The position numbers and the translations under genes are program-made. A DNA stretch of 64,000 nucleotides from contig CP066691.1 in the NCBI GenBank assembly GCA_016432485.1, positions 452,709 through 516,708 on the forward strand. Reading direction: 5' to 3'. This DNA comes from Candidatus Niyogibacteria bacterium (GTDB lineage: Bacteria; Patescibacteriota; Minisyncoccia; HO2-45-28). Under the pieces are notes generated by a model. It was not told the origin of the DNA and searched no databases. It worked only from the letters and a program-made list of their open reading frames with translations. Positions 1-64,000 of this stretch are shown piece after piece (the stretch's first letter is position 1; each line of letters begins with the position of its first letter).

Positions 1-30
1 GCATTTAATAAAAATAGCATAAAATTTGGC

Positions 31-57
31 AAAAGAAAAGGCCCCTTAAGTGGGGCC
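31..57 (-). terminator. Rho-independent terminator-like hairpin (ggcccc/ggggcc stem) with T-run on minus strand, downstream of ORF 83..574
   Basis: perfect 6-bp GC stem at 40-57 preceded by aaaagaaaa (T-run on minus strand). Confidence 0.4.
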
Positions 58-82
58 CCCAATGACTCAGGAAACGAATATT

Positions 83-574
83 TCAGATTTCAGGAGGAAC
101 GGGAAGATGTATGCCATTTACCCTACCAATATAGACTAGCGAGGTGTCATATTTATGAAAAACCTCGGGACGTATCCGAAATATTTCTTTTCTATTATAA
201 AGCAATTTTTCGTGTGCTTTCCGGGAAATGATTTCAATGCGTTTTTCCTCGTCCTTAATCATTGCCGCGAGTTTCAGATAAAAAAATACTTCGGCAAACC
301 ACATAAAACACATTGTCTGTCCGCTTGGAACGATCTGGAACTTCTGATCGTCGTCAGTTTCTTCGGGATTATATATGGCTGAGACAAAAACTTTTCCTTC
401 CCACGCAAATGTAATGGCGTATCTATTCTTATCATCATCAAACACTATCTGAGCAGTAATGTTAATTTCCGCTGTTAAGTTATTCACCAACTGGTTAACA
501 CATTGAATTATGCGGTCATCTATCGGATGTTTCTCGTGATTTCCGGAATACCTTACTACGGCTCTTTTTTCCAT
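83..574 (-). CDS. hypothetical protein (163 aa)
   Basis: long ORF with terminator hairpin downstream; no motif recognised. Confidence 0.4.
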   Translation of the reverse strand: MEKRAVVRYSGNHEKHPIDDRIIQCVNQLVNNLTAEINITAQIVFDDDKNRYAITFAWEGKVFVSAIYNPEETDDDQKFQIVPSGQTMCFMWFAEVFFYLKLAAMIKDEEKRIEIISRKAHEKLLYNRKEIFRIRPEVFHKYDTSLVYIGRVNGIHLPVPPEI

Positions 575-728
575 TACAGCCCTCCTGCCGCTCGGTTTTT
601 AGCCTACGGCTCGAAGTATGAAAGAACTTCGTCCCGCCGTAACGGGACAAGGCGGACCATTCCGCCGAAAGTATATTAGCACGCAATGCTAAGGTCTGCA
701 ACAACATGCGAACGAAGCACATACGACG

Positions 729-749
729 TACGGACGTTCAACGTCCGTA
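729..749. repeat. REP-like palindrome tacggacgt-tca-acgtccgta, copy 1, immediately 3' of RAYT gene
   Basis: 9-bp perfect stem; same sequence recurs at 1242-1260, 1433-1452, 42416-42434. Confidence 0.7.
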
Positions 750-1433
750 TTAGGGTTCTAAATAATCCTTTTGTTCGCCCAATAATTCTTGGTCTCTTTC
801 GCTCCATTTCAGCATTGAATCAATTAGCTCTTCTGGATTTAAAAATTCTTCTAAAGCATGCCTAGAAATTATTAGATCGTCCTTTTTTCCGACAATACCC
901 AACAAACTGGACCACGGATATCTAAGTAATGCCGCTTTTGCACTTAAAACGCGTTTTATTCTTCCCCCTCGCCATTGGGGATGGGTATAATCTAACGCAT
1001 TAAGATGAATATAATTTACAAGGTGCTGAAAATAACGATCGGAATCAACGCGTATTACTTTAGCTCTTCCTTGAAACAAAACGCCCTTTCTTTTATTACG
1101 AAGATTAAAATACTTAACGTACCCGCCGAATATTTTTCTGACAAACTCGGTTGCGCCTTCGGGAGTTCTGCAACGAAAAAGAATGTGCGCGTGGTTATTC
1201 ATTAGAATATAAGCCAAAACCTCAACCAATTTTTCCTTTTCCGGACGTTGAACGTCCGTATTGTTATTAAAATTTCTAAGCTCCGCCGGCTCCCAAGAGT
1301 TAAAGATGCGCATCCCCAGCAAAAATCTTTGAAAATAAGAGTTGCCAGGAAATATAATTCTCCCGTCAACCCCCTTTTGACAAACATGATAAATCTCTTC
1401 TTCCACAAAAATCATATATTTTATATAGTACAC
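750..1433 (-). CDS. IS200/IS605-family TnpA-like HUH tyrosine transposase (REP-associated tyrosine transposase, RAYT-like); real start probably ATG at ~1415
   Basis: HuH motif 'LMNNHAHILF', 'YHV..G' N-term, C-terminal 'RYFQHLVNYIHLNAL' (catalytic Tyr helix) typical of Y1 transposases; flanked by REP hairpins; ORF as given starts at GTG. Confidence 0.6.
   Translation of the reverse strand: MYYIKYMIFVEEEIYHVCQKGVDGRIIFPGNSYFQRFLLGMRIFNSWEPAELRNFNNNTDVQRPEKEKLVEVLAYILMNNHAHILFRCRTPEGATEFVRKIFGGYVKYFNLRNKRKGVLFQGRAKVIRVDSDRYFQHLVNYIHLNALDYTHPQWRGGRIKRVLSAKAALLRYPWSSLLGIVGKKDDLIISRHALEEFLNPEELIDSMLKWSERDQELLGEQKDYLEP
1242..1260. repeat. REP-like palindrome (opposite orientation, ttgaa loop) lying in-frame inside the RAYT ORF (encodes TDVQRP)
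   Basis: cggacgttgaacgtccg; translation of ORF across it gives NTDVQRPEK. Confidence 0.6.
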
Positions 1434-1452
1434 GGACGTTCAACGTCCGTAA
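1433..1452. repeat. REP-like palindrome copy at 5' end of RAYT gene
   Basis: acggacgttcaacgtccgta. Confidence 0.7.
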
Positions 1453-1535
1453 ACATCTGTAAAATCAAAGGGGGGGGCGACAAAATTTGCGACCAATCAT
1501 AAAACCCGCCCAAAGGGCGGGTTTAAAAAACTATT

Positions 1536-4217
1536 TCAAATTATTCCAAAAAAGAACTTCTTGATATTCGCGGCGTCTCTTGAAAGCCACCGAGCATTCA
1601 TCCGTATGTGCTCAAGCGACTGTTCAATGGTGCGTTTGGCCGACGGCACGGGATGAGAAGCAAAAAATTCTTCTATTTCACGGGCCTTGCCTTCGGAAAC
1701 AAAGTCGTTGATAAGGCCGCCGATTATGCTTTGAAACATAAAAATTCCGCCGTCCGAATAGCGCCTACTTAACTCCGCAAAATTATTCTTCAGAAATTCC
1801 CACGCCCGATCGCGAGCGTACGCGTTTGCGCCGACGCTTCCGCTGATGAAAAAGACGTCTTGAGGCCTCACTTCATCCGAGAGCATAAATTCAAGGACTG
1901 ATTCAATCAGAGCTTGGGACCTGAATTTTCCAAGCGCTCTTAAAATTCTGGTCTTTTCTTCCGAAAGGCCTGTCGCGCGGTAAAGGTCAAGCAGGGCATG
2001 GTATTCCGCGTCGCTTCCATGGTCGGCCACAATCGCGTATACCGCTTCCTTCAAGTCGGGACTGATAAAACCGGATTTGAATTGCCTATACGCCTCAAAA
2101 ACAGTCGCGGGGTCTTTAGCTAAATTTGCAAAACCCCTTAAAATACGGGAGCGCAGAAGTTTATCGGTGTGGGTTTCGTTATCTTTCTGTTTCCATCCGA
2201 CATGCTCACTGATATCTTTCATCAATAGCCGCGAAAAATCGACCAACCCTCCTGAAAAATCAGTACTACAGAGCAAATTATCAAGCGAAGCCAAAATGCT
2301 TAAAATTTCCTGCCAGACGGCGTAATTTCTTTCTCCCCTGTAATACGGAAGCAACGAAAGAAGTTCCTCGGCTGAGACGCGTCCGGAGCGCGCGTTATAA
2401 AAAAGGTCGCTCAAAACTCCGAAACGATCTATTGGCGGAAGGTCGCCATTTGATAAAGGGACGCGCAATTTATGCAGAAACTCGGGCTCGTAATGAACGC
2501 GGCAAAAAGCCATTTGACCGGTGTTGATTTTCAACCATGTGTTGCCGGCGCTGAAAAGCGACTGATAGTCGGCTTCACTGCTCGGCATAGTTACGCGCAG
2601 TTCTCCCAAACCGCCGAGCTCAATGCCGAGCGGAATGGTCCAACGTTTTCCCCTCTCTTCGGAATCCAGAGTTTCGCCGCTTGAAAGAAACCTTTCTTGC
2701 CCCAAAGACACAAAGCCGCCGTCAATCCTCCTGACAGAAACCGAGGGATAACCCGCTTGTTTTGTCCAGCCGTCCATAAAAGATTTCACCGATTTGCCTG
2801 AAACTTCTTCAAAAACTTCGTAAAGTTCATCGGTTGAAGCATTTTTATAAGCAAAACGAATCAAGTAGGCCTTAAGACACTTTCTGAAAACCTCTTCGCC
2901 AAGATATTCAACCAGCATTCTTATGACGCAAGCGCCTTTTGAATAACTTATGGCGTCAAATATCTCATTTATTTCAGCGGGGTCGTTAACTTCAACTTCA
3001 ATCGGGTGAGTGCTTTTCAGGCCGTCTTTGGAAAGAGCGTTCGCGTATTCCCCGGCGACGAATTGCGTCTGAATGTCCCATTCTGGAAACAAATAATCGG
3101 TGCATTTCGGCTCAAGAAAGCTCGCGAACCCCTCGTTAAGCCACAAATCGTTCCACCATTTCATTGTCACAAGGTCTCCAAACCACATGTGCGTGTTTTC
3201 GTGAATGACGACTTCGGCTACGCGCTGTTTGGCTGAAGCAGCGGAATTTTCCGGGTCGTAAAGAAGCGTAGTTTCTCTGTAAGTCACAAGCCCCCAGTTC
3301 TCCATGGCTCCCGAGGCAAAATCGGGAACAGCAACCAAATCAAGTTTTGGCAAGGGATACGGCACGCCAAGATATTCTTCAAAAAATTCAATGCTCTTTT
3401 TGCAAGTATCAAGCGCGAACCGGCCCTGCTCAACTTTTCCGGGCGTCGTCCAGACCCTGATGGGTTTCCCGGGAATAACTATTTTTGATTTTTGACCATT
3501 ACCGCAACATTCGCCCTCGCAACTTTCGGCCTCTAGTTCAAGATCTTTGGTCCTGGTTTCGATTGATTCAAATTCTCCAACCGCAAAAGCCAGAGCGTAA
3601 GTTGACATCGGCGGAGTTTTTTCAAACTGGATAACTTTAAAGGGCCAAAAATCGGGGCATCTCTGAACCGGCATATTGGACAAAACCTGCAGATGGCGCG
3701 GCACAATAAAAGCAATTCTGAAAGTCGCTTTTATCGCCGGCTCGTCCCAGCACGGGAAAGCCCTGCGGGCATCGGTTGCTTCAAATTGAGTACAAGCCAT
3801 CCATCTTTTTTCACCGTTCACTTCATAACTTGAACGATAAAAACCGCGCATTTTGTCGTTCAAAACTCCGCTAAAATTGATGGTGAGCGCGTATCTGCCT
3901 TTTTGGAAAACCCTATCAAATTTTAAAGTAACGGTCTCTGCCTCCTTATTAAATTCCGTACCCTGCAATCTGGGGATGAATCTGTCGCGAGCAATGACTT
4001 TCACGTTATATATTGAAAGGTCTACGGCGTGCAGGACGATTTCCGAGGTTTCTTCCAAAACTTCAATCTCTATCAACTCACTGCCATCAAAAGTGAATTT
4101 TTTAAGATTGGGAGTAAATGTCAAGTAATACTCATCGGGTCTTACATTTTTAGGAAGACGAACGCCGGGTCTTACAGCTGACGCTTCCGGACACACGATC
4201 CTGCCTCCTTTTTTCAA
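1536..4217 (-). CDS. pepN: aminopeptidase N, M1 family zinc metallopeptidase
   Basis: GAMEN motif 'SGAMENWGLV' and 'HENTHMWFGDLVT...WLNEGFASF' (HEXXH-X18-E). Confidence 0.85.
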   Translation of the reverse strand: MKKGGRIVCPEASAVRPGVRLPKNVRPDEYYLTFTPNLKKFTFDGSELIEIEVLEETSEIVLHAVDLSIYNVKVIARDRFIPRLQGTEFNKEAETVTLKFDRVFQKGRYALTINFSGVLNDKMRGFYRSSYEVNGEKRWMACTQFEATDARRAFPCWDEPAIKATFRIAFIVPRHLQVLSNMPVQRCPDFWPFKVIQFEKTPPMSTYALAFAVGEFESIETRTKDLELEAESCEGECCGNGQKSKIVIPGKPIRVWTTPGKVEQGRFALDTCKKSIEFFEEYLGVPYPLPKLDLVAVPDFASGAMENWGLVTYRETTLLYDPENSAASAKQRVAEVVIHENTHMWFGDLVTMKWWNDLWLNEGFASFLEPKCTDYLFPEWDIQTQFVAGEYANALSKDGLKSTHPIEVEVNDPAEINEIFDAISYSKGACVIRMLVEYLGEEVFRKCLKAYLIRFAYKNASTDELYEVFEEVSGKSVKSFMDGWTKQAGYPSVSVRRIDGGFVSLGQERFLSSGETLDSEERGKRWTIPLGIELGGLGELRVTMPSSEADYQSLFSAGNTWLKINTGQMAFCRVHYEPEFLHKLRVPLSNGDLPPIDRFGVLSDLFYNARSGRVSAEELLSLLPYYRGERNYAVWQEILSILASLDNLLCSTDFSGGLVDFSRLLMKDISEHVGWKQKDNETHTDKLLRSRILRGFANLAKDPATVFEAYRQFKSGFISPDLKEAVYAIVADHGSDAEYHALLDLYRATGLSEEKTRILRALGKFRSQALIESVLEFMLSDEVRPQDVFFISGSVGANAYARDRAWEFLKNNFAELSRRYSDGGIFMFQSIIGGLINDFVSEGKAREIEEFFASHPVPSAKRTIEQSLEHIRMNARWLSRDAANIKKFFFGII

Positions 4218-4267
4218 GGACCGAAAACTAATTTAGAGTTTAATGCCGCTATGTTATATTTACAAGT

Positions 4268-4837
4268 ATGAAAATAATAGTCGGGCTCGGAAATCCGGGG
4301 AGCGATTATTCCGAAACGCGCCACAACGCCGGACGGCTCGCTTTGGAATACTTTGCCAAGAAAAATGATTTTCCGGATTGGAAGGAATCAAACAAATATT
4401 TTTCTCTTATTTCGGAAGGGGAAATCGGCAAAAAGCCGGTTTTATTGTTATTGCCAGAGACCTTTATGAATAACTCGGGCAAGGCGATCGCGCATCTAAA
4501 AGCTAAAAGCTATAAGCTAAAAGCTGAATTGATCGTCCTTCACGACGATATTGATTTGCCGTTGGGAAAAATCAAAATTTCATTCGGTCGGGGTTCGGGC
4601 GGGCATAAAGGAGTTGAATCAGTAATCCGCGCGTTAAAAACAAAAGATTTTTGGCGGATTCGTATTGGCGTCTCGCCGAAAAACAAGCTGCCGCATAAAA
4701 AAATTCCGGACTTTCTGACCTCGCCTATGCGCAAACCGGATTTTGAAACACTCAAAAAGTCATTCAAAAAAATTTCCGAAGCGTTGGAAACCATGCTTTC
4801 GAAATCCCCAGAAAAAGCGATGAATTTATTTAATTAA
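4268..4837 (+). CDS. pth: peptidyl-tRNA hydrolase
   Basis: N-term 'MKIIVGLGNPGSDYSETRHNAG', Pth fold length; contains short in-frame tandem repeat aaagct(a)taagct. Confidence 0.85.
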   Translation: MKIIVGLGNPGSDYSETRHNAGRLALEYFAKKNDFPDWKESNKYFSLISEGEIGKKPVLLLLPETFMNNSGKAIAHLKAKSYKLKAELIVLHDDIDLPLGKIKISFGRGSGGHKGVESVIRALKTKDFWRIRIGVSPKNKLPHKKIPDFLTSPMRKPDFETLKKSFKKISEALETMLSKSPEKAMNLFN

Positions 4838-4875
4838 AAAGAAAAGGCGCAGCTCTTTGGCCGCGCTTTTTTATT

Positions 4876-5118
4876 TTACTCTCTGTTTCTCCAGCAGTCG
4901 CCCAATAAGCCGACCACCAGCATCAAAATCCCCAAGAAACCAAAAATTCCTGCTAAACTGCTGACTACTACCAAAGGAATATTAGGCGGGAAATCAAACT
5001 TAATAATAAATATCGTCAGGCCAAGAAGCGCGCAACCGATAAAAACGGCTATTTTATCCGGTTGATTCACGATAGTTATCCCCCTCCCATGATGGTTTTC
5101 CCCCTCTTGATTTAACAC
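4876..5118 (-). CDS. small 2-TM membrane protein; likely starts at internal GTG preceded by GGGAGGGGG SD
   Basis: hydrophobic helices; strong SD; sigma70-like promoter in conserved 34-bp element upstream. Confidence 0.35.
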   Translation of the reverse strand: MLNQEGENHHGRGITIVNQPDKIAVFIGCALLGLTIFIIKFDFPPNIPLVVVSSLAGIFGFLGILMLVVGLLGDCWRNRE

Positions 5119-5149
5119 TGCTCTGGCTTGAATTATGCCGATTTTAATC

Positions 5150-5183
5150 TAAAATGCAATAGTTGGCAGAAAAACCAACCAAA
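5150..5183 (-). promoter_or_regulatory. 34-bp conserved element (copy 1) containing TTGCAT -35 of a sigma70-like promoter for small membrane protein gene
   Basis: identical 34-mer at 6201-6234; on minus strand reads TTGCAT-N16/17-CATAAT. Confidence 0.4.
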
Positions 5184-5197
5184 TACCAAAACCTATT

Positions 5198-5236
5198 TTG
5201 CCCACATCGCTACGATCGTAGTGATGTAGGCAAAAC
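5198..5236. repeat. imperfect 18-bp-arm inverted repeat centred on acgatcgt, downstream of the wHTH gene
   Basis: tgcccacatcgctacgat/atcgtagtgatgtaggca; related sequence at 5838-5870 on the other side of the gene. Confidence 0.4.
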
Positions 5237-5253
5237 AAAAAGTGTATTAAAAA

Positions 5254-5811
5254 TTAGGATAAGTCAAAATGCAATTTAAGGTCGGCGTCCATTGACATTT
5301 TTTCTACGGTCAAAACTCTAACATGCTGCTGAACCTCAAAAAATTCGGCCAAAAAATTTATCTCATTCGAGCACTCGTACGGAAAAACCCACGTACTTTT
5401 TTGCAACTCATAAAATCCTAATTTTTTGAGTTTTTTTCGCAAAGCATCGCGCGCCGTTCTTTTTTTCTCCGGTATGTCAAAAACAACAATGCGCCATTTT
5501 TTGTCCCAACGCACCGGTTTGGCCATCTCGATCTGGTCCGGATTATAGCGCATGGCGAACCTCTTTCCCCTCTCATTAATAACAATTGACACGGTGCCGT
5601 CATCCTCGTCTTTAAAATTAACCAAGCGGTCATACTTAAATTCTCTTAACACCCTTCTTAAGGTGCGGCGGTCAACATCGCGCCATTCTTTAGACAAGTT
5701 CTTTATGATATGCCAGTTGGTTCGTGGCGAGCGCGAAAGCCCCATGGATATTCCGGCCACCAACAACAAAAGTATTTTTTGTTTAGTCGGACTATAATAA
5801 TATTTAGCCAT
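5254..5811 (-). CDS. putative regulator: N-terminal winged-helix-like domain plus C-terminal Cas2/VapD-like (PaaX-C-like) fold
   Basis: C-term 'RIVVFDIPEKKRTARDALRKKLKKLGFYELQKSTWVF' matches the Cas2 beta-alpha pattern; no cas1 or CRISPR array nearby. Confidence 0.4.
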   Translation of the reverse strand: MAKYYYSPTKQKILLLLVAGISMGLSRSPRTNWHIIKNLSKEWRDVDRRTLRRVLREFKYDRLVNFKDEDDGTVSIVINERGKRFAMRYNPDQIEMAKPVRWDKKWRIVVFDIPEKKRTARDALRKKLKKLGFYELQKSTWVFPYECSNEINFLAEFFEVQQHVRVLTVEKMSMDADLKLHFDLS

Positions 5812-5945
5812 AATATTTAGTCACATCACAATTGTACCACATTGATACGATCGGAGCAGTGTGGGCAAAATAAGTTAAGAATAAGTTAGGTAAGTTACAA
5901 GTAAGTTATAAGAAAAACGGCTTGCGAGGAGCCGTTTTTGCTTTA

Positions 5946-6149
5946 TTATGCCGCACTATCTTTTTTCTTTTTATCCTCGTCATCATTTCCTTGATCATTG
6001 TTTTTTTGTTGATCAAGAAAAGACCCAAAAATAAGCGCGCAGATGCCTGTTCCGACCACAACCCAAAGAACGGTTGACAAAGACAAATTAAACATCACGG
6101 ACAATACCACAAACGTTACTAACCAAGAACCCAATCCTGTCACCACCAC
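5946..6149 (-). CDS. small 2-TM membrane protein (paralogous arrangement to 4876..5118), GTG start with AAGGAGA SD
   Basis: hydrophobic N-terminus, acidic K/D-rich tail; same 34-bp promoter element upstream. Confidence 0.35.
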   Translation of the reverse strand: MVVTGLGSWLVTFVVLSVMFNLSLSTVLWVVVGTGICALIFGSFLDQQKNNDQGNDDEDKKKKDSAA

Positions 6150-6200
6150 TCAACTCTCCTTTTATTCAAAAACTCTCCTTGCATCATACATTCTTTCATA

Positions 6201-6234
6201 TAAAATGCAATAGTTGGCAGAAAAACCAACCAAA
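6201..6234 (-). promoter_or_regulatory. 34-bp conserved element (copy 2), overlaps annotated TTG start of mfd
   Basis: identical to 5150-5183. Confidence 0.4.
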
Positions 6235-8160
6235 CAACTTAATACACTTTTGATCGCAGGGCTTGCCCCATATTTTTTGGAAAAGCCCGTTTTGTGGTGG
6301 GAAGAAAATGAGGAGGAAATAATAAAAAAGCGCGGTCTAAGTCCGACTTGGACCAGAAACACGGTTTTGGTGGAAACGGGACAAAAAATAAAGCAGAGCG
6401 AATTTTTACGCCGAATTTCGGAGTTGGGATATGAAAGGGTTTTTGAAACGATACTCCCCGGGACTTACAAAACGCTTGGCTCAACGATTGTTATCTTTCC
6501 AATCAATAAAAAAATCCCTTGGGGCGTGGAATTCTCGGGCAATATCGTAGAGGCGATTGAAAAACACGAAACAATCGCGAAAGGCGGTCTGACACTAAAG
6601 CCGCAAAAAAATAAAGAATTGAGTATTGCTTCTGGCGATTATGTCGTCCATATAGACCACGGAATCGGAATTTTCCAGGGCCTGGAAGAAAAAAACGGCG
6701 AAAATTATTTTAAAATTGAGTACGCTTCTCCCGCGCACGGAGCCGACCCCGACGCGCTTTTCGTCCCGATTTCGGAAAAAAAACGCCTTGAGCCGTATTA
6801 CGGCCTTGAGCGTCCGCGGTTAAACAGGTTGGGCAGCCAATTCTGGACCAGAACCAAAAAGAAGTCGCGCGAAGAAATAATCGCCTTCGCCCAAGAACTC
6901 ATAAAAATTTATAAAAATCGCGTCATTCAAAAACGTCCGCCCTACCTGCCTGACTCGTTTGAAAAAATTGTCTGGGATTCATTCAGGCACGAACTTACTC
7001 CGAGCCAGGAAAACGCCCTTGAAGAAATTTTAAGCAATATGGCTAGTCCCGAACCTATGGATAGAATCTTAACGGGAGATGTCGGCTTTGGGAAAACCGA
7101 ACTGGCGCTGCGCGCCGCGCTTCGCGCGGCACTAAACAGCAGACAAACGGCGATCCTCGCGCCAACCACCGTGCTTGCCGACCAGCATCTTTCGGTCTTC
7201 AAAGAACGTCTTAAAAATCTGCCGATAAAAATCGGGGGCTTAACCCGCTTATCACCCGAAAAAGAAAATAAAAAAACGCTGGAAAATCTGGCCGAAGGCG
7301 AAACGGATATCGTTATCGGCACGCATCGCTTGTTTTCAAAAGACGTTAAATTCAAAAATCTGGGATTGGTGATAATAGACGAAGAACAACGCTTTGGGGT
7401 AAGACACAAAGAACATTTCAAAAAACTTCATCCGGCAACCGATATCCTTTCGCTTTCAGCAACTCCCATCCCGCGCACACTCACTTTCTTTTTGGCCGGA
7501 GTACGGCCGGCAAGCCAAATCAAAGAGGCGCCACGCGGTCGCAAAGCGCCTCTCACCAAAGTTTTACCTTTTTCCAAAAAATTTGTAAAGGAAGCTCTGA
7601 AAGCCGAGTTAAAACGCGGGGGACAGGTTTATTATGTCGCCAACCGCATCAAAAACATTCCCAAAATTGTTGAAATGCTGGAAAAACTTATTCCGAAATC
7701 CAAAATCGGCTCAATTCACGCGAGATTGTCCGAAAAAAATATAATTGAAACGATGCGCGATTTTCGCGAGAAAAAAATAGAGATTCTTGTTTCAACCACC
7801 ATTATTGAAAATGGCCTGGATATTTCTTCGGTAAACACTTTAATTGTTGAAAACGCGGCGCTTCTCGGACTTTCGCAAGCGCATCAGTTAAGAGGCAGAA
7901 TCGGGCGAGGCGATACGCAAGCAATCGCTTATTTCTTGTATAATCCAAAAAACCTCATGCCTAAGGCCGAAAAGCGCCTGAACAATCTTCTTAACTTTCA
8001 GGAGCTTGGCTCCGGGCTTGAACTCGCAAAACGCGATTTGGAAATCAGGGGCGCGGGCAACATTTTGGGCCGCGAACAATCGGGTATAGCCAACCGCATC
8101 GGCTGGAATTTATATTTTCAGTTTATGAACGAAGCGACTGAAAATCTTTCTCTATTTTAG
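6214..8160 (+). CDS. mfd: transcription-repair coupling factor Mfd, short form lacking N-terminal UvrB-homology domains (start codon uncertain)
   Basis: CarD/TRCF RNAP-interacting domain 'GDYVVHIDHGIGIFQGL', helicase motifs 'GDVGFGKTE', 'DEEQRFGV', 'LSATPIPRTL'. Confidence 0.7.
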   Translation: MAEKPTKQLNTLLIAGLAPYFLEKPVLWWEENEEEIIKKRGLSPTWTRNTVLVETGQKIKQSEFLRRISELGYERVFETILPGTYKTLGSTIVIFPINKKIPWGVEFSGNIVEAIEKHETIAKGGLTLKPQKNKELSIASGDYVVHIDHGIGIFQGLEEKNGENYFKIEYASPAHGADPDALFVPISEKKRLEPYYGLERPRLNRLGSQFWTRTKKKSREEIIAFAQELIKIYKNRVIQKRPPYLPDSFEKIVWDSFRHELTPSQENALEEILSNMASPEPMDRILTGDVGFGKTELALRAALRAALNSRQTAILAPTTVLADQHLSVFKERLKNLPIKIGGLTRLSPEKENKKTLENLAEGETDIVIGTHRLFSKDVKFKNLGLVIIDEEQRFGVRHKEHFKKLHPATDILSLSATPIPRTLTFFLAGVRPASQIKEAPRGRKAPLTKVLPFSKKFVKEALKAELKRGGQVYYVANRIKNIPKIVEMLEKLIPKSKIGSIHARLSEKNIIETMRDFREKKIEILVSTTIIENGLDISSVNTLIVENAALLGLSQAHQLRGRIGRGDTQAIAYFLYNPKNLMPKAEKRLNNLLNFQELGSGLELAKRDLEIRGAGNILGREQSGIANRIGWNLYFQFMNEATENLSLF

Positions 8161-8188
8161 AAGCCGAAAAAAAATATATAATAAAAAT

Positions 8189-8791
8189 ATGCTGATGAAA
8201 TTATTCGGCTCATTTACACTATTAATCTTTTTTATAATTTTTGGGCCGGTTAACGCGCAAGCGGCGGGATTTGGTATATCGAAATACGGAGAAGCCGGCT
8301 ATGGCTACGGCACAACTACCGGAGAGACTTCTACCGTCCGGATGACCAGTACATCAGGAACGGCCGGCGCCACGACTTCGGTTATGGCCACCACTTCTGA
8401 AATGACCCTTGCCACAACTTCTGAAATGGCCACTGCCACAACTTCTGAAATAACCCTTGCCACAACTTCTGAAATGGCCACTGCCACAACTTCGGTTATG
8501 GCCACCACTTCTGAAATAAGCTCGCCCTCAATTAAACCCGCGGCCGCCCCAGCGCGCATAAAAGATAAAAAAATTTCACCTAAAAACAAAACAACTTCGG
8601 CGCCGGAGCCGACAATAGCTTTAATTTCTACGGAAGAAGAATATAGCACCTCAACAAAAGCCGTTCTGAAATCTCAAATGCCTATTAAAACATTGGTAGT
8701 CGGCATAATCACCAATAGTCTGAAAATAGCGCGGCGCGTGATAAAATATAAACTGTGGCAAGCCGGTCAATTTTTATTTTCAATATTTTAA
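8189..8791 (+). CDS. secreted Thr/Ser-rich tandem-repeat protein (mucin-like)
   Basis: signal peptide; protein repeats ATTSEMTLATTSEMATATTSEITLATTSEMATATTSVMATTSEI mirrored by 18/36-bp DNA tandem repeats at ~8385-8525. Confidence 0.5.
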   Translation: MLMKLFGSFTLLIFFIIFGPVNAQAAGFGISKYGEAGYGYGTTTGETSTVRMTSTSGTAGATTSVMATTSEMTLATTSEMATATTSEITLATTSEMATATTSVMATTSEISSPSIKPAAAPARIKDKKISPKNKTTSAPEPTIALISTEEEYSTSTKAVLKSQMPIKTLVVGIITNSLKIARRVIKYKLWQAGQFLFSIF

Positions 8792-8819
8792 TTATTCGCT
8801 TAGTTGATTAAAATAAAAT

Positions 8820-10700
8820 ATGCCTTATCTGGTTTCAATAATTAAAAGAATAAAAAATAATCCCGCGCCGGCCTTATCAATTTTAATTGTTTTAGCTCTT
8901 CTGATTTTAGGGAACCAGCGCCGGCGGCCGCCCGACCGTCCGCGCTTGCCCGCGGTCATAAAAGACGGGGGGTACGGCCAATTTCTTTTTGCGGCCGCCA
9001 GATTACCCGTGGCGGGAGGCGATGAAAATAATTGGGGCGAAATTCTAAATGAATTTTTGCGAGTCAGCCACGAAGAAAACGGCGAGTTAAAACCGAGCGG
9101 TCTGGGAGATATAACCGGTCTTGGCATAGTAAACGTCAAGGAGTTTGGCGCCAAAGGCGATGGCACTACCGACGACACTTCGGCGATTCAAGCCGCGATT
9201 AATTACCGAGGCAGTGACGGCGGAATGGTTTATCTTCCGCCCGGGGTCTACCGCGTTACGAGTTCTCTGATATTTTTCAATAACAATCATATGAAATTCG
9301 CGGGCGCCGGCAAGAATCTGACGAATATATTGTGGGATGGCGGAGCGGCCGGCCCGGTGCTTGATGTCGGAAGCGTCCGAGACAGTTTTTTTGAGGGCTT
9401 CAGAATAGCCGTCCAGAGCGTTAATCTGAATCTGGCAATAAAAATACATAATGCTTCGGGCGCGACCGTATCCACAAATAATGTTTTCAGGGATATTTAC
9501 ATACACCCCACGGCTTGGGCTATAGGCGGGGGGTCTATCACCGACGGCGTCAAAATCGGAGACGGCACGGACGCCAACAATGATTTTCATAAGTTCATAA
9601 GAGTAAGTATGGGCGATATTCTTCGCGACGGATTTGTCATAGAAAACTCGTCACAAGCAAAACACATACTCTTTGAAGATTCTCATGTGGGCTCCTCAAG
9701 ATACGGCCTGCGGCAAGACGGAGGAGGAAGTTTCAAATGGGTCCGCGGCGGCATGCGCGGCCAGACCACGGCTAATTTCCACCTCGGTCAGCCGACGGAT
9801 GTCATTATGATAGACGGCATTGATGTTGAGCGTTCCGCGTCTTTTATGGACAGTTCCGGCGCCGCGTCAGATTGGGCGACCATAGTGCAGAATGTGCGCT
9901 GGGATTCTCCATCGGAGGCAAACGCGTCGGGTAAAGTTATAGAGTTTAATTTTTCCGGCCCTCTGGTGCTGATAGGAAACAGGTTTCAAAGCGGGACAAC
10001 GGACCTGATTGTAACCGGCAACACATCAACCTCGCTTGTCGCTATCGGTAATTACGTTAAAAATACGGCCACGACCAAATTTTGGTCCGGGTCGTGGAAA
10101 AGCATTGTTGCTCTCGGCAATCTGGTGGGCACTCCGTATACTTATCAAAACGCGGACGCGTCTTTCGGCGCGAATCTTTCCGTGTCCGAGGGTTCTAATT
10201 TTATCGTGCCCTCGGGCAAAATAGGAATCGGGACTTCAAACCCCCAAACCCCGCTGCATATAGTTTCTAATGCCGGAACTAAACTGGCCCTGGATCATCC
10301 CACTGCCGATTCAGGACAGGAAATATCATTTAGAGTCAACGGGGTGGATCGGGGGCTCATACAATGGTTCAACGGCGCTTTTCGTCTGCATCCAGACATA
10401 ACCGTGCTTGATCCGACAAGTCCTCCGTTTGTGGTCAACTCCTCCGGCAATGTCGGCATAGGCATCACCAGTCCAACCAGCAAACTGCATGTTGTGGGCA
10501 AAGCAACCATAACCGGCGGGATTGACCCTCCCTATGTATCATTTTCAGATGAAACGCGAGAAAGCATAATAAAACGCGCCGAAAACATTGAAGAGCACGA
10601 AAAAGTAATGATGTTCTGGAACAGCCAGACCAAAAGTATGGAGGTCTATAATATTCAGGAAGACACTTTTTATTCTGTCAGCGGTGAAAAATTGGACTAG
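8820..10700 (+). CDS. membrane-anchored right-handed beta-helix protein (pectate-lyase-3 / tailspike-like N-terminal domain) with C-terminal tail-fibre-like repeats
   Basis: 'VKEFGAKGDGTTDDTSAIQAAINY...GGMVYLPPGVYRV' motif; C-term repeats 'IGIGTSNPQTPLHIV' / 'VGIGITSPTSKLHVVG'; N-terminal TM. Confidence 0.6.
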   Translation: MPYLVSIIKRIKNNPAPALSILIVLALLILGNQRRRPPDRPRLPAVIKDGGYGQFLFAAARLPVAGGDENNWGEILNEFLRVSHEENGELKPSGLGDITGLGIVNVKEFGAKGDGTTDDTSAIQAAINYRGSDGGMVYLPPGVYRVTSSLIFFNNNHMKFAGAGKNLTNILWDGGAAGPVLDVGSVRDSFFEGFRIAVQSVNLNLAIKIHNASGATVSTNNVFRDIYIHPTAWAIGGGSITDGVKIGDGTDANNDFHKFIRVSMGDILRDGFVIENSSQAKHILFEDSHVGSSRYGLRQDGGGSFKWVRGGMRGQTTANFHLGQPTDVIMIDGIDVERSASFMDSSGAASDWATIVQNVRWDSPSEANASGKVIEFNFSGPLVLIGNRFQSGTTDLIVTGNTSTSLVAIGNYVKNTATTKFWSGSWKSIVALGNLVGTPYTYQNADASFGANLSVSEGSNFIVPSGKIGIGTSNPQTPLHIVSNAGTKLALDHPTADSGQEISFRVNGVDRGLIQWFNGAFRLHPDITVLDPTSPPFVVNSSGNVGIGITSPTSKLHVVGKATITGGIDPPYVSFSDETRESIIKRAENIEEHEKVMMFWNSQTKSMEVYNIQEDTFYSVSGEKLD

Positions 10701-11842
10701 GCGGACTTTACTTCTTTTTCCACGTCGCCCAAGTACACCAAAGTCATCTTGCGCTCGTCGGGTTCAAACAGGGTTATTTGAAACGGGTAGGTTTTGCCCA
10801 ATTCTATTTTCTCGCGCATAGTATTCTCGGTTCCAAATTCCGAAATATGAACCAACCCGGCCAAACCTTCTTCTACCGCGACCAGAGCGCCGTAACGGTT
10901 CAGCCGTATGACCACACCCTGCACGATGTCGCCTTTTTTATATTTTTCTTTAGCCCTCACCCATGGGTCCGGTTCCAGAGCTTTAATGGAAAGTGAAATT
11001 TTTCCGTTTTCAATAGCGATTATCTTGGCTTTTATTTTGTCGCCTATGTTAAAAAGTGTCCTCGGGTCTTCAACCAAAGACCACGAAAGTTCGGAGATAT
11101 GAGCCAAACCTTCCAATCCCTCTTCTATTTTTAGAAAAATGCCGAAGTCGACCACGCCCGTAATTTCGCCGTCAACGATATCGCCAACCTTATATTTAGA
11201 TAAAACTTCCTTCAGCTCCTCTGTCTGAGTTTCTTTTTCCGAAAAAATAAGCTTGTCTTCTTCTTGGTCCGCGGTAATTATTGTTACCGTCAAACTTTGG
11301 CCGATCATTTTTTGGAGCTCGCCTAAAATTTTTTCTTTATCGCCTCCCTCAACTCTCGGATAATGGATTGACCTTAATTGCGAGGCCGGCAAAAAACCCT
11401 GAATCCCTTCCCATTCCATAACTAGCCCGCCTTTATTGGCTTCTTTTATTACCAATTCCAAAGGTATCTTTTTTTCAGCCAAATCCCTGGCTTCGCGCCA
11501 GACTATCTCACGGCCGGCTTCTTTCAGCGAAAGTTCAACGTATCCGTCTTCATTTTCCGGTTCAACCACTTTCGCGGTTATGCGATCGCCCATTCTGATG
11601 TTTGAAACCATGTCGCGCGCGGCCATCAATTCGCGGCCATACACGATGCCGGTGCCGACCGAACCCAAATCCACGTACAGAGCCGATTTTTTGCGGGCAA
11701 TCACCATTCCATCTATAAAATCCCCAACCTTAAGCACAGGGAAACTAACCGCCTTAAAAAGATATTCCATAGGACTTAATTCGGCCTTTTGGGGCTCTAT
11801 CAGCTGTTCGGCACTATTATTATTACTGCCATCTAAATCCAT
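10697..11842 (-). CDS. rpsA: 30S ribosomal protein S1 (four S1 domains)
   Basis: repeated S1-domain pattern 'G..V.G.V......G..VDLG..G..G.VH.SE'. Confidence 0.7.
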   Translation of the reverse strand: MDLDGSNNNSAEQLIEPQKAELSPMEYLFKAVSFPVLKVGDFIDGMVIARKKSALYVDLGSVGTGIVYGRELMAARDMVSNIRMGDRITAKVVEPENEDGYVELSLKEAGREIVWREARDLAEKKIPLELVIKEANKGGLVMEWEGIQGFLPASQLRSIHYPRVEGGDKEKILGELQKMIGQSLTVTIITADQEEDKLIFSEKETQTEELKEVLSKYKVGDIVDGEITGVVDFGIFLKIEEGLEGLAHISELSWSLVEDPRTLFNIGDKIKAKIIAIENGKISLSIKALEPDPWVRAKEKYKKGDIVQGVVIRLNRYGALVAVEEGLAGLVHISEFGTENTMREKIELGKTYPFQITLFEPDERKMTLVYLGDVEKEVKSA

Positions 11843-11896
11843 AACAAAGATTATACAGTCTAGACCTTACCCCGTCAATCATCTATAATACGAGGT

Positions 11897-12532
11897 ATGG
11901 TTATCACCTACTACGGCCTGTCGTGCTTTAAAATAAGTTCGGGAGAATTTGTTTTGGTTTTTGACCCTCCGTCAAAAAAATCCTCTTTTAAATCTCCGCG
12001 CTTCAGGGCTGACGCGGTATTAATAAGCCATGACCACGCCGACCATAACGGCTACGAAATGATCTCGGACAAAGAAAACGGCAATCCGCTCAAAATAGAC
12101 GGCCCCGGGGAATACGAAATCAAAGGCATGGACATTACGGGCGTGCCTTCATTTCACGACCCTTCTTCCGGCAAAAAACTCGGCCGAAACACGATATACG
12201 CCGCGAAAATTGAGGATATAAAAATATGCCATTTGGGAGACTTCGGAGAGAAAGAACTCAGGAACGAAACTTTGGAATCCATAGGAACGGTGGATATATT
12301 ATTTTTGCCGATAGGCGGAAAAACAGTTATTGACCCGGAAAATGCCGTAAAAATAGCAAATCTTCTGGAACCGAAAATAATCATACCGATGCATTATGAA
12401 AAAAAAGAACTGTCTGATTTCCTGAAAGAGTCGGGAGTTGAAACGCTGAAACCCGAAGAAAAACTTACTTTAAAGAAAAAAGATTTGCCGGAGGGTAAGG
12501 CGGAAGTAAAGATTTTAAAACCGGCTATTTAG
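11897..12532 (+). CDS. MBL-fold metallo-hydrolase
   Basis: 'VLISHDHADHNGY' HxHxDH motif. Confidence 0.7.
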   Translation: MVITYYGLSCFKISSGEFVLVFDPPSKKSSFKSPRFRADAVLISHDHADHNGYEMISDKENGNPLKIDGPGEYEIKGMDITGVPSFHDPSSGKKLGRNTIYAAKIEDIKICHLGDFGEKELRNETLESIGTVDILFLPIGGKTVIDPENAVKIANLLEPKIIIPMHYEKKELSDFLKESGVETLKPEEKLTLKKKDLPEGKAEVKILKPAI

Positions 12533-12552
12533 AATAATTAGAAATTTAGTAA

Positions 12553-12786
12553 ATGAGTTTTTTAGACCAAATAGAAAAATTACAAAAAAGACCGGCGAGA
12601 TCGCGGGAGCGCATACTGGTATCAAGCGTCATCATTATTATGATTCTGATTGTCGCGGTCTGGATACAGACGACTCGCCAAAATTTTATGAATTCGCCCG
12701 TAAAAAGCGCCGAAAACCCGATAAAAACCCTCTGGAACGCCGCCAGTGAAGGATTTAAAAGCGCTATGGATCAATTGGAATTTTAA
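12553..12786 (+). CDS. small single-TM protein, hypothetical
   Basis: ORF with one hydrophobic helix upstream of gyrA. Confidence 0.3.
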   Translation: MSFLDQIEKLQKRPARSRERILVSSVIIIMILIVAVWIQTTRQNFMNSPVKSAENPIKTLWNAASEGFKSAMDQLEF

Positions 12787-12795
12787 TCTTTTCAA

Positions 12796-15237
12796 ATGCC
12801 GGAACACAATCAAAATAAAATTGAGCCCAGAGACATCGTGCGTGAAATGCGCGAGTCGTACTTAGATTACGCGATGTCGGTTATTGTTTCGCGCGCCTTG
12901 CCCGACGTTCGCGACGGGCTCAAACCCGTTCATCGCCGGATTTTATACACCATGCACGAGATGGGGCTCACTTCCGGCGCCAAATTCAGAAAGTCGGCGG
13001 CCATAACCGGAGATGTCATGGGTAAATATCATCCGCACGGTGATGCGGCAATTTACGACACGCTGGTGCGCATGGCTCAACCGTGGGCAATGCGCTATCC
13101 CCTGATTAACGGTCAAGGTAATTTCGGGAACATTGATGGCGATTCTGCCGCGGCAATGAGGTATACCGAAGCCAGAATGAGCTCAATCTCGTCTGAAATG
13201 CTTAAAGATATTGAAAAAGAAACTGTTGATTTTCAGCCAACTTATGACGGTACAAGGCAAGAGCCAAAACTTCTCCCCTCGGCTATTCCGCAATTATTAC
13301 TGAATGGCTCTTTGGGCATCGCGGTCGGAATGGCCACCAATATCCCGCCGCACAATTTAAACGAAGTCGTAAGCGCTACTCGACATCTGATAGACCACCC
13401 CAAAGCCACAACCGAGGATTTGGTGAAATTCGTGCAAGGCCCAGATTTTCCGACCGGCGGCCTTATTTTTAATAAAGACGAAATCCATCAGGCCTACGCC
13501 ACGGGACGCGGCGGTGTTATCAACCGAGGCGAAGCTGAAATTGTTGAAAAAAAGCAGGGACAGTTTCAAATTATAGTCAGTTCTATCCCTTATCAAGTAA
13601 ATAAATCCGAACTGATAATAAAGATCGCGGAACTTGTGCGCGAGAAAAAGATAGAAGGCATCCGCGACGTCAGAGACGAATCGGACAAAGAAGGTCTGCG
13701 CGTGGTTATTGACCTTAAACAAGACGCTTTCGCCCAAAAAATTCTGAACAACCTATACAAACACACCGATCTTGAACGAACATATCACTTTAACATGCTG
13801 GCGCTGGTGGACGGCATTCAGCCGCAGATATTATCGCTTAAAGGATTTCTTGAAAAATTCATAGAGCATAGGCAAATTATTGTTGAAAGACGAACGCGCT
13901 TTGAACTTAAAAAAACAGAAGACCGCGTCCACATATTAGAGGGCCTGTCGCGCGCCCTTGACCATATAGACGCGATAATTAAAACCATAAAATCTTCAGC
14001 TGATCGTGAAACGGCAAAAAAGAACCTTGTTAAAAAATTCTCTTTTTCGGAGCGGCAGGCCGACGCCATACTGGAAATGCGCCTCTCGGCGCTTGCTAAT
14101 CTTGAGCGCCAAAAAATCACGGACGAATTAAAAGAAAAACAGAAACTCATCCGCGATCTTAAAGCTTTGCTGAAAAACCCGGCGCTTATTCTTGAGGTAA
14201 TCAAAAAAGAGCTTGAGGACATAAAAAATAAATACGGCGACGAACGCAAAACCAAAGTCATTTTAAGCGCGGCCAAATCGTTCAAAGCCGAAGACCTGAT
14301 ACCTGAATCCGAACAGGTAATGGTTCTGACTAAGGGCGGCTATGTCAAAAGGGTCAATCCCGAAGAATATCGCCTGCAAAAACGGGGCGGCAAAGGCTTA
14401 ATAGGCGCGGAGATTAAAGAAGAGGATGTGGTCAGCGTTTTTCTTTCGGCCAACACGCACGACGACCTTCTATTTTTCTCGTCTTTGGGCAAAGTATATC
14501 AAACAAAAATGTATGATGTTCCCGAAGGAAAGCGAACGTCAAAAGGCAAATCCGTGCTGAACATCCTGCCGCTTACGCAAACCGAGGAAATCACATCGGT
14601 CTTGGCGCTTCCCAAAACCAAAAAAGGAGAAAAAATATTTTTGGTTATGATTACGGCGCTTGGTATAATAAAAAAGGTGGAGCCGCATAATTTTGAGGGG
14701 GTCAGGCGTTCCGGCATAATAGCCATTCGCCTTCAAAAAGGAGATTCGCTGAGATGGGTAAGGCTGGCCGGAACCAAAGACCACGTTATTCTTGCCACCA
14801 AACTCGGCAAAGCCATTAGATTTAAAGAATCGGACGCAAGGCCGATGGGCAGGAATGCCGCGGGCGTGAAAGCCATGAGAATCGGCAAAAAAGACGAATT
14901 GATAGGAGCTGACGTCATATCGGCTCAGGAAAAAAACGCTCACCTCTTAGTAATGAGCTCCGAGGGATTCGGCAAAAGGACAAATGTGAAAAATTACAGA
15001 CTGCAGAAACGCGGGGGCTCCGGCGTAAAAACCGCGAAAATAACTTCAAAGACCGGACCATTAATGTCGGCTAAGGTTATTTATCCCGAACTGGAAGAAT
15101 TAATCGCCATTTCCCAAAAAGGCCAGGTCATCAAAACCGAGCTTAAGAGCATCCCCGAACTTGGCCGCGATACCCAGGGAGTGCGAATAATGAGACTGGA
15201 TAATAAAGACGCCATCGCTTCGCTCACATGTTTGTAA
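12796..15237 (+). CDS. gyrA: DNA gyrase subunit A
   Basis: '[26 protein letters not shown]', active-site region, GyrA-box 'QKRGGKG' in CTD. Confidence 0.9.
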
Positions 15238-15755
15238 ATCCGGAACAAACAATAAAATCAATGGGAATAAAATACGGCATGCAGGTGGCCGATTTCGGAA
15301 GTGGAACCGGTTTTTATACCGTCCCCCTGGCCCGGGCAGTCGGGCCTTCAGGAAAAGTTTACGCTTTGGATGCGCAGCCGGAAATGCTGGAGCTTACGCG
15401 CTCAAAGGCCCGCGAATCGCGTCTGCTGAATATAGCGGCAATGCGGGTTGACCTTGAGAGTCCCAGGGGGTCCAAACTTGCCGAAAACACGATGGATTTT
15501 GTACTCATATCCAATATCCTTTTTCAAGCCGAAGACAAGCCGGCACTTTTAAAAGAAGCTTTCCGAATTTTAAAAAATGGGGGCGAGGTCGCGGTGATTG
15601 AATGGAGTTCATTCGGCAGCGCAGCAGGGCCCCGGACAGAAAAAATAGTACCGCGGGAAGCCGCGGAAAAACTCCTGGATGATTCCGGTTTCAAACGAAT
15701 TAAAGAATTTAACGCGGGAGACAATCATTACGGTTTGCTGTACGGCAAACCATAA
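15228..15755 (+). CDS. class I SAM-dependent methyltransferase
   Basis: motif I '[16 protein letters not shown]'. Confidence 0.65.
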
Positions 15756-15850
15756 TAACTAATTTCTAATTGACCTAATTAATCTAAAAACTCTACGATT
15801 AAAACACAAAACATAGGAACCAAAATACAAATAATCAGAAATTTTACGAA

Positions 15851-17137
15851 ATGAATACTTTGCAAATCATCATAATCATTTTCTCAATCATCATCGCGGT
15901 GGCGGCTTTGCTGATTTTTTCCGGCATCTTACCGGGTTTCGGACCAAACGCCCCGGGGCAAACCGGAGAAATTTCTTTTTGGGGAACACTGCCTTCCGAA
16001 AATTTGTCGCCGGTTTTGAATGATTTCAGCCAGCGTTTCAAAAATATAAAAGTGGATTATCGCGAAATAGACCCCAAAATTTATATTGAAGAACTGATAA
16101 GCGCTTTGGCTTCTGGTCTTGGTCCGGATGTTTTTCTCCTGCCTCAAGACCAGATAATAAAACAAAAAGATTTGGTGTTCGCGCTTGATTCAACAACTTA
16201 TCCTTTGCGCGTTTTTCGCGACAACTTCGCGGACCTTGCCAATCTTTACGCGCGCCCGGAAGGCATTGTCGGCTTGCCTTTCTACATAGACCCCCTGGTC
16301 CTCTATTGGAATCGCGACCTTTTTAGAAACGCGGGACTGGTGCTTCCGCCGCGGTTCTGGGATGAATTTTCAGAATCAGCCAAAAATTTGACAATTCGCG
16401 ACGGACAGAAAATAACGCAGTCAGGCGCGGCTATGGGCGAATTTTCAAACATTTCGCAGGCAAAAGACATTCTGGCGTTATTGATACTGCAGACGGGCAA
16501 TAAAATAACAAATCCCGAAACTCTTCGCTCTGTTTTTGCCGAACGCGCCGCAGAAGCCTTGAGTCCGGCCGAAACCGCTCTTTTATTTTTTGTGAGTTTT
16601 TCGGACCCGATTAAAGAAACTTATAGCTGGAACAAGGCTCAGGGCGAAGCAATTGAAGCCTTCGGAGGAGGGCGGCTGGCTATGTATATCGGATACGCTT
16701 CCGAAATTGAACAAATCCTGGCTTTAAATCCGCACCTTGATTTTGACGCAAGCGAAGTTCCGCAGATAAGGGGCGGAAAACTAAGCGCCTCATACGGCCG
16801 AAGCTCGGCTTTGGCCATAAGCCGACAAAGCGCAAACAAAACAACGGCTTTTACTTTTATTTATGAATTAACCGGTCTTAATGCCCAAAATTTGCTGGCT
16901 AAAAATTCATTTTTAGCGCCCGCGTTAAGAAGCGCTCTGGCCGAAAAACAGGAAAATCCGATACTTGATGTTTTTTATAAATCGGCCGTAAAATCGCTCG
17001 GCTGGCTGGATCCGGACCCGGTCCAAACTAAAAATATATGGCGGGAAATGACTTCGTCTGTCGTTTCGGGCATCAAAAGAATAAATCAAGCGGTAACGGA
17101 AGCCCAAAGAAAATTTGAAACTTTAATGCCCAGATAA
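15851..17137 (+). CDS. extracellular solute-binding protein (ABC transporter family 1-like), membrane-anchored
   Basis: N-terminal TM, overall SBP-like pattern; weak assignment. Confidence 0.45.
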   Translation: MNTLQIIIIIFSIIIAVAALLIFSGILPGFGPNAPGQTGEISFWGTLPSENLSPVLNDFSQRFKNIKVDYREIDPKIYIEELISALASGLGPDVFLLPQDQIIKQKDLVFALDSTTYPLRVFRDNFADLANLYARPEGIVGLPFYIDPLVLYWNRDLFRNAGLVLPPRFWDEFSESAKNLTIRDGQKITQSGAAMGEFSNISQAKDILALLILQTGNKITNPETLRSVFAERAAEALSPAETALLFFVSFSDPIKETYSWNKAQGEAIEAFGGGRLAMYIGYASEIEQILALNPHLDFDASEVPQIRGGKLSASYGRSSALAISRQSANKTTAFTFIYELTGLNAQNLLAKNSFLAPALRSALAEKQENPILDVFYKSAVKSLGWLDPDPVQTKNIWREMTSSVVSGIKRINQAVTEAQRKFETLMPR

Positions 17138-17144
17138 AACTAAA

Positions 17145-17612
17145 ATGAAACTTTTTAACTTTTCAACTCTTAAACCTTTTAACTCTTTAACCTTTAAACT
17201 TTTTAACCTTTTAACCTTTATCTCTTTGGGCTTTATTGTTGCCGTCTTTTTGCCGTCTTTCGCTTTAGCTCAACAGCCGCTTGTCCCTTGCGGCGGCCCG
17301 GGACAGCCCTGTACTTTCTGCCATTTAATGGAGCTTGCGAATAGAGTCGTCAAGTTTGGCTTCAACTTCCTTATCCTGCCGTTGGCTGCCCTAGGAATAC
17401 TGGCTTCCGGCCTAACCTTGCTTACTGCCGGCGGGTCCCAAACCCAGCTGGAAAAGGGCAAGTCAATGCTCAAAGCCATCATCATCGGCTTCTTTATTGC
17501 CGTTTCGGCTTGGGTTATAATAAATACTATACTCGGAACATTAGTACAAGAAGGGCAGTTCTTTAATCCGTTAACGGAACCATTTCCGGCATGCGTTACC
17601 CCGAGGAACTAG
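17145..17612 (+). CDS. T4SS-pilin-like / TrbC-VirB2-like small membrane protein (paralog 1)
   Basis: signal peptide + two hydrophobic helices, 'AGG...K..IIG..IAVSAW.IIN' pattern shared with next three ORFs. Confidence 0.5.
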   Translation: MKLFNFSTLKPFNSLTFKLFNLLTFISLGFIVAVFLPSFALAQQPLVPCGGPGQPCTFCHLMELANRVVKFGFNFLILPLAALGILASGLTLLTAGGSQTQLEKGKSMLKAIIIGFFIAVSAWVIINTILGTLVQEGQFFNPLTEPFPACVTPRN

Positions 17613-17647
17613 AAGCATTACAAGGAGGCGCTTTTCGTTAAAATTTC

Positions 17648-18016
17648 ATGCAAAAACTTATTCACAAAATATTAAAAGGCATTTTGCTCAAATTGGGCGT
17701 TTTTTCTATAATAATAGAGGTGGCTTTGACAAAATCGGTTTTTGCCCAAACCCTTGAAAATCCGTTGGGCGAGACAAAAACTTTCGGCGAAGTCATTGAA
17801 AACTTGGCTCGGGCCGTCGCCTATGTTGGGGTGCCGATGGCCGGCATTTTCATAATCTATTCCGGATTTTTGTTCGTGACCGCTCGCGGTTCGGAAGACC
17901 AGCTGAAAAAAGCCAAAACAACTTTTTATTGGACAATCATCGGAACTATCCTGATTGTGGGCGCCTGGGCAATTGCTTCTGCTCTTAATGAATTCGCGAC
18001 AGGTTTACAAGGATAA
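17648..18016 (+). CDS. T4SS-pilin-like small membrane protein (paralog 2)
   Basis: same architecture: 'ARG...KAK...W.IIGTILIVGAWAI'. Confidence 0.5.
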   Translation: MQKLIHKILKGILLKLGVFSIIIEVALTKSVFAQTLENPLGETKTFGEVIENLARAVAYVGVPMAGIFIIYSGFLFVTARGSEDQLKKAKTTFYWTIIGTILIVGAWAIASALNEFATGLQG

Positions 18017-18115
18017 CTTTTAACGGCTAGCCATCGATTAAACATCGGGGGTTAGCGGTTGAAAATTATAAATCAAATAAAGGTCGTTAAATTTTAAAAC
18101 TTTATAAGACAAATT

Positions 18116-18472
18116 ATGGAAAAAATCAAAAAAATTATGATTGGCGTCGGCAGCGCGGGAATATTAGGCCTGCCCACGCTGGTCTTTGCCGTAACAACAT
18201 TTGATGCTTTTCTCACAAACATTAAAACCCAGATTAACAGAATTATACCAATAATCACAGCAATTGCCGCTTTAGTTTTCTTATGGGGGGTCGTAACTTA
18301 TATAATGTCCGCCGGAGACGAAGAAAAAAGAAAAGAAGCGAGACAATTCATAATCTGGGGTCTTGTTGGATTTGCCATCATTGTTGGTATTTGGGGGCTG
18401 ATTAATATAGCTGTAAACGCCCTTGGAATAGAAACTGGTGGAACTATTACGCCTCCAAGTGTCAGATTCTAA
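18116..18472 (+). CDS. T4SS-pilin-like small membrane protein (paralog 3)
   Basis: 'SAGDEEKRKEARQFIIWGLVGFAIIVGIWGLIN'. Confidence 0.5.
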   Translation: MEKIKKIMIGVGSAGILGLPTLVFAVTTFDAFLTNIKTQINRIIPIITAIAALVFLWGVVTYIMSAGDEEKRKEARQFIIWGLVGFAIIVGIWGLINIAVNALGIETGGTITPPSVRF

Positions 18473-18481
18473 TAAAAATCG

Positions 18482-18730
18482 GTGACTTCCAATAATTTCC
18501 TGCAAAAACTAGCCGATCAGATAATAAACCCGCTAATTGTCATTTTCATCGGAATCGCTTTAATTGTTTTTATCTGGGGCATTGTGGAATTCATCGCCAA
18601 AGCCGGAAGCGAGGATGCCAAAACCACCGGTAAGAAACACATGCTTTGGGGGATTATCGGAATGGCGATAATGATAGGCGTAGCGGGTATAATCAATATC
18701 CTTTCAAGTCTGTTTGAAAGCGGCCAGTAA
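18482..18730 (+). CDS. T4SS-pilin-like small membrane protein (paralog 4, no cleavable signal)
   Basis: 'KAGSEDAKTTGKKHMLWGIIGMAIMIGVAGIIN'. Confidence 0.5.
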   Translation: MTSNNFLQKLADQIINPLIVIFIGIALIVFIWGIVEFIAKAGSEDAKTTGKKHMLWGIIGMAIMIGVAGIINILSSLFESGQ

Positions 18731-18753
18731 ATAAATAAACGGTGAAACAAACC

Positions 18754-18779
18754 AAAAAACCCGACACATCGGGTTTTTT
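18754..18779. terminator. bidirectional Rho-independent terminator between pilin-like array (+) and rnhA (-)
   Basis: aaaaaacccgacacatcgggtttttt. Confidence 0.6.
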
Positions 18780-18783
18780 GGTT

Positions 18784-19227
18784 TTAAAATATTTTTCCTT
18801 GTTCTTTTTTGTCTAGTTCAATATTTACCAATCGGTCGGCTTCGCGGTTTTTTTCGCGAGGCACCGCGAAAAAAGAAATTTCTTCAAAATCCTGCTTTAA
18901 ATTCCAAATTTTAATAAAAAGCGGAAAAAGACGCTCTTCTTCAATTTTATATCTGGCGTTTAGCTGGTTGTACACCAATTCAGAATCCAGATATATCTCA
19001 ACTTCAGAGTTTTTAATCTTTTCCTTGCCAAAAATCTGTTTAGCTTTTTTCATAGCGAAAATAACCGCCTCGTATTCGGCTTCGTTATTCGTTCGCGTCC
19101 CTAAAAATTCGCTATATTTTTTGTCCTTGCCTCCTCCGCGGATAACGACACCCAAAGCGGAGGGCCCCGGATTGCCCCTGGATCCTCCGTCAGCGTTTAT
19201 GGTAATTTTTAATTCGTTTTTTCGCAT
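18784..19227 (-). CDS. rnhA: ribonuclease HI-like
   Basis: 'INADGGSRGNPGPSALGVV' and C-terminal 'REKNREADRL' RNase H motifs. Confidence 0.6.
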   Translation of the reverse strand: MRKNELKITINADGGSRGNPGPSALGVVIRGGGKDKKYSEFLGTRTNNEAEYEAVIFAMKKAKQIFGKEKIKNSEVEIYLDSELVYNQLNARYKIEEERLFPLFIKIWNLKQDFEEISFFAVPREKNREADRLVNIELDKKEQGKIF

Positions 19228-20930
19228 TAAATAATTTTAAAATCCTCTATCTTTAAACGCAATTCCTCGCGGCCTTTATATTTTGATAAATCCAGAGACC
19301 CGGCAAGGTCAATTTTGTCACCCGCCTTTATTTCCGGAAGAGAGCGTGCAGAAAAAAAACCGATGGCGTTTATGATTTCGTTCTTGGAATTCTTGAAAGA
19401 GATTTCGAGATGCGTCCCGCCGTTGCCGAAAGTCCTTGCGCTAAAAATATCAAGATTTTTGAATAAAAAATTCGGCCTTGGATTTTCCTGCCCAAAGGGT
19501 TCAAACTTTGAAATAATAGCGGAAGTTTCCGCGCTGACATCACTCATCGCAAGCTCACTCTCCAGAATCAAATCCGCATACGCATTTTTATCTTTGGGCA
19601 TACTCGCAAACGCTTTTTTAATTTTATTATTAAAATCGCGGGCGTATTCTTTTTTTAAAGTAAAGCCGGCGGCCATAGGGTGCCCGCCAAAATCAAGGTA
19701 CATCTCAATGCCCGCTTCGATCAAAAGATCTCTGACATTTACGTCGCCAGCCGAACGCGCAGAGCCTTTGATGGAGACTGCGTCGCCCTTGCCCCATAAA
19801 ATGACGGTACTAGAAAGGTTTTTTGATATTCTGCTCGCGGCCGCTCCCAAAACACCCGTCTGCCAGTCATTATTTCCCGCAACGATTATTTCTGCGCAGT
19901 CGCCGCGTAAAAACATCTCCTCAACTTCTTTGGCTATACGCTCGGTGGCTGCTTTTCTTTCCACGGTAAGTTCTTCAAGGCGTCTCACAAGCCACTCGGC
20001 CTCTTCATAAGAGTTGGTCAAAATAAGATCCCCGGCCAAGGTGGCATGATCCAGCCGACCAGCGACATTGATGCGCGGCGCTAAATAAAAAGACACGTCT
20101 TCTGAATTGATGCCCGATAGATCAACCCCCGCTTTTTCCGCCAAAATTTTAAGACCCACTCTTCTTGTCTTTTTCAAAACTTCAAGGCCCCAGTAAACCA
20201 AAACCCTGTTCTCTCCCAGAAGCGGCACCATATCGGCAATTGTGCCCAGGGCCGCCAGGTCCAGAAGCCATTTTTCCCAGCCCTCAACAAGCCCGAATCT
20301 ATTTTTTTGCAAAATAGCCGAAACCGTTTTAAAAGCAAGGCCGGACGCGCAAAAATCATGGAACGGATACTTTTCCCCTTTTTGACACAAGTCGACGATC
20401 ACGTAGGCCGGGGGTAAGTCATCCGGAACAATATGATGGTCAAGCACAACTACATTCACCCCGCCTTCTTCAAGTTTTTTTATTTCTTTATTTTCGGAAA
20501 TGCCGTTATCAATGGTTATAACTAAACTTGCCCTTTTTTCAAAAATATATTTAACGGCATCATCATTTAAGCCGTGCCCGTACTTAAAAAGGTCGGGTAT
20601 AAAAATCTCTGCATTTTCGAGCCCTGCCGCTCTGAAAAAATCCGCTAAAATCGCGGATGAACATACGCCATCGGCGTCATAATCCCCGTAAATTATTATT
20701 TTTTCTTTTTTTGATACGGCTTCAATAATCCTGTTCGTTGCTTTATCCATTCCTTTTATGTCAAGCGGATTTCCGAGACTGCCATAATCGGGATTCAAAA
20801 ATTTTTCAATATCTTCTTTTGTTTCAAGGCCGCGATTATAAGCCAGCTGTAAAGTTAAATCGCCGTACTCTTTTAAATCTTCCGCCCAATCTTTAGGATA
20901 TTTTACCTTTTTGTCCCACCTTTTTTGCAT
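19227..20930 (-). CDS. recJ: single-stranded-DNA-specific exonuclease RecJ
   Basis: DHH motifs 'DYDADGV', 'LDHH', DHHA1 'GGHPMAAG'. Confidence 0.8.
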   Translation of the reverse strand: MQKRWDKKVKYPKDWAEDLKEYGDLTLQLAYNRGLETKEDIEKFLNPDYGSLGNPLDIKGMDKATNRIIEAVSKKEKIIIYGDYDADGVCSSAILADFFRAAGLENAEIFIPDLFKYGHGLNDDAVKYIFEKRASLVITIDNGISENKEIKKLEEGGVNVVVLDHHIVPDDLPPAYVIVDLCQKGEKYPFHDFCASGLAFKTVSAILQKNRFGLVEGWEKWLLDLAALGTIADMVPLLGENRVLVYWGLEVLKKTRRVGLKILAEKAGVDLSGINSEDVSFYLAPRINVAGRLDHATLAGDLILTNSYEEAEWLVRRLEELTVERKAATERIAKEVEEMFLRGDCAEIIVAGNNDWQTGVLGAAASRISKNLSSTVILWGKGDAVSIKGSARSAGDVNVRDLLIEAGIEMYLDFGGHPMAAGFTLKKEYARDFNNKIKKAFASMPKDKNAYADLILESELAMSDVSAETSAIISKFEPFGQENPRPNFLFKNLDIFSARTFGNGGTHLEISFKNSKNEIINAIGFFSARSLPEIKAGDKIDLAGSLDLSKYKGREELRLKIEDFKII

Positions 20931-20958
20931 CTGTATAGTATAGCACGGCGAAACAAAC

Positions 20959-22035
20959 CTATTTCTTCAACGCTTCAATCCCCGGCAAAGTTCCTCTCAC
21001 CAAAAAATCGAGCATAGCTCCGCCAGCCGTGGATATAAAGTGAAAACCTTTGCCCAAACGTCGGGACTGCAAAAAAGCGGCGGTGTCTCCTCCTCCGGCG
21101 ATTACTTTTGCTTTTGTCATGCGCAAGGCCTTGATTAAACTCAACGTTCCCGAAACATACCCCCCCTCAACAAAACCGAGAGGGCCGTTCCATAAAATAA
21201 AACGGCTTTTTGAAGCTAGCTCGGCTATTTCTTTCATACTTTTCGGCCCAAGGTCATAAATAATATCTTCTTTTTTAAGTTGTAAGGTATCGATGACGAT
21301 TTTTCTGTTTTTGCGCCTTACTGTCACATCGCGCGGCAATAAGATTTTTGATGTTTTTAATCCCCTTCCTTTGCTGTCAATAAAAGAGCGCGCAAGCGAG
21401 CCGCCGACTATTATATAATCCGCTTTTTTAAAAAATTTTTTGATCAAAGGAATTTTGGTCGCAAGCTTGTTTCCACCGACTACAAGCATAAAGGGATTAG
21501 ACGGATTAAACGCCAGCGAAAGATTTTTAATTTCCTCTTTAAAAAGCGGGCCGGCATATGACGGCAGATATTTAGGCAAACCGACAATTGAAGCGTGCCT
21601 GCGATGTGAAACAGAGAAAGCTTCGTTTATGTAGATATCCGCGAGCGAGGCCAGATTCTTGGCAAAAACCGGGCTGTTTTTTTTCTCTCCGGCATTCCAA
21701 CGCAGATTTTCAAGCATTAAAATCTGTCCCGGCTTTAAACTATTAACCTCTTTTGATGTTTTGTGGCCAACAAGCCCACTAGAAAAACGCGCATTTCTAA
21801 TTTTCCTTTTTATCTTATCAAAAACCGTTTTCATGCTCGGGTGCACGCCCCCCTTTTCCAGATGGCTTATTAATATAATCCTGGCTTTTTTGCGGATTAA
21901 AAATTTTATTGTCGGCAGAGTGTTCGCCCAACGAAGGTCATCGCCAACTTCCCTTTTGGACGGCATATTAAAGTCAACCCTCAAAAGAACTTTTTTGCCG
22001 GATAAATTTCCCGGGATCGATTTTAAATTAAACAT
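20959..22035 (-). CDS. pgk: phosphoglycerate kinase
   Basis: 'LRVDFNMP', 'AGGGDTAAF', 'STAGGAMLDFL'. Confidence 0.85.
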   Translation of the reverse strand: MFNLKSIPGNLSGKKVLLRVDFNMPSKREVGDDLRWANTLPTIKFLIRKKARIILISHLEKGGVHPSMKTVFDKIKRKIRNARFSSGLVGHKTSKEVNSLKPGQILMLENLRWNAGEKKNSPVFAKNLASLADIYINEAFSVSHRRHASIVGLPKYLPSYAGPLFKEEIKNLSLAFNPSNPFMLVVGGNKLATKIPLIKKFFKKADYIIVGGSLARSFIDSKGRGLKTSKILLPRDVTVRRKNRKIVIDTLQLKKEDIIYDLGPKSMKEIAELASKSRFILWNGPLGFVEGGYVSGTLSLIKALRMTKAKVIAGGGDTAAFLQSRRLGKGFHFISTAGGAMLDFLVRGTLPGIEALKK

Positions 22036-22747
22036 TGATTGATTTCACGATGTCTATAAACTCTTTAGACAAAAGGCTGGCTCCGCCGACCAAAAGACCG
22101 CCCACACCTCTCGCGCGCAAAAATGCTTCGGCATTTTTGCGGTCAACAGAACCGCCGTATAAAATCGGCGTCTCATAAGCCGCTTTTTTGCCTAAAATAT
22201 CAAAAATATTTCTGCGGATGTAAGTTGCCATTTCAAAAATATCGTCCGGTTCGGCCGCGTTTCCCGTGCCGATGGCCCAAAGCGGTTCGTAAGCGATAAT
22301 TAAATTCTTGGCAAAGCGTTGGGAAACGCCCTCAAGGTCCGAGCGCAATTCATCTTTTACGAAATTCAGAACAGTTTTTAATCCGGCCGAAAGCGCCGCC
22401 TTCACCTTTCTGTTTATCATCTCGTCGGTTTCGCCCAAAAACTCGCGTCTTTCGGAATGTCCGACTATAACATAACTCACTCCGACATTTTTAAGCATTT
22501 TGGGAGAGATTTCGCCGGTATAAGCTCCCTCATCTTTCCAAAAAACATCCTGCGCCGCCAAATCCAGGCCGCCTATCTTTTGAAGGGCGGGCAGAAAAAC
22601 AAAAGGAGGCGCTACAACCACTTTTGACTTTCGACTTTTTTTTACTCCCAAAACAATTTTCTTAAATAAACTGGCGGCTTGTTCTGAATTCTGCGGATTC
22701 ATTTTCCAATTGGCAATTATTATTTTTTTTGTGTTATATTTTTTCAT
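22028..22747 (-). CDS. tpiA: triosephosphate isomerase
   Basis: 'ANWKMN', 'VIVGHSERR', 'AYEPLWAIGTG'. Confidence 0.85.
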   Translation of the reverse strand: MKKYNTKKIIIANWKMNPQNSEQAASLFKKIVLGVKKSRKSKVVVAPPFVFLPALQKIGGLDLAAQDVFWKDEGAYTGEISPKMLKNVGVSYVIVGHSERREFLGETDEMINRKVKAALSAGLKTVLNFVKDELRSDLEGVSQRFAKNLIIAYEPLWAIGTGNAAEPDDIFEMATYIRRNIFDILGKKAAYETPILYGGSVDRKNAEAFLRARGVGGLLVGGASLLSKEFIDIVKSINV

Positions 22748-22834
22748 ATATTAGGATTCATTTTCTCCCGATTTTGTTCAAATTTTTAATTTGAATACAA
22801 AATCGAGGACCCCGTTAATTTAAAATAAAAGATT

Positions 22835-23314
22835 TTAGATTTTATTAAAAATTGTTAAACCAAAAAGAGAAGCCCCTAATACCAGCGCGGCCGCGGTCAA
22901 AACGCCCAAAAAAATAATGAACGATGCCTTGGGCCACGGAACGCCGAAAATAAAAGAGGCCACGACTCCGCTCCACGCTCCGGTTAAAGGCAAAGGAATG
23001 GCCACGAAAATAAAAAGAGCGAGGGGCGTCCAACGCCAGTAATGAAAATGGTCGGCGTGTCTGGCCCTAGTATACTCAAAAATCCAGGACAAAAATCTGT
23101 TCACGAAATAAAAACGGCGCATTAAGAATTCGGAAAAATAATTAAGAAAAAAGATAAGCGGGATAATCGGCAATAAATTTCCCAGAACGCTCAAGAAAAA
23201 GGCCTTTAGGGGGCTCATCCCGAATAAAAGAATGCCGAGCGGTATCGCTCCCCTTACTTCGGATATGGGAGCGGCCCCGGAAAGTAAAACGATTAATTCT
23301 TGCTGGTAGGGCAT
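22835..23314 (-). CDS. small membrane protein (small multidrug-export-like, COG2426-like)
   Basis: 4 predicted TM helices; weak family resemblance. Confidence 0.35.
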   Translation of the reverse strand: MPYQQELIVLLSGAAPISEVRGAIPLGILLFGMSPLKAFFLSVLGNLLPIIPLIFFLNYFSEFLMRRFYFVNRFLSWIFEYTRARHADHFHYWRWTPLALFIFVAIPLPLTGAWSGVVASFIFGVPWPKASFIIFLGVLTAAALVLGASLFGLTIFNKI

Positions 23315-23322
23315 AATGCGGT

Positions 23323-24405
23323 TCAGGAATTCTTTAAGTCCCGGGCCGCTTCTTCGGGAGAAACGGCCACCACCTCAACACCCGTCCCCAACTCAAGGCC
23401 GGCCCATATAGAAGTTTTGGGCAGTATTTCAATATGCCAATGATAATAACTTCTGCCGTCTTTGGCCGGAGCGGTGTGTATAAAAAAATTGTAGTCGGGA
23501 TCGTTCATGGCTTTTTTTATTTTTTTAAGGGAGGCAATCATGGCATCGGCCAGCGCCATTCTCTCCTTCGCTTTCAAATCCTCAAAATTTCCGGCGTGCC
23601 TCTTTGGAAAAATCCTGGTCTCATAAGATACGCGCGAGGCGAACGGCGCCAAAACCGTAAAATAATTATTTTCGTAAATCACGCGCGTTCGTTTTTTGCG
23701 TTCCCACTCAAGCATGGCGCAATGAACGCATTTTTTATGGCGCTCAAAATAAATTCTGGAACCCTCCAAGCTCTTCGCGACATCCGGCGGTATAATGGGC
23801 AAAGCAATGAGTTGAGAGTGGGGATGAAAAATAGTGGCGCCCGCTCCCGGCCCCTGATTATGAAATATCAAAATATATTCAATGCATTCCTCGCGGGCTA
23901 GAGTCCGCCAGCGTTCCTGATAAGCGTAAATTAAAATCTCGACTTCTTTGGAAGTCATTTCCGATATTCTTCGGAGGTGGTCGCGGGTAATTATAACCTC
24001 GTGAAATCCTACCCCTTTCATTTTCGCGTACGGACCGTCGGACGTTATCGTCGGACAAATTTTATGCTGTTCAAGAGCCGGATATTTATTTTGTATAATC
24101 TGAACCCACCAGTTATCAAATGAGCTTTCGGCTTTTAGTCCCGACTCAGTCGAGGATCCTCGATGGCTTTGCCATCGGGACTTATAGCTTTTAGTCGGGT
24201 GAGGCAGCCACAATAAAGGAGGGGGCGTGCCTCTTTTCTGCGGGTCGTCAAACGGACAATTTTTTTTTGACGAACTAAGACGCCTTCTTTTTGACGCTTT
24301 GGTTTGAGGCCTTTTGGCGCGCTTGGCGGCTACCAATATCCAGTCGCCGGAAACCAAATCCCGCCTGAATTCCGAGCCGTCAATATTTTCTATTTTTCCC
24401 GTCAT
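23323..24405 (-). CDS. galT: galactose-1-phosphate uridylyltransferase (HIT superfamily), carrying an in-frame palindromic insertion
   Basis: 'RAKRP', 'CPF', 'NKYPAL', 'FHNQGPGAGATIFHPHSQLIALP', second half-site 'YYHWHIEILP'. Confidence 0.65.
   Translation of the reverse strand: MTGKIENIDGSEFRRDLVSGDWILVAAKRAKRPQTKASKRRRLSSSKKNCPFDDPQKRGTPPPLLWLPHPTKSYKSRWQSHRGSSTESGLKAESSFDNWWVQIIQNKYPALEQHKICPTITSDGPYAKMKGVGFHEVIITRDHLRRISEMTSKEVEILIYAYQERWRTLAREECIEYILIFHNQGPGAGATIFHPHSQLIALPIIPPDVAKSLEGSRIYFERHKKCVHCAMLEWERKKRTRVIYENNYFTVLAPFASRVSYETRIFPKRHAGNFEDLKAKERMALADAMIASLKKIKKAMNDPDYNFFIHTAPAKDGRSYYHWHIEILPKTSIWAGLELGTGVEVVAVSPEEAARDLKNS
24131..24196. repeat. palindromic element bounded by 10-bp direct repeat gcttttagtc, in-frame inside galT
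   Basis: DR at 24131-24140 and 24187-24196; stem agtcccga/tcgggact enclosing perfect palindrome tcgaggatcctcga; DR-to-DR distance 56 bp (not a multiple of 3); ~19 extra codons inferred from protein alignment. Confidence 0.5.
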
Positions 24406-25139
24406 AATATATACCTGTTTCTCCAAAAATTAAAACGGATTTTTAAAGTATCGCGCAAGACCTGCAGATATCCTGAAAGTTTAACATGGCTCCTGGGATC
24501 GTTAATCCAATAAGCCGGGATAATGCCGATTTTGTAGCCAAGCGCTTTAGCCAAAGCCAGTGTCTCAATATCAAATCCCCAGCCCGGTACGCGCTGCTGG
24601 GAAAAAATCTTTTCGGCAGCAAAGTCACGGAAGGCCTTAAAACCGCATTGGGTATCCCACACTCCGCGAATTGCCACCCATTGAATAAATAAATTTCCCA
24701 AGGTGCCCATCAAACGTTTATACCATACTTGCGCCACCGCTTGCCTCGCGCCAGGGGCGTCTTTGGAATCGCGCGAACATATCACCACTTCATAACCCTG
24801 GTCAAAAAACGGGCGCATCTTATCAAAATGGCTTATGTCCGTGGAGTTATCGGCGTCGGTAAAAAGCCGTATCCGCCCCTTGGCCGCGAGCATCCCCACT
24901 TTAACCCCCTCTCCCTTGCCCTTGTTTTTCTGACTGATTATTTTTAGATTCGTTATCTCCGGAATTTTTTGCCTGACGATTTCGGCGGTTTTATCGGGAG
25001 AAGCGGCATCAGAAACGATTATTTCGGATTTAAACGGCTGACGCGCGAGATAAGCTCCGATAATATCAATCGTTTTGCCGATTCTCTTTTCTTCATTATA
25101 AGCCGGAATTATAACTGATAGGTAAACATCCTCATTCAT
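24402..25139 (-). CDS. family 2 glycosyltransferase (dolichol-phosphate mannosyltransferase-like)
   Basis: 'LSVIIPAYNEEKRI', 'DADNSTD'. Confidence 0.8.
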   Translation of the reverse strand: MNEDVYLSVIIPAYNEEKRIGKTIDIIGAYLARQPFKSEIIVSDAASPDKTAEIVRQKIPEITNLKIISQKNKGKGEGVKVGMLAAKGRIRLFTDADNSTDISHFDKMRPFFDQGYEVVICSRDSKDAPGARQAVAQVWYKRLMGTLGNLFIQWVAIRGVWDTQCGFKAFRDFAAEKIFSQQRVPGWGFDIETLALAKALGYKIGIIPAYWINDPRSHVKLSGYLQVLRDTLKIRFNFWRNRYIL

Positions 25140-25151
25140 ATCTCCATTCTA

Positions 25152-25553
25152 TCACAAATCCTTATCTCGCCGCCTGTCTAAAAATGTCTGTAAAATCAGG
25201 GCGGCGGATGAAGCGTCAATCTTATGCTCCGGCGCGGATCCTTCGGTTCTAATTTGAGCCGAACTATAAACTTCGTTTTCAAAATGAATCGGCACGCTAA
25301 AAACTTCTTTTAATTTTTCCGCGAATTTGCGGACATCGCCCGAAAGCGGAGTTTCTTCGCCATTGAGTCCCACGGGCAAACCAATGACGATTTCGGAAAC
25401 ATTTTCTTTCAAAATAAAATCGCGAATTGAATCGCGCGCGTAATCCCAGACATTCGGCTGAACGGTCTTAGGAAAAGCGATTTTTTGACTTTCGTCCGAA
25501 AGAGCAAAACCGATTTTTTTAGTGCCATAGTCAATTCCCAAAATCCTAGCCAT
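25152..25553 (-). CDS. ruvX: putative pre-16S rRNA nuclease / Holliday junction resolvase-like YqgF
   Basis: 'MARILGIDYGTKKIGFALSD'. Confidence 0.85.
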   Translation of the reverse strand: MARILGIDYGTKKIGFALSDESQKIAFPKTVQPNVWDYARDSIRDFILKENVSEIVIGLPVGLNGEETPLSGDVRKFAEKLKEVFSVPIHFENEVYSSAQIRTEGSAPEHKIDASSAALILQTFLDRRRDKDL

Positions 25554-25630
25554 TTACCTATTTTATAAGAATTTAAAATATTATCCATTCAAAATGATAA
25601 CTCAATAACAAAAAGTATATCGCCTTATCA

Positions 25631-25666
25631 AAAAAGTTGGCCTGCCACGCAACTGCGCGGCAGGCC
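25631..25666 (-). terminator. Rho-independent terminator for GC-rich gene (8-bp GC stem ggcctgcc/ggcaggcc + TTTTTT on minus strand)
   Basis: perfect stem 25639-25666, aaaaaag at 25631-25637. Confidence 0.7.
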
Positions 25667-25696
25667 AAGAACCAAGGGGTCGAAGCCCCACAAGCC

Positions 25697-26266
25697 CTAC
25701 TTTCCGGAAACAACCCGAGAGCAGGTAAACCACCCACCCGGGCTCCCAACCGAGAGGGCCTCGACGCGCCAGCAGCCGTCGACATCGTACCGATTCGCGC
25801 CCACGACACAGAGTTTTCCACCATACCCTCGGATGTAGGCGAAATGCCAGCCTCTACGACCCTTAAGGCACTTCAGGAAGTGAAACAGACAAATCTCGTT
25901 CTTGTCTCCGAGCTCCTTTAGAATCGGCCCGTCCACCGATGCCTTCTTGAGCTCGTGGACATTGAGCTCTGCCCGGGGAATGCCCTCCTCAACCTTGCCC
26001 CTGAACAGGCGGTCAAAGCTGGACTCGGCGTAGGCATCTGCCTCTTCGAGGGCCCGGTCGTCAACCACGAACCTGTCGTCGGCGCCCTCCACTGCGACCG
26101 ACTCCACGAACTTGAGGAGGTCGGATTCGTGTGGAATGAGACCGCGAAGGAATTCCTGAAGACCAACCGGGTCATCAATCCACCTCTGCCTGTCGGCTCT
26201 CCCCATACTCGGAAGGTTTTCTGCGATTCGAGCAATGAGCTTGGCAACCTGCTTCTCTACATTCAT
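25697..26266 (-). CDS. hypothetical protein encoded in a ~60% GC island (probable horizontally acquired gene); start at ATG 26266 with AGGAGG SD
   Basis: AAGGAGGaaaaaccgccATG; terminator downstream; composition sharply different from flanks; ORFs open on both strands (GC effect). Confidence 0.5.
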   Translation of the reverse strand: MNVEKQVAKLIARIAENLPSMGRADRQRWIDDPVGLQEFLRGLIPHESDLLKFVESVAVEGADDRFVVDDRALEEADAYAESSFDRLFRGKVEEGIPRAELNVHELKKASVDGPILKELGDKNEICLFHFLKCLKGRRGWHFAYIRGYGGKLCVVGANRYDVDGCWRVEALSVGSPGGWFTCSRVVSGK

Positions 26267-26429
26267 GGCGGTTTTTCCTCCTTGGGGTTTTCGCCATTTT
26301 TGTTTTGTTAGAGGGCCATCCCAATGACAGCCATAGCCAGAAAACACCGAAGAATCGGGACCTTTTGGCTATAGCCGCCAAATTGCAAGTAGCAATATAA
26401 AAGAGCTGTTATTTTTTAAGCATAGCAAA

Positions 26430-27197
26430 TTATTTATCATTTGTCAACACCTCACAGCCGCCGCGCTTTACCAAAACCGTATGCTCAAAATGAGCCGCGC
26501 GAGAGCCATCTAAAGTGCGGTAAGTCCAGCCGTTTTTATCCGTAATAATTTTGGCTTCCCCTTCCGCAATCATTGGCTCAATGGCCAGCACCATTCCGTC
26601 TTTTAATTTTTCGCCGGCGCCGGCTTTACCCCAATTAGGAATATGCGGCGGTTCGTGAACCGCCCTGCCCACTCCGTGCCCCACCAATTCCCTAAAAACA
26701 TTAAAGCCGTTTTTTTTAACGAAGAATTCAACCGCGTGGCCGATATCTCCGATGGCTATACCCGCTTTGCATTTTTTAATCGCGGCATCAAGAGCTTGCC
26801 GGCAAACTGATATCAGACGATTTGAACGGCCGTCCGGATCGTATGACCCGCATAAAACCGTTCTGGCGCCGTCAGTAAAAAATCCTTTGTAATTTACGCC
26901 CAAATCCAAAGTTACGACATCGCCCTCACGCAAAATTTTTTTACCCGGAATGCCGTGCACCACCTCATCATTTATTGAAACGCAAATTGAAGAGGGATAC
27001 GGCCGTTCTCCGCCTTCGCCATAACCCTTAAACGATGGAACGGCTCCGGCTTTTATAATTTCACTCTCGGCAATAGCATCAAGTTTCAAGGTTTCAATGC
27101 CGGGCACAATTTCTCGCGCGACACGCGCCAAAACGCGGGCAAGTATTTGCCCGCTTATCCTTAACATTTCTATTTCTTTTTTTGATTTTGCGATCAT
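26430..27197 (-). CDS. map: methionine aminopeptidase type I
   Basis: 'ICVSINDEVVHGIP', 'HGVGRAVHEPP'. Confidence 0.85.
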   Translation of the reverse strand: MIAKSKKEIEMLRISGQILARVLARVAREIVPGIETLKLDAIAESEIIKAGAVPSFKGYGEGGERPYPSSICVSINDEVVHGIPGKKILREGDVVTLDLGVNYKGFFTDGARTVLCGSYDPDGRSNRLISVCRQALDAAIKKCKAGIAIGDIGHAVEFFVKKNGFNVFRELVGHGVGRAVHEPPHIPNWGKAGAGEKLKDGMVLAIEPMIAEGEAKIITDKNGWTYRTLDGSRAAHFEHTVLVKRGGCEVLTNDK

Positions 27198-27832
27198 TTA
27201 TTTTCAAACCCCAGCGCCTTCAAAATGTTTTGATGGATTTTTTGCGGATCGCGGGAGTTGCCATCGATCTCAATAAGACGATTCAAACTTTTGGTGCGAT
27301 AATATTCTACTGCCGGACCAACATGAACTTCAAAAAAATCCAGCCGATTATTTATTACTTCATCAGTATCATCCGCGCGGCCCCGTTCTTTTAGCCGACG
27401 AAAGGCCTCGTCTCGCTCCACCTTCAAAAAAATAGGATAATAAGGGCTGATACCCAAAAAATCCACAAGATCATCCATAACCCGAGCTTCTATTTCGGTC
27501 CTTGGAGAGCTAGAAAAAAGCAGATGTTCCTTGCCGGTAAAATGTTCAATAATCTCGTGTGTCCAGGACCAAATTGCCAAGAAATCCGGAGCTTTGGCGC
27601 CGACGCGCATTACCTTTTCATCGGTGAGTTTTGAAAGATACAGTCCCCGCTTTATCATATTTCGCAGAACCTCTCCTGTATAAACATAAAGCACCGAACC
27701 CAAACCATGTTTTTTCTCTAAAAATTCCTTCAAAAGAACAACCTGTGTATCTTTTCCCGAGCCGGACAATCCCATAAAAACCGCGACAACTATTCGTGAT
27801 TTCATTGTGCCTCTTTCAAAATCTAATCCCAT
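27194..27832 (-). CDS. adk: adenylate kinase-like nucleoside monophosphate kinase (position between secY and map)
   Basis: P-loop 'GLSGSGKDTQ', synteny secY-adk-map. Confidence 0.7.
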   Translation of the reverse strand: MGLDFERGTMKSRIVVAVFMGLSGSGKDTQVVLLKEFLEKKHGLGSVLYVYTGEVLRNMIKRGLYLSKLTDEKVMRVGAKAPDFLAIWSWTHEIIEHFTGKEHLLFSSSPRTEIEARVMDDLVDFLGISPYYPIFLKVERDEAFRRLKERGRADDTDEVINNRLDFFEVHVGPAVEYYRTKSLNRLIEIDGNSRDPQKIHQNILKALGFENK

Positions 27833-27876
27833 TTAAATTCAAGATAACACTTGCCGCGTTTAAACGCAACCCAATA

Positions 27877-29142
27877 TCACTCGTAACTTCTCATAACAAT
27901 CTGCGCCTCAACTTGTTTAATGGTTTCAAGAACAACAGAAACCACAATCAAAAGAGCGGTGCCGCCGATAGTCAGCGTCACGAGGCCGGTAATAGCGCGC
28001 ATGGCGAGCGGCAAAACCGCGATCGCGCCCAAAAACAAAGCGCCTATTAAAGTAATGCGGTTTAAAATCTTGTATAAAAATTCCGAGGTCGGGCGTCCGG
28101 GTCTTATTCCGGGCACGAACGCTCCCGATTTCTGGAGGTTGCCGGATATGGCGTCCGGGTCAAAAGTTACGGCCGTGTAAAAATAAGTGAAAAGAAAAAC
28201 CAAAAGAAAATAAAGGCCGGCGTAAACCCACGGATTATTCAAAAAATTTAAAAGCGCGGAACTTATTACTCTAAGAGTATTATTATCAATACTGGACATA
28301 AAATTAACTATCATCTGAGGAAAAAGGAGGATAGATAGGGCAAAAATTATCGGTATGACTCCGGCCTGATTCACCCTTAAAGGCAGGTAGGTGGATATTC
28401 CGCCGTACATCTTGGAACCGCGGATACGGCGGGCATAAGATATCGGCACCGGCCTCTGGCCTTCGGTTATGATTACCACAGCGGCAATAATTAAAACCGC
28501 GGCAACCACGAATCCAAAAATAACGGGCAGTTGATAAATATCGGAGGCAAAAATAGTCCGGCTCAAAGACTGCGGCACACCGGATATGATACCCGCGAAA
28601 ATAAGAATAGAAACCCCGTTTCCAAAACCGTATTCCGATATGAGCTCCCCCAACCACATCAAAAGAACGGACCCCGCAGTCACAATTATTATATTTGTTA
28701 CTTCACCAAAAAGAGAAAGCTCGCCTAAAACGCCTTGTCGGGATAAAAGTGTTAAAAGCCCGAAACCCTGCAAAGCAGCCAAAGGGGCGGCGGCCAGACG
28801 CGAATATTGATTAAATTTCTTTCGGCCGGCCTCGCCTTCTTCCTGATACATCTCTTTAAATCGGGGAATCATCATTGTTAAAAGCTGCATTATAATTGAA
28901 GCAGTAATATAGGGACCGACTCCGAGCATCATTACCGAAAGATTATCCATAGCTCCGCCCGAAAAAATATTCAGCAAGCCGAAAAATTGATTACCGCCGA
29001 AAAACGCCGCAAGCCTTTCGTGATCCACGCCCGGAATTGGAATGGCGGCCCCCAGCCTGAAAACGATAAGAATCGCCAAAACAAAAAGTATTTTTTTCCT
29101 TAAATCCGGGTCGGTAAAAATTAATTTTATTTTTTGCCACAT
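27877..29142 (-). CDS. secY: preprotein translocase subunit SecY
   Basis: 10-TM pattern, 'GNGVSILIFAGI', synteny after rplO. Confidence 0.9.
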   Translation of the reverse strand: MWQKIKLIFTDPDLRKKILFVLAILIVFRLGAAIPIPGVDHERLAAFFGGNQFFGLLNIFSGGAMDNLSVMMLGVGPYITASIIMQLLTMMIPRFKEMYQEEGEAGRKKFNQYSRLAAAPLAALQGFGLLTLLSRQGVLGELSLFGEVTNIIIVTAGSVLLMWLGELISEYGFGNGVSILIFAGIISGVPQSLSRTIFASDIYQLPVIFGFVVAAVLIIAAVVIITEGQRPVPISYARRIRGSKMYGGISTYLPLRVNQAGVIPIIFALSILLFPQMIVNFMSSIDNNTLRVISSALLNFLNNPWVYAGLYFLLVFLFTYFYTAVTFDPDAISGNLQKSGAFVPGIRPGRPTSEFLYKILNRITLIGALFLGAIAVLPLAMRAITGLVTLTIGGTALLIVVSVVLETIKQVEAQIVMRSYE

Positions 29143-29145
29143 AAA

Positions 29146-29586
29146 TTATGCGTTTTGAACTATACTTCCTCCGGCTTTTTCTATTTTTTCTTTAGCTCCC
29201 CTGGATATCTGGCATTCCGCAACCAATAGGTTTTTCGTCAATTCCCCGGAACCAAGAAGTTTTACCTCGGGGACTCGGCCGCTTATTTTTTTAACCAAGC
29301 CCTTTTTAACCAGTTCCTGGGGGGTCACTTTGCTTCCGGGCTGAAAATGTTTTTCCAAATCTAAAGTATTAACAATGACAGTATGCCTCGGCCTGGTTTT
29401 TACGCGATACCCGCGAAGTTTAGGTATCTTTTTCAAGACATCGCGTATTTCCGGTCTGATTCTGTGACCGGCCCTTGCCTTCTGGCCCTTTATGCCGCGT
29501 CCGGAATACGTGCCGCGTTTGCCTCCGCGGCCTATTCTTTTTTTATTCTTAAAACGGGTTTTTGGTTTTAAATGATGAAGCTGCAT
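29146..29586 (-). CDS. rplO: 50S ribosomal protein L15
   Basis: 'KRIGRGGKRGTYSGRG'. Confidence 0.85.
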   Translation of the reverse strand: MQLHHLKPKTRFKNKKRIGRGGKRGTYSGRGIKGQKARAGHRIRPEIRDVLKKIPKLRGYRVKTRPRHTVIVNTLDLEKHFQPGSKVTPQELVKKGLVKKISGRVPEVKLLGSGELTKNLLVAECQISRGAKEKIEKAGGSIVQNA

Positions 29587-29590
29587 ATTT

Positions 29591-30061
29591 TTATTTAAGT
29601 TTTTTAAGCGCTTCCATCGCCGCGCGGGCGTTGGAAATCTTATTTTTTGTACGTGATAAAATCTTGGCCGAGGCGTTTTTTACGCCAGCGAGATCCAAAA
29701 TCGCGCGCACCGAACTGCCGGCTACCAAACCATGTCCCTCAAGAGCCGGCCTAATTATGACTTCAGAGCTCGCGAACTTGCCGTAAACATCATGGGAAAT
29801 TGACATATTTTTATTCAAAGAAATCCTAATGGTCCTTTTCCCGGCTTGTTTAACGGCTTTTTGTATGGCCGTAGACGTATCTGAGCCCTTGGCCGTTCCT
29901 ATTCCGACCTCCCCAAATTTATTGCCGACAACCATTGTCGCCCTGAAACTGAAACGCCGGCCGCCGGCCACAACTCTGGCAACGCGACGCAAATCAATCA
30001 GCTTCTGTTCAAACTCAGAATCACTTTTTTCGCGTCTTTTTGAAAAATTTTTTGACCGCAT
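29591..30061 (-). CDS. rpsE: 30S ribosomal protein S5 (start at internal Met of the annotated ORF)
   Basis: 'RVARVVAGGRRFSFRATMVVGNKFGEVGIG'. Confidence 0.85.
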   Translation of the reverse strand: MRSKNFSKRREKSDSEFEQKLIDLRRVARVVAGGRRFSFRATMVVGNKFGEVGIGTAKGSDTSTAIQKAVKQAGKRTIRISLNKNMSISHDVYGKFASSEVIIRPALEGHGLVAGSSVRAILDLAGVKNASAKILSRTKNKISNARAAMEALKKLK

Positions 30062-30065
30062 AAAA

Positions 30066-30416
30066 TTAAAATTCCAGCCCGCCCTCCCTGGCACCATCAG
30101 CCAAAGATTTAAGCCGACCATGATAATTATAACCCCCTCGGTCAAAAACTACTTTTTTAACCTTGGCTTCTTTGGCGCGCTGGGCAAGCAGTTTGCCTAA
30201 AGCGCGGGCGCGGATGCTTTTGTTCTGTTTTTTGGCATCTTTTGCCGCCGGGTCGGAAATGCCTACGATGGTCCTGCCTTTTTCATCATCTATCACCTGA
30301 GCATAAATATGTTTATTGGAACGGAAAACCGAAAGTCGCGGACGCTTCGCGGTTCCGCTAACTTTTATACGAATCATTTTGTGGCTGCGTATTCTTTTTT
30401 CTTTCTTGTTTTTCAT
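30066..30416 (-). CDS. rplR: 50S ribosomal protein L18
   Basis: 'KRPRLSVFRSNKHIYAQVIDD'. Confidence 0.85.
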   Translation of the reverse strand: MKNKKEKRIRSHKMIRIKVSGTAKRPRLSVFRSNKHIYAQVIDDEKGRTIVGISDPAAKDAKKQNKSIRARALGKLLAQRAKEAKVKKVVFDRGGYNYHGRLKSLADGAREGGLEF

Positions 30417-30441
30417 TCGAATAATTAAAATAATCTTAAAA

Positions 30442-30984
30442 CTAAGCCGAGGCGGCCACCTTTTTGCCGGCCTTTCGCCTTATTATTTCTCCGGAATAAC
30501 GTATGCCCTTGCCTTTGTAGGGCTCGGGTTTTTTGTGGCTTCTTATGGTCGCGGCTAGATTGCCGACGGTTTCTTTGTCCGGACCAGAAACAATAATCGT
30601 ATTTTTTTCCACCGAAAAGGAAACTCCCTTAGGCGGAGAAACTGTTATCGGGTGCGAAAAACCCAGGTTCAGGACCAAGTCGTTGCCTCTGACTTCGGCT
30701 CTAAAGCCCACGCCCTCCAATTCCAGTTTTTTTTCAAATCCTTTGGTCACACCATCAATCATATTGTTCAAATGTCTGACAAATGTCCCCAAGAAAGCCG
30801 AAATATCTTTAGTGTTTAATTTGGGTTTAATATAAACTTCGCCCGCCGAAACGTCAAAGTCAAGAAACGCCGGAACTTTTCGGTTTAGCTCCCCCTTCGG
30901 CCCTTTAACTTTTAATTCGCCCCCGCTAAATTCAACGGAGACGCCTTGAGGAATTATTATCGGTTTTTTGGCTAAACGGCTCAT
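30442..30984 (-). CDS. rplF: 50S ribosomal protein L6
   Basis: 'MSRLAKKPIIIPQGV...GPKGEL'. Confidence 0.85.
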   Translation of the reverse strand: MSRLAKKPIIIPQGVSVEFSGGELKVKGPKGELNRKVPAFLDFDVSAGEVYIKPKLNTKDISAFLGTFVRHLNNMIDGVTKGFEKKLELEGVGFRAEVRGNDLVLNLGFSHPITVSPPKGVSFSVEKNTIIVSGPDKETVGNLAATIRSHKKPEPYKGKGIRYSGEIIRRKAGKKVAASA

Positions 30985-31033
30985 ATTGCGAATTAAAAAT
31001 TAAAATCCAAAAAATAAAGGTCTTTATTCAGAT

Positions 31034-31429
31034 TTACCATGCTTCGCCGAGAATTTCTCCGCCCACCTTTAATTTTCTAGCTTGCTTATCATCTATTATC
31101 CCGAACGGTGTTGAAATTATGTACAGGCCTGTCCCGCCTTTAACCGGCTTCAACTCGCGCCAACCTTTATAAATTCTTCGCGACGGTTTTGAAACGCGTT
31201 TTATTTCCGTAATTTTGCCCGAGCCGGATTCGTCATAAAATAGCGGCAACTCAATTGCGCGGCGGTTCTTTTTGCCTTTCCGCGCGGCTTCACCGGCTAA
31301 ACCACGTTTTTCCAGAAGTTTAGCTATTTCCATTTTTATTTTGGAATACGGAACCGCAACCACGGATTTTTTCGCCCGTCCGGCATTATTTATACGACTG
31401 AACATGTCGCCGATTGGATCTCCTACCAT
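31034..31429 (-). CDS. rpsH: 30S ribosomal protein S8 (start inferred at [10 protein letters not shown], overlaps rpsN end)
   Basis: '[13 protein letters not shown]'. Confidence 0.8.
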
Positions 31430-31608
31430 GATGATTTTCTTATTCCGGGTATTTCTCCTTCGTTGGCTAACTCTCTGAAACAAATTCGGCAAAGGTCAAA
31501 ATCGCGCATGTAACCCCGCTTCCGGCCGCACCGAAAACAACGGCGCACTAAGCGCGATTTAAATTTGGGTGTTTTTTGGGATCTGGCGACAACCGATGTT
31601 TTGGCCAT
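31423..31608 (-). CDS. rpsN: 30S ribosomal protein S14, zinc-ribbon type Z
   Basis: 61 aa, '[20 protein letters not shown]'. Confidence 0.85.
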
Positions 31609-31654
31609 ATTTCAAACTAAAAACTTAAAGCGTAATTCGTTTTGCATTTTACGC

Positions 31655-32188
31655 TTATTTCTTAAACGGTACTCCAATCGCCTTAAACAGCGCCTCTGCC
31701 TCATCTCTCGTCTTGGCGTTCGTCACTAAGGTCACCTCCAATCCGAACGGCGCCTTGACATCTTCGCCGGCTATCTCCGGAAATACAATATGCTCTTTAA
31801 AGCCGATAGTCAAGTTTCCGGAAGAATCTATGGACTTCAAATCAATGCCCCTGAAATCGCGGATGCGAGGAAGCGCCACATTTATCAGTTTATCCAAAAA
31901 ATCATACATCCGCGCCCCGCGCAAAGTGCAGGCAAAACCAACCACTACCCCCTGCCTTGTCTTGAAAGCAGCAATAGACTTTTTAGCCCCGCGGGGCGCG
32001 CATTTCTGTCCAGAAATAAGCTCAAAATGCCTGATAATAATCTCTTTATCTTTTTCCTCCTTGCGGCCCGTACCGGTATTTATGACAATTTTAATCAGTC
32101 TCGGGGCGGCAAGGCTGTTTTTAAATCCGAGCTTTTTTTTCAAAATATCCGCGATATTTTCACCGTATTTTAATTTTAATTCATTCAT
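31655..32188 (-). CDS. rplE: 50S ribosomal protein L5
   Basis: 'MNELKLKY...NTGTG'. Confidence 0.85.
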   Translation of the reverse strand: MNELKLKYGENIADILKKKLGFKNSLAAPRLIKIVINTGTGRKEEKDKEIIIRHFELISGQKCAPRGAKKSIAAFKTRQGVVVGFACTLRGARMYDFLDKLINVALPRIRDFRGIDLKSIDSSGNLTIGFKEHIVFPEIAGEDVKAPFGLEVTLVTNAKTRDEAEALFKAIGVPFKK

Positions 32189-32499
32189 GGTATTTTTGCT
32201 CCGCATTTGCGGCAAACCCTTGTTCGGTGGCCTTTATCATCCAAAACGCTCTTGGTTCTTTGCGGCTTTGAACAAGAAGGACAAATCAGCATAGCGTTTG
32301 AAATATGAATGGGGGAAGGAACCTGAACAACTTGGCCCTTTTCCCCCTGACGCTTTGGGCGACGATGGCGTTTCCTGATATTTAAACCCTCAACCACGAC
32401 CAGATTATCCTTTGGTAAAACTTTAAGCACGCGGCCGGATTTTCCACGGTCTTTACCGCTTAATACTTTGACCAAATCGTTCTTTTTTATTTTTTCCAT
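32185..32499 (-). CDS. rplX: 50S ribosomal protein L24
   Basis: 'KKNDLVKVLSGKDRGKSGRVLKV'. Confidence 0.85.
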   Translation of the reverse strand: MEKIKKNDLVKVLSGKDRGKSGRVLKVLPKDNLVVVEGLNIRKRHRRPKRQGEKGQVVQVPSPIHISNAMLICPSCSKPQRTKSVLDDKGHRTRVCRKCGAKIP

Positions 32500-32524
32500 T
32501 TTGCTTAAATTTTAAAGTGTTTCC

Positions 32525-32890
32525 TTAAATTACTTCCGGAGCCAAAGATATAATCTTGATAAATCCCATCTCTCTCAATTCCCGCGGCATCGGCCCGAAA
32601 ATTCTGCCGCCCTTAGGCTCTTTGCCGTCTACGATTACCGCGGCGTTATCGTCAAACCTTATGTAAGTTCCGTCTTTTCGGCGATAGGGCTGACGCTGCC
32701 GGACTACAACGGCACGCACAACATCTTTTTTCTTTACTTCTTTGCGCGGTTCGGCTTTTTTAACCGAGGCTATAATAATATCGCCGATACGGGCATATCT
32801 GCGCCTTGTCCCGCCTAAAACACGGATGCACTGTATAATTTTTGCTCCGGAATTATCGGCAACTCCAATAATTGATCTTGGCTGAATCAT
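32525..32890 (-). CDS. rplN: 50S ribosomal protein L14
   Basis: '[17 protein letters not shown]'. Confidence 0.9.
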
Positions 32891-32891
32891 G

Positions 32892-33131
32892 TTAAATTAA
32901 AACCCATTTTTTAGTCTTGGAAATCGGGCGCGCCGATTCAATCACCGCCATCTCGCCGATTTTATGCTGGCCGGTTTCATAATGAGCGCTGTATCTTTTA
33001 AACCTTTTAAAATATTTCTTGTATTTCGGATGTTTTAAAAGGCGCGTAACTTCAACAATCGCCGTCTTATTCTGCGACAAAGAAATAATTTTGCCTTTAA
33101 ACCTTTGTTTATGTTTTATTGAGTCGTTCAT
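32892..33131 (-). CDS. rpsQ: 30S ribosomal protein S17
   Basis: '[16 protein letters not shown]'. Confidence 0.85.
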
Positions 33132-33328
33132 TTTCGTTTTAATTGATTAATGCGCGTAAGAAGACGGGCGATAATATGTTTTATTTCACGGCCTGATTTA
33201 ACATTTTTAATCTTGGATTGGGACGCCGAAAAACGAAACTCACGAAGTTCCTCGCGGCTGGAAGCAAGCTCACGCTCAAGGTCCCCGATATTATTGCGGC
33301 TAAAAATTTCTTTTGTTTTCATTTTCAT
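33128..33328 (-). CDS. rpmC: 50S ribosomal protein L29
   Basis: 66 aa, L29 helical pattern, position between rplP and rpsQ. Confidence 0.8.
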   Translation of the reverse strand: MKMKTKEIFSRNNIGDLERELASSREELREFRFSASQSKIKNVKSGREIKHIIARLLTRINQLKRK

Positions 33329-33735
33329 CTTTTTACTATTTTGGTTTTAAGTCCCAGTTTGGCTCCGGCTTTGCGCAGAGATTCGTGCGCGTTTTCATCG
33401 CTTAGACCGTCCACCTCAAAAATAACTCGCCCGGCCTTAACCATCGCGAAATATCCGACCAAATCGCCCTTTCCGGCTCCCATCCCGACCTCCGGAGGTT
33501 TAGCGGTTTTGGGACGATCAGGAAATATTCTGATCCACATTCGTCCTCCTTTCTGAACGTAACGCGATATGGCTTTGCGGCCGGCTTCAATTTGTTGGGC
33601 GGTTATATGGCCCCCTTCTTGAGACTTCAAACCAAAAGACCCGAAGGAAACTTCGGTTCCCCGATTGTCAACGCCGCGCTCACTACCGCGCAGACGATGC
33701 CATTTTCTATGTTTTACTTTTTTAGGCAACAACAT
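33325..33735 (-). CDS. rplP: 50S ribosomal protein L16
   Basis: 'MLLPKKVKHRKWHR'. Confidence 0.9.
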   Translation of the reverse strand: MLLPKKVKHRKWHRLRGSERGVDNRGTEVSFGSFGLKSQEGGHITAQQIEAGRKAISRYVQKGGRMWIRIFPDRPKTAKPPEVGMGAGKGDLVGYFAMVKAGRVIFEVDGLSDENAHESLRKAGAKLGLKTKIVKR

Positions 33736-33776
33736 GTCAAATTTATATGAATGTTAGTGAATAATAAATTTGAGCA

Positions 33777-33901
33777 CCCCACACATAATTTACGATGGCC
33801 TGCTTCAAAAAATTGTCCGCAAGACAATTTTTTATTTTTATGCTGTTGCTGTGAATTATCATAATTTTTGTTATTTTTACTATTGTAAATTATGTGTGGG
33901 G
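33777..33901. repeat. nested palindromic element in the rplP-rpsC spacer: 17-bp perfect inverted repeat ccccacacataatttac/gtaaattatgtgtgggg enclosing a second palindrome aaaaaattgtc-cgcaa-gacaatttttt
   Basis: arms at 33777-33793 and 33885-33901; rplP and rpsC are normally contiguous. Confidence 0.55.
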
Positions 33902-33937
33902 TTCTCGAAAAATATAGTCGCTCACTTCGTTCGCTCC

Positions 33938-34594
33938 TTATTTTTCGGAAAATACCTCGCCCTTATAAATCCAGACCTTTATGCCGATATCGCCGTAAGG
34001 CAGGTGGGCTCTGGTCCGCGCAAAATCAATGTCGGCCCTTATGGTCTGCAAAGGAATCCGGCCGTCCGAAAGCCATTCGCGCCGGCTCATTTCGGCGCCG
34101 TCAAGACGTCCGGCTAAAGCAACTTTCACCCCCAAGACCTCTTTGTGGGAAGACACCTTGCTTAAAATCTGCTTGAGCACTCTTCTGAAAGGGAGCCTTT
34201 TTTCCAAACTTTCGGCCACCATTCTGGAGACCACCGCCGCGTCCGTTTCCGGACTCTTTATTTCCTCAATCGCCAGCTGCAATTCGCGAGGCCGGTTCAG
34301 ACCAAACTTCTCAAAAAACTTTTCTATTTCCTTTTTTAAAGAATTCGCGCCGGCTCCGGATCTCCCGATGATAAGGCCGGGCCTTGAAGTGTGGATTATG
34401 ATTTTCAAAAGCGTGGGCGATCTTTCAATTTCTATTTTTGAAACATACATCTTAATAAGACGATCATTAAGCCACGAACGCAATTTAACGTCGGCTTTTA
34501 AAAATTTACGGTAATTGCGCAAATCAAACCAGCGCGATTTCCAATCGCGAACCTGGCCTAATCTGAATGAATATGGGTGAACTCGATGGGTCAT
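33938..34594 (-). CDS. rpsC: 30S ribosomal protein S3
   Basis: 'MTHRVHPYSFRLG...W.SRWF', KH domain. Confidence 0.85.
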   Translation of the reverse strand: MTHRVHPYSFRLGQVRDWKSRWFDLRNYRKFLKADVKLRSWLNDRLIKMYVSKIEIERSPTLLKIIIHTSRPGLIIGRSGAGANSLKKEIEKFFEKFGLNRPRELQLAIEEIKSPETDAAVVSRMVAESLEKRLPFRRVLKQILSKVSSHKEVLGVKVALAGRLDGAEMSRREWLSDGRIPLQTIRADIDFARTRAHLPYGDIGIKVWIYKGEVFSEK

Positions 34595-34621
34595 AATAAA
34601 CCAATAATCAATAATCAAATG

Positions 34622-34954
34622 TTATTTCTCTTTTTCTGCGAGAACGAGTCTTACGCGGCTTGTTTTTTTTCTGATAAGCGACGGAACGCCTCTGGCCCGC
34701 GCCATGAAACGTTTGAAAACCGGGCCTTCATCTACGGTCAATTTTGAAATATAAAGATTTTTGGGCAACGAACTTAAATTATTGCGGGCATTGGCCGCGG
34801 CCGATTCCAAAAGCTTAGCCATGGGCTTGGCCGCTCCTTTTTTGGAAAATTTCAAAATTGTCCGGACTTCGTCTATATTTTTGCCCCTGATAGCGTCGGC
34901 CACCAATCTTAATTTTCTGGGAGCTATTCTAATGTAATTTAATTCGGCTTTCAT
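34622..34954 (-). CDS. rplV: 50S ribosomal protein L22
   Basis: L22 pattern, synteny. Confidence 0.85.
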   Translation of the reverse strand: MKAELNYIRIAPRKLRLVADAIRGKNIDEVRTILKFSKKGAAKPMAKLLESAAANARNNLSSLPKNLYISKLTVDEGPVFKRFMARARGVPSLIRKKTSRVRLVLAEKEK

Positions 34955-34956
34955 AT

Positions 34957-35274
34957 CTACGGCGTTTTAGCGGCGGCCTTCACCGATTCGGTTTCTTTCT
35001 GTTCCAGTTCTCTTTGCATACGCCCGCCGTGCCTCGTAAATTTTTTAGTCGGAGAAAATTCGCCCAAACGATGTCCGACCATCTCTTCGCTGACGGATAC
35101 CGATATAAACTCGCGGCCGTTATGAACTCCGAAAACATAGCCGACCATCTCCGGAGAAATTTGGGAATTTCTGGACCAGGTCTTAATAACCTCCCTTGAA
35201 CCGGCTGGAAGCCGGCTTATCTTTTTCAATAATTTTGGGTCCACATACGGACCTTTTTTCGCGCTTCGCGTCAT
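34957..35274 (-). CDS. rpsS: 30S ribosomal protein S19
   Basis: '[12 protein letters not shown]', '[10 protein letters not shown]'. Confidence 0.9.
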
Positions 35275-35275
35275 A

Positions 35276-36103
35276 TTATTTTTTTCTTTTTTGGAGAATC
35301 AGCGAGTTGGAATACTTGTGGCGCTTTCGCGTCTTTACTCCTCTCGTGCCCCGGCCCCAAAGATTCTTCGGCCTTCTTGTTCCGCGCAAAGTCCTGCCCT
35401 CACCGCCTCCATAAGGATGATCAACCGGATTCATTGCCGACCCCCTCACGGTCGGTCTGATGCCCATATGTCTGGACCTGCCAGCCTTACCGATAGTGAT
35501 GAAACTTCTTTCCTCATTGGAAACCTGGCCAACGGAGGCCCAGGAATTTTTATTTATCCGCCTTATCTCCCCGGACGGCATCTTAATCTGGCTGTATTTT
35601 TCCTCATGGGCTAAAATCTCGGCGCGGCCTGCGGCAGCTCTTACAAGTTTAGCTCCTGATCCTGGCTCAATTTCAACATTATAAACCGATGTTCCCGAAG
35701 GAATCAAGCGAAGCGGCAAACGATTCCCGGGTTTAATCGGAGCATGTTCGGAAATAATAACCTCGTCGCCCGCCTTGATTCCAACAGGCAAAAGATGATA
35801 CCTGTATTCGCCGTCACGATAAAGCACCAGCCCTATGAATCCCGACCGCCCGGGATCATATTCCGCTGATACGACACGAGCCGGAACATCCAACTTGTCG
35901 TATTTAAAATCAACTATTCTCTGGAGCCTTTTTGCCCCGCCGCCTCTATGACGAACGGTTATCCGCCCTCGATTATTCCGTCCGGCGGATTTTTTCATAC
36001 CTTTAGTCAGACTTTTTCGGGGCTGGACCGAATACACAAGCGCTTTATATTCAGCAACTTGCATATGACGGCGCGATGGAGTTGTGGGTTTATAAGATTT
36101 CAT
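35276..36103 (-). CDS. rplB: 50S ribosomal protein L2
   Basis: '[13 protein letters not shown]'. Confidence 0.9.
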
Positions 36104-36510
36104 TATGTGAATTCTATTTTATGACCCCGAGAGAGCCTAACCAAGGCCTTGCGGTATCCGGGACTATGGCCGAATTTCCGGCCGAAACTTCTTAAACGCG
36201 GGGGCATATTTATCACGTTCACTTTATCAACTTTTACTTTATATAATTCTTCAACCGCCATTTTTATATCTTTCTTGGAAGCTTCGTAAGCCACGTTAAA
36301 GACATAAACGCCTTCTTCTTTCATAATAGAAGATTTTTCAGTTATTTTGGGGCGAAGCAGGGTGGAAGCCGCGTGTTTAGATTCCCCCAGATTTTTACGT
36401 TCCTCTTTTTTCTCAACCTCGTCCGGCTCCAAAACAACATCGCGCCTGGAAACAATTTTTTCAAGCCTTTTTCTTTTTTCTTTTTTCTTAAAAAAATCAA
36501 GCAGATTCAT
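36103..36510 (-). CDS. rplW: 50S ribosomal protein L23 (with N-terminal K/E-rich extension)
   Basis: C-terminal L23 core 'VYVFNVAYEASKKDIKMAVEELYKVKV'. Confidence 0.8.
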   Translation of the reverse strand: MNLLDFFKKKEKRKRLEKIVSRRDVVLEPDEVEKKEERKNLGESKHAASTLLRPKITEKSSIMKEEGVYVFNVAYEASKKDIKMAVEELYKVKVDKVNVINMPPRLRSFGRKFGHSPGYRKALVRLSRGHKIEFT

Positions 36511-36515
36511 ACTTT

Positions 36516-37157
36516 TTAAATCTTGACTAAATTTAAAAGGTCTTTTTGACCCAGAATCAGATATTTTACCGCCAGCAAATCAAGAGGATTGATATTTCTG
36601 GCTTCCAAAGTTTTGACGCCGTAAATATTGCGAAAAGCCAGGTGGGTATTTCTGTCTTTAGCCGCAACTATGATTTTAGACCCCTTTTTAGCCAAACCTT
36701 CAAATCCTTTAATTTTACCCAGGGCTGTCAGAGCTTCTCTGGCTTTTTTGGTTTTGGACTCAAGCAATAAAACCTCATCCATAATCATCATTTCTTGATC
36801 AGCCATCTTTTTGGATAAAATCATAAATAAAGCTTTCTTTTTGGCTTTTTTGTTTATTTTCCGGCCGTATTTTTTTTCGTTCGTCGGTCCATGAGTCACC
36901 CCTCCGCCGACCCATATCGGAGAACGCGTTGAGCCGTGGCGAGCCCTGCCGGTTCCTTTCTGGCGCCAAGGCTTTTTTCCACCGCCGGAAACATCTCCGC
37001 GCCCCCGAGCCTGAGCAAGTCCTTTTCGGCTTTGGGAGCGCATGGATTCTATCACCTGATGAACCAAATCCGCGTTCCATTTCAAAGCAAAAATTTTCTC
37101 CGGCAATTCCAGAGTGTCCACTTTTTCGGCTTTTAAGTTGTATACGGAGACTTCCAT
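36516..37157 (-). CDS. rplD: 50S ribosomal protein L4
   Basis: L4 pattern, synteny. Confidence 0.85.
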
Positions 37158-37160
37158 AAA

Positions 37161-37856
37161 TTAATTTCTTATCTCTACCAACGTCCCGCGTCTTCCGGGA
37201 ACCGCTCCGGACACCAAAATCAGATTGTTTTCAGAATCCACTTTAAGGATTTTCAGATTGCGCATAGTAACGCGCCGTCCGCCCATCCTTCCGGGCATGC
37301 GCATACCCTTTGTAACCCGGCCTCCGGATCGGCCTCCGCCGCCTATTGAACCGGCTTCCCTCTCGGAATGCTTCTGACCATGAGTCCTCGGCCCGCCCGC
37401 GAACCCATGGCGCCTAACCACGCCCTGAAAACCCTTACCCTTGGAAATCGCGGAAACCCTTACTTTATCGCCTTCTTTAAAAACTCCTGCGCCAATAACA
37501 TCTCCGGGTTGAAAATCTTCCGGCTTTTCAACCCTGAACTCCTTTAACCATTTCACATTGGAAATCGAAAATTGCCTGTCCGCCGAAGCTTTACTGTATC
37601 CTTCCGTAGCCTTTGGCGGAGGAGCGAAGGCGGAAAAATTGGAAATTTTTTTAAGATGTCCCTTTTGAGGTTTTTTAATGTGTTTGGAATTTTTGAAACC
37701 ATACCCAATCTGAACGGATTTATATCCGTCCTTTTCGGGGGTTTTCAGCTGAACGATAACCACAGGACCCGCCTCGATCAGAGTCGCCGGCGTCAGATGG
37801 CCGTCCTCTGAAAAAACCTGCGTCATTTCCTTTTTTTGTCCTAAAATAAAACTCAT
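37161..37856 (-). CDS. rplC: 50S ribosomal protein L3
   Basis: 'MSFILGQKKEMTQVF'. Confidence 0.85.
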   Translation of the reverse strand: MSFILGQKKEMTQVFSEDGHLTPATLIEAGPVVIVQLKTPEKDGYKSVQIGYGFKNSKHIKKPQKGHLKKISNFSAFAPPPKATEGYSKASADRQFSISNVKWLKEFRVEKPEDFQPGDVIGAGVFKEGDKVRVSAISKGKGFQGVVRRHGFAGGPRTHGQKHSEREAGSIGGGGRSGGRVTKGMRMPGRMGGRRVTMRNLKILKVDSENNLILVSGAVPGRRGTLVEIRN

Positions 37857-37935
37857 GCGCTTGTTTTAATACCCCTAATTAAAAAACTCCGAGGCTCCGG
37901 AGTCTTTTAATCGGAAATCCCACGTGGTGATAAGC

Positions 37936-38292
37936 TTACATCATTTTAACTTCTATGTCCACACCTGCGGGAAGATTAAGATTTGTCAGAGAATCTATGA
38001 TTTTAGGATTGGTATTCAAAATATCAATCAATCTTTTATGGACGCGCATCTCGAACTGTTCCCGGGAATTTTTATGGACGAAGGTTGAACGATTAACGGT
38101 ATATTTTCTTATCTCGGTCGGCAAAGGAACAGGACCGACTATCTCGGCTCCGTATCTCAAAGAAGTGTCCACTATCTGTTTTACGCTGGAATCCAGAATC
38201 TTATTGTCATAGCCGCGCACGCGTATACGCAATTTCTGGCGTTCTTCTTTTTTGAGAGCCTTTGGCTTCTCGGCTGTCTTTATCTTTGCCAC
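37936..38292 (-). CDS. rpsJ: 30S ribosomal protein S10
   Basis: '[14 protein letters not shown]'. Confidence 0.85.
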
Positions 38293-38305
38293 AATTTTAA
38301 AGAAT

Positions 38306-39499
38306 TTATTTGATTATTTTAGTCACGACTCCCGCGCCGACTGTTTTGCCGCCTTCGCGAATCGCAAAACGCTGACGCTCTTCAAGGGCCACCGGAGCTA
38401 TAAGCTTGATGCTCAAATTAACCGTATCTCCCGGCATAACCATTTCCGTTCCTTGGGGCAAAACCGCTTCACCCGTCACATCAGTTGTGCGCATATAAAA
38501 CTGCGGTTTGTATCCGGCAAAAAACGGGGTGTGTCTGCCTCCTTCTTCTTTGGTCAGAATATAAATCTCGGCTTCAAATTCAGTGTGGGGCGTAATTGAA
38601 CCGGGCTTAGCCAAAACCTGTCCGCGCTCAACATCTTCTTTTTTAAGGCCGCGCAAAAGTATTCCGGCGTTATCTCCGGCCATGCCCTCGTCTAAAGATT
38701 TATTAAACATTTCAATTCCGGTAACGACGGTCTTTTGCGTGTCTTTCAAACCCACGACCTCAATTTCTTCGGCAGTTTTGACTTTTCCGCGCTCAATTCG
38801 TCCGGTTACAACCGTGCCTCGGCCTTCAATGGAAAAGATGTCTTCAACCGGCATCAAAAACGGTTTTTCTACGTCGCGCACCGGCTCCGGTATATATTCA
38901 TCCAGCTGTTTGGTCAATTCAAGCACTTGTTTCGCCCACTCATCATCGGCTGATTTGGCTTCAAGGGCCTTGAGAGCCGACCCGCGAATAATCGGGGTTT
39001 TATCGCCCGGATATTCGTATTTATTCAGAAGTTCCCTGACTTCGGCCTCAACCAAATCAACCAAATCTTTATCTTCAGCGGCATCAACTTTATTCAAAAA
39101 AACAATAATCGCGGGAACCCCGACTTGGCGCGCAAGAAGTATGTGCTCACGGGTTTGCGGCATAGGACCGTCAACGGCCGAAACCACCAAAACCGCTCCG
39201 TCCATTTGTGCAGCGCCCGTAATCATATTTTTGATGTAATCGGCATGTCCAGGAGCATCAATGTGGGCGTAATGCCTTTTCGGAGTTTCGTATTCCGAGT
39301 GATGCAAAGCAATGGTAATTCCGCGCTGGCGTTCTTCGGGAGCGTTATCAATATCCTCGACTTTTTCCTCTTTGACCTTGTTGCCGGCCAATTTAAGCAC
39401 GTGCAAAATGGCCGCGGTCAAAGTGGTTTTGCCGTGGTCAACGTGCCCTATGGTGCCGACATTGACATGCGGCTTGGTCCGTTCAAATTTCTCTGCCAT
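38306..39499 (-). CDS. tuf: elongation factor Tu
   Basis: '[10 protein letters not shown]', 'DAPGHADY', 'NKVD', start [11 protein letters not shown]. Confidence 0.95.
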
Positions 39500-39866
39500 G
39501 TTTTTTAAAAATTTTGGAGCCGGGGCGAACAAAATTTTTGTAAAAATATGAGCACCCCTGCTCTAATTTTGCTTAATTTAACTAATAATCATTAATTATT
39601 TTCCGACTATCTTCGCCCTCGCGACCTGAGAACCGCGAATAGCGGCAAACTTATGGGGCGAAGCGGGTCGCCATGGATTTCCCCGCGAAATTAGAGCGGA
39701 GTAGCCATTCCAAGATATAAATTATAGTTTATTATACGCCTTATTTAAAGTCAAGTATGCCAATTTTCTGGATTTTCACAAAGAAACAGCTATACTTAAT
39801 ATCATTATGGGTAATCCCATTTGCAAATTAAATTTTATTTGTTAACACTCTAAAATTTAAGCAAAT

Positions 39867-40862
39867 ATGGCAAAAGAAATTGTTTTGTCCGGAATGAGAC
39901 CGACGGGAGAATTGCATCTCGGAAATTACTTCGGCGCGTTGCGTCAGTGGGTTAACGCGCAGAATCGGGGATATAAATGTTTTTGGATGGTGGCCGACTT
40001 GCACTCCCTGACAACGCTTGAAGACACCAAAAGCGTCCGCAAAAATACTTACGAAATGGCCGCGACATGGATCGCCTCCGGACTTGACCCGAAAAAATCA
40101 GTTATCTTTTTGCAATCAGCCGTTCCGGAACACGGCGAACTTGCGTCGATTTTTTCCACGCTCCTTCCGGTTTCGATGCTGGAACTAAACCCGACTTATA
40201 AAGAAATGACTGCCGAACATCCGAAATCGGGGTCGTTTGGCATACTTAATTATCCGGTTTTACAGGCCGCCGATATTTTAATTTACAAAGCGACGGCAGT
40301 GCCAATAGGCAAAGATCAAAACGCGCATATTGAAATCGCGCGCGAAGTCGCGCGTAGATTTAATCACCGCTTCGGAAAAATTTTTCCGGAGCCGCAAGCG
40401 CTTTTCGGGGCATTGCCTAAAATATTTTCGCTCAAATTTCCAGACAAAAAAATGTCCAAATCGCACGGTTCTGATTCATATATTGCCCTTTTGGATTCGC
40501 CCGACAAAATCCGAGAAAAAATAAAAAGCGCGGTCACGGACTCCGGCTCTGATATTAAGTATGACGGGGCAAAAAAACCGGCCATATCCAACCTGCTTGC
40601 GATTTATGAATTGATTTCGGGTGTATCAATAAAAAAGCTTGAAACAAAATACAAAAAATCAGGATACTCCGAATTTAAAAAAGACCTAGCCGAAGCCGTC
40701 ATCGCCCATCTTTCGCCGATTCAAAAAAAATACGCTCTGCTTTCGAAAAATCCCAAGGCAATAGATAAAATTTTAAAAGACGGCTCAAAAGCGGCTCGCA
40801 TTTTCGCCCAAAAAACAATGGAAGAGGTCAAACAAAAAATAGGGCTTCTTGATTTTTATTAG
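39867..40862 (+). CDS. trpS: tryptophan--tRNA ligase
   Basis: HIGH-class 'PTGELHLGNY', 'KMSKS', ~330 aa. Confidence 0.85.
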   Translation: MAKEIVLSGMRPTGELHLGNYFGALRQWVNAQNRGYKCFWMVADLHSLTTLEDTKSVRKNTYEMAATWIASGLDPKKSVIFLQSAVPEHGELASIFSTLLPVSMLELNPTYKEMTAEHPKSGSFGILNYPVLQAADILIYKATAVPIGKDQNAHIEIAREVARRFNHRFGKIFPEPQALFGALPKIFSLKFPDKKMSKSHGSDSYIALLDSPDKIREKIKSAVTDSGSDIKYDGAKKPAISNLLAIYELISGVSIKKLETKYKKSGYSEFKKDLAEAVIAHLSPIQKKYALLSKNPKAIDKILKDGSKAARIFAQKTMEEVKQKIGLLDFY

Positions 40863-40870
40863 AAATGTCA

Positions 40871-40920
40871 AAATCCAAAACCCCGCAGTTATGCGGGGCA
40901 AGTCGGCCTTTTGGATTTTT
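40871..40920 (+). terminator. Rho-independent terminator after trpS (nested hairpin aaatccaaaa.../ccccgcag..cgggg + T-run)
   Basis: perfect 10-bp outer stem and 6-bp inner stem. Confidence 0.7.
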
Positions 40921-41018
40921 TCGTCAAGAGTTAGCGTAAGCTCTCTTTTTGCAGCTATGTTTGTTTTTACCACGATCGTGAGATTTTCTAACATCTCAAA
41001 AACGTAAATAAGTAAATA

Positions 41019-41050
41019 AAAACCGCCTCGACTGCGCCGAGACGGTTTTC
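41019..41050 (-). terminator. Rho-independent terminator for minus-strand gene 41060..41524
   Basis: aaaaccgcctcg...cgagacggtttt hairpin followed by T-run on minus strand. Confidence 0.6.
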
Positions 41051-41059
41051 AACCGCGAG

Positions 41060-41524
41060 TTAATCGCTTAATTTTTTAAAAGTCCTTTTGTGCATATCAA
41101 CCACCGCTTTAATTATTAAACTAATTAGTGCGACAAGAACTGTGATAAGACCCAGAGCAAGACCCGCGATAGGACCCGTGACAAAACCTGCGCCAAAGCC
41201 CGCGATAAGACCCAGGGCAAGACCCGCGATAAGACCTAGAACAAGACCCGTGACAAAACCCGCGACAAGGTCTTCGTAATCTGCTCTATATTTTTTTAAA
41301 ACAGGAAACAACCAGAGATAAACGGATAAAATGAGGTTCAGATAGAGTGGGAACAAAAAGACGTCAAACCAGCGGTTAACTGTTATTGAAAAAGAGCCGA
41401 TTGCCACTTCGTAGGCGTGAGGAACATTTGCCAAGTAGCTGACAAGACCCCAGCCAACAGCGTAAATCAGAGCACCCCAGAAAAAAACGACCCCCATCAG
41501 ATAAAACTTCTGTGTTTGGGACAT
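41060..41524 (-). CDS. membrane protein with glycine-zipper repeats (GLxLGLIAG)n
   Basis: repeats 'GLVLGLIAGLALGLIAGFGAGFVTGPIAGLALGLI' and underlying DNA tandem repeats ~41140-41260. Confidence 0.45.
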   Translation of the reverse strand: MSQTQKFYLMGVVFFWGALIYAVGWGLVSYLANVPHAYEVAIGSFSITVNRWFDVFLFPLYLNLILSVYLWLFPVLKKYRADYEDLVAGFVTGLVLGLIAGLALGLIAGFGAGFVTGPIAGLALGLITVLVALISLIIKAVVDMHKRTFKKLSD

Positions 41525-41591
41525 CTTCTATTCTCCCTTGGCATCTAGGCCGGAGAGAAATCAAAAGCCAAACTCCGATGAGTATTGTACA

Positions 41592-42929
41592 TTATAAGAT
41601 TGACTCTATCAATTCTCTTATTTTCTCCTCCATCAGTTCTTTGCTTTCGGCTTCAACAACTAGACGGACGAGGGGTTCGGTTTTTGAGGCGCGGATGTTG
41701 AACCACCATTTTGGATATTCAACCGTCAGACCGTCAAGAAATGACTGCTTACCGCCTGAATATTCTTTTTTTAACCTTTCAATCGCCTCGGCCGGATTTT
41801 TGGTTTCAAAGTTTAATTCGCCGGAGTGAAAATACCGCATATAAGGTTTAAGGGTTTCAGAAAATGGCTTATCGGTTTTGGAGGCCAGAGACAAAACATG
41901 CGCCGCCATCAAAAGAGCCGAATCGGAATAATAAAAATCACGAAAATAAAAATGTCCCGAGAGTTCTCCTCCAAAACGAGCGTCTTTTAAACGCATTGCC
42001 GTCTTAATATTGGCATGGCCCACGGGAACACGCTCAAAACGAGCATTTTTATTTTTGGCGACATCCTCAATAATTTTTGAAACAGAGGCTGTGCCTAAAC
42101 ACAATTCTCCGCTTTGCAAAAAATTATCAAGTAAGAAAGCGTAAACATGGTTTGACTCAACCGTTTCTCCTTTTTCGTTTATAAAAAACACCCTGTCGCC
42201 GTCGGCGTCCACCATAAATCCCAGATCCGCTCCGGAATTTTTAACTTTTTCTTCAATCGTTTTTCTTGCTTCGGGTAAAAGCGGGTTTGGCGAGTGGTTT
42301 GGAAAATTTCCGTCGGGCTCAAAAAATAATTTTTCGGCTGAAACTCCGATTTCATCCAAAAATTTTTCCAAAACGAGTCCGGCCGAGCCGTTTGACGCGT
42401 CAACAACTATTTTTAACGGACGTTCAACGTCCGTATATTTTTTCAGGAAATCCAGATAACCGCGGACAAAATCTTTTTTCGCGATTTTTCCCGCGCCTAT
42501 TTTCCGAGGCATTTCGGAGCCAGCCAGTATTTCAATTTCGGGCAGGCCGTCTTTTTTATAGACCGGCCATCCGCCCTCGCGCACAAGTTTTAAGCCATTA
42601 TATTCTTTGGGATTGTGAGATGCGCTAACCATTGCCCCGCCCGCAGCACCCGATGAATTCACGGCGAAATAAAAAAGAGGAGTTGAAACAAGTCCAATAT
42701 CAATAACATCCCTGCCCCGGTCCAAACCCCCCCGGCTAAAGGCCTCAAATAATTCCGGCGACGAAAGACGCGCGTCGCGGCCAACTACGATATTTCCGAA
42801 AATTTTTTTGCGCCCCAGATATTCCGAAAACGCCGCGCCTATTTTATAAGCCGCGCTTTCATCAATTTCATCGGGGTATTTCCCGCGGATATCGTATTCT
42901 TTGAAAATTTCCGACTTGATATTACGCAT
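41592..42929 (-). CDS. phosphoglucomutase/phosphomannomutase (alpha-D-phosphohexomutase) carrying an in-frame REP copy
   Basis: active-site 'SASHNP', Mg loop 'DADGDR'. Confidence 0.8.
   Translation of the reverse strand: MRNIKSEIFKEYDIRGKYPDEIDESAAYKIGAAFSEYLGRKKIFGNIVVGRDARLSSPELFEAFSRGGLDRGRDVIDIGLVSTPLFYFAVNSSGAAGGAMVSASHNPKEYNGLKLVREGGWPVYKKDGLPEIEILAGSEMPRKIGAGKIAKKDFVRGYLDFLKKYTDVERPLKIVVDASNGSAGLVLEKFLDEIGVSAEKLFFEPDGNFPNHSPNPLLPEARKTIEEKVKNSGADLGFMVDADGDRVFFINEKGETVESNHVYAFLLDNFLQSGELCLGTASVSKIIEDVAKNKNARFERVPVGHANIKTAMRLKDARFGGELSGHFYFRDFYYSDSALLMAAHVLSLASKTDKPFSETLKPYMRYFHSGELNFETKNPAEAIERLKKEYSGGKQSFLDGLTVEYPKWWFNIRASKTEPLVRLVVEAESKELMEEKIRELIESIL
42416..42434. repeat. REP-like palindrome (same as RAYT-flanking REPs) in-frame inside pgm, encoding TDVERP
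   Basis: acggacgttcaacgtccgt; ORF reads ...KKYTDVERPLKIV... Confidence 0.7.
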
Positions 42930-42951
42930 CTTTATATTTTAACATTTCTCT

Positions 42952-43965
42952 ATGGCTTTAACTGTAGGTATCATTGGCCTGCCGAATGTGGGAAAATCGT
43001 CCCTTTTTAACGCGCTATTAAAACGCGAGCAAGCGCTCGTGGCCAATTACCCTTTCGCGACAATTGAGCCGAATATAGGCGTGGTCAGCGTCCCCGATGA
43101 ACGCCTTGATAAACTCGCGCGCTGGTTTAATCAAGAAAACCCGCCGCCGACGATTCCGACCGCCATAACCTTTGTTGATATTGCGGGACTGGTCAAGGGC
43201 GCGTCCGCCGGAGAAGGCCTTGGGAATCAATTTTTAAACCACATTAAAAACGCTTCCATAATACTGGAGGTCGTGCGCGACTTTGACGATCCGGAAATTT
43301 CCAGAGAACATTCAAAGGACCCCAGCGAGGATGCCGAAACCATTGAGACCGAACTTAGACTAAAAGACCTTGAAACACTAGATAAAAAAATTAGCTCCGT
43401 GAAAAAAGACCCGGCCAAAAAAAACGAATCTTCTTTTCTGGCGGCGCTGAAAGAAAAAATTTCTTCCGGCGAGGATTTAAAAATCCCGGAAAAAGATTCC
43501 CAAAATGAAAAAATATCCGAACTACTTAGGGAGCTAAGCTTGCTTTCTTTGAAACCAAAAATTTACGCCTTCAACAGCGATTCGTCAAAACTCGCGCAAA
43601 AAGACGAACGCCCCAAGACCCATCGCGGAAGGCTAGTCGTATATTTTTCCGCGATTTCAGGCGAAGGGCTTGAAAAGATAATAAAGGCCGGCTATGAAAC
43701 GCTGGACTTGATTTCTTTTTTAACTGTCGGCGAGAAAGAAGCGCGGGCATGGACAATAAAAAGGGGGACGAAAGCCAGAGAAGCCGCGGGCGTCATTCAT
43801 TCCGATTTTGAGAAAAACTTCATAAGAGCGCGGATTATAGATTGGAAAAAACTGGTCGCGGTCAAATCTTTGGCCGATGCCGCAAGCCGCGGACTAATTC
43901 GCTCCGAAGGCAAAGATTATATAATGCAGGACGGCGACGTGGTTGAATTTCTGGTGGGCAAATAG
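42952..43965 (+). CDS. ychF: ribosome-binding ATPase YchF (Obg-family)
   Basis: 'IGLPNVGKSSLFNAL', C-terminal TGS 'GKDYIMQDGDVVEF'. Confidence 0.85.
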   Translation: MALTVGIIGLPNVGKSSLFNALLKREQALVANYPFATIEPNIGVVSVPDERLDKLARWFNQENPPPTIPTAITFVDIAGLVKGASAGEGLGNQFLNHIKNASIILEVVRDFDDPEISREHSKDPSEDAETIETELRLKDLETLDKKISSVKKDPAKKNESSFLAALKEKISSGEDLKIPEKDSQNEKISELLRELSLLSLKPKIYAFNSDSSKLAQKDERPKTHRGRLVVYFSAISGEGLEKIIKAGYETLDLISFLTVGEKEARAWTIKRGTKAREAAGVIHSDFEKNFIRARIIDWKKLVAVKSLADAASRGLIRSEGKDYIMQDGDVVEFLVGK

Positions 43966-44005
43966 AACTTGCGTCAGAGCTCAAGGTATGATATTCTTTT
44001 ATTCA

Positions 44006-44416
44006 ATGGACACGGAAAGCGATCCGAAATTATACGAAATATCCTATCTGGCTAAAGCCGCCGACGAACAAGCGGCTTTAGATGGTGCGGCTTCAATTAC
44101 CGGAATCATAGAAAAAGAACGCGGCATTATCGCGACACAAAACCGGCCGACAAAGAAAGATTTAAGCTACCCTATAGAAGGCGCGCGGGAAGGATGGTGG
44201 GGATGGATAAAATTCATGTCCAGGCCGGAAAGTATAGGAGCTATCAGAGAAAAAGCGAATAACGACCCGAAAATAGAGCGGTTTGCCATTTTTAAAATTA
44301 ATAAAGCCGAGATAGCCGAAAAATCCAGGACTAAAAGAAGAATTATCCGCCCTCCCGAGGAAAAAACCAACATTGAAGAAATAGATAAAAAACTCGAGGA
44401 AATACTCGGAAATTAA
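44006..44416 (+). CDS. rpsF: 30S ribosomal protein S6
   Basis: 'YEISYL....L...YPIEG..G.W.WIKF' pattern; rpsF-ssb-rpsR synteny. Confidence 0.7.
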   Translation: MDTESDPKLYEISYLAKAADEQAALDGAASITGIIEKERGIIATQNRPTKKDLSYPIEGAREGWWGWIKFMSRPESIGAIREKANNDPKIERFAIFKINKAEIAEKSRTKRRIIRPPEEKTNIEEIDKKLEEILGN

Positions 44417-44436
44417 TATTAATTTTCAATAAAAAT

Positions 44437-44871
44437 ATGAACCTAAATAAAATTTTTATAATCGGCAATTTGACCCGCGACCCGGAAACAAGATCACTGC
44501 CGTCGGGCCAAAACGTAACTTCGTTCGGCGTGGCCACGAACAGATTCTTCAATAAAGACGGACAAAAACAACAGGATACCCAATTCCATAATGTCGTGGC
44601 TTTCGGTCGTCTGGCAGACGTCGCCAAACAATATCTGAACAAGGGATCCCTTATAATGGTTGAGGGCCGGATTCAAAATCGCTCATGGCAGGGGCAAGAC
44701 GGACAGAAAAAATACCGCACCGAGATAGTGACTGAAAGAATGCAGCTCGGCCCAAGAAATTCCGGCTCTTCGGCAAGCCGCCCGGAAAAAGCGAAAGAAG
44801 AAAGCCAGCCGGAAGTGGACACGATTGAATACGGAGAAGAAAATATTAATCCGGACGATATCCCGTTTTAA
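44437..44871 (+). CDS. ssb: single-stranded DNA-binding protein
   Basis: OB fold 'MNLNKIFIIGNLTRDPE', C-terminal acidic tail ending 'DDIPF'. Confidence 0.9.
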   Translation: MNLNKIFIIGNLTRDPETRSLPSGQNVTSFGVATNRFFNKDGQKQQDTQFHNVVAFGRLADVAKQYLNKGSLIMVEGRIQNRSWQGQDGQKKYRTEIVTERMQLGPRNSGSSASRPEKAKEESQPEVDTIEYGEENINPDDIPF

Positions 44872-44950
44872 AATTAAATGTGGATCCGCCTTCGCCAAGG
44901 CTTCGGCGGATTCTCATTTTTGCAATTACTCGTTAAATTCGTAAGTAAAA

Positions 44951-45160
44951 ATGGAAAAAAAACAGCAGTGCTATTTTTGCACTTCAAATATGAAATCGGT
45001 GGATTATAAAAACACCGAGGTCTTAAAGCGTTTTTTGACTCCGCAGTCAAAAATTTTGGCTCGCCGCAAAACCTTTGTCTGCTCCGCCCACCAACGTAAG
45101 CTCGCCCGTGCCATCAAACGCGCGAGACAAATGGCCCTTATGCCGTTTGTTACGCATTAG
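44951..45160 (+). CDS. rpsR: 30S ribosomal protein S18
   Basis: 'CYFC....VDYKN...LKRFL...KILARR'. Confidence 0.85.
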   Translation: MEKKQQCYFCTSNMKSVDYKNTEVLKRFLTPQSKILARRKTFVCSAHQRKLARAIKRARQMALMPFVTH

Positions 45161-45165
45161 CGTCT

Positions 45166-46173
45166 TTAGGCCTTTGCCGCTTCTTTTATTTTTTTGACCA
45201 ACTCCTGAACGATTTTATGGTTTTCTTTCAAAAAAATCCTGGCGTTATCATATCCGACGCCGAGTTTATCGGCTTCATAAGAAAAAGTGTTGCCTGATTT
45301 TTTGATCAGCTCGTATTTAATGCCTAAATTCAAAATATCGCCCTCATAAGAAATGCCTTCTCCGAACATTATGTCAAATTCGGCGACCCTAAACGGAGGC
45401 GCCACTTTGTTTTTTACCACTTTGGCCTTAACTCTGTTGCCGATTGATTCTTCGCCTTTTTTAATTTGGGCCATGCGCCTGACGTCAATTCGGACCGAAG
45501 CGTAAAATTTGAGCGCCTTGCCGCCCGGGGTCGTTTCCGGGTTGCCGAACATCATGCCGATTTGCATCCTGATTTGATTTATAAAAATAACAATGGTTTT
45601 AGTTTTGGCCACAAGCGCCGTAAGTTTGCGAAGCGCTTGAGACATCAATCTTGCCTGCAGGCCGATATGGGCCTGGCCCATTTCTCCCTCAATTTCAGCC
45701 TGCGGAGTGAGCGCCGCGACCGAATCAATGACTACCACATCAATGCTTCCGGAACGAACCAGGGATTCAACTATTTCCAAAGCTTGCTCGCCGGTATCGG
45801 GCTGAGATATTAAAAGATCATTTATTTTAACACCAATCCGCTTGGCATACTCCGGATCAAGCGCGTGCTCGGCATCCACAAAAGCGCAAAGACCTCCTTT
45901 TTTCTGGGCTTGAGCCACGATATTTAAAGCCAAGGTTGTTTTGCCGGAACTTTCCGGGCCGAAAATTTCAATCACCCGGCCTCTCGGGACTCCGCCAACG
46001 CCCAAGGCCATATCAAGCGACAGCGAACCCGTAGGAATGACGTCAACGTCAACCCTTCGCGCCTCGCCCAATTTCATAATCGCGCCCTCGCCATATTTTT
46101 GCTGAATCCCTTTAATCGCGGCCTCTATATTGGCAGCTTTGTTGCTTTTTTCTTCGCTTGGTTTTTTTGTCAT
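45166..46173 (-). CDS. recA: recombinase RecA
   Basis: '[16 protein letters not shown]', loop L1/L2. Confidence 0.9.
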
Positions 46174-46194
46174 AAATTTTAATAATTATTCTAA

Positions 46195-46539
46195 TTATTC
46201 GGGCATTCTCACCATCACCATCCTTTGTTCGAAAAGCTTCCTGCCGAAACGTCCGTCGGCCTTCAGCTCAATGATATTCAAACCGGAAAATAAAATCAAT
46301 TCCTCTTCAAAATTCCCTTTTTCGTCCGTATAAATCGGGCGTCCGTTCAACTCAAGCCGGGAAATATCCCGACTACGGCCCTTGACTAAAACCCTGGAAT
46401 TATTAAGCGTTACGCCCTCTTCGGGAAAATCAATTGATACGGTCGGGCCGAGCCAAAATCCCTGAAAATTAAAAACAAAATAAATAAAAAAGGCGGTGAG
46501 CAGGAGGCCGAAAATAAAAATCGCGGCAAAACGGCGCAT
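46195..46539 (-). CDS. membrane-anchored hypothetical protein
   Basis: N-terminal TM; no motif. Confidence 0.35.
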   Translation of the reverse strand: MRRFAAIFIFGLLLTAFFIYFVFNFQGFWLGPTVSIDFPEEGVTLNNSRVLVKGRSRDISRLELNGRPIYTDEKGNFEEELILFSGLNIIELKADGRFGRKLFEQRMVMVRMPE

Positions 46540-46544
46540 AAAAA

Positions 46545-48785
46545 TTAAAACGAATCAAAAAAATTTTTATCCCCGGCACTAAACTCCTCATTTTCACCTT
46601 CAGAAGATGATTCTTCCTTCTTTGCCCCCTTTTTAGTCAAAACATCTCGGGGCTTTGCGCCGTCAGCCGGACCGATAATTCCCCGCGATTCCATAATATC
46701 TAAAAGACGCGCCGCCCGCGCATAGCCCACTCTTAACCGGCGCTGCAAATAAGAGGCCGAGGCCTTACCGGCCTGCATCACAACCTCTTCGGCTTGTTTA
46801 TATAATTCATCATCAACGTCTTCTTCTTCGGATGAATCAAAAATTGAGGAAGTGCTGCTTTCCGGTTCAAGATTCAACCCGCCGAATTCGGCTTGGGCGT
46901 ATTGAGCTTCAAGATGCTGGGTAACACGGCGCACTTCGGATTCTGAAACAAAAGCGCCCTGCAAACGCTTGGGCTTGGAAGTGTCACCGGATAAATACAG
47001 CATATCGCCGTTTCCCAGAAGTTTTTCAGAGCCGGCCATATCAAGAATTGTTCTGGAATCAACTTGCGAAGCCACCTGAAAAGCAATGCGGCTGGTTATA
47101 TTTGCCTTAATCAAACCGGTTATCACTTCCACCGACGGCCTTTGGGTTGAAACAACCAGATGTATTCCGACGGCTCTGGACATTTGAGCCAAACGAACTA
47201 TTGAAGCTTCCATTTCTCTGGGATATGCCGCCATCATATCCGCCAACTCATCTATAACTACAATAATATATGGCATTGGATTTTCTCCGGCGTCTTTTAA
47301 GGGTTGATAAGATTTTATGTCGCGGACTTTGGCTCCGGCCAAAAGCTCGTATCTTCGTTCCATTTCTTTCACCGCCCACCTCAGGGCCATAATCGCTTTT
47401 TTGGAATCCGTAATAACCGGCGTCAAAATATGCGGAATTCCGGAGTAAACGGATAGTTCAACTCTTTTGGGGTCTATCATTAAAAACCTGAGTCTTTCGG
47501 GAGGATTGCGGAATAAAAGCGACATCATCATCGCGTGAATCGCAACTGATTTTCCGGAACCGGTCGAACCGGCTACCAAAAGATGCGGCATTTTACAAAG
47601 ATCGGCAAAAATTGCCCGTCCCGTAACATCGCGCCCAAGGCCCAAAAGAAGCGGAGTCGGAGAGACAGCATATTCTTCTTGAGACAAAATACTGCCCATT
47701 CCCACAAGAGCTATGGATTTATTCGGTATCTCAACGCCGACCAAAGACTTGCCGGGAATTGGAGCCTCAATCCTTATGGGATGAGCCGCCAGGGCCAAAG
47801 ATAAATCATTTTGCAAACCGGTAATGCGTGAAAGTTTTATGCCTTCGGCCGGCCTTAAAGTATATTGAGTGATGGACGGCCCGACATTTATCTCACCCAT
47901 TTCAACCACGATGCCGAAATTCTGAAGAGTTCTTTTTATTATGTTGGAATTGGCTTTGATGTCGCCCGATGACGGCTTGCCTTTGTCGTTTTCCAAAAGA
48001 TCCAGCGGCGGAGGTTTAAACTCTCCTCCTACGGCTAAAAAGACCGCGCTATTTTTGTTTTTCTGGGCAAAATTTAGAGGCATCCGTTCCTCATCCGGTT
48101 CGGCTTCCGGCTCTTCTTTCGGAACTTCTTCAGTTTTTAGGCCTTCAAGCGCGGCATTATCTTCAAACCGCTGACGAATAACAGTGCCCGGAATTTCTTT
48201 TGCCACGGACCAGGCCGAAGACGGAGATTCTTTGACTTCCGAGTCCGCTTCTTCCGGCTCTGTTTCTTCTTTTTTAGCAAACCAGCGCCGCGGTTTTATA
48301 GAAACATTAAGCATTAAAAGAAACGATACTCCCACTAAAGCAAACAATATTACCAGAGTAGCCCAAAAATCAAAAAGTTTTAAAAGCGGCAGGGAAAACG
48401 CGAAGCCCAGAAAACCCGCGGTTTTTTCGCCAAAAACCGCGTCAAAAATACCTAGAGCCGAAAAAAGCATTAAAACCCCTCCGCCAACGGTAGTGGCCAC
48501 CAGATGAGCGCGAAGCGAAAAAATAAAAGACAGACCGGCCAGGAAAAAAACCAGCGGGACCAAAAAGAAAGCCCGGCCGAAAAGAAGCTCCAAAAAACCG
48601 TAAATGCGTTCTCCGACCAAGCCGGCTTGCCCGTAGGCGGCAAGAACAAAAAGAAGGGAGGAGGCAAAAGAAAAAATAGCCCAAATGGAGTGTTTGGTTT
48701 CGCTGTTTAATCTTTCAAATTTAACCTCGTCTTCAGCTTCTTTTTTTTTAGCTCTGCGCCTTAATTTTTTTCTGGCCATTTGCAT
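46545..48785 (-). CDS. ftsK: DNA translocase FtsK
   Basis: N-terminal TM domain, 'LLVAGSTGSGKSV', gamma domain at C-terminus. Confidence 0.9.
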   Translation of the reverse strand: MQMARKKLRRRAKKKEAEDEVKFERLNSETKHSIWAIFSFASSLLFVLAAYGQAGLVGERIYGFLELLFGRAFFLVPLVFFLAGLSFIFSLRAHLVATTVGGGVLMLFSALGIFDAVFGEKTAGFLGFAFSLPLLKLFDFWATLVILFALVGVSFLLMLNVSIKPRRWFAKKEETEPEEADSEVKESPSSAWSVAKEIPGTVIRQRFEDNAALEGLKTEEVPKEEPEAEPDEERMPLNFAQKNKNSAVFLAVGGEFKPPPLDLLENDKGKPSSGDIKANSNIIKRTLQNFGIVVEMGEINVGPSITQYTLRPAEGIKLSRITGLQNDLSLALAAHPIRIEAPIPGKSLVGVEIPNKSIALVGMGSILSQEEYAVSPTPLLLGLGRDVTGRAIFADLCKMPHLLVAGSTGSGKSVAIHAMMMSLLFRNPPERLRFLMIDPKRVELSVYSGIPHILTPVITDSKKAIMALRWAVKEMERRYELLAGAKVRDIKSYQPLKDAGENPMPYIIVVIDELADMMAAYPREMEASIVRLAQMSRAVGIHLVVSTQRPSVEVITGLIKANITSRIAFQVASQVDSRTILDMAGSEKLLGNGDMLYLSGDTSKPKRLQGAFVSESEVRRVTQHLEAQYAQAEFGGLNLEPESSTSSIFDSSEEEDVDDELYKQAEEVVMQAGKASASYLQRRLRVGYARAARLLDIMESRGIIGPADGAKPRDVLTKKGAKKEESSSEGENEEFSAGDKNFFDSF

Positions 48786-48842
48786 TTATTATACAGATTT
48801 CTCGCAAAAAATAAAAACTCTCGGCTGTGCCGAGAGTTTCAT

Positions 48843-50162
48843 TTATTTACTGTGTTTTAAAACCTCAAGCGCCATATCAAGCGCTTCGTCCTTGAGCGTC
48901 AATCGGTCATCTGTTGCCGGAACATGCGGTTCAACTCCTTTGCCGTGAACTCTGTAACCGGAAACTGGAAAAATGTATTCATAAGTCGTTATATAAGCTT
49001 CCCCTCCGCTTTCCATCCCCCAATTTGACTGCACAAGCCCTTTGCCAAATGTTTTTTCGCCAACAATCTTCGCAAGACCGTAGTCTTTCAAAACCCCCGC
49101 CAAAATTTCAGAAGAGCTCGCCGAATTTCTATTTATCAAAACCGCGATCGGCCCCTCAAATATTACGGGTACGGAATAGTCGGAGTAAAAAGCAATTTCT
49201 TTTTTCCCTCTTTTCTCGTGAAAAAGCATGATCCTTCCCGGAGGGACGAGGCGGTCAAGCACGCCATCGACAGCGTTTTCCAAGCCGCCCGGATTATTCC
49301 TGACATCAATAACAAGCTTTTTCATTCCCTGTTTTTTCAGCTCAAAAACAATGTCTTCAAATCCTTTTGCCGTATCGGGGGAAAAAGCAGTTATCTGAAC
49401 ATAGCCGATATCATTTGTTTTCATCTCGCCCCAGACGGTTTCACGCGCTACGGTTTTTCGCAAAATTTGTAAAACAACCTCCGTGCTGTCGGGCTTTCTA
49501 AACTTAATCCTTACGTTCGTGTTTTCAGAACTTTTTTCAAGATATGTTCCTTTAATAAGGTCCAGCACGTCTTTCGTTTCCATACCCGCGGCTTTTTTCA
49601 GCTCGCCCTTTTGGTTTTGCACGGCAACAATTGACCATCCGCGCTTCACGCCCGCCAAATGCGCTCCGCCATTTTTGAAAACCTGCGTTATGTAAATTCC
49701 CCGCTCACCCACAATACCATAGCGCTTTATCAAAATCTGCCCTTCCTTTTGTATCAAAGTTTCATATTCCGGGTCAGTCTCGGGAAGTTGCTGTCTTTTT
49801 TTCAAATGCGTTTCAAGTTCCTTCAAAAATTCAATCTCGTCTTCGGGATGCGCGGAGAGACCAACTCCTATTCCCACAAACTTCTCTCCTAACCTTTCCA
49901 AGGTGGTTTTTCCCTGCGGAGCAAGGCGGAAAAAGCTAAAACGGTCAAGATTGTCGCGAACGATTTTATTCAAGGACTCCTCAAGCCCCTGGATGATGGC
50001 TTTTTCCTGCTCTGGAGTTAATTTCTTGTAATATTCTTCTTCAATAATGGTCAGGGCTTCCTGAATCCGTTTGCCCGCGTTCTCAAGTTCACCCGCGTAC
50101 CCGATAATTGCCGAGAAAACAAAAATTGAAGCAAGTAAAGACGCAAATATTCTTTTCATCAC
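48843..50162 (-). CDS. ctpA: carboxy-terminal processing protease (S41 family)
   Basis: signal peptide, PDZ, 'LINRNSASSSEILAGVLKD...GEKTFGKGLVQS'. Confidence 0.8.
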   Translation of the reverse strand: MMKRIFASLLASIFVFSAIIGYAGELENAGKRIQEALTIIEEEYYKKLTPEQEKAIIQGLEESLNKIVRDNLDRFSFFRLAPQGKTTLERLGEKFVGIGVGLSAHPEDEIEFLKELETHLKKRQQLPETDPEYETLIQKEGQILIKRYGIVGERGIYITQVFKNGGAHLAGVKRGWSIVAVQNQKGELKKAAGMETKDVLDLIKGTYLEKSSENTNVRIKFRKPDSTEVVLQILRKTVARETVWGEMKTNDIGYVQITAFSPDTAKGFEDIVFELKKQGMKKLVIDVRNNPGGLENAVDGVLDRLVPPGRIMLFHEKRGKKEIAFYSDYSVPVIFEGPIAVLINRNSASSSEILAGVLKDYGLAKIVGEKTFGKGLVQSNWGMESGGEAYITTYEYIFPVSGYRVHGKGVEPHVPATDDRLTLKDEALDMALEVLKHSK

Positions 50163-50412
50163 AAATCCTCCTCAATTTCAAAAAACCTGTTTTTAAGATA
50201 ACACCTGAAACCAAGCCGCGCCTCTTTACAAAAGGAATAAAATGGTTTTTAAAAATTTCAAGAGAAAGCACCCTCCCGAAATTTTGGAAAAATTAGGGTT
50301 TTGAGATCACAAAATCCTCCCCGCGAACGGAGGGGTTTTTAATATTTACTTAAAAACGCCCGTGTGTTATTTTCAGCCCAGAGATGGCTTTCCTTGAAAA
50401 TATAAGCAGGGG

Positions 50413-51246
50413 GTGGAAATGCTCAAAAGCAATGAATTTCCAAACGGACAAAAGGAGCATCTTACCTATTACAAGGCGCTGTTTGGTTATATCGTCATCG
50501 GGACCATTTTTATTTTTCTTGTAAGCGTCGGCATCGCGCAAACACTTCTTGCCTGGAACACCTCGGTATTTGTCAGCACCATGCTAATGTTCGCGGTAAT
50601 GGTTTTTTATTTCAGAAAAACCTTGAAAAGATCGGGGTTTATGGGTCTCGAAAAAGACGCTTTGGACTTGGTAAGAAAAAAGTTGGCGGAGACGGAAACG
50701 GAAAAACTGCCCGATTGCCATGAACTTATTTTTGAAACCGACGCTTTTTTTGAAAGATATTCCGCGACGGAATTTAACGGCACTTCTGTCGTCGACTATT
50801 TCAGGGACTTAGGAAAAAGAATCAAGGCGGTCGGCGCGCTTGCGGGCAAACACAAAAAAGAACCCGTGCTCACAGATGAATTAAAATTCTGTTTCTATGC
50901 CAATATGGAACGGCTTATCAAACCAACGGTCAATGGCGCTAGAAAACTTCTTCTTTTCGGTTTTCTGGGAACGGTCACGGGAATTCTGTTAATCGGTGTG
51001 GGCATGCAATTCGGGGAAAGCGCGCAACAGGCTCAGCTCATAGCGAAAGAACTGATCGGCGGACTTGGGGTGGCGGCAATAACAACCATTTTAGGCCTTG
51101 TCGGAAACTTGTTCTTGAGTTCTATTTACGAGCAGCATGAAGACATAAGAGATCGGATTCTCGCGGAACTTGCGCGCCTGACAAGTATCTACGGATTGGA
51201 TCTGTGCTCGCCTCCCGAACCAGAGGAGGAAATGGCGAATGGATAA
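50413..51246 (+). CDS. MotA/TolQ/ExbB-family proton channel-like protein
   Basis: C-terminal 'FGFLGTVTGILLIGVGMQF...LGVAAITTILGLVGNLF' matches family signature helices. Confidence 0.5.
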   Translation: MEMLKSNEFPNGQKEHLTYYKALFGYIVIGTIFIFLVSVGIAQTLLAWNTSVFVSTMLMFAVMVFYFRKTLKRSGFMGLEKDALDLVRKKLAETETEKLPDCHELIFETDAFFERYSATEFNGTSVVDYFRDLGKRIKAVGALAGKHKKEPVLTDELKFCFYANMERLIKPTVNGARKLLLFGFLGTVTGILLIGVGMQFGESAQQAQLIAKELIGGLGVAAITTILGLVGNLFLSSIYEQHEDIRDRILAELARLTSIYGLDLCSPPEPEEEMANG

Positions 51247-51895
51247 ATGGAGAATTTTTTCAAGAAGAGAATCCGACCATGCTATCGTCCAGGGAGACCT
51301 GACGCTTCTTATAGCCATTATTCCTTTTATGCTTGTGTTTTTGTTTCTAATTCACCTAAACGACGCCTCAAGCAAAGACCAAGACAAAAATCCCTTTGAA
51401 GTCACGGTTGAATGGGACGGAAAATCGCCGGTTGATATTGATACCTGGACTTGGTGCACCAACCCCTCGACGGAACTTTGGGAAATTGTCAGTTACCAAA
51501 ACAGAAAGGGCAAATTTCTTCTTCTGGACCAGGACGACAGAGGTTACAAAGACGAAAGTCCTCTTGACGACAAAAATAAAGAGAAAGTAAAATCGCTAGG
51601 TAACCGTCTGCCGGCTGCCCTTTGCGGGGTAAATCTGCATGTCTACGGCACAAACGGCGGAACTCTGCCCATTGAAGTAACTGTGTCTGCAGTCCTTTTC
51701 AAGGGGCACGAGACCGGAAAACAAATTGTGCTTTTGGACCAGAAAAAATTTACCCTAAGCAGAGTTGGAGAAGAAATTACGACAACCAGTTTTGAAATTG
51801 ACACGGAAGGCAAATTAATGGTAGGAAGTAATAAGACGACAATCCAGATGCGTTGCGCCAGTTCTTCTGGTCGCAACTGTACTCCTGCCTGGTGA
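51239..51895 (+). CDS. ExbD/TolR/MotB-like single-TM partner protein with extended periplasmic domain
   Basis: N-term 'RRESDHAIVQGDLTLLIAIIPFMLVFLFLI' resembles ExbD/TolR TM segment; 4-bp overlap with preceding gene. Confidence 0.4.
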   Translation: MDKWRIFSRRESDHAIVQGDLTLLIAIIPFMLVFLFLIHLNDASSKDQDKNPFEVTVEWDGKSPVDIDTWTWCTNPSTELWEIVSYQNRKGKFLLLDQDDRGYKDESPLDDKNKEKVKSLGNRLPAALCGVNLHVYGTNGGTLPIEVTVSAVLFKGHETGKQIVLLDQKKFTLSRVGEEITTTSFEIDTEGKLMVGSNKTTIQMRCASSSGRNCTPAW

Positions 51896-51905
51896 GGGAC
51901 GGAAA

Positions 51906-52628
51906 ATGGACGCACCGCTCTTCGGCGTGCTAAAAACTACTTTCAGAATTGTTTTTTATTCAGAGCCATGGTTTGAATGGTTGGTGCCTATTTTGACGAC
52001 TCTTGTAATGTTGTACTGGCTCTTTATAATTCTGCACCGGACACATGCTTCAAGAAATTTTAAAGTTTCCATGGCGATCTTATCTCTGCCGATCTCTTTC
52101 ATGCTGTTAAACATACCTAATTTCTATAAATATATGAACGCGGGCGCGCCAGACAAAAACTGCCCGGAAATCAACATCAATCCGTTAACCAAAGAAATTG
52201 AACCGATTAAATACGATTATTTAGCACAGCATGTGGTGCCGGGTCCGGTAGAATCGGGATTCGCCGACTTGTTTCTTAAACAGCACGAAATCTTTGGGCA
52301 AAGTTTGAACGTCCAAAACTCTCATGTTTGCCGTCTCCCTTACGATGAGCGAACAAGAATGCTCCTGCAAAATTTGCAAGAAGCAAAAAGACTTCAGGGG
52401 GAGGCGGCTAAAAGAGCCGGCGTGCCTGTCGAATCGGCCTCGGAATTCGGAAACATTCGGATTACTCTGCCGGGTTCTGCAGAAAGCAGAGCGAAAATGG
52501 ATTCTGCTTTACGCAAAAAGGGCGACAAAGAACAAAAGGGTGAACGAGATCGTGATGAAAGTTTCGGTCGCGCCGAATTCAAGGCGCCAAAGACAAATCT
52601 TGTCCCAAAGACGGAAACGGGCCGGTGA
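51906..52628 (+). CDS. membrane protein, hypothetical (third gene of MotA/ExbD-like operon)
   Basis: 3 hydrophobic helices then charged C-terminal tail. Confidence 0.35.
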   Translation: MDAPLFGVLKTTFRIVFYSEPWFEWLVPILTTLVMLYWLFIILHRTHASRNFKVSMAILSLPISFMLLNIPNFYKYMNAGAPDKNCPEININPLTKEIEPIKYDYLAQHVVPGPVESGFADLFLKQHEIFGQSLNVQNSHVCRLPYDERTRMLLQNLQEAKRLQGEAAKRAGVPVESASEFGNIRITLPGSAESRAKMDSALRKKGDKEQKGERDRDESFGRAEFKAPKTNLVPKTETGR

Positions 52629-52728
52629 AATATCCGGCCTTTTAATTTGACAGATCGGCTATCTTTATAAAAATAGCCCCGCCATCCGTTATATTCCTAT
52701 AACGATTAGCGGGACTGGATTCAAAAAA

Positions 52729-53565
52729 TTATTTTGGAGGAATAAAAAATCTTTTTATTTCATCCGAACACTTTGCGCATTTATCCATAATTTCGCGCCC
52801 AATCGCGTTAATTTTCAGCATTCCGCCGATGCGGCTAAGGTATCTGCCGAATGGGTCCATAAGCACATACTGCGCCAGACCAACCAACTCAAATTCTCCG
52901 TCCTTTATAGCCACAACCGGCCCGCCGCTGTCGCCCGGATATATGCCGTTAGAGATACGCGCGGTATCTTGATTTTCAGATGCGGTCAAAGATGACACAA
53001 TGCCCTCGCGGACGTTAACGCCGCTTGAAGCCGGATCGCCTACGATATAAATAAAATTCCCCAGGCTCAGTTTATTGCTATTTCCGATGGAATAAGGAAA
53101 AAACGGGACTTTTAAAAACGGGGGTATTTCAAAAAGAGCCACTTCAACAATCCCATCCGCGCTCACGTAAAGCGGGTCTAATTTATACTCTCGGCCACCG
53201 ACCATAATAAAAGTTTCTTCGGATATTTTTTTCGCGGGGATTATGGTCGGGCCGAACGGCGTCATAACCTGCAAAGAAGGCGGGTGCTTCACCACGTGAG
53301 TCAGGGTCAGCAACAGCCGCCCCTCATTTATGGCCAACCCCCGTCCGTCCAAGATGCGGATTATTTTTTTGGAAACATTGGGAGGCACATCTTCGGTTTG
53401 TTCAAAAACAGTTTTGGTTCTTATTCTGGCAAGGGCCGGAATAATCTTTTCGAGCTTGCTTCCCAAATCAGGAATCAAAGAATTATTATTGTCGTACGGC
53501 TCGGCTCGAGCCAGAAAACCGCCCAAAAACACCAAAATAAAGGCCATTAAAAGAATCTTCCTCAT
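52729..53565 (-). CDS. secreted trypsin-like serine protease (S1 family)
   Basis: signal peptide; 'GDSGGPVV' catalytic Ser motif. Confidence 0.7.
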   Translation of the reverse strand: MRKILLMAFILVFLGGFLARAEPYDNNNSLIPDLGSKLEKIIPALARIRTKTVFEQTEDVPPNVSKKIIRILDGRGLAINEGRLLLTLTHVVKHPPSLQVMTPFGPTIIPAKKISEETFIMVGGREYKLDPLYVSADGIVEVALFEIPPFLKVPFFPYSIGNSNKLSLGNFIYIVGDPASSGVNVREGIVSSLTASENQDTARISNGIYPGDSGGPVVAIKDGEFELVGLAQYVLMDPFGRYLSRIGGMLKINAIGREIMDKCAKCSDEIKRFFIPPK

Positions 53566-53624
53566 CTTCTTCCTCCTTTTTTGTCAACGAACGAAGGAAT
53601 TTCGTCCGTGATTAGCCTAAAGAA

Positions 53625-53691
53625 AAACCGAGTTTTTGGCGTGACTAAAATTCCTTGGCTAGGAATAGAGTCGGCGCCGAAAACTCGGTTT
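53625..53691 (-). terminator. long-stem terminator (17-bp arms aaaccgagtttttggcg/cgccgaaaactcggttt) with T-run on minus strand, downstream of fusA
   Basis: near-perfect inverted repeat followed by ttttctttag on minus strand. Confidence 0.55.
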
Positions 53692-53927
53692 GCCCTTTTC
53701 TTTTCACCCTTACCTCCAAAATACTCTTCTCATTTTGTTTGTCAAACCCTTATACCGGAAGATCTTCCAAATCGTCAGAAAGCTCAAAATCTTCGTCCAG
53801 CAACTCATCAGAAATGATGTCTTCCTTTTTTTCACTATCCTGAAAAGTTTTGTCAGTCATGTTTTTAATAACCAAGATACAATAATCAATAATCAAACAA
53901 ATTCAAATAACCAATATTATTGGTTAT

Positions 53928-56030
<2,103 letters not shown>

Positions 56031-56038
56031 AAATCAAA

Positions 56039-56183
56039 TGAAATTTAGTTTAACATACGAATATTGACGTGCGAAAGGGGGTCGGGGAAAACTGTAGTTT
56101 TCCCCGTAGAGGAAAACAGCGACCCCGCAGTTGCGGGGGAGCGCTAGAAACCGAGAGGTTTCTAGGGAGGCCTTTGGCCGACG
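56039..56183. mobile_element. ~145-bp GC-rich element of three consecutive perfect hairpins inserted at the fusA start, flanked by ~71-bp direct duplication of fusA 5' end (55968-56038 and 56184-56254)
   Basis: hairpins ggggaaaac/gttttcccc, ccccgc/gcgggg, ctagaaacc/ggtttctag; duplicated 5'UTR+21 codons. Confidence 0.5.
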
Positions 56184-56244
56184 CGTCAATATGAGCGATT
56201 ATTCCGATATCTCTTGTCTTTTCAATAGGAAAATCTCTTGGCAT
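56050..56244 (-). pseudogene. duplicated fusA 5' fragment (first 21 codons [21 protein letters not shown] then unrelated sequence)
   Basis: identical to fusA N-terminus; diverges at insertion boundary. Confidence 0.6.
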
Positions 56245-56258
56245 AAATCAAACGAGTA

Positions 56259-57068
56259 TTAATTTATTTCTTTCTTTTTATCTTCTTTTATTTTCTGGTA
56301 CGCCCTTTCAAAATCTTCATGGGCTTTACGACGCTCCTTGGAGCCAGGTTCAGAAAGTCGCAAAAGCTGACGCCTCAATCCGTGCCATGCCTGTTCTTTC
56401 AAATATTTTTCGCCTTTCTCGGCTAACGCTTTTTCGTCTTCCGGCAATTCTTCCGAAGAAATTCCGCGGGACTTTACTTCTTTATCCGCGCTTGCGTCTG
56501 CGCCTTTCGTTTGCTCTTTTTCTTTGGCGCGCCGTCCCATCACCACATCCTTCTCTTCCACAAAAGGGTAAATCTCGGTGGGGTCAATGCCATTATGACG
56601 ATAATAATCTGCCTCCAATTCATACGCGCGCGCGATAAACGGCGCTATCTCAAACATTTCCTTCTTCGCCCCACCCTCTTCAATCATAAATTTCATAGTT
56701 AAGGCAAACCATTGCCGAAAAATCTCCGGCTGTTCAAACGGCGTCTCCTTTTCAGGTTCTGCGGATGCTGTTAAATTTTCAACTTTTTGCTGAAAATCGC
56801 GAAATCGGTTGTTAAATTCCTCGTCGTTATCCGATTCTCTCAAGACAGGGTGATTAAGCTCTCCATCAGCGGCGGTAAAACCAACTACAATCATTTCTTG
56901 AAAGGTTTTCTCCCTTAAATTCTTTTCAAGTTTCTCATCGCTCCAAAAACGTTCAGCTTCTTTAGGGTCTTCGTGGAGTTTACGTAAATATTCACGTCTC
57001 AACGGCGGAATTATGGATTCATCCCACGGAACGGGTTTTTCAAATCGCGGTTCTTGTTCAATTCCCAT
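56259..57068 (-). CDS. highly charged (E/K-rich) hypothetical protein inserted between rpsG and fusA
   Basis: 269-aa ORF in conserved str operon position where no gene is expected; no motif. Confidence 0.45.
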   Translation of the reverse strand: MGIEQEPRFEKPVPWDESIIPPLRREYLRKLHEDPKEAERFWSDEKLEKNLREKTFQEMIVVGFTAADGELNHPVLRESDNDEEFNNRFRDFQQKVENLTASAEPEKETPFEQPEIFRQWFALTMKFMIEEGGAKKEMFEIAPFIARAYELEADYYRHNGIDPTEIYPFVEEKDVVMGRRAKEKEQTKGADASADKEVKSRGISSEELPEDEKALAEKGEKYLKEQAWHGLRRQLLRLSEPGSKERRKAHEDFERAYQKIKEDKKKEIN

Positions 57069-57184
57069 AAATTAAAATTACCATGCAAAATGACCAAACT
57101 TCAAATTTCCCCCGACCCCCGTCTCGGACACCCTCGGTTTCTGACGGTCGCTTCGCTCCCTGCCTTCCGACGCGGGGGAAATTT

Positions 57185-57222
57185 CTTCGCTCATTTCGTG
57201 TTACCACGCGAAATGAGCGAAG
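57185..57222. promoter_or_regulatory. 14-bp perfect stem hairpin overlapping rpsG stop codon
   Basis: cttcgctcatttcg-tgttaccacg-cgaaatgagcgaag; no T-run. Confidence 0.4.
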
Positions 57223-57668
57223 GCACGGTTGGCTTCGGCCATCTTGTGGGTGTCCTCTTTTTTCTTAACCGCGGCTCCTTCGTTCTTGGACGCCAGAATC
57301 AGTTCTTCAGCCAATTTTTCAGACATTGGTTTTCCTTTTTTGGATTCGGCCGCCTGAATCAACCAGCGCATCGCGAGCGTCAACCTCCTTTCCGGCCTGA
57401 CTTCGCGCGGCACCTGATAATTCGCGCCTCCAACCCGGCGCGACCTGACCTCAAGCGCGGGCGAGATATTTTTAATTGCTTCATCCAAGACCGTCATCGG
57501 TTCTTTTTTGGCTGTTTTTCCGGCTAAATCCAACGCGCTATAAACGATTTTTCGCGCAATATTTTTTTTACCGGAAAGCATAATATGATTAATAAGTTTT
57601 GAAACAACAATGGACCCGTAGCGATAATCGGGCTCAATTGATGTTTTTATTTTTACTTTTCTTCTCAT
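57201..57668 (-). CDS. rpsG: 30S ribosomal protein S7
   Basis: 'MRRKVKIK...IEPDYRYGS..V.KLIN'. Confidence 0.9.
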   Translation of the reverse strand: MRRKVKIKTSIEPDYRYGSIVVSKLINHIMLSGKKNIARKIVYSALDLAGKTAKKEPMTVLDEAIKNISPALEVRSRRVGGANYQVPREVRPERRLTLAMRWLIQAAESKKGKPMSEKLAEELILASKNEGAAVKKKEDTHKMAEANRAFAHFAW

Positions 57669-57717
57669 AACGCGATACTAATATACGAATTCATGCGAAT
57701 AACACGAATAATTAAAA

Positions 57718-58131
57718 TTATTGCTTTGGTCTTTTGGCTCCGTATTTGCTTCTTTGCTGTTTTCGTTTATCAACGCCGGCGGTATCAAGAACGCCCCGAA
57801 CAATATGATAGCGCACGCCGGGCAAATCCTTCACCCTGCCGCCGCGAATCACCACCACCGAGTGTTCCTGCAGATTGTGCCCTTCGCCCGGAATGTAGGC
57901 CGTAACCTCCATACCGTTGGTAAGCCGGACCCTGGCCACCTTACGCAAAGCCGAATTGGGCTTTTTAGGCGTAACCGTCGAGACTTTAACGCAGACTCCG
58001 CGCTTAAAAGACGACGGATAAAATATCGGCCTGTTTTTCAAGACATTAAAACCGCGCCGCAGGGCAACGGCTTTAGACTTCCTTATTAAAGGCTTGCGGC
58101 CCCTTTTTATCAGCTGATTAAAAGTCGGCAT
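57718..58131 (-). CDS. rpsL: 30S ribosomal protein S12
   Basis: '[13 protein letters not shown]', '[10 protein letters not shown]'. Confidence 0.95.
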
Positions 58132-58174
58132 AAAAGTAATAAGTACTATAACTTTTTGAGTTTAAATAGTCAAA

Positions 58175-58882
58175 TTAAAACAACCCAACTCCGGTTATCA
58201 GACGAAAGGCCCATAAAATAACGGGGAAAATGAAACGAAAGAGGAAAAATATGAAAAAGATGAGAACCATAAACCCCCACCGTTCCATAAAATACTCAAG
58301 CTCCGGCCAGTGCCGGCCTATGAGAGCGAAAAGCACCTTTGAGCCGTCAAGCGGAGGAATGGGCACAAGGTTGAAAAAAGCAAGAAGCAGGTTTATAAAT
58401 ATTATCAACAGAAAAATAGCATACACGGATTCTACGAAGTTTGACCCAATCACACCAAGAGATATCTGTCTGGTCAAAAAACCAAAAACAAATTTAACCC
58501 ACAGCTCTTCCCTAATGCTGGCAGTAAGTGGTAAAAGAAATCCTAATATCCCAAAAATAAACGCAACAAAAATATTTGAAGCCGGCCCCGCAGCACCAAC
58601 CAAGGCTGGTCCCCAACGTTGGTTACTAAGATTATAAGGATTATACGGAACCGGTCGGGCCCAACCAAAAATAAACGGGGATCTAATTAAAACTAAAATA
58701 AGAGGCAAAAGCACGGAGCCGAACGGATCAAGGTGTTTTAACGGATTAAGCGTAAGACGGCCCTCGTTTTTTGCTGTGGGGTCGCCCAAGGAATAAGCGG
58801 CATAACCATGGGAAACCTCGTGCACCACGACCGACATTATCAAAACCGTTATTGAAAATATAAAATCTACTGATCCTGACAT
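58175..58882 (-). CDS. site-2-protease-family (M50) zinc metalloprotease (start inferred at MSGSVDF...)
   Basis: 'VVHEVSHGYAAY' HExxH in TM helix, 'LNPLKHLDPFG'. Confidence 0.65.
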   Translation of the reverse strand: MSGSVDFIFSITVLIMSVVVHEVSHGYAAYSLGDPTAKNEGRLTLNPLKHLDPFGSVLLPLILVLIRSPFIFGWARPVPYNPYNLSNQRWGPALVGAAGPASNIFVAFIFGILGFLLPLTASIREELWVKFVFGFLTRQISLGVIGSNFVESVYAIFLLIIFINLLLAFFNLVPIPPLDGSKVLFALIGRHWPELEYFMERWGFMVLIFFIFFLFRFIFPVILWAFRLITGVGLF

Positions 58883-58918
58883 TGATTTAATCTTTAGTTT
58901 ATCATAAACTCTTAAGAT

Positions 58919-59161
58919 ATGGCGCAAAAGTGCGAACTCTGCGGCAAGGGGTCCAAAATGGGCGGAAAGCGAAACTTGCTTCGCGGAAAATACAATCCCA
59001 CAAAGACACAAAGAAAAAAACCCAATTTGCAATGGGCGCGCTTGCCCGCCGAAGCTTTACTCGCCCGGCGTAGCCTTGGCGTAGCGGGGGCGAAGGCGGA
59101 ACTTCCCAATGGCAAAAGGGCTTTAGTTTGCGCGAAGTGTATTAAAAAATTGTATAAATAA
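58919..59161 (+). CDS. rpmB: 50S ribosomal protein L28 with a GC-rich internal segment
   Basis: 'MAQKCELCGKG', 'KPNLQ', C-terminal 'CAKCIKK'. Confidence 0.75.
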   Translation: MAQKCELCGKGSKMGGKRNLLRGKYNPTKTQRKKPNLQWARLPAEALLARRSLGVAGAKAELPNGKRALVCAKCIKKLYK

Positions 59162-59216
59162 AATCCGCCTTGGCGAGACTGCCGCGTGTCTCTAAAACTT
59201 TAACGGTAGCGCAAGA

Positions 59217-59290
59217 CGGGACGTAGTATAGTGGTAGTACGTATGCATGGGGTGCATATAGTGGGAGTTCGATTCTCCCCGTCCCGACCA
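59217..59290 (+). tRNA. tRNA-Pro (anticodon GGG), CCA encoded
   Basis: manual cloverleaf: acceptor cgggacg/cgtcccg, D-stem gtat/gtac, anticodon stem tatgc/gcata, loop atGGGgt, T-arm gggag-ttcgatt-ctccc. Confidence 0.8.
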
Positions 59291-59418
59291 AGTTAAACTT
59301 TTTTTAAATCTTTTGCTGGGGACAGAGAGGTTGCCTCGCGGCCTCTTTCATTTGAAAATCAGGAGTGGTATTATCTAGTCGGCAGTATTTTAACTAATGA
59401 CTAAAGAAAGGGGGCCAA

Positions 59419-60696
59419 ATGCGCAATCTGGAAAACATTCTGGGACGCGTCCGAAAAAGCGCGGAACTGCTTGAACTCGGAGACAAATTAATCGAAATCC
59501 TCACCAGTTTTAAATGCATCTGGTCATGCGATCTTCCGGTAAAAATAAGAGGCAAACAGCAGTTAATACCGGCAGTACGAGTTTGGCATCGCTCCCCCCA
59601 CAACGATAAGCCCACAAAAGGCGGAATCCGCTTTCACCCGAATATCAAGTTAACCGATATGCAGGCGCATGCTATTGAAATGTCGCTTAAAAATTGGCTG
59701 ATGGAATTGCCCTTTGGCGGCGCAAAAGGCGGAGTGGCAATTGATCCCGGTAGATGCAGTAAATCAGAACTCAAAGCTATAACTGAAAAACTGGTGGATG
59801 AATTAGACGAACGCAATATGATCGGGCCGTATCTGGATGTTCCCGCGCCGGATGTCGGAACAAATCCTGAAATTATGAATTGGATTCGCCAGCGCTTTGC
59901 CCAAAGACGCCGGACGCGCGAAACAGCCCAATTCGCCGGCGTTGTAACCGGAAAACCGGTAGGCTACGGCCGCGACGGCATCCCAGGCAGAGAACAGGCA
60001 ACCGGCTATGGATTGATTGAGGTTCTGGAAATAGTCCTTAGATTGAAAAGAATTTCGCCGGATAATATGAAACGAGTAGCTATAATGGGCTTTGGAAATG
60101 TCGGAGCGAACGCGGCGCGTTTTCTGGCTCAAAAAGGCTATGAGATAATCGCTCTGGGGGATGTCGATGGCGCGGTGTACAGGCGCGACGGCTTTGACCC
60201 AGATGAATTATCGCGTGTAAAGACGCCCCATGAATTAAAAGCCGCGAAAATCACTAATCATGAACTTCTGGAACTTTTTGATATAGATATTTTGCTGCCG
60301 GCGGCTTTGGAAAACGTGATTACCGAAGAAAACGCTTTACACGTTAAAGCAAAAATTATTCTTGAAGGCGCCAACGGCCCGACAACGCCGGAAGCGGATG
60401 AAATTCTGGAAAGCCGAGAAATTTTGGTCATCCCCGACATACTGGCTAACGCCGGCGGCGTTACGGTTTCATTTTTTGAATGGGCGCGAAATACCGGATA
60501 CGCCAAAGATCCGCGCGTGCCGTTCAACACCGAATATGATAAGAGCATTCTAACGGCGATGTCAGACATACTGAAAAAAGCGGCGGTGGAAGTTTTTGAA
60601 TACAGCTCTAAACACCAGCTTTCATTACGTCAAGCGGCCTATACTGTTGCCATAAAACACGTGGCTTCCTTGCTTCGCGATAAATATCTCGTCTGA
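59419..60696 (+). CDS. gdhA: NAD(P)-dependent glutamate dehydrogenase (Glu/Leu/Phe/Val DH family)
   Basis: 'KGGIRFHP', 'LPFGGAKGGV', Rossmann 'GFGNVG'. Confidence 0.85.
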   Translation: MRNLENILGRVRKSAELLELGDKLIEILTSFKCIWSCDLPVKIRGKQQLIPAVRVWHRSPHNDKPTKGGIRFHPNIKLTDMQAHAIEMSLKNWLMELPFGGAKGGVAIDPGRCSKSELKAITEKLVDELDERNMIGPYLDVPAPDVGTNPEIMNWIRQRFAQRRRTRETAQFAGVVTGKPVGYGRDGIPGREQATGYGLIEVLEIVLRLKRISPDNMKRVAIMGFGNVGANAARFLAQKGYEIIALGDVDGAVYRRDGFDPDELSRVKTPHELKAAKITNHELLELFDIDILLPAALENVITEENALHVKAKIILEGANGPTTPEADEILESREILVIPDILANAGGVTVSFFEWARNTGYAKDPRVPFNTEYDKSILTAMSDILKKAAVEVFEYSSKHQLSLRQAAYTVAIKHVASLLRDKYLV

Positions 60697-60697
60697 T

Positions 60698-60730
60698 CAA
60701 ACAGGCGGCTCAAAGAGCCGCCTGTTTTTT
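60698..60730 (+). terminator. Rho-independent terminator after gdh
   Basis: aaacaggcggctc-aaa-gagccgcctgtttttt. Confidence 0.75.
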
Positions 60731-60736
60731 ATTTTC

Positions 60737-60756
60737 GTGTCCGCCCGGAAGGAATC
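60737..60756. repeat. 20-bp direct repeat of the tRNA-Lys 3' end (distal att-like copy)
   Basis: gtgtccgcccggaaggaatc identical to 61330-61349. Confidence 0.7.
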
Positions 60757-60785
60757 TCCCGCAACTCTAGCCGTCTTCCAATGCA

Positions 60786-60818
60786 GAAAAAAGAGGCGGT
60801 CTCTGTAGAAACCGCCTC
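60786..60818 (-). terminator. Rho-independent terminator for cassette gene 60843..61151
   Basis: gaggcggt-ctctgtagaa-accgcctc preceded by aaaaaaa (T-run on minus). Confidence 0.65.
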
Positions 60819-60842
60819 CCTATGTTGTGTGGAGCACAATCA

Positions 60843-61151
60843 TCACCGCACCCGAACGGTGCCGCCCTTGAAGATGACGCCCGCGCAGACGTACACCTCC
60901 GCGGGCTTGCCCGCTGGATTGGTTGCCTTCGCGGTAAACCGCGCTGCGTCCTTCTTGTCGCATCCCCGAAAGCCGACCGCAAACCAGGCATGGTCCACAA
61001 TCTGGATATTGCTGTATCCCTGTGCTTGGAGTGTACGGACAGCGACGTCCTGGCTCGCGAAGACACCCCTGCCGACTCCAATGAAGAGAGCGACAAGGAT
61101 GAGAATAACGTAGAGCACGATCGGCCCATCGTTACTGCTGTGCCCGCTCAT
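60843..61151 (-). CDS. small N-terminally membrane-anchored protein encoded on a GC-rich cassette next to tRNA-Lys
   Basis: GGAGGG SD 7 nt upstream of ATG; TM 'IVLYVILILVALFIGVG'; terminator downstream. Confidence 0.45.
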   Translation of the reverse strand: MSGHSSNDGPIVLYVILILVALFIGVGRGVFASQDVAVRTLQAQGYSNIQIVDHAWFAVGFRGCDKKDAARFTAKATNPAGKPAEVYVCAGVIFKGGTVRVR

Positions 61152-61332
61152 TGTTTCTCCCTCCTCAAAGAGCTGTTCTCTGCCACAGGGTTGCGGCAGA
61201 GATTATTGGTTTTTAGGGTTTCCAATAATAACCGAAATATAGCAGTAATCACCGTGAGGTCAAGACAAACAAAAAACCAGCATCCCTGCTGTTTTCGTAG
61301 CTAAAATCTTTAGCTTGCGCTTTTCTAAAGTG

Positions 61333-61405
61333 TCCGCCCGGAAGGAATCGAACCTTCAACCTTATCCTTAAGAGGGATCTGCTCTGCCAATTGAGCTACG
61401 GGCGG
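61333..61405 (-). tRNA. tRNA-Lys (anticodon CTT), CCA not encoded
   Basis: manual cloverleaf: acceptor ccgcccg/cgggcgg, D-arm gctc-aattggca-gagc, anticodon loop ctCTTaa, T-arm gaagg-ttcgatt-ccttc. Confidence 0.75.
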
Positions 61406-61455
61406 AATCTAATATATAATAAGTAGAGAAAACTTTGATTTCAAGGAGGAAAGAA

Positions 61456-61785
61456 ATGATTAAACTGACTGAATCCGCGATAAAAGAAATCAAAAGATTA
61501 AAAGAAGAAAAAAATCTGCAAAATCATGTTCTTAGAATAGGTGTACAGGGAGGAGGCTGTTCCGGTCTTTCCTATACTTTGGGCTTTGACACGGAAATTA
61601 AAGACAAAGACAAAGTTTTTGAAATTGAAGGAATCAAGGTGGTTGTTGACCAAAAAAGCTTGCTTTATATAGATGGAACAACCCTGACATACGAACAGTC
61701 CATGATGGGCGGCGGTTTCCGGTTTGAAAACCCCAACGCCAGCCGCACTTGCGGCTGCGGCGAATCATTCTCTCCAAAAAATTAA
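61456..61785 (+). CDS. iscA: iron-sulfur cluster insertion protein (HesB/IscA/ErpA family)
   Basis: 'GGGCSGLSY', C-terminal 'CGCGESF'; AAGGAGG SD. Confidence 0.8.
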   Translation: MIKLTESAIKEIKRLKEEKNLQNHVLRIGVQGGGCSGLSYTLGFDTEIKDKDKVFEIEGIKVVVDQKSLLYIDGTTLTYEQSMMGGGFRFENPNASRTCGCGESFSPKN

Positions 61786-61877
61786 ACTTCCGGAGCCCAA
61801 TTTTGGGCTCTTTTTCTTTTGCGTTATGTGGATAACTAACGCTTTTACACTTTCGATTTATTTTCTATAATATCACT

Positions 61878-63380
61878 ATGATAACAAAAAGGCAAAAACA
61901 AACCCTCGACTTTATAACCGACTATCAGGAGCAGAAAGGATATGCCCCCTCTCTTGACGAGATACGCAAGAAATTAAAACTCTCGTCAGTTTCAACAGCC
62001 CATTTTCATGTTTCTAAACTTCGCGATTTGGGACTTTTATCCAAAGAAGAGAACAAACCGCGCTCTATTGAAGCGTTCGGTCGCGAAACAATGGTAAAAA
62101 TTCCACTTTTAGGGGCTATTGCTGCCGGTCAACCAATAGAGGCAATACAGAACAAAGAAATGATTGCCATTCCTAAAAGTAAGATCCCTTCTTCGTCAGA
62201 AGTTTACGCTCTCCGCGTGGTCGGGAGCAGTATGATTGACGAAAACATAAACGATGGCGATGTGGTTTTGGTGCGCCAGCAGGAAGTCGCGGAAAATGGC
62301 CAGCGGGTAGTCGCTTTGATAGACAATTACGAAGCGACGCTAAAAAAATTTTATAAAGAGCGCGGACATATCCGCCTACAACCTGCGAACAAAACTATGG
62401 AGCCGCTTATTTTTAGAAATGGGCGAGATGTTTCAATTCAAGGAATTGTGCTTGATGTTATTCGTGATGGGGGTTTTATGTCTCCAGTAGAAATTTATCC
62501 AGACGCAAAACTTCTTAATCGAGAAAGAAAAGTCAAAAATAGAGAAGCGAAAGAAAGGGCGCGGGGTGGTACAAAATTTCAAAAAGAAGCTTTTGCGGTT
62601 GCGCAAGCAAACGGCATTGAGAAGTTTACAGACAAAATTATATGTGGCGACAGCGGAGAAGTTTTGCGTAAAATCCCAACTGGTTCGATTGATATCATCA
62701 TTACATCCCCACCGTATAATTTTGGCCTAGAATATAAAGACGATAAGAAAAATGATGCGATTCATTGGGACGAGTATTTTAAGAAGATAGATACAATTTG
62801 GAAAGAGTGTGCGCGCGTTCTAAAACCCGGAGGACGGCTCTGCCTTAACGTGCAGCCGTTGTTTTCAGATTACATTCCGACACATCATTTGATGTCAAAA
62901 CAACTACTTAATCATGGGCTGATCTGGAAGGGAGAAATTTTGTGGGAGAAAAATAACTATAACTGCAAGTATACAGCATGGGGCAGTTGGAAAAGCCCCA
63001 GTATGCCATATCTAAAATACACGTGGGAATTTGTTGAAGTTTTCTCGAAAGATACACACAAAAAGACTGGCGACTCATCAAAAGCCGATATAACTGGTGA
63101 TGAATTCAAAAAATGGGTTTATGCAAAATGGTCCATCGCTCCCGAACGAAACATGAAAGAATACGATCATCCTGCAATGTTTCCAAAAGAGTTAGCAACG
63201 CGACTAATGAAACTTTTTAGCTATCAAGACGATATTGTGCTTGATCCGTTCAACGGCGCGGGGACAACCACGCTTTGCGCCGCAGAAACAGGCAGAAAAT
63301 ATATCGGAATAGATATCTCACCAAAATACTGCAAAATCTCCGAGAAACGAATAAAGGAAATCCCCGCGAAGTTATTTTAG
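61878..63380 (+). CDS. fusion protein: full-length LexA repressor (wHTH + S24 autopeptidase) joined to a beta-class DNA amino-methyltransferase (N4-C/N6-A)
   Basis: LexA: 'TKRQKQTLDFITDY...LDEIRKKL', 'LLGAIAAGQPIEA', 'LRVVGSSMIDENINDGDVVLV', 'ATLKKFYKE'; MTase: motif IV 'IIITSPPYN' preceding motif I 'VLDPFNGAGTT'. Confidence 0.7.
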   Translation: MITKRQKQTLDFITDYQEQKGYAPSLDEIRKKLKLSSVSTAHFHVSKLRDLGLLSKEENKPRSIEAFGRETMVKIPLLGAIAAGQPIEAIQNKEMIAIPKSKIPSSSEVYALRVVGSSMIDENINDGDVVLVRQQEVAENGQRVVALIDNYEATLKKFYKERGHIRLQPANKTMEPLIFRNGRDVSIQGIVLDVIRDGGFMSPVEIYPDAKLLNRERKVKNREAKERARGGTKFQKEAFAVAQANGIEKFTDKIICGDSGEVLRKIPTGSIDIIITSPPYNFGLEYKDDKKNDAIHWDEYFKKIDTIWKECARVLKPGGRLCLNVQPLFSDYIPTHHLMSKQLLNHGLIWKGEILWEKNNYNCKYTAWGSWKSPSMPYLKYTWEFVEVFSKDTHKKTGDSSKADITGDEFKKWVYAKWSIAPERNMKEYDHPAMFPKELATRLMKLFSYQDDIVLDPFNGAGTTTLCAAETGRKYIGIDISPKYCKISEKRIKEIPAKLF

Positions 63381-63988
63381 AGACGCTCTTTTAATGCGCG
63401 CTCAAAATATTTGATTGCGCGGTCTAATCTTTCGGGACGCAGTGGTTTATAAAACTGCTTTTTGTGTATTTCCCCTTTGATGTTTCGCTCTCCGTCCAGC
63501 ATAGTGATGATCTCAATGTCGAGATTTGGAAAATGATACTCAAGAACTTTGACCGATGGGCTTCCGCTCGGATGATCAACGGCAACGGAGTAATCGCCAC
63601 CAAGCATACTTTCTAATTGGAAAAGGCAGAATTTAAGTTTTGGAAAATGCTTTTTTAGCAAAAAGGCATCAACTAATATGCGTTTATACATCGCGACCTC
63701 TGCATACGCCTTACACTCAACTGAAAGCACAAATTCATCATCAATATAGACCTGTTTATCTTGGGACAGTTTATAAACATTTCCCCTTCCATCACTGATA
63801 GGATATTTTGTTTTGTTGATTTTGATGCGCAAAGGTTTGCCGCCGATATTTTTCCATGCGAGTAAAACCATCTCCTCGGCCATCGTCTCAACGAGCGTGC
63901 CCTTCAGCGAACGTAAAGTGCCGCCGGCACGAATGCGCCACATTTTTCGTATTGTTCTATTGTAGAATTTTATAAATCTGTTGAACAT
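63377..63988 (-). CDS. putative type II restriction endonuclease (PD-(D/E)xK-like), convergent partner of the methyltransferase
   Basis: 'YIDDEFVLSVECK' PD-x(n)-E-x-K-like motif; 4-bp tail-to-tail overlap with MTase gene; ORF starts 12 nt from the window edge (63988 of 64000), so the true start may lie further upstream. Confidence 0.4.
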   Translation of the reverse strand: MFNRFIKFYNRTIRKMWRIRAGGTLRSLKGTLVETMAEEMVLLAWKNIGGKPLRIKINKTKYPISDGRGNVYKLSQDKQVYIDDEFVLSVECKAYAEVAMYKRILVDAFLLKKHFPKLKFCLFQLESMLGGDYSVAVDHPSGSPSVKVLEYHFPNLDIEIITMLDGERNIKGEIHKKQFYKPLRPERLDRAIKYFERALKERL

Positions 63989-64000
63989 GTTGCTTAAAAA

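What the first reader, a model, noticed from the sequence alone, without database searches (positions are those of the whole stretch)
25620..26400. ~60% GC island between ruvX and map carrying a gene with consensus SD and a textbook terminator
Composition jumps from ~40% to ~60% GC over ~770 bp. Long ORFs are open on both strands, which is a GC effect. Only the minus-strand frame starting at ATG 26266 has an AGGAGG SD 9 nt upstream and ends 30 nt before an 8-bp GC hairpin + T6 terminator (25631-25666). The 190-aa product is acidic/helical at its N-terminus, Cys/Gly/Trp-rich at its C-terminus, and has no motif I can name. This is probable horizontal acquisition from a high-GC donor into the ribosomal-operon neighbourhood.
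Basis: seen in the sequence. Interest (0 to 1): 0.6.

Follow-up and report, generated by a model that had tools for sequence, protein, structure and literature searches.

The report
Stand-alone DGR target gene cassette
The GC-rich island is a real, self-contained gene whose protein family is rewritten by a diversity-generating retroelement (targeted hypermutation) in related ultra-small bacteria. In this window the gene sits alone, with no retroelement within 64 kb.

Summary
An 811-bp cassette (about 25637-26447, minus strand) has 58% GC against 45% in its flanks. It carries its own promoter, a structured 5' leader, an AGGAGG SD, a 189-aa ORF and a 14-bp hairpin followed by T6. Six independent assemblies reproduce both junctions exactly. 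Close relatives have map directly next to ruvX, so the cassette is a genuine insertion.

The protein has no Pfam, NCBIfam, PHROG, PADLOC or PDB match. It does belong to a large Patescibacteria family (357 clusters at 50% identity). In 40 related loci the last ~115 nt of the gene is a DGR variable repeat. A template repeat lies 260-350 nt downstream and differs almost only at its adenines, followed by bAvd and a reverse transcriptase.

The window copy keeps the target-side parts: a VR with an NNY codon footprint, an 8-nt repeat array after the stop codon, and the GC hairpin. It has no TR, Avd or RT anywhere in the 64 kb. It is either a remote target or an orphan, and I could not tell which.

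The GC excess is a trait of the family (58 of 60 loci, mean +12.5 points), while the partner RT and Avd genes are not GC-rich. This argues against a simple high-GC donor. Verdict: new member of a known kind, of moderate interest.

The parts
26419..26447 (-). Sigma-70-like promoter: TTGACA, 17-nt spacer, TG-extended TATGCT. The -35 box overlaps the last codons of map.
   Evidence: 10 of 12 matches, TG present. The homologous cassettes L001 and L094 align from this -35 box onwards. Most family loci carry CTTGACA-17-TATAAT in the same place.
26267..26412 (-). 5' UTR leader of about 145 nt. It contains the conserved hairpin and a GGCG...CGCC stem that encloses the SD (AGGAGG at 26282-26277).
   Evidence: RNA fold -52.2 kcal/mol, z = -3.7. 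About 90% nucleotide identity to L001 and L094, against about 69% for the CDS. Indels in the leader are not multiples of three.
26325..26379 (-). Conserved leader hairpin motif: CAUAGCCAAAAG, a variable apical stem, then UUUUCUGGCUAUG, with a covarying basal stem.
   Evidence: Model R1 scores 61.9 bits on the sense strand and 29.1 on the antisense strand. This is the only hit in the 64 kb. About 26 family loci also have a sense-strand hit; the ones I inspected lie upstream of the gene. Covariation: 12 of 23 pairs change on both sides; 92.8% of cells are paired, against 81% when shuffled and 34-49% when the partner is slid. No Rfam match.
25697..26266 (-). CDS of 189 aa plus TAG. Identical to NCBI 'hypothetical protein HYY55_02555' of a Candidatus Niyogibacteria MAG.
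   Evidence: 357 relatives at E <= 1e-3. AF2 pLDDT 92.8. Core dN/dS 0.23-0.42.
25700..25813 (-). Region equivalent to the variable repeat (VR), residues about 152-189.
   Evidence: It aligns to VRs of relatives that have cis TRs. At the 11 sites that are AAY in the L008 TR, 10 window codons are NNY (P = 0.015). Pairwise differences at those sites are 0.58 and 0.64 at codon positions 1 and 2, against 0.27 and 0.17 at other VR codons. The coding strand is 13% A.
25666..25696 (-). Array of about four 8-nt repeats directly after the stop codon: GGCTTGTG GGGCTTCGA CCCCTTGG TTCTTGG.
   Evidence: Across the family, base autocorrelation is 0.443 at lag 8 and 0.413 at lag 16, against 0.26 in controls. 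The signal is absent downstream of TRs. The motif C[TC]TTG[AG][ACT] occurs in 66 of 78 loci, against 8% of control windows.
25630..25668 (-). GC-rich hairpin (14-bp stem, 4-nt loop AGUU) followed by T6. It is an intrinsic terminator and also lies where DGR targets carry their hairpin/cruciform.
   Evidence: The hairpin is conserved in L001 and L094 with compensatory changes. Across the family, hairpins lie a median 36 nt after the stop codon, and 36 of 79 have 4-nt loops. For comparison, Guo et al. 2011 (PMC3240598) is read.

Best explanation
The island is an 811-bp, self-contained expression cassette: promoter, structured leader, SD, 189-aa ORF, and a hairpin that acts as a terminator. It was inserted between map and ruvX.

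Its product is a small, soluble protein with no predicted membrane segment. It has a variable N-terminal helical part and a conserved alpha/beta domain. It belongs to a Patescibacteria family that serves as the variable (target) protein of diversity-generating retroelements.

In relatives the mechanism can be read directly from the sequence. A template repeat lies about 300 nt downstream of the gene. The inferred steps, from established DGR biology, are that it is transcribed and reverse-transcribed by the adjacent RT-Avd pair with errors at adenines, and that the cDNA then overwrites the last ~115 nt of the gene. This re-randomises about 10 AAY-templated codons on a fixed scaffold rich in Trp, Gly and Val.

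The window copy keeps every target-side element. It has a VR with the NNY footprint of past adenine mutagenesis, the 8-nt repeat array, and the GC hairpin after the stop codon. It has none of the donor-side elements (TR, Avd, RT) within 25 kb on one side and 38 kb on the other.

It is therefore either a remote target served in trans by a DGR elsewhere in the 837-kb genome, or an orphan that is no longer diversified. I lean slightly towards orphan, about 55:45.

Shown here: homology, DGR linkage in relatives, the missing donor parts in the window, the insertion, and the family-wide GC excess. Inferred: ligand binding by the VR surface, the function of the repeat array, hairpin and leader, and the current activity state.
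For: Family and coding status:
- 357 representative clusters at E <= 1e-3, and 56 at <= 1e-10.
- All CDS indels against L001 are multiples of three.
- Nei-Gojobori dN/dS is 0.23-0.42 in the core and 0.55-1.25 in the VR.
- Two AF2 models have pLDDT 92.8 and 91.9 and the same order of secondary-structure elements.

DGR linkage:
- P0155, P0158 and P0159 are each followed by bAvd (PF22296) and RVT_1.
- 40 loci have a cis repeat. In 37 it lies 260-350 nt after the stop and its mismatches are almost all at adenines of the downstream copy, for example L008 23 against 0, L024 17 against 0, L027 16 against 0.
- The layout target(+), TR(+), avd(-), RT(+) matches architecture B3 of Wu et al..

Stand-alone copies are common and can be live:
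- About 22 of about 49 loci with at least 1.5 kb of downstream sequence have no RT or Avd.
- The VR of stand-alone L044 matches the TR of L033, on another contig of the same metagenome, with 17 A-site mismatches and 1 other. L067 against L071 gives 23 and 6.

The window:
- No TR was found.
- No RT or Avd was found by tblastn; best E = 0.74.
- There is only one family copy in the window.
- The NNY footprint is present.

Insertion and assembly:
- Empty map-ruvX sites occur in L099, L100 and L103.
- Six independent assemblies are identical to the window.

GC excess as a family trait.
Against: - No cognate TR or RT was demonstrated for this copy, and the rest of the 837-kb genome could not be searched. 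My genome contigs pattern scan returned nothing, not even the window's own VR.
- The window protein has lost two tryptophans that are nearly invariant in the family: TGG to TGT at residue 153 and TGG to CGG at residue 159. It may be decaying or may have changed function.
- The hairpin loop (AGUU) does not fit the GRNA consensus reported for phage DGRs.
- The function of the protein is not known for any family member.
Confidence: 0.8

Rival explanations
1. Active remote target. A DGR (TR, Avd, RT) elsewhere in the 837-kb genome still rewrites this VR in trans, recognising the repeat array and hairpin downstream of the stop codon.
For: There is precedent within the family. The stand-alone L044 VR matches the L033 TR from another contig of the same metagenome (17 A-site mismatches, 1 other), and L067 matches L071. 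All target-side elements are intact in the window. The ORF, promoter and leader are intact. Non-adjacent and remote DGR targets are documented (Wu et al.; Roux et al.). In the GTDB representative of the same species (L098), the sequence departs from the window inside the VR and then becomes a run of N. That could reflect VR heterogeneity.
Against: No TR, RT or Avd lies within 25 kb on one side and 38 kb on the other. No paralogue from the same MAG appeared in two protein searches, although RT-proximal targets are usually paralogues of remote ones. The VR is identical in six or more independent assemblies from several runs. Two conserved scaffold Trp residues are mutated. [quoted passage not shown]
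Confidence: 0.36
2. An ordinary horizontally acquired island from a high-GC donor, encoding an unrelated hypothetical protein.
For: GC and GC3 deviate strongly from the neighbouring genes. The cassette is absent from the same site in relatives with 82-84% RuvX identity.
Against: The same +10-15 point GC offset is seen in 58 of 60 family loci, in hosts of 0.38-0.50 GC, with only a weak dependence on host GC (r = 0.25, slope 0.2). The RT and Avd genes of the same cassettes are not GC-rich: 0.34-0.48, against 0.49-0.62 for the targets. No integrase, transposase, tRNA or flanking repeat marks the ends. The protein is not unrelated to known systems; it is a DGR target family.
Confidence: 0.05
3. 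The island is a structured non-coding RNA gene and the ORF is a by-product of high GC.
For: The region is a GC-rich island in an AT-richer genome, with a strong promoter and terminator. ORFs are open on both strands. My first crude count of differences by codon position was nearly flat, 59/52/65.
Against: No Rfam hit at E <= 1. Hundreds of protein homologues of matching length exist. All indels are in frame. A proper dN/dS is 0.23-0.42 in the core. The AF2 fold is confident. The structured RNA elements that do exist are confined to the UTRs.
Confidence: 0.01
4. Assembly chimera that joins a high-GC fragment into a low-GC contig.
For: There is an abrupt compositional change at both edges.
Against: Six contigs assembled independently from different runs (SRR12113425, SRR12113390, SRR4343430, SRR12113433, SRR12113385, SRR12113421) are 100% identical across map, the cassette and ruvX. 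L098, from another MAG, also carries the ruvX-side junction.
Confidence: 0.01

Closest known systems
DGR variable (target) proteins of CPR/Patescibacteria: DGR clade 2 of Roux et al. 2021, and the unclassified 'UVR' VR classes with architecture B3, TR-(avd)-RT, of Wu et al. 2018
   Same: Relatives have a C-terminal VR of about 115 nt. A TR lies downstream with A-to-N mismatches at AAY codons. bAvd lies on the opposite strand and is followed by RVT_1. A GC hairpin follows the VR. The hosts are groundwater and lake Patescibacteria.
   Different: The window copy has no TR, Avd or RT within 64 kb. I could not establish which published cluster or UVR class the family corresponds to, because no supplementary files are held. 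No Pfam or NCBIfam model covers it.
Bordetella phage BPP-1 Mtd target site: VR, IMH and GC hairpin/cruciform (Guo et al. 2011, PMC3240598)
   Same: The VR is at the very C-terminus. Cis elements sit in the non-coding stretch right after the stop codon. There is a GC-rich inverted repeat with a 4-nt loop within 4-34 bp of the VR (28 nt here). Stem pairing is kept by compensatory changes while the stem sequence varies.
   Different: The stem is 14 bp rather than 7-10 bp. The loop is AGUU (AACU in L001), not GRNA. The hairpin is followed by T6, so it also looks like a terminator. Between the stop codon and the hairpin lies an 8-nt periodic repeat array, which the DGR papers I read do not mention.
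C-type lectin fold DGR variable proteins with solved structures: Mtd, TvpA, AvpA, TaqVP
   Same: The C-terminal half has the element order beta, alpha, alpha, beta, beta, beta, beta (E99-106, H112-122, H127-133, E140-146, E152-160, E165-172, E184-188). That is the order of the CLec core as described by Handa et al.. The variable residues alternate with conserved aromatic scaffold residues.
Remote or non-adjacent DGR targets, as in Treponema, Legionella and cyanobacteria
   Same: A target-type gene far from any RT that keeps the downstream cis elements. Within this family, L044/L033 and L067/L071 show trans TR-VR matches.
   Different: No cognate TR is known for the window copy. Its two nearest relatives (L001 and L094) are also stand-alone.

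Membership tests
DGR target (variable-protein) gene | Homology to genes whose 3' end is a VR paired with a TR that differs at TR adenines | tested here: met
   Forty related loci have a cis repeat. In 37 the mismatches are overwhelmingly at adenines of the downstream copy, for example 23/0, 17/0, 16/0, 19/0. The window protein aligns over its full length with these proteins.
DGR target (variable-protein) gene | A cognate TR for this particular VR | tested here: not met
   None was found in the 64-kb window by repeat search, by blastn with word size 7, or by an A-degenerate pattern validated on L004 and L006. The best TR in any fetched locus is only 70% identical, with 10 mismatches not at A sites. 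The rest of the genome could not be tested (one search was uninformative).
DGR target (variable-protein) gene | A DGR reverse transcriptase and accessory protein (Avd) in the same genome | tested here: not met
   tblastn with three RTs and three Avds from the family's DGRs against the whole window gave a best E of 0.74. This covers only 25 kb on one side and 38 kb on the other.
DGR target (variable-protein) gene | Footprint of adenine mutagenesis: NNY codons at TR-AAY positions, with variation at codon positions 1-2 | tested here: met
   NNY at 10 of 11 sites in each of the window, L001 and L094, against a background of 0.55 (P = 0.015). Pairwise differences are 0.58/0.64/0.36 at these sites and 0.27/0.17/0.23 at other VR codons.
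DGR target (variable-protein) gene | GC-rich inverted repeat (hairpin/cruciform) shortly downstream of the VR | tested here: met
   A 14-bp stem with a 4-nt loop lies 28 nt after the stop codon. The loop does not fit the GRNA consensus of phage DGRs.
DGR target (variable-protein) gene | Ongoing hypervariation of the VR in the population | tested here: inconclusive
   Consensus sequences from six runs are identical, but their flanks are identical too, so there is no contrast. L098 diverges inside the VR and then becomes a run of N. Read-level data are not available with these tools.
C-type lectin fold (the fold of solved DGR variable proteins) | Structural superposition on Mtd, TvpA, AvpA or FGE-type CLec domains | tested here: inconclusive
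Rho-independent terminator | GC-rich stem-loop immediately followed by a U-tract at the end of a transcription unit | tested here: met
   The consensus scan found a 14-pair stem followed by CTTTTTTGAT. The fold is -40.7 kcal/mol for the 3' UTR, z = -5.3. About half of the family's hairpins have T-rich tails.
Known structured RNA family (Rfam 15) | Covariance-model match at or near the gathering score | tested here: not met
   Nothing better than E = 0.28, and far below the gathering score, in 25400-26600. No hit at E <= 0.1 in five other loci that carry the leader hairpin.
Genomic island acquired from a compositionally distinct donor | Absent from the orthologous site in close relatives | tested here: met
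   In L099, L100 and L103 map and ruvX are separated by only about 57, 30 and 190 nt.
Genomic island acquired from a compositionally distinct donor | Composition that reflects the donor genome rather than the gene itself | tested here: not met
   The family gene is richer in GC than its flanks in 58 of 60 loci (mean +12.5 points), with r = 0.25 to host GC. The co-located RT and Avd genes are at or below host GC.
Genomic island acquired from a compositionally distinct donor | Mobility genes or terminal repeats at the boundaries | tested here: not met
   There is no integrase or transposase ORF, no tRNA among the adjacent features, and no direct or inverted repeat flanking 25637-26447.

The most novel reading that the evidence does not exclude
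This ~200-aa Patescibacteria family may be a DGR-diversified scaffold that is not a recognisable C-type lectin fold. Its targets may be marked by cis elements not described before: an 8-nt periodic repeat array (nnCTTTGA/nCCTTGG) between the stop codon and the GC hairpin, possibly working as a portable 'diversify here' tag, and a covarying 5'-UTR hairpin (CAUAGCCAAAAG...UUUUCUGGCUAUG) that regulates the variable protein. On this reading, stand-alone copies such as the one in this window are live remote targets that a single DGR services across the genome.
Probability: 0.25. Interest if true: 0.7.

Novelty: new member of a known kind. Interest (0 to 1): 0.5.

Why it matters
The result turns an anonymous 'hypothetical protein in a GC island' into a recognisable object: the target half of a targeted-hypermutation system in an ultra-small episymbiotic bacterium.

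It shows that a sharp GC island is not always a sign of foreign origin. Here the compositional offset travels with one gene family across dozens of hosts, while the family's own RT and Avd partners stay AT-rich. That pattern needs an explanation. Candidates are selection on the mRNA or cDNA, adenine avoidance, or biased repair after retrohoming.

About 45% of family members with enough context lack an adjacent RT. Surveys that require the RT and VR on one contig therefore undercount DGR targets in CPR bacteria.

The conserved leader hairpin and the octamer array after the stop codon are concrete, testable candidates for regulation and target recognition in CPR DGRs, which have never been studied experimentally.

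Tried and rejected
- Annotation searches: Pfam, PHROGs, PADLOC and NCBIfam on the protein and on 61-62 family members found nothing recurrent. A profile search of PDB sequences gave a best E of 0.57.
- RNA: Rfam on the island and on five related loci found nothing.
- Coding test: my first codon-position count (59/52/65) suggested neutral or non-coding evolution. A proper Nei-Gojobori calculation on three sequences, split by region, reversed that reading.
- IS200/IS605 idea: I considered an element with hairpin ends and dropped it. I saw no conserved HUH-type histidine motif when I read the sequence and the close homologue. The ends turned out to be a promoter and a terminator shared by a DGR target family.
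- Genome-wide TR search: an A-degenerate pattern scan of genome contigs returned 0 hits, not even the window's own VR. The species representative in that collection (L098) has a run of N over the VR, so the test says nothing.
I replaced it with the tighter alignment A3.
- The supplementary data of Wu et al. 2018, which would have let me assign the UVR class, are not held.
- A marginal tblastn hit of one family member at 40377-40697 (26% identity, E = 5e-4) looks spurious to me.
Full report
OBSERVATION

The compositional island is real. In 200-nt windows GC climbs from about 0.39-0.49 to 0.55-0.625 between 25600 and 26200. The gene is 0.579 GC and the rest of the window 0.447. The excess lies at synonymous sites: GC3 is 0.69, against 0.39-0.49 for ruvX, map, adk, secY and the glycosyltransferase gene next door.

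The minus-strand ORF runs from ATG 26266 to TAG 25697 and encodes 189 aa. AGGAGG lies 10 nt upstream of the ATG. A hairpin with a 14-pair stem and a 4-nt loop sits at 25668-25637, 28 nt after the stop codon, and is followed by T6.

I add a sigma-70-like promoter at 26447-26419, TTGACA-17-TGnTATGCT. The whole unit from promoter to terminator is therefore about 811 bp.

That can be set aside. The identical protein occurs on 11 contigs, and the six places returned, assembled independently from different runs, are 100% identical to the window across map, the cassette and ruvX.

IS IT A GENE?

The protein has no hit in Pfam, PHROGs, PADLOC, NCBIfam or PDB sequences. The island has no Rfam match. 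The protein is identical to 'hypothetical protein HYY55_02555' of a Candidatus Niyogibacteria MAG with an 837-kb contig.

An exhaustive HMMER search of 1.84 billion cluster representatives found 357 relatives at E <= 1e-3, and 56 at <= 1e-10. Nearly all are 180-235 aa.

My first crude comparison with the closest DNA-level relative (L001) gave almost equal numbers of differences at the three codon positions (59/52/65). That briefly suggested an RNA gene. Three results point the other way:
- Every indel in the CDS is a multiple of three, whereas those in the UTRs are not.
- A Nei-Gojobori calculation on three cassettes gives dN/dS of 0.23-0.42 in the core and 0.55-1.25 in the last 39 codons.
- AlphaFold2 gives a confident model (pLDDT 92.8), and a second family member gives pLDDT 91.9 with the same order of elements.

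The ORF is a protein-coding gene.

WHAT THE FAMILY IS

I looked up genomic contexts for four relatives on long contigs. Three of them (P0155, P0158, P0159) are followed within about 400-500 nt by a bAvd gene (PF22296) on the opposite strand and then an RVT_1 reverse transcriptase. In each case the last 107-123 nt of the gene is repeated 260-370 nt downstream. The mismatches fall on adenines of the downstream copy: 13 of 15, 19 of 20 and 21 of 30. This is the signature of a diversity-generating retroelement.

A metagenome scan found at least 436 relatives, of which I kept 80 loci. Together with the earlier loci:
- Forty loci have a cis repeat. In 37 of them it is 61-124 nt long (mostly 100-124) and lies 260-350 nt after the stop codon, with mismatches almost all at adenines of the downstream copy. 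Examples are L008 23/0, L024 17/0, L027 16/0 and L054 19/0. In the other three (L030, L034, L039) the repeat lies elsewhere in the locus and most mismatches are not at A sites, so I read those as second paralogous VRs.
- The layout is target(+), hairpin, TR(+), avd(-), RT(+). This is architecture B3 of Wu et al. 2018.
- TR codons at the variable sites are AAC or AAT, and they alternate with fixed Trp, Ala, Val, Ser and Pro codons.

Roux et al. 2021 describe a Patescibacteria-restricted DGR clade. They also report target clusters in which no C-type lectin fold could be detected. Wu et al. left most CPR VRs unclassified, as 'UVR' classes. This family very probably sits among those. I could not confirm which, because the supplementary files are not held.

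THE WINDOW COPY

The whole 64 kb contains:
- no second copy of the VR, by repeat search, by blastn with word size 7, or by an A-degenerate pattern that recovers the TRs of L004 and L006 as positive controls;
- no RT or Avd, by tblastn with three examples of each, best E = 0.74;
- no second family member.

Donor-side parts are therefore missing for at least 25 kb on one side and 38 kb on the other.

Target-side parts are all present:
- Of the 11 codons that are AAY in the TR of L008, the window has NNY at 10: GGC, AAT, TAC, GAC, CGC, CTC, AGC, GGT, TTT and TCT. The same holds for the two closest cassettes, L001 and L094. The background NNY fraction is 0.55, so P = 0.015.
- Among these three cassettes, pairwise differences at those sites are 0.58 and 0.64 at codon positions 1 and 2. 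At other VR codons they are 0.27 and 0.17. That is the footprint of past adenine mutagenesis.
- The coding strand of the VR is 13% A.

Stand-alone copies are common in this family. About 22 of about 49 loci with at least 1.5 kb of downstream sequence have no RT or Avd. Some of them are demonstrably remote targets. The VR of L044 matches the TR of L033, on another contig of the same metagenome, with 17 A-site mismatches and only one other mismatch. L067 against L071 gives 23 and 6. Others look like decay products: L013 and L020 keep a partial TR but no RT or Avd, and L073 keeps a TR and a faint Avd remnant.

For the window copy I cannot decide between remote target and orphan. Four points lean towards orphan:
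- No paralogue from the same MAG appears in either protein search.
- The VR is identical in all the independent assemblies returned.
- Two family-invariant tryptophans are mutated by ordinary point changes, TGG to TGT and TGG to CGG.
- Its two nearest relatives are also stand-alone.

My attempt to settle this with a pattern scan of the species-representative genomes returned nothing, not even the window's own VR. The reason became clear later. The representative of this species (L098: RuvX 98% and GT2 100% identical) departs from the window inside the VR and then becomes a run of N up to the hairpin.

INSERTION AND COMPOSITION

Relatives with 82-84% identical RuvX (L099, L100), and a more distant Niyogibacteria MAG (L103), have adk-map-ruvX-GT2 with only about 57, 30 and 190 nt between map and ruvX. 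The cassette is therefore an insertion in the window's lineage.

Homology among the three closest cassettes starts at the -35 box and ends at the terminator hairpin. The three sit in different places: window between map and ruvX; L094 between ruvC and yebC; L001 with its 3' end next to rpsT. The -35 box overlaps the last codons of map. I found no terminal repeats or mobility genes.

The 'high-GC donor' idea does not hold. The family gene is richer in GC than its flanks in 58 of 60 loci, with a mean of +12.5 points. It stays near 0.56 whatever the host GC (r = 0.25, slope 0.2). In the DGR cassettes the RT and Avd genes are at or below host GC: L004 0.34 and 0.34 against a target of 0.49; L006 0.37 and 0.39 against 0.52; L007 0.42 and 0.48 against 0.62. 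The offset also covers the non-VR part of the gene, so adenine avoidance in the VR explains only part of it. I have no tested explanation for the rest.

CIS ELEMENTS

(a) The 5' UTR. The leader is far better conserved than the CDS. By eye in the alignment, L001 and L094 are nearly identical in the leader, although their CDS has dS of about 1.0.

The leader contains a hairpin with conserved arms, CAUAGCCAAAAG and UUUUCUGGCUAUG. A C is bulged or mismatched, the apical stem is variable but always paired, and the basal stem covaries. On 14 sequences, 92.8% of cells are paired, against 81% in shuffles and 34-49% when the partner is slid. Twelve of 23 pairs change on both sides.

A covariance model finds the hairpin on the sense strand in the window and about 26 family loci. 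Wherever both strands were reported, the sense strand scores higher; in the window it is 61.9 against 29.1 bits. The hits I inspected lie upstream of the gene. There is only one hit in the 64-kb window. The frequent G-U pairs and the strand asymmetry favour an RNA element. Rfam does not contain it. Its function is unknown; regulation or stabilisation of the target mRNA is my guess.

(b) The 3' UTR. Directly after the stop codon, family members carry three to eight units of an 8-nt repeat, nnCTTTGA or nCCTTGG. Base autocorrelation is 0.443 at lag 8 and 0.413 at lag 16, against 0.26 in control windows. There is no such signal downstream of the TRs. The core motif is present in 66 of 78 loci, against 8% of control windows. 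The window has about four units at 25696-25666.

(c) The GC hairpin follows. Its stem is kept by compensatory changes among the window, L001 and L094. Across the family such hairpins lie a median 36 nt after the stop codon, 36 of 79 have 4-nt loops, and about half have T-rich tails.

Guo et al. 2011 showed for phage BPP-1 that a GC hairpin/cruciform with a 4-nt GRNA loop just downstream of the VR is needed for efficient homing. They also showed that the IMH plus the hairpin suffice to target a heterologous gene. By analogy, the octamer array and hairpin here are good candidates for the recognition element of this CPR DGR clade, because they occur at VRs and not at TRs. That is an inference. 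The window's loop (AGUU) does not fit GRNA, and its T6 tail means the hairpin is very probably also a terminator.

THE PROTEIN

The model has three N-terminal helices, a part that varies across the family, followed by an alpha/beta domain. Fifty-three of 62 members lack any hydrophobic 19-residue segment, so the protein is probably soluble. I did not run a signal-peptide prediction.

VERDICT

The finding is a correct observation with a partly wrong interpretation. The island is an inserted, stand-alone DGR-target cassette of a Patescibacteria-specific variable-protein family. Its GC richness is a property of that family, not a donor signature. That makes it a new member of a known kind.

Three family-level side observations deserve follow-up: the leader hairpin, the octamer array after the stop codon, and a GC excess confined to the target gene.

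Noticed in passing
window 26325-26379 (minus); also L001 280-333, L094 4890-4943, L014 373-426 and 1414-1467, L050 4793-4848, and others: A conserved, covarying 5'-UTR hairpin (CAUAGCCAAAAG, variable apical stem, UUUUCUGGCUAUG) lies upstream of many genes of this DGR-target family, both DGR-linked and stand-alone. It is not in Rfam. L014 carries two copies with identical promoters.
   Followed up: yes
window 25666-25696 (minus); first ~60 nt after the stop codon in 66 of 78 family loci: An array of 8-nt periodic repeats (nnCTTTGA/nCCTTGG) sits between the stop codon and the GC hairpin. It is present downstream of VRs but not of TRs. It is a candidate target-recognition element and is not mentioned in the DGR papers I read.
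   Followed up: partly
family loci L001-L087 (gene against flanks); L004, L006, L007 (RT and Avd): The target gene is about 12.5 GC points richer than its host in 58 of 60 loci, including its non-VR part. The RT and Avd genes of the same cassettes are at or below host GC. I have no explanation for this.
   Followed up: partly
L013 1249-1323, L020 5924-5984, L073 5944-6055: Partial or complete template repeats persist downstream of the target gene, but no RT was detected (L073 has only a faint Avd remnant). These look like DGRs caught in decay.
   Followed up: partly
L098 about 180-330 (GTDB representative of the window's species), equivalent to window about 25640-25775: A near-identical relative (GT2 100% and RuvX 98% identical) departs from the window exactly inside the VR with an unrelated 36-nt stretch, then reads as a run of N up to the hairpin. 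This is either masking or an assembly break at a heterogeneous VR.
   Followed up: partly
window 26430-26447: The -35 box of the cassette promoter (TTGACA) is formed by the codons for the last residues of map (..V-L-T-N-D-K*). Relatives without the cassette end map differently (..I-L-T-L*). The insertion seems to have rewritten the 3' end of map.
   Followed up: partly
P0011 (926 aa); P0003 against P0002: One relative carries four matched stretches of the domain in a 926-aa protein. P0003 shares a near-identical core with P0002 but has a different N-terminal helical part, which suggests modular recombination of N-termini.
   Followed up: no
window about 24151: Three independently assembled Logan contigs (L088, L089, L090) all end within about 1 nt of this position, inside the ORF 23323-24426. 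This hints at strain variation or a repeat that breaks assemblies there.
   Followed up: no
window 41129-41272; 8345-8548; 55969-56052 and 56183-56266: There are other repeats in the window: a 12-nt periodic array (8 or more units), a 24-nt periodic array inside a coding region, and an 84-nt direct repeat 214 nt apart with 94% identity.
   Followed up: no
L034 3970-4100, L039 3679-3826, L030 4420-4535: These loci hold second VR-like copies whose mismatches are mostly not at A sites. They are probably additional paralogous target genes next to the same DGR.
   Followed up: no

What the first reader, a model, noticed from the sequence alone, without database searches (positions are those of the whole stretch)
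50413..52628. MotA/ExbB-like proton channel + ExbD/TolR-like partner + extra membrane protein operon in an organism with no outer-membrane context
The C-terminal helices of ORF 50413..51246 ('FGFLGTVTGILLIGVGMQF...LGVAAITTILGLVGNLF') match the MotA/TolQ/ExbB channel signature. The next ORF overlaps it by 4 bp. That ORF has the ExbD/TolR-type single TM 'DLTLLIAIIPFMLVFLFLI' and an unusually long (~170 aa) extracytoplasmic domain. A third 3-TM protein follows. In a monoderm-like CPR cell, with no TonB receptors, flagellar genes or Tol-Pal nearby, what this stator-like ion-driven motor energises is unclear. A type IV pilus-like or surface apparatus is one speculation.
Basis: partly seen in the sequence, partly recalled or inferred. 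Interest (0 to 1): 0.55.

Follow-up and report, generated by a model that had tools for sequence, protein, structure and literature searches.

The report
Uncharacterised ExbB-like three-gene motor cassette
The three genes are a real, tightly coupled operon that looks like a previously undescribed relative of the proton-driven Ton/Tol/flagellar-stator motors, and the same cassette turns up in Proteobacteria and many phages, so it is not a peculiarity of this tiny CPR bacterium.

Summary
The three ORFs exist as described, in a Candidatus Niyogibacteria (CPR) genome. Corrections: ORF1 and ORF2 overlap by 8 nt, not 4, and ORF3 has 2 TM helices, not 3.

- **ORF1** is a remote MotA/TolQ/ExbB-family protein. 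It scores below the Pfam cut-off on its own. Profile-profile links to syntenic homologues that pass Pfam, conservation of both ExbB "threonine ring" positions, and ExbB/TolQ/ZorA as the top 34 fold matches (individually non-significant, low-confidence model) support the assignment.
- **ORF2** is not ExbD/TolR. It has a MotB/ZorB-like N-terminal helix with a conserved Asp (76/82 relatives). Its extracytoplasmic domain is a DUF2135-like (YfaP-like) β-rich domain with six invariant residues, four of them acidic.
- **ORF3** is a 2-TM protein with an extracytoplasmic domain carrying two invariant cysteines.

The A–B–C cassette is conserved in about 314 protein clusters. These come from Alphaproteobacterial and other proteobacterial chromosomes, cultured Rhizobium phages and about 100 viral contigs, with no conserved neighbours. 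The exception is secreted serine proteases in CPR and 20% of phage loci.

Best reading: a new family of 5:2-type ion-driven motors with a novel axle output domain. What it acts on is unknown. I found no paper describing it.

The parts
50413..51246 (+). A subunit (ORF1). It is 277 aa from the GTG, and the likely start is the ATG at 50419 (275 aa). It is a remote MotA/TolQ/ExbB-family protein with four hydrophobic segments (aa 23-41, 50-68, 176-199, 209-235), a cytoplasmic insert of about 105 aa and a C-terminal tail of about 40 aa.
   Evidence: - Pfam MotA_ExbB: 19.0 bits, E 1.3e-3, below the gathering score.
- hhalign against 44 syntenic proteobacterial homologues: probability 95%, E 3.8e-8. 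Nine of ten of those homologues tested pass the Pfam gathering score.
- Foldseek: the top 34 PDB hits are all ExbB, TolQ or ZorA, from a low-confidence model with E values of 0.05-0.4.
- Hydropathy.
50971..50973 (+). Codon for Thr187 of ORF1, in the motif G-F-L-G-T-V-T-G. It is the counterpart of ExbB T148 and TolQ T145, the first half of the threonine ring around the axle Asp.
   Evidence: hhalign against E. coli ExbB aligns T187 with T148. The position is T in 56 of 57 A subunits collected.
51085..51087 (+). Codon for Thr225 of ORF1, in the motif G-V-A-A-I-T-T-I-L-G. It is the counterpart of ExbB T181 and TolQ T178.
   Evidence: One search gives the alignment. The position is T in 55 of 57 A subunits and S in the other 2.
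51239..51895 (+). B subunit (ORF2), 218 aa. It has a short cytoplasmic N-terminus, one TM helix (aa 21-39) preceded by Asp20, an 'ND/NP' exit motif, and a 179-aa extracytoplasmic region. That region holds a DUF2135-like β-rich domain (aa ~51-185).
   Evidence: - No Pfam, NCBIfam or PADLOC hit.
- Exhaustive HMM search: 314 cluster representatives at E<=1e-3, almost all matching most of the query's length.
- Family profile against PDB: the top three hits are ZorB/MotB-like N-termini, at non-significant E values of 0.13-0.74.
- hhalign of the family against E. coli YfaP (DUF2135): probability 92%, E 5.8e-7.
- W59, D66, D68, D99, G102 and E115 are invariant in 82 of 82 members.
51296..51298 (+). 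Codon for Asp20 of ORF2, the putative ion-binding residue at the cytoplasmic end of the TM helix.
   Evidence: Invariant in 5 of 5 close relatives. Across the family it is D in 76 of 82, N in 3 and E in 1. It aligns with the Asp of the ZorB and MotB-like chains 8qyd_F, 8vvn_B and 8vvi_A.
51906..52628 (+). C subunit (ORF3), 240 aa. It has two TM helices (aa 25-43 and 52-70) joined by a short positively charged loop. An extracytoplasmic region of about 170 aa follows, with invariant Cys86 and Cys142, the motifs GxPDxxC, C-R-L-P-Y-D and TLPG, and a charged tail.
   Evidence: - No Pfam, NCBIfam or PADLOC hit.
- Conserved in position in every cassette examined.
- Homologous to the third genes of two non-CPR-type cassettes: hhalign probability 96%, E 6.4e-9.
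- Invariant columns.
- Homology to the proteobacterial-type third gene is not significant.
52619..52640 (+). Terminator-like GC-rich hairpin followed by a T-rich run. It overlaps the ORF3 stop codon and probably marks the end of the operon.
   Evidence: Consensus scan. This is a pattern match only.
48843..50162 (-). Secreted or anchored S41 (C-terminal processing) peptidase, divergently transcribed from the cassette. It is a possible functional neighbour, and that link is tentative.
   Evidence: - Pfam Peptidase_S41, E 5.7e-45.
- Adjacent to the cassette in all four Niyogibacteria lineages.
- A different S41 paralogue (22% identity) lies directly downstream of the cassette in an unrelated GC-58% contig.
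52729..53565 (-). Secreted trypsin-like (S1) serine peptidase, convergent with the cassette. It is a possible functional neighbour, and that link is tentative.
   Evidence: - Pfam Trypsin_2, E 6.7e-14.
- Present next to the cassette in all Niyogibacteria loci.
- Secreted trypsin-like proteases lie within 4 kb of the cassette in 16 of 80 viral loci, against 0 of 75 proteobacterial loci.

Best explanation
The operon encodes a previously uncharacterised family of ion-driven '5:2-type' membrane motors related to ExbBD, TolQR, MotAB and ZorAB.

- **ORF1** would form the pentameric ion-channel ring. It keeps both threonines that surround the axle aspartate in ExbB and TolQ.
- **ORF2** would form the dimeric axle. 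Its single helix with Asp20 sits inside the ring. Instead of a TolR/ExbD or OmpA-like peptidoglycan-binding domain, it displays a DUF2135-like β-rich domain outside the membrane, with six invariant residues, four of them acidic. This is probably a metal- or ligand-binding site.
- **ORF3** is a 2-TM protein with a probably disulfide-bonded extracytoplasmic domain. It occupies the gene position of TolA or TonB, so it is the candidate peripheral partner or output.

Proton (or Na+) flow through the ORF1-ORF2 interface would drive relative rotation or conformational cycling. That would do mechanical work on something at the outer face of the cytoplasmic membrane.

Shown:
- The homology of ORF1.
- The conserved Asp and Thr signature.
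- The domain identity of ORF2.
- The strict three-gene conservation.

Inferred:
- The 5:2 stoichiometry.
- Ion coupling.
- Which part is stationary.
- The target.
For: Operon structure:
- ORF1 and ORF2 overlap by 8 nt, the ORF2-ORF3 gap is 10 nt, and a terminator-like hairpin follows ORF3.

ORF1:
- The weak direct Pfam and PADLOC hits fall on the right segment.
- hhalign to 44 syntenic homologues gives probability 95%, E 3.8e-8.
- Nine of ten of those homologues tested exceed the Pfam MotA_ExbB gathering score. One further relative carries a precomputed MotA_ExbB annotation.
- That homologue profile hits solved MotA (8gqy, E 1e-3) and a ZorA-type chain (8vvn_C, E 0.02).
- In Foldseek against PDB, the top 34 hits are all ExbB, TolQ or ZorA, with query-normalised TM-score up to 0.56. 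The E values (0.05-0.4) are not individually significant.
- T187 and T225 align with ExbB T148 and T181. They are conserved in 56 of 57 and 55 of 57 A subunits.

ORF2:
- Asp20 is conserved in 76 of 82 family members.
- The best PDB sequence matches of the family profile are ZorB/MotB-type N-termini aligned on that Asp, at non-significant E values of 0.13-0.74.
- The ectodomain matches DUF2135 (E. coli YfaP): hhalign probability 92%, E 5.8e-7.

Cassette conservation (A-B-C order):
- 76 of 80 (A) and 79 of 80 (C) proteobacterial loci.
- 75 of 80 (A) and 74 of 80 (C) viral loci.
- Rhizobium phages.
- Every extra metagenomic context examined.

Precedent: TolQ-like rings paired with non-TolR axle proteins that carry the Asp (TPH-vWA) were described in PMC12204202.
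Against: - ORF1 alone fails the Pfam gathering threshold.
- Both AlphaFold models are low confidence (pLDDT 52 and 43), because the usable alignments had only 3 and 5 close sequences. The fold evidence is therefore soft.
- The ExbB/TolQ Glu176 position is Val in ORF1.
- Six of 82 ORF2 relatives lack the Asp (N in 3, E in 1).
- No complex model or stoichiometry could be computed.
- No target or phenotype is known.
- Phage A subunits are only 113-190 aa, so a large cytoplasmic torque-generating domain is not a conserved feature.
Confidence: 0.6

Rival explanations
1. The cassette is a gated ion leak rather than a force-generating motor. The ORF1/ORF2 channel would be kept plugged and would open when the DUF2135-like ectodomain or ORF3 senses an envelope event such as phage attack, superinfection or wall damage. 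Opening would depolarise the membrane, giving a Zorya-like defence or a phage-encoded superinfection-exclusion or lysis-timing device.
For: - The cassette is self-contained, with no conserved neighbours in 75 proteobacterial loci.
- It is patchily distributed and often phage-borne.
- Phage A subunits are minimal, with little cytoplasmic mass.
- The only defence-library hits are to ZorA, and they are weak.
Against: - There is no effector such as ZorC/D, and no long ZorA tail.
- The neighbours of chromosomal copies are housekeeping or metabolic genes, not defence islands or mobile elements.
- In Niyogibacteria the cassette sits in a stably syntenic core region.
- There is no significant PADLOC hit.
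Confidence: 0.2
2. The cassette is the membrane-energised partner of secreted serine proteases. It would use ion flow to activate, position or release an extracytoplasmic S1 or S41 peptidase. Alternatively, ORF3 or ORF2 would be the protease substrate in a regulated-proteolysis signalling step.
For: - In all four Niyogibacteria lineages, S41 and trypsin-like peptidase genes flank the cassette.
- A different S41 paralogue lies directly downstream in an unrelated contig.
- A secreted trypsin-like protease (phrog_9683) is the commonest immediate neighbour in viral loci. It occurs within 4 kb in 16 of 80 loci, mostly 0.3-1 kb upstream on the same strand.
- DUF2135's name-giving protein, YfaP, is encoded in the E. 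coli operon that also holds yfaS. From my own knowledge, yfaS encodes an alpha-2-macroglobulin-type protein.
Against: - None of 75 proteobacterial chromosomal cassettes has such a protease within 3.5 kb, and 80% of viral loci lack one. A protease therefore cannot be an obligatory component.
- The CPR and phage proteases are not detectably orthologous.
- The whole Niyogibacteria neighbourhood is syntenic, so adjacency there carries little weight.
Confidence: 0.1
3. The locus is a degenerate or divergent orthologue of a known Ton, Tol or flagellar stator system (ExbB-ExbD-TonB or TolQ-TolR-TolA) that has simply drifted in a fast-evolving CPR genome.
For: The gene order A-B-C mirrors tolQ-tolR-tolA. 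ExbB and TolQ are the best fold matches.
Against: - The ORF2 ectodomain is DUF2135-like, not ExbD/TolR.
- ORF3 has 2 TM helices, no conserved His and no TonB or TolA C-terminal domain.
- The same distinctive architecture is conserved in hundreds of proteobacterial and phage loci. By general knowledge, proteobacterial genomes also carry canonical Ton and Tol systems. The cassette is therefore a separate family, not a drifted copy.
Confidence: 0.03
4. The similarity is compositional, arising from glycine- and threonine-rich TM helices, and the three proteins are an unrelated set of small membrane proteins without ion-channel function.
For: The direct hits of ORF1 to Pfam, PADLOC and single E. 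coli sequences are weak. The structure models are poor.
Against: - The profile-profile E value is 3.8e-8.
- Syntenic homologues score above the Pfam gathering score.
- Functional residues are conserved position by position: the GxxGT and TTxxG motifs and the Asp.
- The fold hits are coherent.
Confidence: 0.05

Closest known systems
ExbB-ExbD(-TonB) and TolQ-TolR(-TolA) motors of diderm bacteria
   Same: - The A subunit gives the best fold matches.
- It shares the G-x-x-G-T and T-x-x-G motifs that carry the threonine ring.
- The B subunit has a single TM helix with an Asp near its cytoplasmic end.
- The gene order is A-B-C, with a third membrane protein.
   Different: - The A subunit has four hydrophobic segments (a MotA-like topology) rather than three.
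- It lacks the ExbB E176 equivalent.
- The B ectodomain is DUF2135-like, not the ExbD/TolR fold.
- The C protein has two TM helices, no SHLS/His motif and no TonB or TolA C-terminal domain.
- The cassette also occurs in a CPR lineage presumed to lack an outer membrane, and in phages.
TolQ-like rings paired with 'trans-pore-helix-vWA' proteins (Williams-Jones et al. 2025, PMC12204202)
   Same: The design principle is the same. A TolQ/ExbB-like gene has no tolR/exbD next to it. Its partner is a bitopic protein whose TM helix carries the conserved Asp and whose outer domain is an unrelated globular module.
   Different: Here the outer module is DUF2135-like rather than vWA. There is one B gene rather than a heterologous pair. 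A conserved third 2-TM gene is present. The distribution includes phages and CPR.
Zorya ZorA-ZorB anti-phage motor
   Same: The ORF1 segment hits ZorA models weakly. The N-terminus of the ORF2 family aligns best with the ZorB chains 8qyd_F and 8vvn_B. Both are self-contained cassettes in variable genomic contexts.
   Different: There is no long ZorA cytoplasmic tail. There is no peptidoglycan-binding domain in B. There are no ZorC, ZorD or ZorE effectors. The chromosomal copies are not in defence islands.
Flagellar stator MotA-MotB / PomAB
   Same: The A subunit has a four-TM topology with a cytoplasmic insert between TM2 and TM3. The B subunit has an Asp at the start of its TM helix. The A and B genes overlap.
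   Different: No flagellar genes were found. The MotA alignment is poor. There is no OmpA-like domain, and only 2 of 82 members give a weak MotB_plug hit. In the scheme of PMC12505986, this cassette would fall among the 'generic ion transporters' rather than the flagellar group.
DUF2135 (Pfam PF09906; E. coli YfaP)
   Same: The ORF2 ectodomain aligns with YfaP residues 141-253. It shares the motifs W...D-x-D-L-x-V and G-x-Y-x-V.
   Different: DUF2135 has no known function. YfaP was not examined for membrane anchoring or for a neighbouring motor gene. ORF2 itself does not reach any Pfam threshold.

Membership tests
MotA/TolQ/ExbB proton channel family (Pfam PF01618) | Whole-protein score at or above the Pfam gathering score (22.9 bits) | tested here: not met
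   ORF1 scores 19.0 bits, E 1.3e-3. Syntenic homologues do pass: 9 of 10 proteobacterial ones at 31-46 bits, the L098 partner by precomputed annotation, and the phage RHph_N3_19 partner at 27.3 bits.
MotA/TolQ/ExbB proton channel family (Pfam PF01618) | Two conserved threonines in the last two TM helices that ring the partner's Asp (ExbB T148/T181, TolQ T145/T178) | tested here: met
   T187 and T225 align to these positions. They are conserved in 56 of 57 and 55 of 57 A subunits of the cassette.
MotA/TolQ/ExbB proton channel family (Pfam PF01618) | ExbB/TolQ/MotA-like helical fold | tested here: inconclusive
   The top 34 Foldseek PDB hits are all ExbB, TolQ or ZorA, with query-normalised TM-score up to 0.56 and probability up to 1.0. 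However, the E values are 0.05-0.4 and the model pLDDT is only 52.
MotA/TolQ/ExbB proton channel family (Pfam PF01618) | Adjacent, co-translated partner gene encoding a bitopic protein with a TM Asp | tested here: met
   There is an 8-nt overlap with ORF2. D20 is conserved.
MotA/TolQ/ExbB proton channel family (Pfam PF01618) | Pentamer around a dimer (5:2), and ion-driven rotation | not testable with these tools
ExbD/TolR (biopolymer transport protein, Pfam PF02472) | N-terminal TM helix with a conserved Asp | tested here: met
   D20 sits at the start of TM 21-39. It is D in 76 of 82 family members.
ExbD/TolR (biopolymer transport protein, Pfam PF02472) | ExbD/TolR periplasmic domain, detectable by profile | tested here: not met
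   There is no ExbD hit for ORF2 even at E<=1, and none among 82 relatives at E<=0.1. The ectodomain matches DUF2135 instead.
MotB / ZorB type stator B subunit | MotB-like N-terminal TM and plug segment | tested here: inconclusive
   The family profile's best PDB matches are ZorB and MotB-like N-termini, but at E 0.13-0.74. MotB_plug hits 2 of 82 members, best E 0.004.
MotB / ZorB type stator B subunit | C-terminal OmpA-like peptidoglycan-binding domain | tested here: not met
   No OmpA hit for ORF2 or its relatives.
Zorya anti-phage system | ZorA with a long C-terminal tail (500-700 aa protein), plus ZorC/ZorD or ZorE effector genes | tested here: not met
   ORF1 is 277 aa. The PADLOC hits cover only profile positions ~56-118 of ZorA models and are weak. 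NCBIfam ZorA2 scores 10.8 bits against a cut-off of 700. ORF2 and ORF3 have no PADLOC hit.
TonB / TolA force transducers (for ORF3) | Single N-terminal TM with an SHLS/His motif, a Pro-rich or helical spacer, and a TonB_C or TolA_C domain | tested here: not met
   ORF3 has two TM segments. The only His near TM1 (H44) is S or Y in relatives. There is no Pfam hit, and the PDB profile search with the proteobacterial third-gene family (A7) found nothing.
DUF2135 (Pfam PF09906) | Profile match to the DUF2135 domain | tested here: inconclusive
   ORF2 itself has no hit. Three of 82 relatives have weak hits, best E 9e-4. The family profile against E. coli YfaP gives hhalign probability 92%, E 5.8e-7, over 110 columns. 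This indicates remote homology, not membership by Pfam's criterion.

The most novel reading that the evidence does not exclude
This is a distinct, undescribed class of minimal ion-driven motor carried by phages as well as by bacteria. It would be the first phage-encoded 5:2-type motor family, and the first non-flagellar one operating in a cell presumed to lack an outer membrane (CPR). Its DUF2135-like axle domain and 2-TM partner would apply proton-motive energy to an extracytoplasmic process, such as handling secreted serine proteases or remodelling the wall or surface during infection or episymbiosis.
Probability: 0.25. Interest if true: 0.8.

Novelty: new variant of a known kind. Interest (0 to 1): 0.62.

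Why it matters
Ion-driven 5:2 motors power flagella, nutrient import, envelope integrity, gliding, secretion and phage defence. Each newly characterised family has revealed a new way of spending membrane energy outside the cytoplasm.

This cassette has several features that make it worth study:
- It keeps the catalytic signature (the threonine ring and the Asp) but replaces the axle's outer domain with a DUF2135-like module, and it adds a new third component.
- It is small. Phage A subunits are only about 113-190 aa.
- It occurs in cultured, tractable systems: Rhizobium phages, Azospirillum and Mesorhizobium.
- It exists in a CPR bacterium presumed to lack an outer membrane.

It therefore offers a compact model for how these motors couple to different outputs. 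It would also assign a first functional context to DUF2135. Finally, it may reveal what phages gain from bringing their own motor.

Tried and rejected
- **Direct library scans of the three proteins.** Pfam, NCBIfam, PADLOC and PHROGs gave only sub-threshold hits for ORF1 and nothing for ORF2 or ORF3.
- **Direct sequence search of ORF1 and ORF2 against PDB.** Nothing relevant came up.
- **Word-indexed homologue searches.** They found only 3-5 close Niyogibacteria-type relatives, even with a profile at E<=10. The alignments allowed for structure prediction were therefore too shallow, and both AlphaFold models are low confidence.
- **Fold search of the ORF2 model.** The result is meaningless: transthyretin at rmsd 16 Å. 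I discarded it.
- **hhalign of ORF1 against single E. coli ExbB, TolQ and MotA sequences.** The register is correct for ExbB and TolQ, but the result is not significant.
- **Homology between the CPR-type and proteobacterial-type third genes.** It could not be established. hhalign probability is only 2-16%, covering a shared R-x-x-LP-[YW]-[DS] stretch, and HMM iteration stalled.
- **Metagenome scan with the CPR-type ORF2.** It returned only 3 loci of an already known lineage.
- **Cluster look-up.** It gave no organism names.
- **Search for conserved neighbours of proteobacterial cassettes.** None was found.
- **Literature searches.** No paper on this cassette was found using terms for stator families, CPR plus ExbB, DUF2135, YfaP and TolQ-like/trans-pore helix.
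- **Type IV pilus, TonB and flagellar readings.** I rejected these because none of the 27 window ORFs scanned against Pfam is such a gene.


Full report
**1. What is at the locus**

Three + strand ORFs occupy 50413-51246 (277 aa), 51239-51895 (218 aa) and 51906-52628 (240 aa).
- The DNA shows an ATG at 50419 behind a G-rich ribosome-binding site, which matches the 275-aa NCBI protein.
- The gap before ORF3 is 10 nt.
- A terminator-like hairpin overlaps the ORF3 stop codon.
- Exact matches name the organism as a Candidatus Niyogibacteria MAG, a member of the CPR/Parcubacteria.
- Hydropathy gives four hydrophobic segments in ORF1 (23-41, 50-68, 176-199, 209-235), one in ORF2 (21-39) and two in ORF3 (25-43, 52-70). 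So ORF3 has 2 TM helices, not 3.

**2. ORF1 is a remote MotA/TolQ/ExbB relative**

On its own ORF1 is sub-threshold:
- Pfam MotA_ExbB scores 19.0 bits against a gathering score of 22.9 (E 1.3e-3, aa 181-248).
- PADLOC ZorA2 gives E 5.6e-4 on the same segment.
- hhalign to single E. coli ExbB and TolQ sequences finds the right register but is not significant.

Four independent lines raise this to a confident superfamily assignment.
- (i) The genes upstream of distant ORF2 relatives in Proteobacteria form a family (alignment A5) that matches ORF1 at hhalign probability 95%, E 3.8e-8. Nine of ten members tested exceed the Pfam gathering score, at 31-46 bits.
- (ii) That family hits solved MotA (8gqy) and a ZorA-type chain (8vvn_C).
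- (iii) Even the low-confidence AlphaFold model (pLDDT 52) retrieves ExbB, TolQ or ZorA as its top 34 PDB matches. Query-normalised TM-score reaches 0.56. The E values (0.05-0.4) are not individually significant.
- (iv) The two threonines that ring the axle aspartate in ExbB (T148, T181) align with ORF1 T187 and T225. These are T in 56 of 57 and 55 of 57 A subunits gathered from CPR, proteobacterial, metagenomic and phage cassettes, within conserved GxxGTxxG and GxxxAxxTTxxG motifs.

ORF1 also differs from ExbB and TolQ. It has an extra N-terminal hairpin, which gives a MotA-like 4-TM topology. The ExbB E176 position is Val. The loop between the last two helices is longer.

**3. ORF2 is not ExbD/TolR**

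ORF2 has no hit in Pfam, NCBIfam or PADLOC.
- An exhaustive profile search found 314 cluster representatives (E<=1e-3). Among the best 150 listed, all are 172-265 aa and almost all match most of the query's length.
- In an 82-sequence alignment, the Asp just before the TM helix (D20) is D in 76 members, N in 3 and E in 1.
- W59, D66, D68, D99, G102 and E115 of the ectodomain are invariant in 82 of 82 members.
- The family profile's three best PDB sequence matches are the N-termini of ZorB and MotB-like chains (8qyd_F, 8vvn_B, 8vvi_A), aligned on that Asp. The E values (0.13-0.74) are not significant by themselves.
- The ectodomain is homologous to DUF2135. hhalign of the family against E. coli YfaP gives probability 92%, E 5.8e-7, over 110 columns. 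Weak direct Pfam DUF2135 hits occur in 3 of 82 members.

ORF2 is therefore an 'Asp-bearing trans-pore helix plus DUF2135-like β-rich domain' protein. It is a functional analogue of ExbD, TolR and MotB at the membrane, but not a member of any of those families.

**4. ORF3**

ORF3 has no library hit.
- The positively charged TM1-TM2 loop places the ~170-aa C-terminal region outside the cell.
- Two cysteines (C86, C142) and the motifs GxPDxxC, CRLPYD and TLPG are invariant across eight relatives.
- ORF3 is homologous to the third genes of two other cassette types: hhalign probability 96%, E 6.4e-9.
- Similarity to the shorter proteobacterial or phage third gene (motifs GRPKP and EPRAYxLPW) is only suggestive.
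- It lacks the defining TonB and TolA features.

**5. The cassette is widespread and self-contained**

A genome scan with one proteobacterial subgroup found 185 loci. Most are Alphaproteobacteria, including cultured Meinhardsimonia, Mesorhizobium, Virgifigura and Benzoatithermus.
- Of the 80 loci kept, 76 have the A gene immediately upstream and 79 have the third gene immediately downstream.
- Azospirillum chromids carry two matching places each.
- Every additional metagenomic context examined shows the same order.
- No neighbouring gene family recurs: the maximum is 5 of 75 loci. The neighbours are ordinary housekeeping or metabolic genes, not defence or mobile-element genes.

The cassette is also phage-borne.
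- 28 Rhizobium and Sinorhizobium phage genomes encode it. In the two inspected (RHph_Y68, RHph_N3_19), the A genes hit Pfam MotA_ExbB, one of them above the gathering score.
- 98 IMG/VR contigs encode relatives. Of the 80 kept (GC 29-71%), 75 have A and 74 have C.
- Their neighbours are typical phage replication, recombination and packaging genes.
- Phage A subunits are only about 113-190 aa.

The CPR-type clade is small. It comprises four Niyogibacteria lineages plus one GC-58% relative. This is a family whose function is unlikely to depend on an outer membrane at all.

**6. A recurring but non-universal neighbour: secreted serine proteases**

- In all Niyogibacteria loci, an S41 peptidase lies divergently upstream and a trypsin-like peptidase lies convergently downstream. 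However, the whole region is syntenic, so this adjacency is weak evidence.
- In the GC-58% relative, a different S41 paralogue (22% identity) sits directly downstream on the same strand, in otherwise different surroundings.
- In viral contigs, the commonest immediate neighbour is a secreted trypsin-like protease (phrog_9683). It is present within 4 kb in 16 of 80 loci, usually 0.3-1 kb upstream.
- None of 75 proteobacterial chromosomal loci has one.

I treat this as a lead, not a component.

**7. Mechanism**

The most likely mechanism, by analogy with solved ExbBD, TolQR, MotAB and ZorAB complexes, has four elements:
- an ORF1 pentamer around an ORF2 dimer;
- ion binding and release at Asp20 within the Thr187/Thr225 ring, driving relative rotation;
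- the DUF2135-like domains, whose four invariant acidic residues suggest a metal- or ligand-binding site, either anchoring the axle to an extracytoplasmic structure or gripping a substrate;
- ORF3 as a peripheral partner in the TolA/TonB gene position.

The homology, the signature residues and the synteny are shown. The stoichiometry, the ion coupling and the target are inferred.

The rival readings are a gated ion leak for defence or exclusion, a protease-coupled module, a drifted Ton/Tol system, and chance similarity. They are weighed in the Rival explanations section.

**8. Comparison with the literature**

- The closest published concept is the TolQ-like ring paired with trans-pore-helix-vWA proteins lacking TolR (PMC12204202).
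- Another relevant framework is the heterogeneous 'generic ion transporter' relatives of MotAB (PMC12505986).
- Searches for DUF2135, YfaP, CPR plus ExbB and related terms found no description of this cassette.

I therefore rate it a new variant (a new family) of a known kind of machine. Interest is moderate to high, because tractable phage and rhizobial members exist and because it gives DUF2135 a first functional context.

Noticed in passing
window 55969-56052 and 56183-56266: An 84-nt direct repeat (94% identity) duplicates the 5' end and leader of fusA (EF-G, 53928-56030, - strand). The upstream copy opens a 64-aa ORF (56050-56244) that starts with the same 21 residues as EF-G. Relative to other Niyogibacteria loci, this genome also has an extra 269-aa gene with no Pfam hit (56259-57068) between rpsG and fusA, so the repeat may mark an insertion.
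   Followed up: partly
window 61878-63380 (+): A 500-aa ORF fuses a complete LexA (LexA_DNA_bind + Peptidase_S24) to an N6/N4 DNA methyltransferase domain. This is an unusual architecture.
   Followed up: no
L101 (Rhizobium phage RHph_Y68, MN988486.1 105372-106860) and L102 (RHph_N3_19, MN988527.1 31650-33026): Cultured Rhizobium phages carry a miniature version of the same three-gene cassette among their early and middle genes. The A subunits are only 113-148 aa and still hit Pfam MotA_ExbB. All three genes are annotated 'hypothetical protein'.
   Followed up: partly
Viral loci L115, L130, L135, L137, L142, L144, L147, L148, L152, L154-L158, L160, L170: A secreted trypsin-like serine protease (phrog_9683; motifs TAAHV and GQSGAPV) lies within 4 kb of the cassette in 16 of 80 viral loci, mostly just upstream on the same strand. 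No such protease is found near 75 proteobacterial chromosomal copies.
   Followed up: partly
L069:3914-4405, L151:2864-3235 and relatives: A small secreted protein (shared stretch ...G(S/R)TWT(I/L)...) lies immediately upstream of the cassette in three proteobacterial loci (including Mesorhizobium L069) and in three viral loci. It forms its own small cluster in each set.
   Followed up: no
Azospirillum chromids/megaplasmids, e.g. NZ_CP012915.1 986024-986602: Each of seven Azospirillum replicons (1.75-2.05 Mb) holds two places matching the ORF2-family protein, at 50-51% identity to the proteobacterial query. These are possible paralogous cassettes in a genetically tractable genus.
   Followed up: no
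window 46195-46539 (-): A 114-aa membrane-anchored protein with a Glucodextran_B-like β-sandwich domain sits between recA and ftsK. It is conserved there in all related Niyogibacteria loci.
   Followed up: no
window 50315-50334: A GC-rich hairpin followed by a T-run lies in the divergent intergenic region between the S41 peptidase gene and ORF1, and it is readable on both strands. Its role there, whether regulatory or a relic terminator, is unknown.
   Followed up: no
L052 (CAYWKE010000007.1): A contig labelled 'uncultured Candidatus Saccharibacteria' carries a proteobacterial-type cassette (54% identity to the alphaproteobacterial query), with a truncated-looking A gene that has no Pfam hit. 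This could be horizontal transfer into another CPR lineage or a binning error.
   Followed up: no
window 750-1433 (-) and 5254-5811 (-): An IS200-like Y1 transposase and a PaaX-like protein (Cas2-like middle domain) lie near the start of the window.
   Followed up: no

Follow-up and report, generated by a model that had tools for sequence, protein, structure and literature searches.

Islands and prophages that occupy tRNA genes are reportedly integrated by tyrosine integrases, as Reiter 1989 and Williams 2002 are said to have described. An intact tDNA accompanied by a displaced fragment is the signature used by Islander to map genomic islands (PMC4383910), and typical islands range from several kb to hundreds of kb in length. 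Other described systems that bear comparison with the locus reported here are CIMEs, which are ICE/IME derivatives (PMC6323972, PMC5704250), phage morons such as HK97 gene 15, a moron being a ready-to-express unit spread by horizontal transfer (PMC3594210), and integron cassettes. In CPR/Patescibacteria, whose tiny genomes are mostly known from metagenomes, mobile elements and the sites they integrate into have been little charted.

The locus lies in a Candidatus Niyogibacteria genome and was analysed within a 64-kb stretch of DNA (the window). Like tDNA islands and prophages, it combines an intact tRNA with a displaced 3′ fragment in direct orientation, its identity block extends from the T loop to just past the tRNA 3′ end, and the DNA in between is foreign and absent from two genus- or family-level relatives. 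Unlike these islands, it is an islet of 573 bp that carries one gene and no integrase, and the nucleotides that adjoin the regenerated tRNA are those of the relatives’ native trailer. Because the integrase is absent, the islet falls outside the Islander class. It shares with CIMEs the lack of integration and transfer genes and the presence of two identical 20-bp att-like cores, a structure that makes it a candidate CIME. It differs from CIMEs in that no cognate ICE, IME or phage is known for it, in being far smaller than most and in its CPR host.

The transcription unit within the islet resembles phage morons in having its own promoter and terminator, deviant GC content and a small membrane protein as its product, and also in its horizontal spread and its homologues in phage genomes. 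Unlike them, it resides in a bacterial chromosome, with no surrounding prophage and not between conserved phage genes, and the module appears to behave as a moron outside a prophage. As with integron cassettes, the islet is a single-gene unit of about 0.5 kb that is bounded by recombination-site-like sequence and lacks its own recombinase. In contrast to these cassettes, it uses a tRNA target, forms no array and has no inverted-repeat site at the cassette end. An integron cassette was rejected because the unit has its own promoter, no attC-type imperfect palindrome and no nearby IntI/attI platform (window ORFs scanned). We likewise rejected an IS, DDE transposon or MITE, given that there are no terminal inverted repeats at 60757 or 61329 and that the duplication consists of 20 bp of tRNA.

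A repeated tRNA-Lys end in a housekeeping region

The window is otherwise occupied by housekeeping genes, including those for ribosomal proteins, EF-Tu, SecY, RecA, PGK and TIM. The gene order around the insert is L28, tRNA-Pro(GGG), glutamate dehydrogenase (GDH, convergent with the cassette), the cassette, tRNA-Lys(CTT, convergent), IscA, a LexA-methylase fusion and a type II restriction enzyme, and no prophage genes occur among the neighbours of the insert (GDH, tRNA-Lys, IscA and the R-M pair). The sequence GTGTCCGCCCGGAAGGAATC is present in the window as two exact copies, as the initial annotation had claimed, and these define the following features.

61333–61405, minus strand: intact tRNA-Lys, anticodon CTT, the presumed integration target (ARAGORN, 61332–61405; Rfam RF00005, 67.2 bits over 61333–61405)
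61330–61349, no strand assigned: proximal 20-bp repeat copy, putative attL core (exact match; 17 nt of the tRNA 3′ end plus CAC)
60737–60756, no strand assigned: distal 20-bp repeat copy, putative attR core and displaced tRNA 3′ fragment (exact match)

No further match to GTGTCCGCCCGGAAGGAATC exists in the window even when three mismatches are allowed, and none is expected (100 shuffles). The pair is the top direct repeat in the region from 58.9 to 62.0 kb and the only notable one there. Read in the tRNA sense, the repeat is GATTCCTTCCGGGCGGA+CAC, and both ARAGORN and Rfam uphold the earlier assignment of this 20-mer to the tRNA-Lys 3′ end plus 3 nt. Specifically, it comprises the 3′ part of the T loop, the T stem, the 3′ strand of the acceptor, the discriminator and then the three trailer nucleotides. 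The intact gene, which is 93–97% identical to the tRNA-Lys genes of relatives (contigs L113 and L115), is preceded by a promoter-like site of its own at 61444–61416.

The distal copy lies 593 bp downstream of tRNA-Lys in direct orientation. The 56 nt upstream of this copy have no similarity to tRNA-Lys (shuffle p of about 0.5), and thus the repeat is sharply bounded. A decayed whole tRNA at the distal position was considered and rejected, as similarity is confined to the 20-mer and no tRNA match is obtained at E ≤ 1. The flank of the distal copy consists of an A-tract followed, within 10 nt, by the bidirectional GDH terminator (60699–60727, 13 bp), a layout that resembles the native tRNA 3′ flank in L113. 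A direct-repeat search revealed no repeated tRNA-Pro end around GDH. The same sequence is recovered with no mismatches in independent Logan contigs from more than 10 sequencing runs, one of which (L007) spans the region from GDH to IscA, and this agreement between independent assemblies excludes an assembly artefact.

Syntenic relatives lack the insert

Two genus- or family-level relatives preserve the neighbourhood of tRNA-Lys(CTT). Contig L113 is syntenic on both sides, with the order GDH (68% amino acid identity), a 74-aa ORF, a terminator, tRNA-Lys(CTT) and IscA, whereas L115 carries an M50 peptidase, L28, tRNA-Pro(GGG), two unrelated genes and tRNA-Lys(CTT). Each has a single copy of the tRNA end and no cassette, and neither has a second tRNA-Lys 3′ of tRNA-Lys(CTT). 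Since both cassette and repeat are missing from these relatives, the 573 bp probably represent an insertion in the lineage of the window. These contigs also speak against the case, raised in the initial annotation as one that would overturn it, in which related genomes carry the 573 bp as conserved native sequence. A GDH protein scan of genome contigs for closer relatives gave best matches that are only 36–43% identical and come from unrelated phyla.

The insert is a single transcription unit of foreign composition

The GC content of the 573 bp (60757–61329) is 53%, compared with 44.8% for the whole window. The figure of about 60% previously given for the intervening DNA is correct for the ORF only, and the segment 61200–61329 has a value of 36%. 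Moreover, the GC3 of the ORF is 0.73, as opposed to 0.40–0.50 in ten host genes. The 573-bp DNA is compositionally foreign.

All 573 bp can be read as a single transcription unit composed of an insulating hairpin, an extended −10 promoter, a 5′ untranslated region (5′UTR) hairpin, a Shine–Dalgarno (SD) sequence, an ORF and a terminator, between two short arms. This organization agrees with the compact unit described earlier (a GGAGGG SD sequence, a 102-aa membrane-anchored protein and a terminator), to which a promoter of its own can now be added.

61296–61329, minus strand: tRNA-adjoining arm, with a small palindrome at 61299–61315 (flank comparison, blastn against L113, folding)
61270–61291, minus strand: hairpin CAGCAGGGATGCTG plus T run, terminator-like and placed to insulate the cassette promoter from the tRNA (terminator scan)
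61236–61263, minus strand: cassette promoter TTGACC, 16-nt spacer, TG-TATATT (extended −10) (promoter scan, 10/12 matches plus TG)
61177–61202, minus strand: 5′UTR stem-loop upstream of the SD sequence (71-nt leader 61152–61222 folds at −23.9 kcal/mol, z = −3.8)
61159–61164, minus strand: Shine–Dalgarno GGAGGG, 7 nt before ATG (read from sequence; aligned with family loci)
60843–61151, minus strand: 102-aa ORF (ORF list, phrog_902 match, homologues)
60786–60821, minus strand: cassette terminator, 14-bp GC-rich stem plus T run (57-nt stretch 60786–60842 folds at −25.3 kcal/mol, z = −6.0)
60757–60785, minus strand: distal arm of 29 nt, from terminator to distal repeat (alignment shows no counterpart at other family loci)

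The first 9 nt of the tRNA-adjoining arm (61321–61329, minus strand) read TTTAGAAAA, which is identical to the native tRNA trailer of L113 and nearly identical to that of L115, both of which are relatives without the cassette. The arm as a whole (61296–61329) is weakly shared with contig L118, one of the other carriers of the module described below. The adjoining hairpin CAGCAGGGATGCTG is 93% identical over 28 nt to a stretch located directly after tRNA-Arg in contig L009 and is also found in L118, and these comparisons indicate that it travels with the module. Its predicted terminator-like form and its position would suit the stopping of read-through from the tRNA. Equivalent promoters precede family members in L009, L013, L014, L016, L118 and L119. 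L118, L119 and L013 all retain both the cassette terminator and the 5′UTR stem, the latter with some compensatory changes on its two sides. A 160-aa ORF on the plus strand was dismissed as a spurious gene, as it is antisense to a well-conserved one.

A gp39.1-like membrane protein

The 102-aa protein, annotated as a hypothetical protein of a Candidatus Niyogibacteria MAG (CPR/Patescibacteria), consists of an N-terminal membrane helix and an alpha/beta domain of about 65 residues with two conserved cysteines, of which C64 is invariant across the family and C89 nearly so. No Pfam family matches it. Residues 33–101 match phrog_902 with an E value of 4.7e-10, 33 homologues were collected at 41–83% identity, and a profile search returned 1104 cluster representatives at E ≤ 1e-3. 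By tblastn, 1020 phage records were matched, mostly from T4-like enterobacterial phages and some of them annotated gp39.1 or 39.1, with E values down to 3e-8 against gp39.1 of VR7, RB16 and others. On the strength of these alignments, we identify the protein as a homologue of T4-like phage gp39.1 (phrog_902).

An AF2 model of the protein (pLDDT 75.7) places a helix at residues 9–27. Its only significant fold matches are uncharacterised phage proteins (Foldseek against BFVD, E of 3e-5 to 6e-4), one of which is annotated as a lipoprotein, and there is no match among solved structures. The resemblance to T4-like gp39.1 and PHROG 902 therefore includes sequence homology, a similar predicted fold, and a like size and N-terminal anchor. 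In contrast to gp39.1 at large, the Patescibacteria subfamily is far more conserved internally (55–83% identity).

A literature search on gp39.1 returned nothing relevant. By analogy with moron-encoded HK97 gp15 (PMC3594210), we infer only that the protein may have an envelope-level role, phage exclusion being one example. If the protein is a phage-exclusion or surface-modifying factor, this would be the first function for a family of more than 1000 sequence clusters that includes a T4-like phage gene.

The module recurs in unrelated genomes

Copies of the module with 76–80% nucleotide identity are present in the Patescibacteria-type contigs L118, L119 and L013. The alignment with L118 covers window positions 61295–60787 and so takes in the leading hairpin and the promoter, and those with L119 and L013 cover 61214–60790, comprising the 5′UTR, ORF and terminator. 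The neighbourhoods of the module are unrelated: it is found after GreA, after S18, before GroES, beside IS elements and as tandem pairs, and one family copy resides inside a phage-like contig (L123). The GC3 of the gene departs from that of its host in both directions, with values of 0.73 versus about 0.45 here, 0.70 versus 0.49 in L118 and 0.58 versus 0.81 in L008, and it matches the host only in the GC-rich L119 and in L009. These unrelated neighbourhoods and the two-way departures in GC3 reflect repeated horizontal transfer of a ready-to-express unit.

Three of the 11 contexts have the gene, or the operon that contains it, beginning no more than about 200 nt downstream of a tRNA that points the same way: tRNA-Lys here, tRNA-Arg in L009 and tRNA-His in L008. 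A rough, uncomputed estimate is that some 2–3% of genes in a genome of this kind immediately follow a tRNA of like orientation. If so, two or three post-tRNA starts among 11 are unlikely (p of about 0.03–0.003), which is suggestive only. This position also fits cargo carried at the tRNA-proximal end of integrated elements.

Two aspects of the module go beyond what the initial annotation described, namely its T4 gp39.1-like cargo and its recurrence in unrelated genomes, where the other copies lack tRNA-end repeats. Indeed, none of the ten other family contexts has such a repeat, and most are not at tRNAs. Downstream of the module in L009 and L008, no repeated end of tRNA-Arg or tRNA-His of at least 10 nt was found, nor any at up to 3 mismatches in 18. 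In L118, L119 and L120, no convincing direct or inverted repeat flanks the module. Inverted repeats of 32 nt in L119 were rejected as module ends, as they are part of the adjacent IS. The rve genes that neighbour the family gene in L008 and L119 come from distinct IS copies, which carry their own inverted repeats.

Searches for an integrase, an attP and an empty site

The 573-bp interval contains only the 102-aa ORF and antisense ORFs, with no integrase, and no integrase domain was found in the 20 mid-size ORFs scanned within the 64-kb window, in accord with the earlier statement that the cassette has none. Exact-protein look-up of GDH and IscA across more than 10 independent assemblies of the organism yielded no strain-level empty site; all contigs with an identical GDH or IscA are either filled and identical or end inside the tRNA. 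As to the empty site that the initial annotation proposed to look for in related genomes, L113 and L115 have single tRNA ends and lack the cassette, and none of those assemblies of the organism itself shows one.

Among JGI metagenome contigs, only five contain the exact 20-mer, and none of them offers a candidate attP. Four are tRNA-Lys genes, and the fifth (L114) was rejected as an attP because its match falls by chance within a 1205-aa gene in an organism of 62% GC. The viral contigs of IMG/VR have no match for the 20-mer, the distal junction or the hairpin motif, and the family profile produced a single distant match (L117) in viral contigs.

Origin of the islet

We consider it the most likely account, and slightly more probable than not, that the locus is an integrase-less, att-flanked islet that arose by site-specific integration at tRNA-Lys(CTT) and is now fixed. 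In this scheme, an element whose attachment site included about 20 nt or more from the 3′ end of a tRNA-Lys of Niyogibacteria type would have recombined with the chromosomal gene, regenerating tRNA-Lys and displacing the original 3′ end to a position 593 bp away, beside the GDH terminator. The remainder of the element, integrase included, would most probably have been lost by deletion in a streamlined genome, leaving an islet that keeps one self-sufficient phage-derived transcription unit, a ‘moron’. The scheme starts from the repeat and its geometry, the foreign composition, the lack of the insert in syntenic relatives, a module that moves among genomes and the phage homology of its protein, and adds to these a tyrosine integrase that would have made the junctions and a deletion that would have removed the rest.

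This model makes the vacant locus predictable: tRNA-Lys(CTT) would be followed directly by ...CAC GAAAATAAAAAACAGG... and then by the GDH terminator, the empty site would read ...TTCGATTCCTTCCGGGCGGACAC / GAAAATAAAAAACAGGCGGCTC... (with the slash at the junction) and the circular or attP junction would read ...GGCTAGAGTTGCGGGA-GATTCCTTCCGGGCGGACAC-TTTAGAAAAGCGCAAGC.... The exact predicted empty junction does not occur in the relatives or the same-organism contigs examined.

According to Williams 2002, the T loop is reportedly the canonical start of integrase identity blocks. Delivery directed by a tRNA is supported by an identity block that begins in the T loop, by the native-like flank of the distal copy and by the 3 of 11 post-tRNA starts. 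Of the attL/attR signature proposed in the initial annotation, the geometry, the foreign DNA and the absence from the two syntenic relatives all hold, but the sequence beside the intact tRNA does not conform. In the standard model, the bases adjoining a regenerated tRNA come from the element. The trailer-like TTTAGAAAA at 61321–61329 is not predicted by the simplest attL model and counts against integration, so either the arm of the element carried a clade-typical trailer or the junction lies elsewhere than modelled. If the attP held a clade-typical tRNA-Lys 3′ end together with its trailer, the distal flank GAAAATAAA could be the window’s own trailer, and could be related to TTTA-GAAAAATA by a 4-nt indel. 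A deletion remnant also requires, to its disadvantage, that the deletion stopped no further than about 30 nt from one of the att cores. The lack of an integrase in the islet and 20 window ORFs, of an empty site in the same-organism assemblies, of repeated tRNA ends at the other family copies examined and of an attP-like sequence in viral contigs likewise tells against the favoured reading.

The puzzle posed by TTTAGAAAA may instead be resolved if the distal 20-mer derives from a truncated second tRNA-Lys or a fragment of donor DNA. The module would then have been inserted beside tRNA-Lys(CTT) by illegitimate or homology-facilitated recombination, with no att recombination, and the distal 20-mer would be a leftover of, for example, a Lys-TTT gene with the same 3′ end. 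This explanation accommodates the native 9-nt trailer at the proximal flank, as in L113 and L115, with no extra assumptions, and the other family copies were evidently inserted without tRNA repeats. It also draws on the tRNA-Lys(TTT) genes of related organisms (L112 and L116), which end in the identical 28 nt and are followed by a trailer, GAGAAAGAAA, that resembles the distal flank GAAAATAAAA. However, that resemblance amounts to 8 of 10 positions in A-rich sequence, L112 and L116 share no synteny with the window, and the syntenic L113 and L115 have no second tRNA-Lys in the corresponding place. Furthermore, the 56 nt upstream of the distal 20-mer retain no residual tRNA similarity, and the truncation point coincides with the T loop, where the identity blocks of integrases are said to begin. 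We thus regard recombination without att sites as unlikely, though worth keeping in view. That the repeat arose by chance or in assembly and that the 573 bp are native is improbable in the extreme, as no matches are expected, many independent assemblies are identical, syntenic relatives lack the 573 bp and its codon composition is foreign.

A further explanation retains att recombination and holds that the 573-bp unit is still mobile, as a non-autonomous miniature cassette with CIME-like or integron-like logic that keeps both att sites and is moved by an integrase acting in trans, which a phage or an island in another part of the genome, or in the community, would supply. The repeats are perfect at 20 of 20 positions even though the distal copy is free of tRNA constraint, the composition has not been ameliorated, as expected for a recent arrival, and the unit is free of pseudogene remnants, with just some 30 nt outside the module at each end. 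CIMEs by definition lack integration and transfer genes and keep attL and attR (PMC6323972), and in L009 the module, leading hairpin included, immediately follows another tRNA. Set against this are the ten other family contexts, which are without tRNA-end repeats and mostly away from tRNAs, the constancy of the site in more than 10 samples, with neither an empty site nor variant occupancy, and arms that are very short for the attP of a tyrosine integrase. In addition, neither a cognate integrase (in the islet and 20 window ORFs) nor an attP (in viral contigs) was found. We judge continuing mobility to be doubtful, slightly more so than insertion without att sites, and a fixed deletion remnant is more likely than a cassette still moved in trans.

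Extending that notion, the gp39.1-like module could be one of a class of miniature recombinase-less cassettes of CPR/Patescibacteria that are captured at tRNA 3′ ends, a proposal that we hold to be improbable. Such cassettes may be shuffled in trans by the integrases of phages or islands, or through recombination between shared promoter and terminator modules. Were it true, ultra-small genomes would possess an integron-like economy of single-gene, self-expressed, phage-derived envelope proteins, and the window would show an active cassette with both att sites intact.

Returning to the favoured reading of a fixed integration footprint, the mechanism is probably ordinary and the element inert or dead. 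The locus would nonetheless document, to the nucleotide, how a Candidatus Niyogibacteria genome acquired DNA at a tRNA target. The by-products are of greater interest: a precisely mapped tRNA footprint in CPR, and a very mobile gp39.1-like moron in CPR and phages, in which a small T4 gp39.1-related membrane protein has been transferred repeatedly among CPR bacteria and phages as a ready-to-express unit. The interval between the convergent tRNA-Pro and tRNA-Lys genes is itself variable among relatives, because its contents differ in L113 and L115, and it represents a variable hot spot.

A variable interval beside the cassette

Two convergent tRNA genes, tRNA-Pro(GGG) and tRNA-Lys(CTT), flank an interval whose content differs among relatives. 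In the window (59217-61405) it holds the glutamate dehydrogenase (GDH) gene and the 573-bp cassette, in the syntenic relative L113 it holds GDH and a 74-aa open reading frame (ORF), and in a second such relative, L115 (4189-5514), GDH is absent and genes for 209-aa and 73-aa proteins are found instead. Searches of GTDB species genomes reveal no close relative of the window GDH, the top matches being 36-43% identical and from unrelated phyla, and GDH itself may therefore also have been acquired.

Contigs from the window's own organism in Logan (L001-L006 and L101-L106) repeatedly end within tRNA-Lys, at window position 61387 or 61360. These ends do not point to an empty site; they presumably mark an assembly-graph branch that arises because the 5′ half of the tRNA is common to other community members. 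Some gene callers (Logan loci L104 and L107) replace the cassette gene with an ORF on the opposite strand, which we rejected as spurious:
60822-61304, + strand, antisense ORF of 160 aa

Regulatory elements and neighbours of family members

A stem-loop in the 5′ untranslated region (UTR) is kept in a subgroup of cassettes comprising those of the window and of three other contigs carrying homologues of the 102-aa cassette protein:
61177-61202, - strand, conserved 5′ UTR stem-loop immediately 5′ of the SD
L118 ~378-405, L119 ~2310-2336 and L013 ~4948-4975, counterparts of this stem-loop

Part of the stem retains pairing through changes on both sides, such as CC/GG to GG/CC in L119. This hairpin could have a regulatory or mRNA-stabilising role.

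Regulatory sequences also recur within contigs. Two tandem paralogues of the family lie immediately 3′ of tRNA-Arg(GCG) in L009 (4893-6090). Each is served by a separate promoter region, the two regions being nearly identical (72% over 89 nt), and a repeated terminator (87% over 38 nt) follows both the first paralogue and the third gene (85 aa). In L013, the promoter of the cassette recurs in front of a lipoprotein gene that lies downstream and is unrelated (85% over 53 nt). Such common modules might permit cassette shuffling. About 170 nt of GC-rich intergenic DNA (4620-4790) between GreA and the L013 cassette appear structured; this segment contains no tRNA and no Rfam match at the gathering threshold.

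In two unrelated contigs, DDE (rve) insertion sequence (IS) elements directly adjoin family members, which may reflect coincidence or a common insertion hot spot:
L008 5444-6334, IS element
L119 1208-2250, IS element with its own 32-nt inverted repeats, which end 4 nt ahead of the cassette promoter

Another family member resides in a phage-like contig (L123, 1-9793) of 29 small, overlapping, co-directional ORFs, directly upstream of a tRNA-His guanylyltransferase gene (Thg1; phrog_4717, 1e-87).

Beside the locus, two convergent genes together constitute a restriction-modification pair:
61878-63380, + strand, methylase with an N6_N4_Mtase domain
63377-63988, - strand, 203-aa type II restriction enzyme (PADLOC PDLC03499, 1.5e-53)

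The methylase is joined to a full LexA-like module (LexA DNA-binding domain and Peptidase_S24), and this fusion with a self-cleaving repressor is an unusual control architecture.
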